In this document: positions 1 to 34,593 of the stretch, one piece after another
How positions within the stretch are numbered: position 1 is the first letter of the stretch
How the letters are laid out: each line of letters begins with the position of its first letter
Source of the DNA: a virus
Taxonomy: Duplodnaviria; Caudoviricetes
Length of the DNA stretch: 34,593 nt
Reading direction: 5' to 3' (one strand)
Virus record (IMG/VR): IMGVR_UViG_3300030110_004897
Location: 1-34,593 of that record
The notes under the pieces: generated by a model
What the model was told of the DNA's origin: nothing
The model's input: only the letters and a program-made list of their open reading frames with translations
Database searches by the model: none
Program-made: the position numbers and the translations under genes

Positions 1-15
1 GTCAAGAAAACCCAT
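1..15 (-). CDS. 5' end of a gene running off the window (MGFLD...), probably the next structural gene
   Basis: ATG at 15, SD GAGGAG at 24-29, ATATTTAT motifs at 37-44 and 89-96 upstream on the minus strand. Confidence 0.55.
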
Positions 16-136
16 ATTTTAATCTCCTCATTATGTATAAATATATGATTTCGAAAAATTCTTTTTGATACCTTAAAACACTTCTTATATAAATATTGTG
101 TTAATTAATTTTATACCATTTTTTTATGTTTCAAAG

Positions 137-3100
137 TTATCCTTTCCCAAAGTTATCCTCCCCACCTGTAAATCTGTCCTCATAATAGCGCTCAGGATTA
201 TTCACTCTATCTTCAGATGTTGGAGAGATGTCTATTTCGGTTTCACCCTCATTCGATGTATTTATATATTCGGGTGCTATACCAGCGGTTTCGGATTCAT
301 CAAATTGTGATTCACTTTCTGGTTCAGGAACTTGTGCTGGAGGTAAAGGTAAAGTTAAACCTGCTCCACTACCAAATCTTCTATCTGCTTGTCTAACGTT
401 ATCGCTCTTATTGATTACCAATCTAGAATCTCCACCTAAACCTGGAGGTGCTTTAGCCACAGCAGTCGGTGCCGTCCCAAAGACCTCAATTGGGTCGGTT
501 GATTGGACATTATAATTACCACCTACTGCACCAATCGTTGTTTCAGGTGTATTTTTTATTCCTTCAAAAAATAATCTTCTTTGTGCGGTTGTAGTTCTAG
601 ATATAGGTTCAAAAGGTGATGGTGAAAAAGAGGATGAGTGTGCCCCACCATTTGTGGAAGTTGTTGGTTTTGATGAACCTGATAAAAACGAATCATATTG
701 GTCTTGGCCAGATGATGCTGAGAAAAATAAATCCTTTATCTCATATCTTTCTGAAAATTGAGAACCACTTACGAACTCATAAATTGCCTCTGAGAAAAAT
801 TTTGTAGGTTCATCCGCTGAGCTTCGATTTCCATAACGGACTGATGCGGTGACATAGAATCTACCCTCTCTACTATCATAAACAGATGTTTGTAACGATG
901 CCGATTCATTGAGGTAATATACCGATGATTCTCTTAATCTACTTTCAGATATCGTTCCGTCGAAAGTAGGAACACTCTGCGTAGGTAAACTAATAACAGG
1001 TCTAAAATCTGATTGTGTGACCTCTAAAATACCAACATTGATTTCGGTTTCTAAATCAACTCTTTCTTGACTTGGTAGTTTACCAATTATCTCTTTAGGT
1101 CTTTCAAAAATATTACCCTCAATCAATGTTCCTAATGTAGCCTTAGCTTTTGCTGGTATTAGTTTTTTAAATTGTTGCCACATTGATTGGTCATAATATT
1201 TGACTGTCTGTAAATAATCCCAAAAATTATTTTTCCCGGAATACTTTTGAAAATATTTATTTGATATATCTTTTAATCCTCTATACTCTAATTCAAATTG
1301 GTCACGAGGGTCACCTAAAAATTGATTAAAATCTAAATCACCTGTAGACAAAATTATATCTTCATTTACAACATCTACAGGTGAAAAATATAATCCTAAT
1401 TTATTACTCTCAATATCAAGCTCATCAAATTCAGAGATTTGTTCTTTGTTATTTCTAAACAATACATTATCGACATCCGCTTGACTGCCAGAATCTAATG
1501 TTGCTAATGAACTCGTAGAAATTGTGGATGATTCTATTCTGATTTTTTTAGCGTTTCTACGGTTTGGCCCAGCGTTCGGTATGAACATTTTCATTTCATC
1601 TTCTACCGAAGAAAAGTTTACCTCATCAGCAAATCCGACTGCGCTACCCGTAATAAATGAACTACCAGTTGAAGAAAATGTTGTTTGGTCAGGAGCGACG
1701 TTAGGTATGTTTGTATCGGTGCTTAAATTTTTATTATCATCAAAAGAAAATCTGACAGGCAATTCTGTGAAAGATGCTGATGGATGATTTCCATTGATTG
1801 CTTTTGGAGCTGCTACGTGATTGTTGAATTTGCTCTCCATCAAAGGAGTTGTCCATAATCTAAACTCCATCAATGAACCGCTAAGTGGCGCACCAAACTC
1901 TGCGCTACCACTACCACCTATAAATAGATGACCACTACCTGACCAACTACCATTATAAGAATGTGAAGCCTCAACGGAACCATCAATCAATAAACTATTT
2001 TTGGATTCATATTGTATTTCACTTCTTCCAGCATCATATTTTTTTACTAATAATTCATAATTGTAGGCAGTAGAAACATCATCACTAATATCATCATCCA
2101 ATCCATAAGCAGTGCTGCCTGTGACTAAGGTTAGATTATCATAAAAAACAGTATCATTTTCTCTTTGATTTTTTAATCTTAAAGATAGGGTAATTGTACG
2201 AGGATTACTAACCGTTCTTCTAACCTGTAATCTTTTGAAATCTGTTGTTATATGTTCAAAATCTGTTTCAGCGAACTCCACCACATTTTCAGCTGAATCT
2301 AATTCGAATAATTGTAATTGTACCTTAGCGTCACCTTTTTCCATATTATTACTAGCGCTAGCCGCTACCTGAGCTGAAAATTCAACCTCCTTACCTAAAG
2401 AAGCTGATATGAATGATGCGCCAACGCCTTTATGATTGAGAGTAAAAGAATCCTCTGCGGTTGCCGTATGTCTAAGACTAAACTCACTTAGTTTCTCAGA
2501 ACCGCTATGTGATGTTAAAGTTCCGTTTCTTGCACCATCAGCAAAAATAGTGCCTGCTAATGATTGTGTAAAGGGTGTAATATGGTTATGTGAGATAATC
2601 TTTTTTCTTAACATCACCGAATAAAAATCATTATCATAAATCGGTAACAACGAAGAACTAATTTCTTTATAACCACTAGAGCCAGATATCATAAAAGAAA
2701 CAAATCCTTTATTATCAATAGAACCATTATCTTTTAAACGTAACGCCCATTTATTATCTTTTTGAACCAAAGTCTGATTTGAACCTGTTGGAGATTTGAA
2801 TCTTATCTCAACTGTATGAGGTTTTACAGAATTTACATTCTCCCACGATGATGATACAAATTGTCCACTTTTAAAATCTAATGATTTTGTAAACTTTTTC
2901 TTAATATCAAACGTAGCCTCACTACCTGAAAAATTAAGACCACCATATTCCTTAATTCTTAGTATTGTTGAGGGTATTCCATAACAAGCCACCAATGCTT
3001 TTAATGCCTTAGCAGTACCTTTTGTTTTGAGGAAGTATGGTATATTTAGTAGTATACGTTTCCAAATTTCTTTCTCAATATCTTCCTCTGCGGTTACTGA

Positions 3101-4816
3101 ATATGTGGGATAGGAAGAACCACTTGGATTCAAACCTAATTTATATTGTGATAATTCCAATAAGTCTTTACCAGAATTCAATTCCCATCCATATGACTTA
3201 GCTAAATCATAAGCTAAATCCTTTGCTAATCCCTCTGTAATTTTTTGTCGTCTATCCGTTACGTCACTTAATGCTTTTATATAAACCCATATCTCATCAA
3301 AGTATTGACCAACCATATCCATAAATCTTAAAAAAGTTTCATTCTCAGGATCTGCTTTGACGTGTTCGGGTAGTAAATTTACTAAGCGTGTCGGGTTACC
3401 ATCATCATATAAAGAAGCGGAATCTGTATTAAGACTATACCAGTTTGTGGCTAGGGATGATGTTGTATTAGCAACTCTATATGGATTGGCTAAAGTGCCT
3501 GCGCCAGATACTTTTGGCCACGCTGTATCAAAAAACTGACCTAAAGAACTTGTAGAAGCTGAAGAACTTTGTTGATACAAATATCTTTCATATCCGTCAA
3601 AATTGTTAATAACCTCATCACGTTTATTCTCTATGCTTCTAATATCGTTATCACTTCCACTAAAAGATAATAATGATTGGCTCTCCTCATTATAACTTTG
3701 AATGGATTCTAACTTTAATTTGAAATTTTTAACTCTTTCATTAGCCGAACCAAAGTGGGTAAAATTTTCGTAATTGTTATAATCAATGTTTAAATTAACT
3801 GATGTGCTACCACTAAGTAAATTATTTCTCAAAGTGTTTTCTACAAATGTTGAGCCCGAACCTATCAATGTATTATAATTTTTAAAATCAGTTGGTCTTT
3901 TTTGTACAGGACTTTCTAAAGAATCTTTATTAGGTTGTCTTAAAACAAAATCCCCTAAATCTGATTCTTGAAATTCAACGAGTTTTACTCTCTCAACTAT
4001 GGGTGGAATCATCTCCCTTACGACATAAGCATTATCTTTTACGTTTACAGATTCATCGATTGGATTATATGTTTTGTAAATTATCGAGTTAGGTCGGTTT
4101 GGAAAGGTATTTGTATCGGATTCATAATTTATTGCGAGTGATGTTCTATCATTACCGAAACGTAACAATGTCGTAAAGTCTTTTATGTTCTGAAATTTTT
4201 TCTTTATTACCCATTTTGGTTTAGCAGCTAGATTGGTTTGTTTTACTCCAGCTAAAATTTTTCCATAGTTATTTATAGACCTATCAACAACTACTTTTGT
4301 TGGGCTGATGTATTCGATTATTTTTCCTCTATATGGTGAGAAAATTCCATTTTCTACAAAAGCTCTGGTAATATTCGGTTCTACTATTTGTACGGGCAAT
4401 TCATAAACTAACTTTAGATTTGGGTTCGTGGATGAAGAAGCATTTACACGAACAATATATTCACCTAAACCAGCTCCGTTTTGTTCTATAAAAAATATTT
4501 TTTCAAATCTATTATTGTTTGCTTGGTCGGAGTTTACTATATCACCATTAGGGTGGACAACGCTCCATTTATATGTATCGGGTGTATCACCCTCAATGTA
4601 ATTTAGTCTTAACTCAAATGTAATTGGAAATGAAGGTGCTTGTTCTTCGTTTCTTATAGTTGCAGTTCCATAAACAACACCGTTTACCAATCTAACATTT
4701 TTAGCGTTTGGATGTTCTGATGTGAGTGGTACAATAGCACTATTTTGTAGTAAATCTAAAGCAGAATCAGTTTGTCCGCCTGTGTTACTTCTAAATGATG
4801 GGTATTTTATTGGCAT
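137..4816 (-). CDS. Large virion/baseplate protein (T4 gp7-like wedge region plus LamG/carbohydrate-binding-like beta domains)
   Basis: 1559-aa ORF; segment F..FMDMVGQYFD...YFLKTKGT..ALKAL resembles gp7-type wedge proteins; LamG-like motifs (TVEIRFK, LFIGG, SGSLMEFRLW); lies in the baseplate operon. Confidence 0.65.
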   Translation of the reverse strand: MPIKYPSFRSNTGGQTDSALDLLQNSAIVPLTSEHPNAKNVRLVNGVVYGTATIRNEEQAPSFPITFELRLNYIEGDTPDTYKWSVVHPNGDIVNSDQANNNRFEKIFFIEQNGAGLGEYIVRVNASSSTNPNLKLVYELPVQIVEPNITRAFVENGIFSPYRGKIIEYISPTKVVVDRSINNYGKILAGVKQTNLAAKPKWVIKKKFQNIKDFTTLLRFGNDRTSLAINYESDTNTFPNRPNSIIYKTYNPIDESVNVKDNAYVVREMIPPIVERVKLVEFQESDLGDFVLRQPNKDSLESPVQKRPTDFKNYNTLIGSGSTFVENTLRNNLLSGSTSVNLNIDYNNYENFTHFGSANERVKNFKLKLESIQSYNEESQSLLSFSGSDNDIRSIENKRDEVINNFDGYERYLYQQSSSASTSSLGQFFDTAWPKVSGAGTLANPYRVANTTSSLATNWYSLNTDSASLYDDGNPTRLVNLLPEHVKADPENETFLRFMDMVGQYFDEIWVYIKALSDVTDRRQKITEGLAKDLAYDLAKSYGWELNSGKDLLELSQYKLGLNPSGSSYPTYSVTAEEDIEKEIWKRILLNIPYFLKTKGTAKALKALVACYGIPSTILRIKEYGGLNFSGSEATFDIKKKFTKSLDFKSGQFVSSSWENVNSVKPHTVEIRFKSPTGSNQTLVQKDNKWALRLKDNGSIDNKGFVSFMISGSSGYKEISSSLLPIYDNDFYSVMLRKKIISHNHITPFTQSLAGTIFADGARNGTLTSHSGSEKLSEFSLRHTATAEDSFTLNHKGVGASFISASLGKEVEFSAQVAASASNNMEKGDAKVQLQLFELDSAENVVEFAETDFEHITTDFKRLQVRRTVSNPRTITLSLRLKNQRENDTVFYDNLTLVTGSTAYGLDDDISDDVSTAYNYELLVKKYDAGRSEIQYESKNSLLIDGSVEASHSYNGSWSGSGHLFIGGSGSAEFGAPLSGSLMEFRLWTTPLMESKFNNHVAAPKAINGNHPSASFTELPVRFSFDDNKNLSTDTNIPNVAPDQTTFSSTGSSFITGSAVGFADEVNFSSVEDEMKMFIPNAGPNRRNAKKIRIESSTISTSSLATLDSGSQADVDNVLFRNNKEQISEFDELDIESNKLGLYFSPVDVVNEDIILSTGDLDFNQFLGDPRDQFELEYRGLKDISNKYFQKYSGKNNFWDYLQTVKYYDQSMWQQFKKLIPAKAKATLGTLIEGNIFERPKEIIGKLPSQERVDLETEINVGILEVTQSDFRPVISLPTQSVPTFDGTISESRLRESSVYYLNESASLQTSVYDSREGRFYVTASVRYGNRSSADEPTKFFSEAIYEFVSGSQFSERYEIKDLFFSASSGQDQYDSFLSGSSKPTTSTNGGAHSSSFSPSPFEPISRTTTAQRRLFFEGIKNTPETTIGAVGGNYNVQSTDPIEVFGTAPTAVAKAPPGLGGDSRLVINKSDNVRQADRRFGSGAGLTLPLPPAQVPEPESESQFDESETAGIAPEYINTSNEGETEIDISPTSEDRVNNPERYYEDRFTGGEDNFGKG

Positions 4817-4821
4817 AATCC

Positions 4822-6510
4822 TTAACCCTCATCCTGTTCGTTAACGCTTCTAATAAAACTTTTTAAAGACCTAAAGTTATCGATTGTGTCGTTATCCCCC
4901 TCTTTACCATATCTTGGGATAACCATAAAGTATTGTTGTTTTTTAGCTCTTAAAACTCTTTTTCTAATTCCGTAATTAAATGTGACCGCAACCTCAACAT
5001 CATAAATACCCGGTTGTGTGAATTGGATAATCGTAGAATAAAATTTATCGGCTACCGTAAGTATTCCATCACTAGATACCACCCTAGCCCCAAATTCATT
5101 TATGGTGGTTGGTAATCCAGCCGCATCAATCAAAAGTGGATTTTTACCAATCTGACTTCTACCAAATATATTCCGTGTGGTGAATCCTAACTTACTACTC
5201 ACCGAAGTGGGTAGTTTTGATATTTCGCTATAAAATTGTCTTATGTTGGCTTTTTTACTAACAACATTTCCTTTGAATGCGTTGTTGTCTGGCCTACCTA
5301 AATTTGTAAACTTCCACTCTATAGACTCTGGTTGTAGGTCGGTCGAAGAATCAACATACGCTGTAAAATAAATTCCATTTTGGTCTGCGCCCTTTAGAGA
5401 GGCAAACGCTCTACCTTTGAAAAAATTATTACCATTAGTTCTGAAGACCTCTTCAGCTAATTCTTTTTTTGCATTACCACCTTTACCAATAGGAAACTTT
5501 TTAAAGTGCATATTATACATTTGGTCTTTATTGAGAAGGTCTGGCCCCTTTACACCATCTATATTATAAGTTATATTTTCCCCTATCGGGCCTCTAAGAA
5601 TAAATGGTCTATCATCTACTTGGGGTAGATTCGAACCCTCCAAAGGAGGAAACTTAACACCAACAAAATTACGACTATTTCGTGGAACGTTTTGACCAAA
5701 GTTTACGTTATGTGTTAAGAAAAAATCGGGCGCAAAATTAATTGAGTTTTCAACATCATTTCCGTGAAAATAAACGTCATTAATTGATATTTCAGAACCC
5801 ACCATATCTGGTGTAAACCCGACATCATTACCTTTTAGTTCTAAATTTAATAGTGTTGAATCACCCTGCCCAAGACCGCCATTAGGAGTTAGTTCATCTA
5901 ATCCTTTGCCCAATGATACAAAATCAAATCCCTCACTTAATCTTATGGGGTCGGATGTTACATATGTGTTATCAGATTGTAAATTTTCGAAATCACCTAA
6001 ATATTTTTCGTTTTTAATTCTTAATGGTGCTATTCTGACTTCAGTCCTATCACCGGAAATTTCGTGTATGAAAAATTTATTATCCACCAACTCCAATTTT
6101 CTGTTCGTCCCATCGCTAGCAATTATCTTACCAAAAGCATCAAATTCAAAAGGCCCATCATAAATGTTAGATTCTTCGTCGATTAATAGTTTAGATTCCG
6201 AACCTGCTAGTTCTCTGAAAAAATTATATTCAACTTTATACTCACCACTTTGATAACCTAATGACCTTAAGTCACCACCTGGTTTTAATTCCACATTTCC
6301 ATTATCAACACTAAAATTTTCATTAGTTATTTTGTGTGATTGTATAAAATTATCATCCAAATCATAGATGTTTAATTCTATGAAATCCCGTGGGTCATCT
6401 CCAAATGATGGTTTGTTATAAGAATCAAATTGTCCTATTACACGTGATTGACCCTGCTTTATTAAGTCTAAATCTTTTTTATTAAATCTGGTTCTGTTTT
6501 CTAAAGGCAT
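4822..6510 (-). CDS. Putative virion structural protein
   Basis: 562-aa ORF, start overlaps the upstream stop, within the baseplate operon; C-terminal Ig/PKD-like motif (FTQPGIYDVEVAV). Confidence 0.6.
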   Translation of the reverse strand: MPLENRTRFNKKDLDLIKQGQSRVIGQFDSYNKPSFGDDPRDFIELNIYDLDDNFIQSHKITNENFSVDNGNVELKPGGDLRSLGYQSGEYKVEYNFFRELAGSESKLLIDEESNIYDGPFEFDAFGKIIASDGTNRKLELVDNKFFIHEISGDRTEVRIAPLRIKNEKYLGDFENLQSDNTYVTSDPIRLSEGFDFVSLGKGLDELTPNGGLGQGDSTLLNLELKGNDVGFTPDMVGSEISINDVYFHGNDVENSINFAPDFFLTHNVNFGQNVPRNSRNFVGVKFPPLEGSNLPQVDDRPFILRGPIGENITYNIDGVKGPDLLNKDQMYNMHFKKFPIGKGGNAKKELAEEVFRTNGNNFFKGRAFASLKGADQNGIYFTAYVDSSTDLQPESIEWKFTNLGRPDNNAFKGNVVSKKANIRQFYSEISKLPTSVSSKLGFTTRNIFGRSQIGKNPLLIDAAGLPTTINEFGARVVSSDGILTVADKFYSTIIQFTQPGIYDVEVAVTFNYGIRKRVLRAKKQQYFMVIPRYGKEGDNDTIDNFRSLKSFIRSVNEQDEG

Positions 6511-7310
6511 TATGTATATCCTCCACTACCACCACTATCATCTCTATCTGAATATCTTTGTTCCTGAGTATCATATAACCTTTCTATATCCTCAGGCGTT
6601 GTTGCATCATCGGAGTTTTGTGTGCCAGTAGTTGAACCTCCGCTAGTCTGTTCGCCAGTTTGATTCGTCTCTGGTAAATCAGAAAAGTAAAATGGCATAT
6701 TAGCACCATTTGGTATAGCATTCAAATCATTCAATCTAATTCTAATGATAGGTATATCGTCTGCTACGACACCGCCTGTAAAAAGTATATCCTCATAAGA
6801 TTTAAATATTTCTATATTCAAAAAGTTTCTTTTTCTATTATTGGCTAAAAGATATCTTTGCGATAAATCTTTATCTGATATTATCATACCATTTTGTAAT
6901 TGAATTGTTTGTTCACCCTCCTCCGGCAAAGGGTCAATTGTAGCGACACCTAAATCTTGTCCTCCGACCGCCAACGAATTTATATTTCTATTTATTATTC
7001 TTTCGAGCGTTACATCATTCCTATATCTAAAGGTTTCGGATTCGTGGTCAGGTGGTGATTGTGTATTGGGAGGGCCAATCACTAATATTTCGGATGGTGA
7101 ATTTCTTACTTGACCTATCATAGACTCATCAACCTCCTCTTCAAATGAAACAAAGGTGCCTGCGGAGTTTCTTATTGGACGAGATAAAGAGCGAGATACA
7201 ACACTCTCACCATAAGCAGTGCTTATCTTATCGTAGTATTCCCTTTTATCTTGTTCTCTTAAATTTTGAAAAAAATCATAAGACTGAAGCTCTTCATTTG
7301 TGTAAGGCAT
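6510..7310 (-). CDS. Hypothetical (probably structural) protein
   Basis: 266-aa ORF packed tightly in the operon; acidic low-complexity C-terminus. Confidence 0.6.
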   Translation of the reverse strand: MPYTNEELQSYDFFQNLREQDKREYYDKISTAYGESVVSRSLSRPIRNSAGTFVSFEEEVDESMIGQVRNSPSEILVIGPPNTQSPPDHESETFRYRNDVTLERIINRNINSLAVGGQDLGVATIDPLPEEGEQTIQLQNGMIISDKDLSQRYLLANNRKRNFLNIEIFKSYEDILFTGGVVADDIPIIRIRLNDLNAIPNGANMPFYFSDLPETNQTGEQTSGGSTTGTQNSDDATTPEDIERLYDTQEQRYSDRDDSGGSGGYT

Positions 7311-7313
7311 TTA

Positions 7314-8435
7314 TTATCTACTCACTTTAAATATAAAATCATTGTCGATAAATTGGTCGGTTCGGGTAGCTCCACTTCCGCTAACAACTCTATATAAAAC
7401 TCTGTAGTGTCTTTCAGGCTGAAACGCATTCATATCTAATCTGAAAAAATTACCATTACCATCACAACTTAAGTGGGAGCCTGTGCCAAATCCAATTAGT
7501 GTGTCCTCTGAAAAAGCATCCCTTATTGAATATTGACTGCCGCTTGGTAAAAACTTTACTGATAGATTTTGTGAGCCTGTTGAAAAAGTTTTAGCTGGAA
7601 ATCTTTCTCTACCCACAACTCTTAATTTTACTATGCTATTTTCTTTATATTCTTCTCTAAGATTTTTCATATAGATTGTAACGTTATCTACGTCATCTGC
7701 TGATAATGAACTTAATGAGCCAGTATCAAATGTTGAGTCGTCCCATTCAACTTCTAATTTTGGTGGAAAAATAGTATGAGTATCGCGTGAGAAAAATTTA
7801 AATTGTCCAAATCTATCTGTGTTACCCTCCTCAACATTTGTATCGGAGTTACCAATACTACCACTTCTTTTGACAATAAATCCATTGTTGTGTAATACGA
7901 CTCCATCGTGAGAACCTGATAACCAATGCTTTACTATGTCAGTAACATTCATTCTCATATCTGATGTTTCGTGGTCGAAAGATTGTGATGCCTCATAAGT
8001 GCTACCACTTACCCATCTACCACCAGCGCTGTTACTACCACTAACCCATTGTGTACCTGTAGTTTCTCCATCTCTATATCTCCAACTACAACCCTCTGTT
8101 GTCTCTGGACTATCGCTCAATTTACCCTCTCCCTGCACCCAACTTTGACTTATTGGATAAGCGTACAAGGATTGACTTGTAATTAGTTCTGTTGATGCTG
8201 CGTCGAATAAATTTAAGAAATAATTAGCGTCCGCTGGAATTGTTCCGTTAACCACCGATGAAGATATATTAGCTATATCAAATTGAATAACAACTCGACT
8301 TACATTTATGGTCTGACCAGAGTCATCCATATCTTTTCTGATTTCTAATATTTCATCTAAACCTGTATTAACACTTTGGGTGGCTTGACCCTCATATAAA
8401 GTTGAATCTTTTTGCGCGAATTCAAAAAAGTGCAT
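7314..8435 (-). CDS. Virion structural protein, DNRLRE-like beta-sandwich domain
   Basis: 373 aa; motifs SRVVIQFD, W.QGEG, MNVTDIVKHW, NNGFIVK, PKLEVEW; SD AGGAG. Confidence 0.6.
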   Translation of the reverse strand: MHFFEFAQKDSTLYEGQATQSVNTGLDEILEIRKDMDDSGQTINVSRVVIQFDIANISSSVVNGTIPADANYFLNLFDAASTELITSQSLYAYPISQSWVQGEGKLSDSPETTEGCSWRYRDGETTGTQWVSGSNSAGGRWVSGSTYEASQSFDHETSDMRMNVTDIVKHWLSGSHDGVVLHNNGFIVKRSGSIGNSDTNVEEGNTDRFGQFKFFSRDTHTIFPPKLEVEWDDSTFDTGSLSSLSADDVDNVTIYMKNLREEYKENSIVKLRVVGRERFPAKTFSTGSQNLSVKFLPSGSQYSIRDAFSEDTLIGFGTGSHLSCDGNGNFFRLDMNAFQPERHYRVLYRVVSGSGATRTDQFIDNDFIFKVSR

Positions 8436-8446
8436 TTTAGTCTCCT

Positions 8447-10453
8447 TTAGTAAGTTGTAGTGCCAATATTATTTCCAACTGCTCTACCCTCTATATCGAC
8501 GTTTGGAAACTTAACTTCGAATATTGACGGGTCTAATGAGGGATAAATAATACCATCTATTGTTGCATCATTTATATCGTATAAGTTACCTGAATAACCA
8601 CCTGATTTTTGAAATTTGTTTTCTATCAATATAGGTAAATTGTTTGGGTTATTGTCTTGTGGTGGGACAATTGAACCAACACCATCAATCAAAGATAACT
8701 TATAAGCTAAATCTGTTAAAACTATTGGTTGGTTTATTTGCCATCTATCAATATCAAAAAATCTTTTAACTTCCTCAACACATCTTAAAACAACATCATT
8801 TTTATTAAAACCGACTTTTGTTACAACGGAAAATTTTACACCGATGTTAATCACATATGGTGTTTTAATATTTACTGCATCGGTTAACGACCTAAACGAA
8901 CTTAAGTAAGTTTTTATATTTTCTTTGACTGCACGATTTACAGCCACTAAATTATTATTTTGATTGTAACCCAAAACATATAAATTTAAAGCTAATGGAT
9001 TAGGAATTCTTTCTGATATTGCCTGAACAGTTTTTCCAATGTCTTCTTCAGTAATGAATGCGTCTGATTCACGCGCTTGTGGTGATTCATTCAATTGGTC
9101 ATCTTGAACTATGTAAGCTTTTGCTACATTCCCATATCTTGGGGGTAAAGCATAAACCCTACCTATGTAATCTTGTTTTGTTACGGCTCTATTTTGTGCT
9201 TGAAAAAATGCTTTTGTATTTTCTCTTATTTCCTCAACAGTCTCTGCGCCTAAACCACCTTTGGTAGGATTTGGATTATTTACACCAACCGACTCCTTAG
9301 CAGTCTGAACTTGGGTCGAATCTAAATTTGAATCCTGTATAGCAAAGGTTATGGTGTTTATTTGGGTAATACTATCTTGTGGAGAATTATCCTGAATTCC
9401 ACCACCGAAAGAATATTTAACGGTTAAAGTTGTATTAGATGGAGCTAATCCATAAGCGCGCGTCTTTAAAAAATTTGATGGGTCAAAAGATGTTTCTAAA
9501 TTAGAAACGCCACCAGGTAATGATGAACCAACAGTATCAGGATTTGGTATAATCTCCTCATCTGGATTATCCGACACACCTGCTCCAAATCTTAATTCTG
9601 TAAAATTATCTGAACGATAGTAAGTAGTATAACGGCGAGGGGTTTTTACAACTTTCAGTAAGTAGGGCGCATCGTCCTTAAATTGACCTAAGTTTCCATC
9701 AGCATCCATACTATTTTCCACATCTTCAAAAACAGTTTCTTGCGCCAAAGAATCAACCTTTGACCAATTATTACCATCGTTATCGGTGACGCTGATAATT
9801 TCAATCACCCCTTTGTTGGCTAATTTTATCCTATCAAATTTTTGTGCATCGGTAAACGTAAATTGTTCCTCAGTAATATTACCACTCTCTATCTTACCAG
9901 TTTTTTTCAAAAGATATTTTGTTGGTAAATTAGTGGAGTCATCTTTTTCAAATATGTCTATTGTCATAGGACTTAGTGAACTACTAAATTTAAAATTGAC
10001 ATCCTCCATTGTTCTAAATATTGTGCTGGTAGTTGTTGATGAGACTAATGAATTTTCTTTGATTGTGAGCGCAAATCTCATATCTGGTTGTACATCACCC
10101 TCACCACCAATGGCAGGAACTAATTGAAAGAAATCCAAATCACCACTAGAGGGTGAACTTAGACGAGGTTTATAACCAAAAGTTTGCGCTAAAGCGAACA
10201 AAGTTTTTCTCTCCTCTGCATAAGCCAGTAATGATTCTTTAAATTGATTGTCTATGTAATATGATAATACATCTCCGACATAAGCGGCCATTTCTATGAA
10301 CATCATTCCTGGTGATGCTTCATTAAAATCATTATAGTTATTTGGGAAATATGTTTTAGCAAACTCAATCAAAGAACTTCTAAATGAAGAGAAGTCTTTG
10401 TTTAAATATCTAATATCTTTTTTAACATCGGTTTTAGTTGCCGTATATGACAT
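8447..10453 (-). CDS. Baseplate wedge subunit (T4 gp6 / baseplate J-like)
   Basis: 668 aa; KDFSSFRSSL, YVGDVLSYY, GG.GAETVEEIR, QNRAVTKQDY motifs; SD AGGAG. Confidence 0.85.
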   Translation of the reverse strand: MSYTATKTDVKKDIRYLNKDFSSFRSSLIEFAKTYFPNNYNDFNEASPGMMFIEMAAYVGDVLSYYIDNQFKESLLAYAEERKTLFALAQTFGYKPRLSSPSSGDLDFFQLVPAIGGEGDVQPDMRFALTIKENSLVSSTTTSTIFRTMEDVNFKFSSSLSPMTIDIFEKDDSTNLPTKYLLKKTGKIESGNITEEQFTFTDAQKFDRIKLANKGVIEIISVTDNDGNNWSKVDSLAQETVFEDVENSMDADGNLGQFKDDAPYLLKVVKTPRRYTTYYRSDNFTELRFGAGVSDNPDEEIIPNPDTVGSSLPGGVSNLETSFDPSNFLKTRAYGLAPSNTTLTVKYSFGGGIQDNSPQDSITQINTITFAIQDSNLDSTQVQTAKESVGVNNPNPTKGGLGAETVEEIRENTKAFFQAQNRAVTKQDYIGRVYALPPRYGNVAKAYIVQDDQLNESPQARESDAFITEEDIGKTVQAISERIPNPLALNLYVLGYNQNNNLVAVNRAVKENIKTYLSSFRSLTDAVNIKTPYVINIGVKFSVVTKVGFNKNDVVLRCVEEVKRFFDIDRWQINQPIVLTDLAYKLSLIDGVGSIVPPQDNNPNNLPILIENKFQKSGGYSGNLYDINDATIDGIIYPSLDPSIFEVKFPNVDIEGRAVGNNIGTTTY

Positions 10454-10465
10454 ATTTATCTCCTA

Positions 10466-10939
10466 TTAATACCCACCACCGCCTGTGGCGCCACCACCAC
10501 CACCGATACTACCAGCAGTTGACGTTCCACCAAAACTCACAGTAACCTCCTCTGAATCTTGTGGATTGTATTTTAAACTTATTGTTAATGTAACGTATAA
10601 TATATTTGGATTATTATTATCCTGAAAAATTTTCGTATCGTCTAAATTTACATAAGGTAACCAAGTGTTGAAGTCTTCTGTGATTTCAGTTTTAACTCTT
10701 TCCGTAAATTCCTCCACATCATCATATTGTTCAAACAATAAATTATGTAAATTAGAACCAAAGTTTGGTTGAGCAACTCTCTCACCTTTCATAGTTTTTA
10801 ACAAATTAGCCGCACTATATTTAGCTTGTTCTAAATAGGTTTGTGTCGATGAAAAGAAAGTAATATTATTGGATGGTTTTAACGGTAATTGTAATCCAAT
10901 ATAAGTATTAGGGTCTAAGTCTTTGGCTAAGGAGCTCAT
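10466..10939 (-). CDS. Baseplate wedge / sheath initiator, gp25/GPW family
   Basis: NLLKTMKGERVAQPNFGSNL..LLFE...WLPYV motif. Confidence 0.85.
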   Translation of the reverse strand: MSSLAKDLDPNTYIGLQLPLKPSNNITFFSSTQTYLEQAKYSAANLLKTMKGERVAQPNFGSNLHNLLFEQYDDVEEFTERVKTEITEDFNTWLPYVNLDDTKIFQDNNNPNILYVTLTISLKYNPQDSEEVTVSFGGTSTAGSIGGGGGATGGGGY

Positions 10940-11391
10940 TTTTTATCCATCGCTTTCATTAATGCACTATAGTCTCGTGTCATAGCATTCACCACATCCT
11001 CAGGCACCGCGTCTGGATTTACACCCTTACTCTTAATAGTTTCTACTGCGTTCATATTTCTAGCCACCTCATTTGACTCAACTTCTCTACCCATAGTTCT
11101 AGCCACTAACTCACCCATTCTGCTTGTATCATATGTACCACCACCCATTGTTGGATATGGTGCGTTTTCACCTTGCGGAATACCACCTTTTGTTTCATTT
11201 AATATTCTGTTAAGAATTGGGTCGTTCACCAATTTCTTTTCTTTTTTTTGTGGTTCTTCTTTTTGAATTGTAACCGAATCAGATAAATTAATGGATTGTT
11301 TTTGTTCCTTAATAAATATCCTATTAACTTCTTTTTTGACCTCTCGTCTTACAATTTCAGAGATTATTTTTATAAACTGCTTTTTATTCAT
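10936..11391 (-). CDS. Hypothetical phage protein
   Basis: 151-aa ORF, SD GGAG, stop overlaps the gp25-like start. Confidence 0.7.
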   Translation of the reverse strand: MNKKQFIKIISEIVRREVKKEVNRIFIKEQKQSINLSDSVTIQKEEPQKKEKKLVNDPILNRILNETKGGIPQGENAPYPTMGGGTYDTSRMGELVARTMGREVESNEVARNMNAVETIKSKGVNPDAVPEDVVNAMTRDYSALMKAMDKK

Positions 11392-11399
11392 TTTAACTC

Positions 11400-12431
11400 C
11401 TATGCGGTTTGAACTTCCTTACTTAAAATATTATTTAACTTATTACTCACTTGGTTAACAGCCGTAGCTAATGATGCTGCATTACCAGGCAAAGTGGCTG
11501 GTGTTAAAATTGGTAGCTTAGCAAATATATTTAAAGCTGTTATTAATTCCTTTAATATTAAAACTAATTCACGTCCCTTAACTATTGGTTGTTTATCACC
11601 ACTTCCTAAACTTACATTTTTTGAATTTAAATTTATTTGATTAGCACTTATTCCTGCACTATTTCTACCATTAATAAATATACCATCCGATTTTATTAGT
11701 ATTTTTTTTCCATTAATACTTTCATCATTAGTTGTATTATTATCGAAGCCTGTTATATAAATTGATGAACCATCATTATTCCAACTTTCGTCTATAGGTT
11801 GTTGCCCACTTAGGTTTAAATCCGTCCTTTGTCCTGCCCTTATTTTTATTATAGGTTCATTATTAATATTACCTAAATTAATTGATTGACCAAATCTACC
11901 CTCAAATACAATGTCACCCTCATTTACTTTGATATGTCTAGCCTTAGTAACATCAGGTTTGAATGTATTGAATTCCAATCTATCATTAACGCGTGTCTTA
12001 TCTCCATATGTTGAAGCCCCAAAATTTATATTATTATTTGATAAATTGTAACTATTGTTTGCGTTGATGTAAAAACTACGGTCTAAATCTGGATGTGTAA
12101 AAACTAAAACTGTCTCTCCCTTTAATGGGTAATCTTTTATGTGGGATTCTAATGGAAATATAAAATCATCACCCTCAGGTTGAATACCTTCATTATTTAA
12201 ACGATTTAAAAAATTGACTGTGATTGCTCCATAGTATCTTGGGTCAACATCAGCATTTTTAATATCCTCATCTGTGAGTATAATAGATGTAACTTCAGCT
12301 GGGTCGAATTCATAATGGTCAAATAATCGATAATCCAAAACTTCGTTTATTCTGTTTTCAACCCAATTATAATCAGCCCCACCATTAGGTGTAGGTCTAC
12401 TTGTATTTTTTCCTAAATTAAATCTTGACAT
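11400..12431 (-). CDS. Baseplate hub/spike-like protein (gp5/Vgr-type OB fold plus beta-helix)
   Basis: YPLKGETV (OB-fold like), EGDIVFEGRFGQSI, repetitive beta-strand C-terminus; directly upstream of the gp25-like and gp6-like genes. Confidence 0.6.
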   Translation of the reverse strand: MSRFNLGKNTSRPTPNGGADYNWVENRINEVLDYRLFDHYEFDPAEVTSIILTDEDIKNADVDPRYYGAITVNFLNRLNNEGIQPEGDDFIFPLESHIKDYPLKGETVLVFTHPDLDRSFYINANNSYNLSNNNINFGASTYGDKTRVNDRLEFNTFKPDVTKARHIKVNEGDIVFEGRFGQSINLGNINNEPIIKIRAGQRTDLNLSGQQPIDESWNNDGSSIYITGFDNNTTNDESINGKKILIKSDGIFINGRNSAGISANQINLNSKNVSLGSGDKQPIVKGRELVLILKELITALNIFAKLPILTPATLPGNAASLATAVNQVSNKLNNILSKEVQTA

Positions 12432-12820
12432 TAGTTTATCTTTGATTTTATCTCGGTAGTCACCTCATCCGAACGCTTTTGTAAATCTACAACAACGTCA
12501 TCGATTCCTTTGAGTAATTGTTCTTTTTCTGAATCCGATAAACCAAACTCATTTTCTGAACTACCTTTACTTTCCGCCGCTACTATTTTTTGAACTATGC
12601 TTGCCATCTTAACTAACATCTCATCATTCTTAACGTTTATTTCTAAATACTCTTTTATCATAGGCACAATCTGTACTGCGGTATCTCCGTCTTTGATAAA
12701 TCCAACTATCTCTTTTGTTAGTACATCGAGTTGTTTTCGATTATATTGGGAGTTGGAATATATGTCTTGAAATAAAGAGGATAAAGTTTTTCCTTCAAAT
12801 ATTTCGTAATCAGCGCTCAT
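12431..12820 (-). CDS. Hypothetical helical phage protein, first gene of the structural operon
   Basis: 129-aa ORF, SD AAGGA, ATATTTAT motif at 12853-12860. Confidence 0.7.
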   Translation of the reverse strand: MSADYEIFEGKTLSSLFQDIYSNSQYNRKQLDVLTKEIVGFIKDGDTAVQIVPMIKEYLEINVKNDEMLVKMASIVQKIVAAESKGSSENEFGLSDSEKEQLLKGIDDVVVDLQKRSDEVTTEIKSKIN

Positions 12821-12969
12821 AATATTTCCTTATTAGATATTATAACTCATATATAAATATGATTTGGTATAAAAAAGATTCAATATATATTAGAGGATAA
12901 TTATCAATAATAGATAGTTATTACTACTGAAAGCTTTTAGTAATCTTATTAACTAAATGGGAGATAACC

Positions 12970-13191
12970 GTGAAGGAAATCATAACAATGGTAAAAGGAT
13001 ATATCGATGACTTAGTTCATTTGATGATATCTTTTGTAACCATCGGTGCTGTATCTGAAGTAATATTCGGTACTGGCGTCTTTGGTGTAAATGTTATCGG
13101 TAACCTAACATCTATCATAAACAAGTTCGGCGATTCAGGATTCGCTGGGCTCGTCGCCTTGTTGGTGTTGGTGGGTTTATTCCGTAAGTAA
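12970..13191 (+). CDS. Small membrane protein (only convincing plus-strand gene)
   Basis: GTG start with SD GGGAG, two hydrophobic segments, followed by a terminator. Confidence 0.75.
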   Translation: MKEIITMVKGYIDDLVHLMISFVTIGAVSEVIFGTGVFGVNVIGNLTSIINKFGDSGFAGLVALLVLVGLFRK

Positions 13192-13209
13192 CAGATTACT
13201 TGCGAATAT

Positions 13210-13242
13210 AAAAAAAGGGGATTTTATATCCCCTTTTTTTTT
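13210..13242. terminator. Bidirectional intrinsic terminator
   Basis: A7-GGGGAT-TTTAT-ATCCCC-T9 between the convergent plus-strand gene and tRNA-Ala. Confidence 0.85.
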
Positions 13243-13270
13243 GCCATAAATGCATGGTTGCTGCTTAATG

Positions 13271-13343
13271 TGGAGCTGACAGGAGTCGAACCTGCGACCT
13301 CTTCCGTGCAAGGGAAGCGTTCTCCCAACTGAACTACAGCCCC
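13271..13343 (-). tRNA. tRNA-Ala(UGC)
   Basis: GGGGCTG/CAGCTCC acceptor with G3:U70, anticodon arm CTTCC-CTTGCAC-GGAAG, GTTCGAC T-loop; CCA not encoded. Confidence 0.95.
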
Positions 13344-13347
13344 ATAT

Positions 13348-13533
13348 TTAATTTTTAGATTCTGATACCGATAACTTCCTATAATCTGTAATCAACTTTT
13401 TAAATTCACCTATAGCTTTTCTAGCTCTGACAGCTGCCGACTTATTATTTTTTTCTTTAAATAACTTATGATTATCATTGAATTGTTTCCATAAAACCTC
13501 AAACTCTTCAAAGAGTTCATCTGTGCTATTCAT
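13348..13533 (-). CDS. Histone H1-like Hc1 family protein
   Basis: NKSAAVRARKA...KKL...YRKLSV motif; SD GGAG. Confidence 0.7.
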   Translation of the reverse strand: MNSTDELFEEFEVLWKQFNDNHKLFKEKNNKSAAVRARKAIGEFKKLITDYRKLSVSESKN

Positions 13534-13546
13534 TTAATTCTCCAAT

Positions 13547-14419
13547 TTAGCTGGATGGTTTGATACCACCTTTAGGAGAGGATAGATTTTTTTCATTATT
13601 TTCATCCACCTCTTTTATAACTATTTCTTTTTTTTTATTTGGAACAATTTTTTTCTTACTTTTAACAACCTTAACTTTACTTTTATATTTGTCAAAAATC
13701 TTTTCAACACCAGTTTTATTTTGCTCTAACGATTTATTATAAGCAATAATCAAACATACAGCCATCGGGTCAAAAACAAATATCAATATAAAGATAAAAA
13801 ACTTAACAACAGAATCGATATCGGTATCAAAAACTCTAGCCAAATATATCGCCGGCCCAACATCCACACCAGTCTCTATTAGAGATATTTCTAAATCTGA
13901 TTTTCTAGATTTAACATTTAATATCTGCTCATTTAACTTTTGTATTTGTGGATTAAATTGTTCCCTTAATTTTCTTTTAGCGGTGATATAATTTTCTGGT
14001 AAATCATTAACAGATTGTTCAAACTCATCTTTTAGAAAAGTTCTATCATCCTCTAATTGCTCCAACCTATCTTCTAACGCTAATAATTCATTAGATTGTT
14101 TTTCAAATTGAACAGTTGCACCTTGATAAGCATTAGATAAAAAACCAAAGATACCAGCGGATGTAATCAACACTAATGTTATGACACCGATAATGAGATA
14201 AGTTTTTATTGCTAAATTTATATCATCCCAAAACCTATATAGAAAGGAAGCGGCAACTAATTTACCTAGCTCCAAACTACTTGCCATAAAAATAACGGCT
14301 ACAGCTGAACCAGCAAAAAGTTTTGATAATCCAAACACAGAGTAAAAGGCCGCACAACCAGCTATGAATAATGCGCTAAACCCTAATAGAGTGGAAAAGT
14401 TTTTAATTCTTTCAAACAT
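13547..14419 (-). CDS. Membrane protein with coiled coil (three N-terminal TM helices, one C-terminal TM)
   Basis: AAFYSVFGL, MASSLELGKL, ITSAGIFGFLS, IFVFDPMA motifs, common in large phages. Confidence 0.75.
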   Translation of the reverse strand: MFERIKNFSTLLGFSALFIAGCAAFYSVFGLSKLFAGSAVAVIFMASSLELGKLVAASFLYRFWDDINLAIKTYLIIGVITLVLITSAGIFGFLSNAYQGATVQFEKQSNELLALEDRLEQLEDDRTFLKDEFEQSVNDLPENYITAKRKLREQFNPQIQKLNEQILNVKSRKSDLEISLIETGVDVGPAIYLARVFDTDIDSVVKFFIFILIFVFDPMAVCLIIAYNKSLEQNKTGVEKIFDKYKSKVKVVKSKKKIVPNKKKEIVIKEVDENNEKNLSSPKGGIKPSS

Positions 14420-14440
14420 ATAAAATAAATATTGTATATA

Positions 14441-14629
14441 CTACTTTAAATCTTCGTATTCTCCATCAATCATTTTCATACAAATGTAAAAAGTGTCTCC
14501 TCTTCGCAGAACAGAATCGGCTAAACTATACTTCTTTTTTAGGAATTCGGCAGATTTGTTTATAACCTTATCAGCCGAAACTGTTCCACAAATCACATAC
14601 CTATCATCATTTATATTGATGATTTTCAA
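14441..14629 (-). CDS. Hypothetical protein
   Basis: 62-aa ORF, TTG start abutting the hsp20 stop. Confidence 0.55.
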   Translation of the reverse strand: MKIININDDRYVICGTVSADKVINKSAEFLKKKYSLADSVLRRGDTFYICMKMIDGEYEDLK

Positions 14630-15103
14630 TTACGATATTTTAACGGTATGCTTAGTCGGTTTAGTCGGTTCTACTTTCGGAACACTAACTGATAATATAC
14701 CATCCTTAAAGTTAGCTGATATATTTTCTCCATCCAATAACTCACCTAATTCGAATTGACGTTTGAATGATGATTGCTTTAATTCTCTTCTGAGAACTTT
14801 GGCACCATTATCTTCAAACGCGCTGTGCTTATCACCCGAAATTGTTAATACACCATCCTCAACAAAAACCTCTAATTGTTTTTTGTCTAAGCCAGGAATT
14901 TCAGCTACGATACCTACTTTATCATCGTACTCATAGACGTTGACTTTAGGATAAGCTGAACCCTGCATCGGATTAACACCAACGGTTTTAGTAATCTCAG
15001 GAAACTGAGCGTTTACTATTTGGTCAAACATTTTATCGAATGGGGTTAGGAATGAATCCCTATCAATCATAGGGACGTTTGGATTGAAAACAACTTTAGT
15101 CAT
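14630..15103 (-). CDS. hsp20: Small heat shock protein (Hsp20/alpha-crystallin)
   Basis: YPKVNVYE, AEIPGL, GVLTISG, F.RQF.L, A.FKDGILSVSVPK; SD AGGAG. Confidence 0.92.
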   Translation of the reverse strand: MTKVVFNPNVPMIDRDSFLTPFDKMFDQIVNAQFPEITKTVGVNPMQGSAYPKVNVYEYDDKVGIVAEIPGLDKKQLEVFVEDGVLTISGDKHSAFEDNGAKVLRRELKQSSFKRQFELGELLDGENISANFKDGILSVSVPKVEPTKPTKHTVKIS

Positions 15104-15227
15104 TTTATTTCTCCTTTGTTTACGTTAGTCAAACTTGAGATTGATTCTTACGACATCTAATCTCATCTTAGTATCGACCTCATTTGAGCGTCGAATTCAA
15201 ATATAAATATAATGTTTTAATTTTAAA

Positions 15228-15419
15228 TTAAATAATTTTTTTTAGTAATATAGTTTCGATAAAAAATAATTTACCTGTAGCGTCATATACCTTAATTTTT
15301 TCTTCATTCAAAAATGACTCATATTTATTTTCAACATATACAATATCATCCTTATATAACATCCCATTGAATGTTGGATAGTCTTTTAATACCTGAAGTT
15401 TTATTTTATCTGCTGACAT
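15228..15419 (-). CDS. Hypothetical protein (likely start MSADKIK)
   Basis: ORF track 15228-15464 trimmed to the ATG that overlaps the upstream small ORF's end. Confidence 0.55.
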   Translation of the reverse strand: MSADKIKLQVLKDYPTFNGMLYKDDIVYVENKYESFLNEEKIKVYDATGKLFFIETILLKKII

Positions 15420-15570
15420 TTGTGTTTCCATTATCATATGGAACTTTATATCTGATAGGTTCAACTTTATTTTCTTTGATATATTTTTCCAACTCTTTTA
15501 GTTTACTATCAATCCTATCAATCTTTTTTGATATGTCATTTATCTTAAATCTAAAACCTGTAGCTTTCAT
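15406..15570 (-). CDS. Small hypothetical coiled-coil protein (54 aa, MKATGFRFKINDISKK...)
   Basis: Read manually; ATGA overlap with the glutaredoxin stop, SD GAGGA. Confidence 0.55.
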   Translation of the reverse strand: MKATGFRFKINDISKKIDRIDSKLKELEKYIKENKVEPIRYKVPYDNGNTNVSR

Positions 15571-15788
15571 ATTATCCTCATTAATTCATTAACTCCACCA
15601 ATCGGTTTACCATCAATCACTATTGATGGAACTTCCATCCTACCACCCATAATCTCTTTGAGTTGTGTGCGTGATATGCCAGCAACCTCAATATCTATTT
15701 CTGTAAAATCGTATCCTCGTTCTTTTAAAGCTTTTTTTGCTATAACACAACCAGGACACCATTCAGTAGTATACACTAATATATTCAT
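15567..15788 (-). CDS. Glutaredoxin
   Basis: CPGC active site, VPSIVIDGKPIGG motif. Confidence 0.9.
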   Translation of the reverse strand: MNILVYTTEWCPGCVIAKKALKERGYDFTEIDIEVAGISRTQLKEIMGGRMEVPSIVIDGKPIGGVNELMRII

Positions 15789-15796
15789 ATCAATAA

Positions 15797-16084
15797 CTAT
15801 ATGGATATTCCCATAAAGTTAGCAACTTTTTTTATATCAATATTATACTTTTGCGATTGAATATCGAGTAAAGCTTTGTATGCTTCACTTTGCTTAATTG
15901 GCTTTTGATAAACCTGGCCGCTATAAATAAAAGTAGATTTATCATTATTTGATATAAGTTCTAATATCTTTTTTACATCTAAGAATTTTAAAAAACCAGA
16001 ATAAGTGCTGTCCGTTTTTATTTTTTTTCCAGTATCACACATTACAATGTATTTTTCAAATTCACTCCATTTTTCTTTTTTCAT
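15797..16084 (-). CDS. Hypothetical protein
   Basis: 95-aa ORF, SD AAGGA. Confidence 0.6.
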   Translation of the reverse strand: MKKEKWSEFEKYIVMCDTGKKIKTDSTYSGFLKFLDVKKILELISNNDKSTFIYSGQVYQKPIKQSEAYKALLDIQSQKYNIDIKKVANFMGISI

Positions 16085-16124
16085 TTTTATCCTTTATATT
16101 ATGAATATTAAATATTAAAAAATT

Positions 16125-16156
16125 GAGGTGATGAGGGGTCGAATCCCCACCACCTC
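16125..16156 (-). terminator. Intrinsic terminator-like hairpin after the AAA operon
   Basis: Minus strand GAGGTGGTGGGG-ATTCGA-CCCC(T)CATCACCTC followed by AATTTTTT. Confidence 0.65.
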
Positions 16157-16183
16157 TTCTTATGAGAGAGAATAAAAAATTAA

Positions 16184-16339
16184 TTATTTTTTATTTGTTT
16201 GAATCAAATGATTCAACCTATTTATGGCCGCCTTTGCATCACCACCTTTTTTCATTATGGTGGTGATAGCGGTGACATAACAATCAAAAATCAATTCGTT
16301 AATTTTTGATTTTGGTTTTACATCGATTTTAAATTCCAT
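16184..16339 (-). CDS. Small hypothetical protein (MEFKIDVKPK...)
   Basis: SD GAGGA before the ATG at 16339; overlaps the AAA gene end. Confidence 0.55.
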   Translation of the reverse strand: MEFKIDVKPKSKINELIFDCYVTAITTIMKKGGDAKAAINRLNHLIQTNKK

Positions 16340-17492
16340 TATTATCCTCATCTTTCTTATCTTCGTTAAACAAATCATCTGATGAACCATCAGAAACATA
16401 TTTTTGTACCAACTGCTTTACAAAAGTTCTCTCCGAATCCATCCCAGCATCGTCAGCAAATTGTGGATAGACACTAACCTCAGCTGCTTCGTCGATACCA
16501 AAACCATCGTAAAGTAACCCAGCCATCTCAACTGAAGTTCTCGTCGAAATACCTGTCGATACTTTACCCGTATCTGACTTTGACTCCATTCTCGTAGTGT
16601 GGGATATCTCAGAGACAGCCTGTAGTAAATTAGGGTCAACATGCGGAAACATATACTTAAGTAATCCAAACTCTTCTTCATCAGTAAGAACATCCATCTC
16701 TACGATTGTGAATCTATCCATCAAAGCCTTATCCATAACTCTCGTAGATGTATACTCATTACCAATGTTAGCCGTCGCCACAAAGGTGACACCCTCAGCA
16801 ACACTAATTGTTTCCTGCCCATTTGACTCATCAAGTCTCAAATATCTCTGACCACTATCTAAAACAGTCATCAAAATATTCCAAGCATCAGGATGTGCCC
16901 TACTCAACTCATCAAGCAAAATGACAGCGTTAGGAGTTTGAATAGCTTTTACAAACAATGACTCAGAAAAGTAAGTACCCTTCTTTTTATCAAAGTGAAC
17001 GTTACCAATTAAGGTAGCCCTCGGGTCTTGCGTTGAACCCATATTGAAATAAAAGTCAGGCCTATCCAAAGAGTTAACCAAAGACTTAGCAGCCATTGTC
17101 TTACCACAACCAGCGGGACCTGTCATCAGAATATTCTTACCTCTAACCGCTGACCTTATCAAATACTTCCATTTTAATTCTTTCATAACCAAACTCTTTG
17201 GTTTGAGACTAAAAGAACTATGGATAAAATTGAGAACCTCTGCGTGGTCAGAAGGAACCTCAACAGAGCTGGTATCGAAGACCGGCGCCGATGTAGCTTC
17301 ATATTGACTCATTGGAACTTTCCACCAATAAACCCTACCATTTTTACCAGTTCTCCTCTCCAAAGCCATACCAGCTTCGAAAGCTCTTTTTCTGGTGCCA
17401 GTTCCAATAACGGATGTGTGTTTGTTACCATCAGCATCCCACGCATTGAATCTGTTACCACTTTTTTCTATTTTAACGATTACATTATTCAT
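16329..17492 (-). CDS. MoxR/CbbQ-NirQ-type AAA+ ATPase
   Basis: Walker A GPAGCGKT, Walker B ILLDELSRA, ATAN sensor, DKALMDRF arginine finger. Confidence 0.9.
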   Translation of the reverse strand: MNNVIVKIEKSGNRFNAWDADGNKHTSVIGTGTRKRAFEAGMALERRTGKNGRVYWWKVPMSQYEATSAPVFDTSSVEVPSDHAEVLNFIHSSFSLKPKSLVMKELKWKYLIRSAVRGKNILMTGPAGCGKTMAAKSLVNSLDRPDFYFNMGSTQDPRATLIGNVHFDKKKGTYFSESLFVKAIQTPNAVILLDELSRAHPDAWNILMTVLDSGQRYLRLDESNGQETISVAEGVTFVATANIGNEYTSTRVMDKALMDRFTIVEMDVLTDEEEFGLLKYMFPHVDPNLLQAVSEISHTTRMESKSDTGKVSTGISTRTSVEMAGLLYDGFGIDEAAEVSVYPQFADDAGMDSERTFVKQLVQKYVSDGSSDDLFNEDKKDEDNNGI

Positions 17493-17524
17493 TTGTTATT
17501 TTTTCCTCTCATAATTCATACCTA

Positions 17525-17564
17525 AAGATAATACAAAAAACCAGTACAAGTCAAGACTTTTTTT
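17525..17564 (-). promoter_or_regulatory. Early-type sigma70 promoter cassette
   Basis: A-tract, TTGACT (17549-17554), 18-nt spacer, TATCTT (17525-17530). Confidence 0.75.
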
Positions 17565-18135
17565 AATTATTTTCAATTATTTTTTGTACCTCATCTAAAC
17601 CTTTGATTCGATAATTAGATTTTAAATGTTGATTATATGGAGAATCCATCAATATAAATCCCTCTTGCATCCCTCTCTTTTTAATCCAATAATTAAAGTT
17701 ATTGGGAGAGTCATCAACCAAATAATCAACCTGAACATCAGGCTTTTCAAAACCTCTTCTAAAATAAATCGTATCAAAATTCAATCCATACTTACCTAGC
17801 CAACTTAAAGTATAATGTCTTGCGTGTGGTTTTTGTGACGTAACACAACTTAATGAGTGACCTTTTTTATCAGCCCACTCAAATAAGTCATACATTTTTT
17901 TAATTGAACCATACATAGGATTGGCGTTGCCCATAATTTCTTCAGCATGACTGTGCCAGTATATTGATTGTAAATCCTCTTTTTCACAATTGAAACAATT
18001 AGCTAATCTCCAATCGTCAATTTCTGTAAAGTCATCTTTAATATAATGTGGAAAATCTCTTTTAACAACTCTGGTGACCGCATCACAGAAATCTCTTAGG
18101 ACGCCATCGACATCTATTCCAATTTTATAATTCAT
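17563..18135 (-). CDS. HAD-family 5'(3')-deoxyribonucleotidase (NT5C-like)
   Basis: IGIDVDGVL, VTS, K, LVDDSP.N, PYN motifs. Confidence 0.85.
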   Translation of the reverse strand: MNYKIGIDVDGVLRDFCDAVTRVVKRDFPHYIKDDFTEIDDWRLANCFNCEKEDLQSIYWHSHAEEIMGNANPMYGSIKKMYDLFEWADKKGHSLSCVTSQKPHARHYTLSWLGKYGLNFDTIYFRRGFEKPDVQVDYLVDDSPNNFNYWIKKRGMQEGFILMDSPYNQHLKSNYRIKGLDEVQKIIENN

Positions 18136-20243
18136 TAGTTCTTCTCCAAGAATTTTTTGTTCATTGTTTTTGAAACATCAACTACACTTTTTACATTGAT
18201 GAAATTAGCGTCCTTACCATACATAGTTTTGAAATCAGCCTGAGTAGATTCTCTTTCATACTCACCACCGATAAAGTAAGACAACACTTTAATACCTCTA
18301 TTTCTAATCTCATTTACCATTTTTTTGGTGTGGTTAATAGCGTCATCATCATAGTAACTAATCGTATCCGATGAAAACATTGGCATCCCATCGGAAAAGT
18401 TTAGAAAGTATGAATCCAAATCATTTGTTGTTGGGATGATATCATTCATAATAGCTTCGAAACACAAGCCCTCTGGAGTGGTTCCGCCTGGATAAAGATA
18501 AGGAAACATTTTCTTAATCTTTGAAAACTTATCCACTCTGGAATCATAACCGATTAAAATCAATGGGGCATTTGAGTTAGAATTCCATCTCCCATCATTA
18601 CTATGTGTGCTTCTAAAGGAAACTACAACATCTAAGTTCTGAATCATTGAAGCTGCTTTACAAATTGAAACAACAGAGGTCATTGCGCTTTCCCACTTAT
18701 CTCCACTCATAGAACCACTAGCGTCAACAGAGATGTGAAGAAAAGCGTCAGAATAAGAATCGATAAAAGATGTTGAGAAAACTCTCTCATTACCAAATCC
18801 AGCCTCAGCAATCAATCTCTTATCAATCTTACCACTATCAAGTCTAGTCCACTTTGTTTCTCTGGATTCACCTCTGACCTGTAGCTTTCTACCTAACTTA
18901 GTACCAAGTGAAATACCATCCTGAATAAAGTGAGAATCTCTATATCTACTATAAGGTCTGATAACTGATGGAAATACATTATCATCAATCATAGCCTGAG
19001 TTAGTTTTCTAACAACAATAACCTGACAACCTTTACCTTTAACGTAATCACCGATTGTATAATCATATTCAGCTCTCATACCCTCACCCGCCGTAACTCT
19101 ATCCACACCAGCTTCTTCCATAGTCTTAACAATAGATGAATCTTTTTTAGATAACTTACCAACTTTCGCAGGTTTGCCATCAACAAAATCATTTTGTTTT
19201 TTGACAGCGTTACCCAATTGTCTTTTCTGAGCTTCAGTTAAGGTAACTGGTTGACCACCACCTGAACCAACGTCATTATTTTCAATCGCCTCAATTAAAT
19301 CATTTAACTCTGAATCAGAAAGTTCATTAGGTGAATCACCATATTTCTCTTTATTTTTCTTAACATCTGACGCTGGTTGATTTTTTGTATCTCCATATTC
19401 ATCTGTGCTTTTAAGACCATCAAGTAAATTTTTGTAAATCAGATTGACTACCTCAATAGCCACATCAAATGTCTCAGCGGTGTCATTTAGTTTTTTAACT
19501 CTACCATTACCAAAAATAGTATTGTAAATTTTATCTAAATCAGGCAGAACATTTAGTCTAGTGTTCTTATTAGTTAGATTAAGTATTCTGAATATGTAAG
19601 AGTCCCAATCTAAAGATGTATACTCATCGGTTAAGAGAGCCTTATCAATTACTTTGGAATGAAAATACTTATCATACATTGAATGATAATAACCTTTGTA
19701 GCCAGGTGAGGTAGAGAACACATAATAATCGATTCTCCTATCCTCAACATAATTAAGTAAATTTTTACAATGTGAAACAATCTCCCATTTATCATAACCC
19801 TTACTTTCACCAAGTAAATAAATCTCCTGCGGTATATTGTTTTCTAAGTTTCTTAAAAATGAAAAATCTGATAGTTTAATATGTGAACCTTCGTGAAGAG
19901 CCAGACCAACAACAGGGTCAAAATTTTTCTCATCAATCTTAGAACCGATAACAACCTTTTTACCATCAGTAAAAGAATTGTCTTTGGATTGAAAAATGAC
20001 TGGTATGTCTGATTGATTGGTTACGATTGTAACAAAGTTTGAAATAGCTCTTCTATAAGATGCAAGAGCCACGTGGTCAACACCTTTCTTCTGAGGTTCG
20101 TCATCTAAGAAATCAGTTCTCCTACTATCCCATTCATTATCAGCCCAAAAAGAACTAAACGGGTTTGTTCTCTGAACATTACCAGCGGAATATTTTTCTC
20201 TCAGAGCCATCGGATTGAAATGTTTGATTGTTGAATCTTTCAT
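18135..20243 (-). CDS. vWA domain protein with N-terminal HExxH metallopeptidase-like domain
   Basis: LALHEGSH and NYVEDRRID zincin-like motifs; MIDAS DASGSM, GGTTPE, FSDG; SD AGGAG favours the start at 20243 over 20261. Confidence 0.85.
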   Translation of the reverse strand: MKDSTIKHFNPMALREKYSAGNVQRTNPFSSFWADNEWDSRRTDFLDDEPQKKGVDHVALASYRRAISNFVTIVTNQSDIPVIFQSKDNSFTDGKKVVIGSKIDEKNFDPVVGLALHEGSHIKLSDFSFLRNLENNIPQEIYLLGESKGYDKWEIVSHCKNLLNYVEDRRIDYYVFSTSPGYKGYYHSMYDKYFHSKVIDKALLTDEYTSLDWDSYIFRILNLTNKNTRLNVLPDLDKIYNTIFGNGRVKKLNDTAETFDVAIEVVNLIYKNLLDGLKSTDEYGDTKNQPASDVKKNKEKYGDSPNELSDSELNDLIEAIENNDVGSGGGQPVTLTEAQKRQLGNAVKKQNDFVDGKPAKVGKLSKKDSSIVKTMEEAGVDRVTAGEGMRAEYDYTIGDYVKGKGCQVIVVRKLTQAMIDDNVFPSVIRPYSRYRDSHFIQDGISLGTKLGRKLQVRGESRETKWTRLDSGKIDKRLIAEAGFGNERVFSTSFIDSYSDAFLHISVDASGSMSGDKWESAMTSVVSICKAASMIQNLDVVVSFRSTHSNDGRWNSNSNAPLILIGYDSRVDKFSKIKKMFPYLYPGGTTPEGLCFEAIMNDIIPTTNDLDSYFLNFSDGMPMFSSDTISYYDDDAINHTKKMVNEIRNRGIKVLSYFIGGEYERESTQADFKTMYGKDANFINVKSVVDVSKTMNKKFLEKN

Positions 20244-20266
20244 ATTTCTCCTATCTTTCATACCTT

Positions 20267-20306
20267 AATATACAAAATAAATGCAATACGTGTCAAGCTT
20301 TTTTTT
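20267..20306 (-). promoter_or_regulatory. Early-type sigma70 promoter cassette
   Basis: A8-GC-TTGACA (20291-20296), 18-nt spacer, TATATT (20267-20272). Confidence 0.85.
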
Positions 20307-20313
20307 ATTTTTT

Positions 20314-20520
20314 TTAATTATTTTTAGATACATCTAAGTAATGACGTTCTAATTCATCCATTAGATTTAATCTATGTTCTTTAGCCATCCAACTAACGTT
20401 GTGATATTCACCATTGAATGAACTCTGAACAACCTTAATTTCATTAGACTCAGAACTAAAAGCATATTCAACTTTTAATTCGTTGTTTCCGTTTATTTTC
20501 TTTTTAAAAATGAAAGTCAT
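20314..20520 (-). CDS. Hypothetical protein
   Basis: 68-aa ORF with SD AAGGA and its own promoter. Confidence 0.7.
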   Translation of the reverse strand: MTFIFKKKINGNNELKVEYAFSSESNEIKVVQSSFNGEYHNVSWMAKEHRLNLMDELERHYLDVSKNN

Positions 20521-20545
20521 ATATTTCCTTTATTATTTACGCCTA

Positions 20546-20585
20546 AATATACAAAAGAAATGCAATATGTGTCAAGCTTTTTTTT
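20546..20585 (-). promoter_or_regulatory. Early-type sigma70 promoter cassette
   Basis: TTGACA (20570-20575), 18-nt spacer, TATATT (20546-20551). Confidence 0.85.
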
Positions 20586-20820
20586 ATTTTTTTTCAAATA
20601 ATTTTTCGATTTCTTCTGTGGTCATATAGTCCATATCCCAATGTGATGATTTAGCACCTTTGGAATGTGCTCCTAATCTAACTCTTTTTTCAATAGGTCT
20701 TACGACTTTGTTACCTTTTTTGTGAGGTGGGTCATATGGACAATTATAACAACCTTTACCACAACAAACTCTTCTAGCCAAGAGTTCGTCACGGGACATT
20801 TTAGTTATATCTTTTTTCAT
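20584..20820 (-). CDS. Cys-rich DUF5522-like small protein
   Basis: LLARRVCCGKGCYNCPY motif. Confidence 0.7.
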   Translation of the reverse strand: MKKDITKMSRDELLARRVCCGKGCYNCPYDPPHKKGNKVVRPIEKRVRLGAHSKGAKSSHWDMDYMTTEEIEKLFEKK

Positions 20821-21307
20821 TTCTTTTATTCTTTTTAAAGTTTTTTTTCATATCTAAATAACGTTTATCTTCTCTGACCATCTTCCAATATCTTTGAAAT
20901 ATTAAACTACTATCCATAAATCTTTGTTCATTCCTATCATAGGGTAATACTTTCCATTCACCATCGTTAATCCATTTTTTGCCTGAACTATGATTCCAAT
21001 ATCTACGACTACGTGTGAATCCCATATGTAGATACTTCTTTGCCATATCACATCCTACAAAATCTCCGTTATCTAAATATTCTAAATATTTTAGGTATAT
21101 CTTATTAGCTGATAATTGTGCTTCCTCAGGTGTTTTAAATCTCCATAATGGGTGTAGTTCTGATTTATAAGGTTCACAAGTTAATACACCTTGTTGCCCT
21201 CTACCTATATTATATAGGTGTGGATTTTTACGATAGTCTATATTTGATTTCCACTTATAATTGTCGTAATCAAAATCTACATATGTTGGCTTATTTCTTT
21301 TATCGAT
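20801..21307 (-). CDS. DUF4385 family protein (extended upstream of the ORF-track ATG; probable non-ATG start)
   Basis: Frame is open from 21316 and encodes IDYRKNPHLYNIGRGQQGVLTCEPYKSEL..WRFKTP...DFVGCDMAKKYLHMGFTRSRRY; best start is ATC at 21307 after SD GAGGT. Confidence 0.75.
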   Translation of the reverse strand: MDKRNKPTYVDFDYDNYKWKSNIDYRKNPHLYNIGRGQQGVLTCEPYKSELHPLWRFKTPEEAQLSANKIYLKYLEYLDNGDFVGCDMAKKYLHMGFTRSRRYWNHSSGKKWINDGEWKVLPYDRNEQRFMDSSLIFQRYWKMVREDKRYLDMKKNFKKNKRNEKRYN

Positions 21308-22052
21308 TATTAACCTCTATTTTTTTTATTTCTACATCCTCTATATCGCTTGTCTTTGGGTATGTTAGTTGAGGATGTTTTAACCCTTTACGAGCTTTTC
21401 TTATTTCTGATTTATTACCTAACAGATAAACATATCTATGTTTTCTTAATTCTTTTTTTATCCAAAAATCTTTAGGAACTAATGAACGCAATTTATCAAC
21501 ATCATTGGTGCCGTAGTATGGAAAAATTGTTCGGCCATGTTGCCACTCACCATCCTCATTCCATTTAAATAACCAACTATCATTAGGTCTAATTCTATTA
21601 CCCTGATAAATCCAATTCGTAGCCTGATAGATAGTTCCGACGTGTCCCATTTGTGGGTCAGCGTAAGATATCAATCCTTTTATATTTGGTTTGTTTTCTT
21701 TTAACCATTTAAAACTTTGTCCGATTAAATAGGATTCTATGTTACCACCATAACCATCGTGTACAAATAATCTTACTAACTCATATGCATTTTCTCTTGG
21801 TATCTCAGTTGATATTGATGCGCCGGAATGTCTGCCGATTGGGTCACCATAACATATGACACCAATTAGTCTTTCATCTGGCTCATCAAAGAACTTATGA
21901 TTAGAACCATCGGAATAAAATAAACCTAAAGCAACGCTGACCTTAGTCCATCTGTGAGAGTAATGATTTTTAACAATCATCTCTTTAGCTATCTTTCTAT
22001 CTATCTCTCTAATGGATAGTTTATCTACATCTACTTTATTTTCATCGCCCAT
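21300..22052 (-). CDS. Mom-like (GNAT-fold) DNA adenine modification protein
   Basis: IVKNHYSH, LIGVICYG.P, ELVRLF, ES.LIGQS, ISYADP..GH.GTIYQATNWIY.G motifs; likely start MGDENK. Confidence 0.75.
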   Translation of the reverse strand: MGDENKVDVDKLSIREIDRKIAKEMIVKNHYSHRWTKVSVALGLFYSDGSNHKFFDEPDERLIGVICYGDPIGRHSGASISTEIPRENAYELVRLFVHDGYGGNIESYLIGQSFKWLKENKPNIKGLISYADPQMGHVGTIYQATNWIYQGNRIRPNDSWLFKWNEDGEWQHGRTIFPYYGTNDVDKLRSLVPKDFWIKKELRKHRYVYLLGNKSEIRKARKGLKHPQLTYPKTSDIEDVEIKKIEVNNR

Positions 22053-22555
22053 TTTCTTAACCTTTTTGGTAACACCTCCCAATTGTTTATTTCATTGACT
22101 ATCTTAGATTTATTACCTAATGATATTTTGTCTTCACTAAATAAACTCTTTAACCAATCTATGGTAAGCTGATAACCATTCTCCTTATAATGAATAATAG
22201 CTTTGTTAAAAAGGGTATCATAATCTATGTGCTTAAGAGTAGATGGTGTATCCACGAATACTTTTTTTGGTTTTGGGTTATATAGATTTTCATAATAACT
22301 ATCTAACCATCTATCCCAACTATTATCAACGTAAATACCTTTACCTTTTCGCGTCGTACCGACACTACGTCTATCTATGCGTTTGAGATTATTGGATGTG
22401 GTTTTAGAGACGGGTTGTACATAACCACCTGTTTTGTGTGGATAAACTGTGTGAGCCGAATAAGCCTCCACCTCACTACAATCTAAACATTCTGTATAAC
22501 CTAAATGTGCTCTTTGGTCTTCTAACTGAACGTTACATTTTTTACATTTATTCAT
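22031..22555 (-). CDS. Hypothetical protein with N-terminal C4 zinc finger (DksA/TraR-like spacing)
   Basis: CKKC-x16-CLDC with R..L; ATG lies 6 nt after the -10 box, so the mRNA is possibly leaderless. Confidence 0.65.
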   Translation of the reverse strand: MNKCKKCNVQLEDQRAHLGYTECLDCSEVEAYSAHTVYPHKTGGYVQPVSKTTSNNLKRIDRRSVGTTRKGKGIYVDNSWDRWLDSYYENLYNPKPKKVFVDTPSTLKHIDYDTLFNKAIIHYKENGYQLTIDWLKSLFSEDKISLGNKSKIVNEINNWEVLPKRLRKWAMKIK

Positions 22556-22560
22556 ATGTT

Positions 22561-22601
22561 AATATACGAAATATAACCTGTATTTGTCAAGCTTTTTTTT
22601 T
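22561..22601 (-). promoter_or_regulatory. Early-type sigma70 promoter cassette
   Basis: A9-GC-TTGACA (22585-22590), 18-nt spacer, TATATT (22561-22566). Confidence 0.85.
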
Positions 22602-22609
22602 GAAATTTT

Positions 22610-23012
22610 AGGGGATGTTGGGTTAGCGATTACCAACAACTTTCCGCTCAGATTTTATTTGCCCTTGTACCTACTACCCATCAGTTACGATGATTCTCCT
22701 TATGAATGGTTAGTCCACGTCAAAGTGAGTATAACCTCTGTAGTATTGCTTTATCTCTCTGAGTTTAGATTGATTCAGCCACAAGATGGGATTTCAGTTT
22801 TACCCTTACCCATAACAAGGTCTAAAGAATCGCTTCTTTATTTATTCTGAAAGTACCTTCTCCAACTACTATCGTAGGGTATTGTCAACATTTAGCCGAA
22901 TACCAACTCACCACAAGTCTTGAAGCGGATTGCCTTATGGGCTTCTAAAGGTTACCCATTGTTCAGCCAATCCCATACGAAGTTAATTACTCTTCGTACT
23001 TTTCAAAATTCC
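22610..23012 (-). ncRNA. Candidate large structured non-coding RNA (~400 nt), family unassigned
   Basis: No credible ORF, GC higher than the flanks, about 10 nested helices, a GCGA tetraloop, G-U wobbles that work only on the minus strand, and a long-range crossing pair. Confidence 0.65.
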
Positions 23013-23073
23013 AAATTGTCAAAAAACATTATATATATATCGAGAAAAATCTCAAAATACATTTTTATTTTTT

Positions 23074-23391
23074 TTAGTTAATCATAGGTTTTTGTTCATT
23101 CATAATTTCGTAAGTTAAAATAAATTTTTTATCTTTATCCTCATCCCACTCTTCGTAGTTTGTTAGGAAAGTTTTTGAATTTTTCTTACTGAATATTTTA
23201 TTAACCCTATCGACCTGCTTTTCGTTATTACATATTAAAGTTATTTTATTATGTGATGTTTGAATCATAACGCTATCTAAGACTTGCGTTGTCTTATTTA
23301 ATTTTTTTCTAAACCTTAAAGTTTGAAAAAATATTTTTATTGTTTCTTTTATAACTAAAAATGGATAAATTAATTTAATTAAAAAACTCAT
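23074..23391 (-). CDS. Hypothetical protein
   Basis: 105-aa ORF overlapping the upstream stop. Confidence 0.65.
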   Translation of the reverse strand: MSFLIKLIYPFLVIKETIKIFFQTLRFRKKLNKTTQVLDSVMIQTSHNKITLICNNEKQVDRVNKIFSKKNSKTFLTNYEEWDEDKDKKFILTYEIMNEQKPMIN

Positions 23392-23969
23392 AATTTATAT
23401 TCAATGCCGATTTTGAATTTGTAGTGTTTAACGCCCTTAACATCATTGTAATCTAAGATATTGGATAAAGTCAATTTCTCTGATATCTTATAATTAAGAG
23501 ATAAATATTCCTCAATGTCAAATCTTTGTTGATTCATTAGTTCATCTCTAAAATAGTAAGCATCGAATTTTGATTCAAAAGATAGACTACCATTAATTTG
23601 TTTTTTATATTGCACACCTAAAGATAATCCCTGCTCTGTTTTATCCTCTGCCACTAAAGCGGTGTGTCCTAAACTAAAGATACTTTTTTTAAATCTCGTA
23701 TCTAACTTAGAGTATTTAAGATTTCGAGATGACTTATTGACGTGCGCTGGTTTCATATACAATGGTATGTTTTCAGGTTCGAATACAAACCAAAACTCTT
23801 CATCAATATATTTTTCACCACGCTCTCTTTCCCAATCTCTTTTGGCATATAACTTATCAGTTTTAAAACCAAGTGATATTTCATAATCGTCTTTGACAAC
23901 CTCAACATCATTTGGTGTTCTCATCGAAAAACTACTGAATAAAATAAGTCCACTCAAAAAACTATTCAT
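23388..23969 (-). CDS. Putative outer-membrane beta-barrel protein
   Basis: Short hydrophobic N-terminus, alternating amphipathic strands (LSLGVQYK, LSLNYKI), C-terminal FKIGIEYKL resembling a beta-signal. Confidence 0.55.
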   Translation of the reverse strand: MNSFLSGLILFSSFSMRTPNDVEVVKDDYEISLGFKTDKLYAKRDWERERGEKYIDEEFWFVFEPENIPLYMKPAHVNKSSRNLKYSKLDTRFKKSIFSLGHTALVAEDKTEQGLSLGVQYKKQINGSLSFESKFDAYYFRDELMNQQRFDIEEYLSLNYKISEKLTLSNILDYNDVKGVKHYKFKIGIEYKL

Positions 23970-23971
23970 TA

Positions 23972-24190
23972 TTAATTTTCTCCATATAAATCTAAGGGTT
24001 TGGTTGGTTCGATAATAGGAACTCCATCATCAATACATATCTCCCCCTCTCTTGCTTTGACCACAAATGTTGATACGTTTCTTTTAAGAAAAATCTTATT
24101 AAGTGTATCGGTCAAATTATCTATAGTGTCTCCATCAAATTCCCATTTATCACCTGGCGGTTTTCTTTTTGCTACGACTACTTCCATCAT
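23972..24190 (-). CDS. Hypothetical protein
   Basis: 72-aa ORF in the operon. Confidence 0.65.
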   Translation of the reverse strand: MMEVVVAKRKPPGDKWEFDGDTIDNLTDTLNKIFLKRNVSTFVVKAREGEICIDDGVPIIEPTKPLDLYGEN

Positions 24191-24681
24191 ACATCCTTTA
24201 CATTATTTTCACTTTTTTCTTTTTCGTCTTTTATTTCAGCTTTGAAATCTTTTTTCTTTCCACCATCATAATCATAGGCATGTCCCTCTTCAATTAATAT
24301 GTCATTAACGCTTACCCATCCATCAACTGATAAATCAATTTCACTATCTGGATTACCAATACACTCTACAATATGTTCCCCAACATAATCAGGTGAGACA
24401 AAGACTTCACCTAAAACTCTACCAAACTTACCTGTACCAAAAGATTTTAATTTAAACACACCGCTTTCTAACAATTCTTTATTTCTTGCTTTAGCAGCCA
24501 AACCTTTTTCTTTTTCAGCTAAATCTCTTGTTCTACTCTCCCAAGTATCGATACCCATATATCTAACTCTTTTTTTAATTTTAATATTGAAACCTAAATC
24601 AATATAACAATCAATTGTATCACCATCTACAACTTTAATTAATTCTGCTTGATACTCTCTGACATTTAATTTCTTACTCAT
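24187..24681 (-). CDS. Thermonuclease (SNase-like) family protein
   Basis: VVDGDTID, RVRYMGIDTWES, GKFGRVLG, VNDILIEEGHA. Confidence 0.88.
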   Translation of the reverse strand: MSKKLNVREYQAELIKVVDGDTIDCYIDLGFNIKIKKRVRYMGIDTWESRTRDLAEKEKGLAAKARNKELLESGVFKLKSFGTGKFGRVLGEVFVSPDYVGEHIVECIGNPDSEIDLSVDGWVSVNDILIEEGHAYDYDGGKKKDFKAEIKDEKEKSENNVKDV

Positions 24682-24934
24682 TTATATTCTCCGTTTTTAA
24701 AATTTTACCAAGTTTGATTTCATATTGATTAGTGATATCCATACCTTTATGTTCGACTATCATTTGTCTAGCGTCCTTCTGATAACCATTTCTAAAATGT
24801 ATTTTATTAAACTTTTTATTTTCTAAGCGAGTTTTCCAATAATCTGTCTTATCACGATATTCTATTCTCTTAACTCCACTTAGTATTCTATCAAAAGGGT
24901 CTTTCATCAATATCAAATGTAAAACATCATTCAT
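24674..24934 (-). CDS. ASCH domain protein
   Basis: L.L...FD.ILSGVKRIEYR..YW..RL...FRNGY motif. Confidence 0.8.
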   Translation of the reverse strand: MNDVLHLILMKDPFDRILSGVKRIEYRDKTDYWKTRLENKKFNKIHFRNGYQKDARQMIVEHKGMDITNQYEIKLGKILKTENINE

Positions 24935-24943
24935 AGATAAATA

Positions 24944-25234
24944 TCAAAGATTCTTTTCTGGATTAAGGTTTTTCTCAAATTCATCCCACGGCATCTCTAA
25001 TGACGGATAAGGATTATTCCTCTTATTGATGGTTCCGCTTTCACCATAAGGTGGTGCCATAATATCAAAATTTTCAATTAAAAAATTTCTTATGTCTCTC
25101 CATTGTGAACTCCAATATCTTTGTTTATCACCCATCTTAATAGCTTCGGTGACCACTTCTTTGATAAGTTTATTGGTAGAATTGTCTCCGCTAAGACTTA
25201 ATTCTATACCATCTTTCGATTTATATTTACTCAT
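24944..25234 (-). CDS. Hypothetical protein
   Basis: 96-aa ORF, SD AGGAG. Confidence 0.65.
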   Translation of the reverse strand: MSKYKSKDGIELSLSGDNSTNKLIKEVVTEAIKMGDKQRYWSSQWRDIRNFLIENFDIMAPPYGESGTINKRNNPYPSLEMPWDEFEKNLNPEKNL

Positions 25235-25449
25235 ACTGTTTCTCCTAACTCTGAAATTATGATAGCTAAAATCTCATCAACCAAATAATCATATTGTGGA
25301 TATTTAGATATAGCTCTAAATAAATTTATCATATATTCCGCCGGCATATTATCTAAATCATATTCAACGATTATACGTGATTGTTCTAAAAAAGCCTCTA
25401 AGGCTATTTTAACTTCTTTTGGGGCATCGTCTTTAACGAACCAATCCAT
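25231..25449 (-). CDS. Hypothetical acidic protein
   Basis: 72-aa ORF, overlaps both neighbours. Confidence 0.65.
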   Translation of the reverse strand: MDWFVKDDAPKEVKIALEAFLEQSRIIVEYDLDNMPAEYMINLFRAISKYPQYDYLVDEILAIIISELGETV

Positions 25450-25598
25450 TAAAAAAAGTCTTTGGTGTAATCAATTATTTTTTTCCAATACAAACTTAAT
25501 GTTGTAATAAAAACTCCACCTGTCAATAGTATACTTGGATGTGAATACTCTCCACACAATCCAACTAAATGTTTTAAAAAATGTAACACATCGTTCAT
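25449..25598 (-). CDS. Small membrane protein (49 aa, MNDVLHFLKHLVGLCGEYSHPSILL...)
   Basis: Read manually; TAATG couplings at both ends, SD GAGG. Confidence 0.6.
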   Translation of the reverse strand: MNDVLHFLKHLVGLCGEYSHPSILLTGGVFITTLSLYWKKIIDYTKDFF

Positions 25599-25675
25599 TA
25601 AAACCTCGGTCTATTATTATCTGTCATTTTAATAGCTATGTAAATTAGTAACGAAACCACCATAAATTCAAACAT
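25598..25675 (-). CDS. Micro membrane peptide (25 aa, MFEFMVVSLLIYIAIKM...)
   Basis: Read manually; SD AGGAG, fills the gap exactly. Confidence 0.45.
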   Translation of the reverse strand: MFEFMVVSLLIYIAIKMTDNNRPRF

Positions 25676-25889
25676 CATTTCTCCTAACCTTATCTCTTAA
25701 TTCTTCAAAATCTTTTCTTATTATATAGAGTTTGTCAAGTGAATTAATGACTTTAGAATAAGCCGGATTATGGTCATCCTCAAGTTTTTCATTCATATAT
25801 AACTCATCTAATATAACTCTTAATTCTTGTATAACAGCACTTATACCATCAAAATGTTTTACTAATTTTTTCTGTTCTCTTTCAAACAT
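25668..25889 (-). CDS. Hypothetical helical protein
   Basis: 73-aa ORF, SD GAGG. Confidence 0.65.
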   Translation of the reverse strand: MFEREQKKLVKHFDGISAVIQELRVILDELYMNEKLEDDHNPAYSKVINSLDKLYIIRKDFEELRDKVRRNDV

Positions 25890-26344
25890 TACGCCTCTAT
25901 TTTTTTGTAATATAATTTTAAATAACTCATAACATTTTCCAAAAGGTCTTTGTTGAATCTCAACATATTTCTGGCTACACTATATGGAACCCACCTATAA
26001 TCTGTGTGTTCATCTGATAACTTAACCTTTAGATTATTTGTTCTTCCTAAAAAGTATGTAACAAATTTTAACTTAGGTATTTTGTATACCTTACCTGTTG
26101 TTAAATTTTTACGAACCATAAACCTATCCACCACTTTCCAATCACTATGTAAGAATGGTGGATTTATGCCTGTCTCCTCAAAGGTTTCTCTTTTAGCAGC
26201 CTGTAATGGAAGTTCTCCATCCTCTATATGTCCTTTTGGAAATCCCCAAATTGTGGCACCACCTTTAAGTATTAGAAATAGTGGTTTATTTTCATTTGAT
26301 AAGGTGTAGGTAATTATACCCGCACCTCTTTCAACTTCTTTCAT
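25889..26344 (-). CDS. Nudix hydrolase (Ap4A hydrolase-like)
   Basis: WGFPKGHIEDGE...AAKRETFEETG Nudix box; LSDEH..YRW. Confidence 0.9.
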   Translation of the reverse strand: MKEVERGAGIITYTLSNENKPLFLILKGGATIWGFPKGHIEDGELPLQAAKRETFEETGINPPFLHSDWKVVDRFMVRKNLTTGKVYKIPKLKFVTYFLGRTNNLKVKLSDEHTDYRWVPYSVARNMLRFNKDLLENVMSYLKLYYKKIEA

Positions 26345-26356
26345 AACAACCTTTAT

Positions 26357-26854
26357 TTAAACTGATAAAGCTCTCCTATACCAACCATAAATAAATCTTT
26401 CTTGCTCTGGCTTTTTATTAACTAAATCATAATAATGTTTAAGCCTATAACAACGAACTCTATCGGTGGATGGTTTATATTTTTCTAAAGCCGCTTTTGT
26501 TCCTGGCCCGAATCCACCATCAACGGTTAAATCACCTCCCTTACCATTGATTGCTCGCTGTAATATTTTTACAGCAGTTCCTCTACCCTGATTTACGCAC
26601 ATATCAAAGAAGATATGTTTTAAGTCATCAGGTAATTGGTCTACTTTATTTTTATCCCAATAGTCTTTTTTGTAAATTTCCTTAGCACCTTCTTCTGTCA
26701 GGTTCTTAATATCAACATCGGGATAAAATCTTTTAGCTATTCCATAATTAGTCTCACCACCTAAATCTTTTGGATCGTGAACATACCCACCTTCGTGGTC
26801 TAATGTGATTTGTATAATCTCATCAAATGTTGTTAATGTTTTTTCTGCTTTCAT
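26357..26854 (-). CDS. Glycoside hydrolase family 108 endolysin with peptidoglycan-binding domain
   Basis: HEGGYV.DP.D.GGETNYGI, FD..VNQG, LQRA, VDG..GPGT, F..GW.RR; start 26854 has SD AGGAG. Confidence 0.9.
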   Translation of the reverse strand: MKAEKTLTTFDEIIQITLDHEGGYVHDPKDLGGETNYGIAKRFYPDVDIKNLTEEGAKEIYKKDYWDKNKVDQLPDDLKHIFFDMCVNQGRGTAVKILQRAINGKGGDLTVDGGFGPGTKAALEKYKPSTDRVRCYRLKHYYDLVNKKPEQERFIYGWYRRALSV

Positions 26855-26885
26855 AAAATTACTCCTTATCAATGACAATAAAAAA

Positions 26886-27167
26886 CTAACTATTTGTGTT
26901 AGGTTTTTTCTTATCATGCTTAAACCAAAAATCAATAACTTTTCCAAATGATGCGATAAAGCTACCTAATAATATATTTAATAAATCTCTATGGGTTTCA
27001 TCTAAATCTAAAACTGGATGAAATAGTAAGTACAACACTCCACCTAAAGTTGTGAACATCATAATGGTAATCGTATATTGCATCCAATCTGGCAAACCAT
27101 CCCCACCATGCAATATATCGATTTGTGGGTCAAACCCTTTTTTTATTTTTTCTTTTACCTTATCCAT
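26886..27167 (-). CDS. Two-TM membrane protein, candidate holin
   Basis: Two hydrophobic helices and a basic C-tail, immediately upstream of the endolysin; SD GGAG and ATATTTAT at 27191-27198. Confidence 0.6.
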   Translation of the reverse strand: MDKVKEKIKKGFDPQIDILHGGDGLPDWMQYTITIMMFTTLGGVLYLLFHPVLDLDETHRDLLNILLGSFIASFGKVIDFWFKHDKKKPNTNS

Positions 27168-27218
27168 TAATTTTCTCCATATTAACAAATATAAATATAA
27201 TAATTTTTTTAAAAACAT

Positions 27219-27728
27219 TTATAAAAAAGTCTTAAGTTTTTTTATTTGGACTTTTGATTTCTTTTCTCTAATCATCTTAAATTTATTTTTCAATTCTTTA
27301 CCTGATTTTTCTTTATGACATTTGTAACATAGTGTTTGTAAATTTTCCATCTGCCAGTATGACCAATCCAACTCATCTGCCTTTAAACCTTTTTGTTCAG
27401 CCAACGGTCTAATGTGGTCAACTTCCCATGCCATATAATTTTTTTCACAATAATTACATCTACCTCTATCTCTTTCAAAAACTTTATCTCTTGTAGCGGC
27501 TGAGTGAAAATAAAACATATACTCATCAGAACAATCCTCATGCCAATTACGTCTTTCATTGATTGACCCATCTTCTTTAGTAATCATCTTATCACACCAC
27601 CTACAATGACCTGGCACCTTAGTATAATAAGAGTCTGGTTTAGGTGGGTATCTAAAATTATTTCGTGTTGAGTCATTCTCTTTAGTTTTTCTCCCAAAGG
27701 TTTTTTTGTGACGTTTGCTCCACTTCAT
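27219..27728 (-). CDS. HNH endonuclease
   Basis: VFERD.G.CNYC, WEVDHIRPL, NLQTLCYKCHKEKS. Confidence 0.88.
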   Translation of the reverse strand: MKWSKRHKKTFGRKTKENDSTRNNFRYPPKPDSYYTKVPGHCRWCDKMITKEDGSINERRNWHEDCSDEYMFYFHSAATRDKVFERDRGRCNYCEKNYMAWEVDHIRPLAEQKGLKADELDWSYWQMENLQTLCYKCHKEKSGKELKNKFKMIREKKSKVQIKKLKTFL

Positions 27729-28246
27729 AAAACTTTCTTATCTTTTGGATAAACTTTTAATTCCTTAATTTCTTTCTCAGAAAAGTTTTCGAAATATTTT
27801 GTTTTAAATAATGAGCGATGAGCTTCATTTAATTCTTTTGTGCCTGCTATGTTGATTAGAAAATAAGGTGAACCTTTTCTCGTCTCTTCGCCAGCTGCGG
27901 TATGCTCTTCGAAAGGTGAGAAACATAAAGCCTTAAGATTTTTATAACCTTTGTCTTCCATCAAAACCTGAATTGTTTTTTGAAATTTTTTTCTATCTAC
28001 CTCTTCCCATTTTATATCTTCGGTATCCTTACATATTAAAAGTGCTGAGGTATATTGCTCTGATTCATTCAACCTTTCCAATAAATCTAAAAAAGATTTC
28101 TCATCAGGTTTCCAAACATCAATCAATAATCTTTCCGTCATCCTTTCTTTTTTAACAAAGGGACAAACGGGCATACCACCAAAGTTATCACTTGGTTTTT
28201 CTAAGTAATCAACTATCCATTCTTTTATTTCTTTTATTTCATCCAT
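27725..28246 (-). CDS. Hypothetical protein (W...L.KP....GG.P.CPF motif)
   Basis: Likely start MDEIKE at 28246, which overlaps the uvsE stop. Confidence 0.7.
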   Translation of the reverse strand: MDEIKEIKEWIVDYLEKPSDNFGGMPVCPFVKKERMTERLLIDVWKPDEKSFLDLLERLNESEQYTSALLICKDTEDIKWEEVDRKKFQKTIQVLMEDKGYKNLKALCFSPFEEHTAAGEETRKGSPYFLINIAGTKELNEAHRSLFKTKYFENFSEKEIKELKVYPKDKKVL

Positions 28247-29234
28247 AAATATAATTATTAGATTTTTTGTCAAAAAGAGAATTACTTTGATGATACCTTT
28301 GGTGTAGCTGTTTGTATTTATCAACAGCCAACTCTTTGTGTTTAGCCTCAATCATTATGTCCACATCATTTCCATATGTGTTGATATAATCGTAAACATA
28401 ATCAGAGTGAGCTTGTGGTTTAATCGATTCATCCATTTGTTCTTTACTTCTACTTTCGGAATAGTGAACTACTGGCACAATATCTTTTGGCCAGGTAGAC
28501 ATAGCTAGTTCCAAAGCCTCTTGCTCTGTAAGCCCACCATCACAGAATCTATGGTGGTGATAATCAAATACAATCGGTATACCGATTCGTTTATATATTC
28601 CATCATATAACTCCTGAACCGAATACATAGAAGCCTTATCATCGTTCTCTACGGTTAGGCGCGTTTGAGCCGATTCGGGTAGTTGTTCAAAATTTTTACA
28701 GAACCTCTCCATAGCAGATTCCTTATCTCCATAAGCTCCACCCAAGTGGATGTTAATTTTATTATAAGGTGTACGACTCAATCCCATCATATCAAATACA
28801 TCAGCGTGGTCAGTTAAATCTCCTATACAATTCTTAACAACGTGTTCGTGTGGTGAGGTCAAAACATTGAAAGGGCCTGGATGGCTGGTGATACGAACAT
28901 CATGCGTTTCAGCTTTAATACCTACTGAATGAAGATACCATCGAATATCCTCTATGTCTTTAAGGTCATCCCAACTATATTCAGATTTCCACGGAGCTAA
29001 ACCGCTCGTTATCCTAAAAAAGTTATAACCATACATAACGTTGTAATCTATAATAGTATCTAAATCTTTTACATTTAATAATGTGAGCTCTGAAGCATAA
29101 TCCAAACCTTTGGTTTCAAAAGTTCTCTTAATCATACTACGGCCAGTTGTTATTGGCTTTACTCCCTTTTCTTTCCCACCATATTTTTGTGGGTAAGACA
29201 ATCGCATGTTGATACATGCATAACCATATCTCAT
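28239..29234 (-). CDS. uvsE: UV DNA damage endonuclease
   Basis: GYACIN, FFRI.S, SHPGPFNVL, INIHLGG, LTVENDD, FDYHHH, HYSES, AHSDY, MIEAKHKE. Confidence 0.93.
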   Translation of the reverse strand: MRYGYACINMRLSYPQKYGGKEKGVKPITTGRSMIKRTFETKGLDYASELTLLNVKDLDTIIDYNVMYGYNFFRITSGLAPWKSEYSWDDLKDIEDIRWYLHSVGIKAETHDVRITSHPGPFNVLTSPHEHVVKNCIGDLTDHADVFDMMGLSRTPYNKINIHLGGAYGDKESAMERFCKNFEQLPESAQTRLTVENDDKASMYSVQELYDGIYKRIGIPIVFDYHHHRFCDGGLTEQEALELAMSTWPKDIVPVVHYSESRSKEQMDESIKPQAHSDYVYDYINTYGNDVDIMIEAKHKELAVDKYKQLHQRYHQSNSLFDKKSNNYIYG

Positions 29235-29244
29235 TTATAACCTC

Positions 29245-29988
29245 TTATTTATTATTACTTAAATTTATTAGATGTTCATCTTCGTAAGTTTTTAAAATCC
29301 TTTTTACTAATGGATGTCTAACCGAATCCTCTCTATCAAATTCCATATGGTTCACACCCTCAACACCTTTGAGTCTAAACCATGCATCATAGAATCCACT
29401 CTTCTCATAGTTTGTCACACCATTAGTTTTGTATTTATCACATTGAGATAAATCACCTTGCATTATCATTTTACAATTATTAGATATTCTGGTCATCAAA
29501 GTTTTAATTTGCATTGGTGATACGTTTTGCGCCTCATCTAATATCACATAACAATTTTCTAAGTTGACCCCACGTAAAAAATTTAAAACACTAATCTCAA
29601 CTTTGTTATCAGCTAACAATTTTGTAGCCTTATCCTTACCAACTATCTTATCTAAAATGGTAAATGTTGATTCGTTATATTGTTGAATCTTTTTATCTAA
29701 CTCGCCAGGTAGATAACCTAACTTATCCTCATTACCAACGTCCACAGTTGGATTTATTATTATCAATTTGTCATAGCCAGTTCCACGACGTAAAACATCC
29801 TGTAACGCTTTGTAAACTGAAACATAGGTTTTACCTGTTCCAGCTATTCCGTGACATAATACCAATTGAGTTTGCTCCTCACTTATTATGTCATAAAATA
29901 TTTTTTGATTACGTGTCTTAAAACTTATGTTGTTTACAATCTTTGGAATAGCTCCAATTGATGACTTATAAATTCTTTTCTTCGTCAT
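29245..29988 (-). CDS. phoH: PhoH family ATPase
   Basis: GIAGTGKT, LGYLPG, FLRG, ILDEAQN, MTRI, GDLSQCD, VRHPLV. Confidence 0.93.
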   Translation of the reverse strand: MTKKRIYKSSIGAIPKIVNNISFKTRNQKIFYDIISEEQTQLVLCHGIAGTGKTYVSVYKALQDVLRRGTGYDKLIIINPTVDVGNEDKLGYLPGELDKKIQQYNESTFTILDKIVGKDKATKLLADNKVEISVLNFLRGVNLENCYVILDEAQNVSPMQIKTLMTRISNNCKMIMQGDLSQCDKYKTNGVTNYEKSGFYDAWFRLKGVEGVNHMEFDREDSVRHPLVKRILKTYEDEHLINLSNNK

Positions 29989-30172
29989 CCTCTTCCCCCT
30001 TTTCTATCGGTGGTATGTAATATGGTGGTGTCGTATCTATTGTGTCCTTTACGGTTTCTGTTCTGATACCAATACTTTCCTCAAACTTATTTATGGTCGG
30101 TTCTAAGGTTCCGTTATGGTCAGCAATAAGTATGACAATACCTAAAATACAATGAAAATAAAACCAGTTCAT
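29966..30172 (-). CDS. Small membrane-anchored protein
   Basis: 68 aa, hydrophobic N-terminus. Confidence 0.6.
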   Translation of the reverse strand: MNWFYFHCILGIVILIADHNGTLEPTINKFEESIGIRTETVKDTIDTTPPYYIPPIEKGEEDDEEKNL

Positions 30173-30312
30173 CTATTCATCAAATTATGTAGTTCGTTCC
30201 AAGCATCCATAGCCTGTGAGAATCCAATTAATACATATAATATAAGACCACCTGCTATGAGGGTTAATATTATCTCAACAATTTCAAACGCCATTTCTAC
30301 TTTACTCTTCAT
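30169..30312 (-). CDS. Small single-TM protein (47 aa, MKSKVEMAFEIVEIILTL...)
   Basis: Read manually; ATGA overlaps at both ends, SD GAGGAG. Confidence 0.6.
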   Translation of the reverse strand: MKSKVEMAFEIVEIILTLIAGGLILYVLIGFSQAMDAWNELHNLMNR

Positions 30313-30518
30313 CTACACTCCTCACAAAAATATTTGATTATGCATTTTCTGTCACCCTTTAAATCCTCACGCTTTATTTTATTCTTACCCTTTTGATAAG
30401 GTGGTATATTTTTGTAATCAAAATAAGTTGGAACTATAGTTTTTGTTAAAGATACCTCCCTTATTTTTCCACAGCTGCTACACTTTTTTCTTTTAGGAGT
30501 TTTCTTTTTTCTTTTCAT
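30309..30518 (-). CDS. Small basic zinc-finger-like protein
   Basis: CSSC and CEEC pairs, Lys/Arg-rich. Confidence 0.6.
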   Translation of the reverse strand: MKRKKKTPKRKKCSSCGKIREVSLTKTIVPTYFDYKNIPPYQKGKNKIKREDLKGDRKCIIKYFCEECR

Positions 30519-30547
30519 TCTACGTTTACTTTCTGATTATTTAATCT

Positions 30548-30586
30548 AATATAAAAAAATTTATTATTAAAGTCAAGCCTTTTTTT
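30548..30586 (-). promoter_or_regulatory. Early-type sigma70 promoter cassette
   Basis: A-tract-GGC-TTGACT (30571-30576), 17-nt spacer, TATATT (30548-30553). Confidence 0.8.
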
Positions 30587-30803
30587 AATCTCTTCGTGTC
30601 CACGGATTCATATTGTTATTAATTCTTCTACGAACTATTCTGTGACGCCAGTATCCCAAAGCCCAATTAAATAATAATAAAAAAGCTATCATCATTTTTA
30701 GGATGTCCTCATCTCTGATTGACATAAAAGCAAATATTGATGCGGTCATCAATTGAATATAAAACTGAGTCAGATTAATTTTCTTTAGTTTGTTTTTTTG
30801 CAT
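30585..30803 (-). CDS. Small two-TM membrane protein
   Basis: 72 aa, SD AAGGA. Confidence 0.6.
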   Translation of the reverse strand: MQKNKLKKINLTQFYIQLMTASIFAFMSIRDEDILKMMIAFLLLFNWALGYWRHRIVRRRINNNMNPWTRRD

Positions 30804-30811
30804 GTTTCCTT

Positions 30812-30949
30812 TCAGACCGAATTCGGTGGTCTATGTTTTCTACCGAACTCACCATTATCCCTAATCTTAGCTAAATGCCTACCATACCAAATACCAAATA
30901 TTCTCAACATCACGTTATGAAAAAACCAGAGTGTGATTCGTTCTCTCAT
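30812..30949 (-). CDS. Small hypothetical protein (45 aa, MRERITLWFF...)
   Basis: Read manually; ATGA overlap with the upstream stop. Confidence 0.45.
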   Translation of the reverse strand: MRERITLWFFHNVMLRIFGIWYGRHLAKIRDNGEFGRKHRPPNSV

Positions 30950-31257
30950 AGTTGTAAGTCTTGTAAATGTTTTGGTACGTTTTGTTGTATGTAGTGTTGT
31001 ATGACAAACGCCTCAATAAAATGCGTCATCAGAAAAAACAAACTAAGTAATGGTATAAAAATTTTAAAGTTGAGTCCAAATGTCTCTATACCCAAATACA
31101 TTATTACAACCATACCCATACTTTTGGTAAAGAATCCAGCACCGCTGAAAGCTAAACTCATAACGCTTCCTCTTGCGACACAAACATATATGTTGATGCA
31201 CATATGTAAAAGATTTAAAAATATAGGTGCTAAGACACCTAATAAAAAATACATCAT
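30946..31257 (-). CDS. Multi-TM membrane protein
   Basis: 103 aa, three hydrophobic segments. Confidence 0.65.
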   Translation of the reverse strand: MMYFLLGVLAPIFLNLLHMCINIYVCVARGSVMSLAFSGAGFFTKSMGMVVIMYLGIETFGLNFKIFIPLLSLFFLMTHFIEAFVIQHYIQQNVPKHLQDLQL

Positions 31258-31655
31258 TGATTGCTCTCTTGTCTAAGATATTCTTGTAAAACTTTATCTC
31301 TTGGTTTTATGTTTAAATTACTATTTTGAAATATATCCCACGAGTCTTTAGCGTATTGTCCTATACCATATAACTCATCCACAGATTTAAAACCTTTGAC
31401 GTAACCCTCACTCATCTTTATCAAACGGTCAGCTCTCGTGTTGTACAATCCCAATGGTTTAATTATATCCACCAACTCCGAATGTTCTGCGTTCATCATA
31501 TATTGAGGTGTTGGATACCTATTGAATAATTTATCCCTTATGGTGTCCACCTGTTTTCTATTGGTTACGTTAACCAACATACAACAGACCAACATCTTCC
31601 AACCATCGTCTCTATATATCTCTTGTAATAAGGGTCGTATTATTTCTCTAATCAT
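31254..31655 (-). CDS. HhH-GPD DNA glycosylase, MBD4-like
   Basis: WKMLVCCMLVN.T, YPTP, PLGLYN.RA, LYGIGQYA.DSW.IF, P.DK.L. Confidence 0.85.
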   Translation of the reverse strand: MIREIIRPLLQEIYRDDGWKMLVCCMLVNVTNRKQVDTIRDKLFNRYPTPQYMMNAEHSELVDIIKPLGLYNTRADRLIKMSEGYVKGFKSVDELYGIGQYAKDSWDIFQNSNLNIKPRDKVLQEYLRQESNQ

Positions 31656-31726
31656 TTGTTCTTCATTAAATTATATACTGCTCCAATTAAACAAAGTATA
31701 GCAGCAAGCATTAAAAAATATATCAT
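31652..31726 (-). CDS. Micro membrane peptide (24 aa, MIYFLMLAAILCLIGAVYNLMKNK)
   Basis: Read manually; ATGA overlaps at both ends. Confidence 0.5.
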   Translation of the reverse strand: MIYFLMLAAILCLIGAVYNLMKNK

Positions 31727-31953
31727 TGTTTTCTAAGTCCTACGTTGTTTAGTAAATCATCTAAAGTTAAGTTATGACCATCACCATCCCTGCCTTCGTG
31801 AAAGTCATCGGCAAAGTGTTTGAGGTCTAAGTTGAATCCGTTCAAATCCAAAGAACCCTTGGGTATGGTGGTCAACATTCTAACATATGCCCCCAACTCC
31901 TCATCGTCGTCAAAGTGGTCGGACATAATCTTAAAGGCTTCCATTATGGTCAT
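31723..31953 (-). CDS. Hypothetical acidic protein
   Basis: 76-aa ORF, SD GAGGAG. Confidence 0.65.
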   Translation of the reverse strand: MTIMEAFKIMSDHFDDDEELGAYVRMLTTIPKGSLDLNGFNLDLKHFADDFHEGRDGDGHNLTLDDLLNNVGLRKQ

Positions 31954-32291
31954 TGTAACTCCTCTGGATATCCCTCTGGATATTTTATTATTTCTATTTT
32001 GTTTCCGCTGGGGTCGGTCGTATAATAACTCTCAGTACCATCGTGATGTTTTGTGGTCTCCTTACTATCCAACATATCAACGGCAAATGCTATGTGATAT
32101 GGATGTGATTCGCCTGAGACCAAAGCCAGTTTAATGTTATCGAATTGCAAAAAGGCCCAATCGTGTTTTAAATCAAATGGTGTGTATTTATTCTTTCTAC
32201 CCCAATATATAAGCTTGGCTCCATAACCCTTATAATAATCTATTGATTCCTTTATGTCGTCAACCTGAATCGCTACGTGGTCAATCTCCAT
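31950..32291 (-). CDS. VOC/glyoxalase family protein
   Basis: IDHVAIQV.D...SIDYY, HIAFAV, Y..DPSGNKIEI. Confidence 0.88.
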   Translation of the reverse strand: MEIDHVAIQVDDIKESIDYYKGYGAKLIYWGRKNKYTPFDLKHDWAFLQFDNIKLALVSGESHPYHIAFAVDMLDSKETTKHHDGTESYYTTDPSGNKIEIIKYPEGYPEELQ

Positions 32292-32388
32292 TTTTATAAC
32301 TCCTAACTGATTTGATGTATTTGTAAATGACGTAAAGACCGACGGCTATGAACATCCAACCATCGCCTATAATTAATCTGTAATCCAT
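32281..32388 (-). CDS. Micro membrane peptide (35 aa, MDYRLIIGDGWMFIAVGLYVIYKY...)
   Basis: Read manually; abuts the upstream stop. Confidence 0.45.
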   Translation of the reverse strand: MDYRLIIGDGWMFIAVGLYVIYKYIKSVRSYKNGD

Positions 32389-32682
32389 TTAATAACGCTT
32401 AGAAGATTTGTACATAGTTATATCAGCGATTAAATGTTCGTTACCATCGGTATCCATAAATGTTGTGGGTAGGTCTTCCTCATTGTATTTGGAGAACTTC
32501 CCGTGTGAAATCATAGATGCGGTGCCGGGTTCTATCAATGGTGGTAAATTGGATAAATCGCATTCATCCCATTGTACCAGAACATCGTTGACCTCACATA
32601 TGGGTTTGGATTGATTAAATTTATATAGGTTAAGATAGATGAATTTCAAAGCAGTGATTCCTTGTAAAGGGTTCTCAACCAT
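32389..32682 (-). CDS. Hypothetical protein (true start uncertain)
   Basis: 97-aa ORF overlapping the upstream small ORF. Confidence 0.5.
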   Translation of the reverse strand: MVENPLQGITALKFIYLNLYKFNQSKPICEVNDVLVQWDECDLSNLPPLIEPGTASMISHGKFSKYNEEDLPTTFMDTDGNEHLIADITMYKSSKRY

Positions 32683-32777
32683 AACGCTATTTCTATTTGA
32701 GCGTCATCGATGTTGCCGTCGTTTAAAAGCTGGTCGATGTTCTCCAATAGCTCTATTATTTGTTTTTTGTCTATCAT
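32646..32777 (-). CDS. Small helical protein (43 aa, MIDKKQIIELLENIDQLL...)
   Basis: Read manually; SD AAGGT. Confidence 0.55.
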   Translation of the reverse strand: MIDKKQIIELLENIDQLLNDGNIDDAQIEIALWLRTLYKESLL

Positions 32778-32944
32778 AAATGATACCTTAGTTTATTAAT
32801 TCTTATAGGGGCAAAAATGACACCTCGATGAAAATAGGTCTGAGCGGTCTGTCATTTTGTCATATCGCTTGGGTTAACGACTAATTAGTGCAGGTAGCCA
32901 TTATATCCAGTTATCCGACACAATGTCAGATTCTCCAGTTATCA

Positions 32945-33154
32945 TCAGCTGAACCCAACCACAACCCCTTTGTCGTCGCCTGTGCGTTCGTATCCCTCCC
33001 ACATAGCGGTTAACATCATTTGCATCTCACCTTCGCTGTAATCCTTCGTCCAGAACTCTCCTGTACGCACCTCACTTATCTTTCTACCCACCCTCTTAAT
33101 CAGGTAGTCCGCCTGTTGTGCGTTGGTCAATTCCTCAAAGTCATCTGTGTCCAT
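32945..33154 (-). CDS. Hypothetical acidic protein
   Basis: 69-aa ORF, SD GGAG. Confidence 0.65.
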   Translation of the reverse strand: MDTDDFEELTNAQQADYLIKRVGRKISEVRTGEFWTKDYSEGEMQMMLTAMWEGYERTGDDKGVVVGFS

Positions 33155-33295
33155 TGTATTTCTCCAGTTATTAGCGCTGATTATTTTTTAGCTCACCGCT
33201 TAAATTTACGAAGCGAATCCTGACTATTGAATAGAACAGTGATGTCATCACATCCTATTCGCTTCGACCTAAGGCGCCTCTCAGGTCAGTTATTG

Positions 33296-33367
33296 AGCGG
33301 TGTTAGAGAATCGAACTCCACCCTCTTCTATGGAATAGAAGCGTATCACCCTTGATACTTCCACCGC
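33296..33367 (-). tRNA. tRNA-Gly(UCC), atypical
   Basis: G1-C72, C2-G71, U73; anticodon arm CTTCT-ATTCCAT-AGAAG; TGGAG-TTCGATT-CTCTA T arm; deviations are G7.A66, A8 and A32. Confidence 0.7.
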
Positions 33368-33508
33368 AAATCAAAAATGTCCCACCCGCCTATTTCAGTA
33401 CTCTGAATTAAAATGAAAAGTCTGAAATGTCCTCGTTTTCAATTAGAGAAGAAAACTACAAAACCACTCACGATCAAATCTTTATTTATCAATCAAATAT
33501 CATACATA

Positions 33509-33548
33509 AATATACGACATTATTTTGTTAATGTCAAGCCTTTTTTTT
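33509..33548 (-). promoter_or_regulatory. Early-type sigma70 promoter cassette
   Basis: TTGACA (33532-33537), 17-nt spacer, TATATT (33509-33514). Confidence 0.85.
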
Positions 33549-33556
33549 AATTTTTT

Positions 33557-33638
33557 TGGGCGCCTGGTGGGAATCGAACCCAACGTTGTAACCTCCGGAG
33601 TTACACCACTCTCGGTCTTAAGACCGCTTTTCAGACAC
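33557..33638 (-). ncRNA. tRNA-like RNA (acceptor stem, T arm and CCA; non-canonical D and anticodon arms)
   Basis: GTGTCTG/CAGGCGC stem then CCA; TGGG-TTCGATT-CCCA; internal hairpins CGGTC-TTAA-GACCG and TGTAAC-TCCGGAG-GTTACA; dedicated promoter. Confidence 0.55.
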
Positions 33639-33664
33639 ACTAAGTCTTATTTATCTTACACCTT

Positions 33665-33703
33665 AATATACGAAATAAATCAATACGAGTCAAGCCTTTT
33701 TTT
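33665..33703 (-). promoter_or_regulatory. Early-type sigma70 promoter cassette
   Basis: TTGACT (33688-33693), 17-nt spacer, TATATT (33665-33670). Confidence 0.85.
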
Positions 33704-33908
33704 AATTATTTTCAATATAATGTATATCGACCATCTCTTCCAACTGAGCTATCTCATTCTGACCGCCGGTGAACGCTTCCTCTTTAGATTCTTTTAACAT
33801 CGACCTCATCACATCCTCAGCCTCAAGACAACCGAACAATTCGTATCGCCTGAATATGGTCATTTCCTTAACCTCACTATAGGTATATTTACCGACGTTT
33901 GGATTCAT
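33702..33908 (-). CDS. Hypothetical acidic early protein
   Basis: 68-aa ORF, SD GGAGG. Confidence 0.7.
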   Translation of the reverse strand: MNPNVGKYTYSEVKEMTIFRRYELFGCLEAEDVMRSMLKESKEEAFTGGQNEIAQLEEMVDIHYIENN

Positions 33909-34060
33909 TAAGCGCCTCCGTATACCATATAACTGGCCACAGTCTCACTAACAAATTCTTCTTCAGCCTCTTCCATAGCCGCTTCTCTAGCTTGTCTTCC
34001 CATCTCTCTCACCCTTTTATCACCCTCTTCTAATAATTTCATATATTCTTCGTAGGTCAC
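33908..34060 (-). CDS. Small acidic protein (50 aa, MTYEEYMKLLEEG...)
   Basis: Read manually; GTG start in a GTGA overlap, TAATG coupling downstream. Confidence 0.55.
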   Translation of the reverse strand: MTYEEYMKLLEEGDKRVREMGRQAREAAMEEAEEEFVSETVASYMVYGGA

Positions 34061-34137
34061 TTCGTTCCCTTTCTTTTCTCTTCTCTTATCTTCCTATAAT
34101 AATCATCTAATCTTTTTATATGTTCTTCGTAGGTCAT
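34057..34137 (-). CDS. Micro-ORF (26 aa, MTYEEHIKRLDDYYRK...)
   Basis: Read manually; shares a 14-nt start repeat with the next ORF. Confidence 0.4.
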   Translation of the reverse strand: MTYEEHIKRLDDYYRKIREEKRKGTK

Positions 34138-34169
34138 ATCTAATAGTAATATATTTTGTTCGTTTGTCA

Positions 34170-34364
34170 TTATAAAGCCTCAGGCACTACGTCGGTTACC
34201 AAATTTGTGTAATCGCTCAACTCCTGATAATCAAATTCATCACCCTCTAACATCATATCAGCCATAGCCTGTTCCCTAGCCATACTCTCAGCCTCACCGC
34301 CAAAGTGTTCGTTTAACGCATTTTCCATCTGTTCCACTTCTGCGTCGGTCATATATTTAGCCAT
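34170..34364 (-). CDS. Hypothetical acidic early protein
   Basis: 64-aa ORF, SD AAGGA, first gene after a promoter. Confidence 0.7.
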   Translation of the reverse strand: MAKYMTDAEVEQMENALNEHFGGEAESMAREQAMADMMLEGDEFDYQELSDYTNLVTDVVPEAL

Positions 34365-34403
34365 TTTCTATTCCTTTGTTATTTATCTCATTTCTCATAC
34401 CTA

Positions 34404-34443
34404 AATATAAGGATAAAATGGTATGCTTGTCAAGCCTTTTTTT
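34404..34443 (-). promoter_or_regulatory. Early-type sigma70 promoter cassette
   Basis: TTGACA (34428-34433), 18-nt spacer, TATATT (34404-34409). Confidence 0.85.
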
Positions 34444-34537
34444 CATTTTTTTTCAAAAAAATACCTTAATATACGACCTACAATACTCAGCCACAACCGA
34501 TTTGTTGATTTGTGCGGCCCTGCGGCGCGCCTTTTTC

Positions 34538-34576
34538 AAAAAAAAGCTTGACTTTTAGCCCAAAATGTCGTAAATT
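34538..34576 (+). promoter_or_regulatory. Divergent early-type promoter cassette (plus strand)
   Basis: A8-GC-TTGACT (34548-34553), 17-nt spacer, TAAATT (34571-34576). Confidence 0.75.
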
Positions 34577-34593
34577 ATAGTAGTAATTATGAT

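Follow-up and report, generated by a model that had tools for sequence, protein, structure and literature searches.

The minus strand of positions 22612-22998 specifies a conserved RNA of about 390 bases which consists of two interlocked copies of manA (RF01745). These positions refer to the window, i.e. the whole stretch of DNA that was analysed, a linear viral record with a length of 34,593 bases. An outer manA carries a second, circularly permuted core within its P8, and this doubled form is a variant of the family and not an ordinary single-core member. The first-pass annotation had described the region as a large, pseudoknotted phage non-coding RNA, which is borne out by covariation among homologues and by the manA match; the Rfam match and the covariation also confirm the minus strand as the RNA strand. 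By analogy with the cages described for manA, we believe with slightly better than even confidence that the nested double manA, likely made as its own transcript, is a covalent two-core subunit which would self-assemble into an RNA-only particle.

Homologues of the element

Searching with exact patterns, taken from long forms and lying in either the 5' half or the middle hairpin, yielded 281 loci, a redundant set in which some contigs occur twice. A profile search of these loci gave 236 full-length copies, 41 partial ones, all of which are cut by the end of the locus or contig, and four loci without a match. Because each fetching pattern covers only one part of the element, yet the other part is constantly present, the two halves travel together. 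Over all loci, 214 copies have complete ends; 128 of them are distinct and 68 differ by more than 5%. These 68 representatives are 386-403 nt long, with a mean identity of 70%, whereas ordinary manA has about 190 nt.

Other searches were less productive. A junction pattern was too loose (true element in 2 of 120 loci), and the eleven loci of a first core pattern comprise four long forms, two short manA and five without a match to the long-form profile. One exact pattern run on the GTDB genomes gave a single match, which is not a homologue, and blastn of the stretch against 50,697 phage records gave a single chance match of 27 nt. Among 16 loci fetched with the downstream gene, the RNA was found only in the near-identical L002 and L015 (L001 is cut short); as the RNA is absent from most of these loci, gene and RNA are unlinked.

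Assignment of both halves to manA

At gathering cut-offs, Rfam found only a tRNA in the whole window. The manA model matches 22612-22814 on the minus strand with 53.7 bits (E 6.3e-13, gathering cut-off 55.2, P2 deleted in the alignment), a match that is partly circular because 3' halves of the double form sit in the original manA alignment. The 3' halves of three homologues (L015, L020, L022) reach 64.7-69.3 bits and thereby exceed the cut-off. When the 5' half is scanned alone (22783-22998), it matches the whole manA model with 28.1 bits (E 1.1e-5), and every manA helix is present in order in the Rfam alignment. Both TGGCTGAA and CTTGTGG occur twice, as had been noticed before; TGGCTGAA is the manA core motif, one per core. 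RNase P, tmRNA and group I/II introns gave no match at the stretch with Rfam models or ARAGORN, in agreement with the earlier remark that their hallmarks are absent.

Covariance models were built per core from 38/68 rows and run on ten long forms and on 38 single-unit manA loci (36 from a set of 86, plus L019 and L024). The core-B model finds all 38 single-unit loci with 31-52 bits (E<=1.2e-5), a result unaffected by the circularity mentioned above, and gives five off-target matches at 12-15 bits. The core-A model lands at the core position in 35 of the 38, with individually weak scores of 12-20 bits and no off-target match in 75.8 kb. Sequence-only profiles recognise core A as manA above shuffles in 0 of 68 cases and relate core A and core B to each other in only 4 and 2 of 68, and the per-core covariance models detect the opposite core, weakly, in only 4 and 3 of the ten long forms. 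Core A is the more diverged core, and its homology rests on structure together with short motifs.

Fold and covariation

All 75,855 column pairs of the 68-row alignment were scored by a G-test with background correction, using our own script and not R-scape, and were called significant when they exceeded every value from 40 tree-based null alignments of two kinds. In total 26 column pairs do so, each of them Watson-Crick-like and pairing in at least 96% of the rows, and six of these are long-range or crossing. A model of 106 pairs, which was derived from the same alignment and omits the P8 tip helix owing to gap shifts, has 96.8% of 7135 cells paired versus 35-46% when slid, and 72 of its pairs show changes on both sides. 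Column by column, pairing in the P6A arm is poor (68-75%).

From 5' to 3' the element is composed of P1, the P2 5' strand, core A, the outer P8 5' strand, the P8 tip hairpin, inner P8, a P9-like hairpin, core B, inner P8, J8, outer P8, P9 and the P2 3' strand (Table 1). The inserted core B is opened at the P1/P2 position, closed by its own P8 strands and without a P2 of its own, which leaves two cores with one P1, one P2, one P8 tip and two P9. Helix numbers follow the Rfam consensus as we infer it to map onto the text of the manA cage preprint cited below.

P2 is paired in 68/68 rows at all five pairs, one of which changes from G-C to A-U in seven rows (three parsimony events); its covariation is not significant against the null alignments of the 68 rows. 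Inner P8 is 99.7% paired, with 22819/22664 above all nulls and 22816/22667 at E about 0.1. Rfam reads the inner P9-like hairpin as the P1 that belongs to the 3' half. A kissing partner was not found for this hairpin, and a sequence-only test against outer P9 was above shuffles in 1 of 68 rows. Outside the core, the arms of a terminal helix P0 form more stable duplexes with their own partners (-7.7 kcal/mol) than with swapped partners (-5.8, sd 0.24) in 67 homologues. The predicted 3' end of the core lies at 22612, where one RNA-library contig begins.

Table 1. Features of the double manA element and its immediate surroundings (positions in the window).
Feature	Position	Strand	Remarks
Sigma70-like promoter	23028..23055	-	TTGAGA, 16 nt, TATAAT; 11/12 matches
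boxA-like leader motif	23015..23025	-	within 45 nt upstream in 57/67 homologues
Terminal helix P0, 5' arm	23005..23015	-	inverted repeat with 22599..22609
P1 hairpin	22976..22998	-	22996/22978 above all nulls; 92.6% of cells paired
P2 5' strand	22970..22974	-	pairs with 22612-22616, closing both cores
manA core A	22860..22969	-	manA match E 1.1e-5; core-A model; covarying pairs
Core A sub-parts	P3 22930-22969; four-way junction 22860-22925	-	long P6A arm
Core A loops	L5A 22909-22915; L7A 22870-22873	-	L5A UGUGGUG; L7A GAYA
Outer P8 5' strand	22848..22853	-	pairs with 22640-22645; 22849/22644 and 22850/22643 above all nulls
Single P8 tip hairpin	22823..22840	-	loop L8 22830-22833 kisses outer P9 loop 22626-22629
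Inner P8 strand	22816..22820	-	pairs with 22663-22667, closing permuted core B
Inner P9-like hairpin	22786..22813	-	22813/22786 above all nulls; aligned to manA P9 with the 5' half
manA core B	22672..22781	-	manA match E 6.3e-13; core-B model
Core B sub-parts	P3 22746-22781; four-way junction 22672-22745; P6B bulge 22718-22720	-	
Core B loops	L3B 22758-22763; L5B 22730-22735; P6B loop 22707-22713; L7B 22683-22688	-	P6B loop CUAACCA
J8 strand	22647..22652	-	kisses L3B; 22760/22650 above all nulls; 22761/22649 E about 0.15
Outer P9 hairpin and P2 3' strand	22612..22637	-	22635/22619 and 22634/22620 above all nulls
Terminal helix P0, 3' arm	22599..22609	-	inverted repeat with 23005..23015
Separate sigma70-like promoter	22561..22590	-	TTGACA, 18 nt, TATATT; precedes next gene (174 aa)

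The twelve helices of the first-pass annotation were tested on the 68 homologues. Seven of them hold: 22976-22982/22992-22998, 22937-22942/22954-22959, 22866-22869/22874-22877, 22786-22790/22809-22813, 22672-22677/22740-22745, 22616-22621/22633-22638, and 22647-22652/22758-22763, the last one as a pseudoknot that crosses the covarying helix 22816-22820/22663-22667. Three more survive in part. Helix 22878-22883/22899-22904 does so as a variable arm; the strands 22927-22932/22968-22973 are complementary in 60-68 of 68 rows but conflict with covarying pairs; and 22823-22829/22834-22840 is indeed a hairpin, of variable length, whereas its GCGA loop is a kissing loop and not a conserved GNRA. Docking of this loop as a GNRA was rejected, as it varies to ACGA, AUGA, GAGA and UUGA, with matching changes in its partner.

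The remaining two helices had to be given up. The proposed closing helix 22844-22852/23001-23009 pairs in only 40/64 and 45/68 rows at two of its four pairs inside the alignment, and a long-range helix with significant covariation takes up its 3' strand. The proposed GTGAGT/ACTCAC pseudoknot pairs in 26/68 and 38/52 rows at two pairs, and both of its strands lie in covarying stems. The folding-energy comparison that had been proposed was uninformative for this copy, which folds no better than shuffles (z -0.81 on the minus and -1.08 on the plus strand); 19 homologues have a mean z of -1.8.

Kissing loops and possible contacts between the cores

In single-unit manA of the cyanophage type, three complementary loop pairs can be seen by eye, L5-L7, L3-J8 and L8-L9. 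The kisses L8-L9 and L3-J8 both covary significantly. For L8-L9, 22833/22626 and 22832/22627 are above all nulls, and an alignment-free count gives 117/128 versus 47% for swapped partners; the looser 128-sequence alignment gap-shifts the L8 columns and lowers the counts for this kiss, which the alignment-free recount restores. The kiss between J8 and L3B is 100% paired, with 7-8 parsimony events per column that are always matched. One P8 tip therefore serves both cores, L8 reaching the outer P9 and J8 the L3 of core B.

Further contacts, three between the cores (L5B-L7A, L5A-L6B and L6A with the P6B bulge) and in addition a base triple, are suggested by the alignments. L5B (GUURUA) and L7A (GAYA) can pair in 128/128 sequences at all three positions; their compensation amounts to one evolutionary event (E 5-42 in the covariation test). 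In the 2010 alignment supplement, two single-unit NZ_ rows have these two loops side by side in one core, as their L5 and L7. L5A-L6B corresponds to the cyanophage-type pair GUGGU/ACCA and is 96.7% paired without a two-sided change, being broken in a subgroup of 4-5 rows. Between L6A and the P6B bulge a single pair covaries (66/68, not significant), and a triple (22767-22756/22683) that changes from U-A/U to C-G/C in two events links P3 of core B and L7B. As to pairing within the same core, L5A-L7A is broken at one pair in 47/127 rows, and the pairs of L5B-L7B could each form in 115-128 of 128 rows, without compensation.

In five homologues (L153, L163, L170, L173, L175) both L5A and L6B have changed and are out of register. 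The new L5A of this subgroup overlaps a six-base palindrome, which could permit a self-kiss or a shifted pairing.

Proposed assembly of a two-core subunit

According to the main text of a recent preprint (Ren et al., 10.64898/2026.07.01.735769), single manAs assemble in vitro into pentamers, octamers, decamers and a 60-mer T=1 cage, as seen by cryo-EM, and the intermolecular contacts named there are L5-L7', L8-L9' and L3-L8'. Because the long form keeps the manA contact types, divided between two cores, we read it as a covalent A-B subunit. The double manA would have originated by duplication. Its cores share one P8 tip with two sticky parts, of which L8 goes to the outer P9 and J8 to the inner L3, and the loops that have no partner (L3 of core A, inner P9) have changed. 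By analogy with the manA cages, at least some of the kisses would be intermolecular and would give rise to a closed particle, which in the infected cell may scaffold or sequester something. The analogy to cage-forming ornate RNAs drawn in the first-pass annotation may thus apply through manA itself.

Alternatively, all kisses might be made within one molecule, so that the nested double core would be a monomeric pseudo-dimer, acting as a decoy or platform for a host protein or ligand, in which the fusion replaced assembly. We regard this as possible, though it stays clearly short of an even chance. The covalent linkage sets the cores side by side, all three junction contacts run from core A to core B, the two spare loops have lost their partners as expected with reduced valency, and for two manA RNAs the same preprint deposited only monomer models. 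However, the equivalent contacts are intermolecular in the two manA pentamers which it describes in detail, and a single chain might not easily accommodate five kisses together with a triple.

The self-assembling subunit could be taken one step further, to a natural two-domain capsomer with even rings or an A-B shell, as part of RNA-only particles that marine phages would make in infection; this we consider doubtful. In this reading the junction loops pair A with B and not A with A; if these contacts run head to tail, a ring with alternating cores needs an even number of them, and a five-fold ring like that of single manA cannot be copied. If true, this would be the RNA counterpart of the fused, duplicated domains in pseudo-T virus capsids.

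Transcription and gene neighbourhood

The double manA is likely made as its own transcript and not as a 5' UTR, because it has its own promoter-like site, P0, a boxA-like motif, varying neighbours and RNA contigs of matching extent. Sites like the upstream sigma70-like promoter occur 4.8 times per shuffle, which makes it weak alone; a looser TTT(G/C)..TATA pattern is present in 60/67 homologues with flanks, a stricter one in 14/61. The motif at 23015..23025 we take to resemble the boxA of rRNA antitermination. In many single-unit manAs (L432-L549) a box resembling TATAAT or TATAAATA can be seen by eye shortly before P1, which hints at a separate promoter for ordinary manA as well.

Of 24 listed sequencing runs, 20 contain the element stretch, and 13, from 11 studies, are recorded as RNA. 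In four runs, each from a different study, RNA-library contigs extend over 22612 to about 23020, and one contig of 369 nt, which spans both cores, is identical to 22623-22991. Outside the element, a 2.6-kb stretch gave only a divergent 69-nt piece and 31-nt pieces. Since the runs were chosen for containing the element, and the contigs carry no strand, ends or level, their confinement to the element is a weak hint at a stand-alone transcript.

Among 56 homologues, the previous gene belongs to 28 families and the next gene to 13, at a median distance of 198 nt. The commonest next-gene family (35/56) is presumably ssb-like, judging from its sequence, and Hsp20-like next genes occur in 8/56. Between RNA and gene, 44/67 homologues (e.g. 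L020, L158, L179) share a conserved element, to the eye a long hairpin whose outer arms vary but are complementary, with a T-rich/A-rich inner stem around CCAC and a T run; it gave no Rfam match in L015, L020 and L022. The window is without this element and has the second promoter-like site there instead. In three loci (L322, L348, L369) a sequence which by eye resembles the window's atypical tRNA (see below) lies directly 3' of the double manA, and in L024 a tRNA follows a single manA, as it does for some single manAs.

These neighbours also bear on the reading as a tandem cis-regulatory element, i.e. a two-aptamer riboswitch or leader controlling the next gene. In the text of Weinberg et al. 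(PMC2864571) manA is listed as a cis-regulatory element and probable riboswitch that precedes, among other genes, those for ibpA chaperones, and the predominance of one next-gene family as well as the Hsp20-like genes would fit this. We nevertheless consider it improbable, given the distance and diversity of the next genes, the hairpin/T-run element that intervenes in most homologues, the separate promoter-like site after the RNA in the window, a structure without an overlapping expression platform and, as a weaker point, the RNA-library contigs that stop short of the next gene.

Genome setting

The record is about 20% complete, and nearly all long ORFs in the window's list are on the minus strand. 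A PHROG family was found for 13 of 27 scanned proteins, including baseplate wedge, Hsp20, a Mom-like enzyme, endolysin and PhoH, and the AAA ATPase has its best match to a named phage at 54.6%. The double-manA stretch is flanked by ORFs of 105 aa and 174 aa, both without a PHROG family. All element-containing sequencing runs that name a source come from marine or seawater samples.

The ORF-poor gap reported earlier was confirmed (22556-23073, 518 nt). It is, however, not the largest non-coding gap, as had been stated, since 33155-33701 has 547 nt. Its GC content is indeed above that of the 400-nt flanks (0.40 vs 0.34 and 0.21), a value reached by 6% of 684 window tiles. Three short plus-strand ORFs overlap the gap; coding by them was rejected, as the conservation is explained by the minus-strand covariation.

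Several other structured regions were noticed, all on the minus strand. An atypical tRNA at 33296-33367 (34.6 bits, cut-off 29, E 3e-5, UCC at the anticodon position) was missed by ARAGORN and by the whole-window Rfam scan. It lies in the GC-rich, non-coding stretch 33186-33640, where a second hairpin at 33568-33582 is T-arm-like (tmRNA model, 8 bits only) and 33186-33289 holds further unexplained hairpins. An ordinary tRNA-Ala(UGC) at 13270-13343 adjoins the sole sizeable plus-strand ORF that looks real (12970-13191).

Comparison with known RNAs

The first-pass annotation had proposed either a novel large RNA or a compact relative of GOLLD or ROOL. That the element is one of these, with manA likeness confined to the 3' half, is very improbable: the 3' half does fall just below the manA cut-off and the 5' half is weakly manA-like, but GOLLD, ROOL and OLE are without a match at gathering (window) or at E<=10 (22500-23150), three homologues have 3' halves that score above the cut-off, and the 5' half has the manA helices in order, the core-A model landing only on manA cores. 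GOLLD and ROOL are likewise large phage non-coding RNAs of unknown function that form RNA-only cages, as described in the available text of Kretsch et al. (10.1101/2024.12.08.627333), where ROOL is also reported to be abundant. They differ in their helices and in size, the solved ROOL having 659 nt and many GOLLDs more than 800 nt.

The doubled form seems to be previously undescribed, although its 3' half was already aligned as ordinary manA in 2010. A search of openly available literature, including passages of PMC2864571, PMC9964418, PMC7779021, 10.1101/2020.02.04.933952 and 10.1101/2024.12.08.627333, gave no description of a doubled or nested manA, and the main text of 10.64898/2026.07.01.735769 does not mention it either. 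In the alignment of Weinberg et al. (PMC2864571, supplement 5, manA.sto), at least five rows are exactly the 3' half of the double form; P2 is left as a gap in them, and the inner P9 stands in the place of P1. The RF01745 model was therefore trained partly on half-molecules of the double form. A text search of that supplement for strings from the 5' half, which gaps limit, gave no manA row.

manA has been a riboswitch candidate of unknown function since 2010, and its RNA-only cages in vitro were reported only recently. A natural fusion of two cores whose loops can be told apart and covary opens two questions to testing: whether selection acts in nature on the contacts between manA units, and whether manA functions as a leader or as a free RNA. 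The double manA is also a ready A-B subunit for cryo-EM and for the design of RNA particles.

With manA as described in the 2010 paper and its alignment (RF01745, PMC2864571) the double form shares the motif UGRCUGAA...UAAGGYRAU, P3, the four-way junction of P4-P7, P8, P9 and the closing P2, and also the setting in marine phages. In contrast, it has about 390 nt instead of about 190, its second core is circularly permuted and nested, its contacts of the L5/L7 type probably cross between the cores, and it looks like a stand-alone RNA and not like a 5' UTR. With the manA cages, as far as the main text of the preprint (10.64898/2026.07.01.735769) goes, it has the contact types L5-L7, L8-L9 and L3-L8 in common if our mapping of the helices is right, and its core B shares loop sequences with the two single-unit NZ_ rows, which are probably the Photobacterium copies. 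The manAs of the preprint, however, have fewer than 200 nt and one core each and form rings of five identical units, whereas the double form joins two distinguishable cores in one chain.
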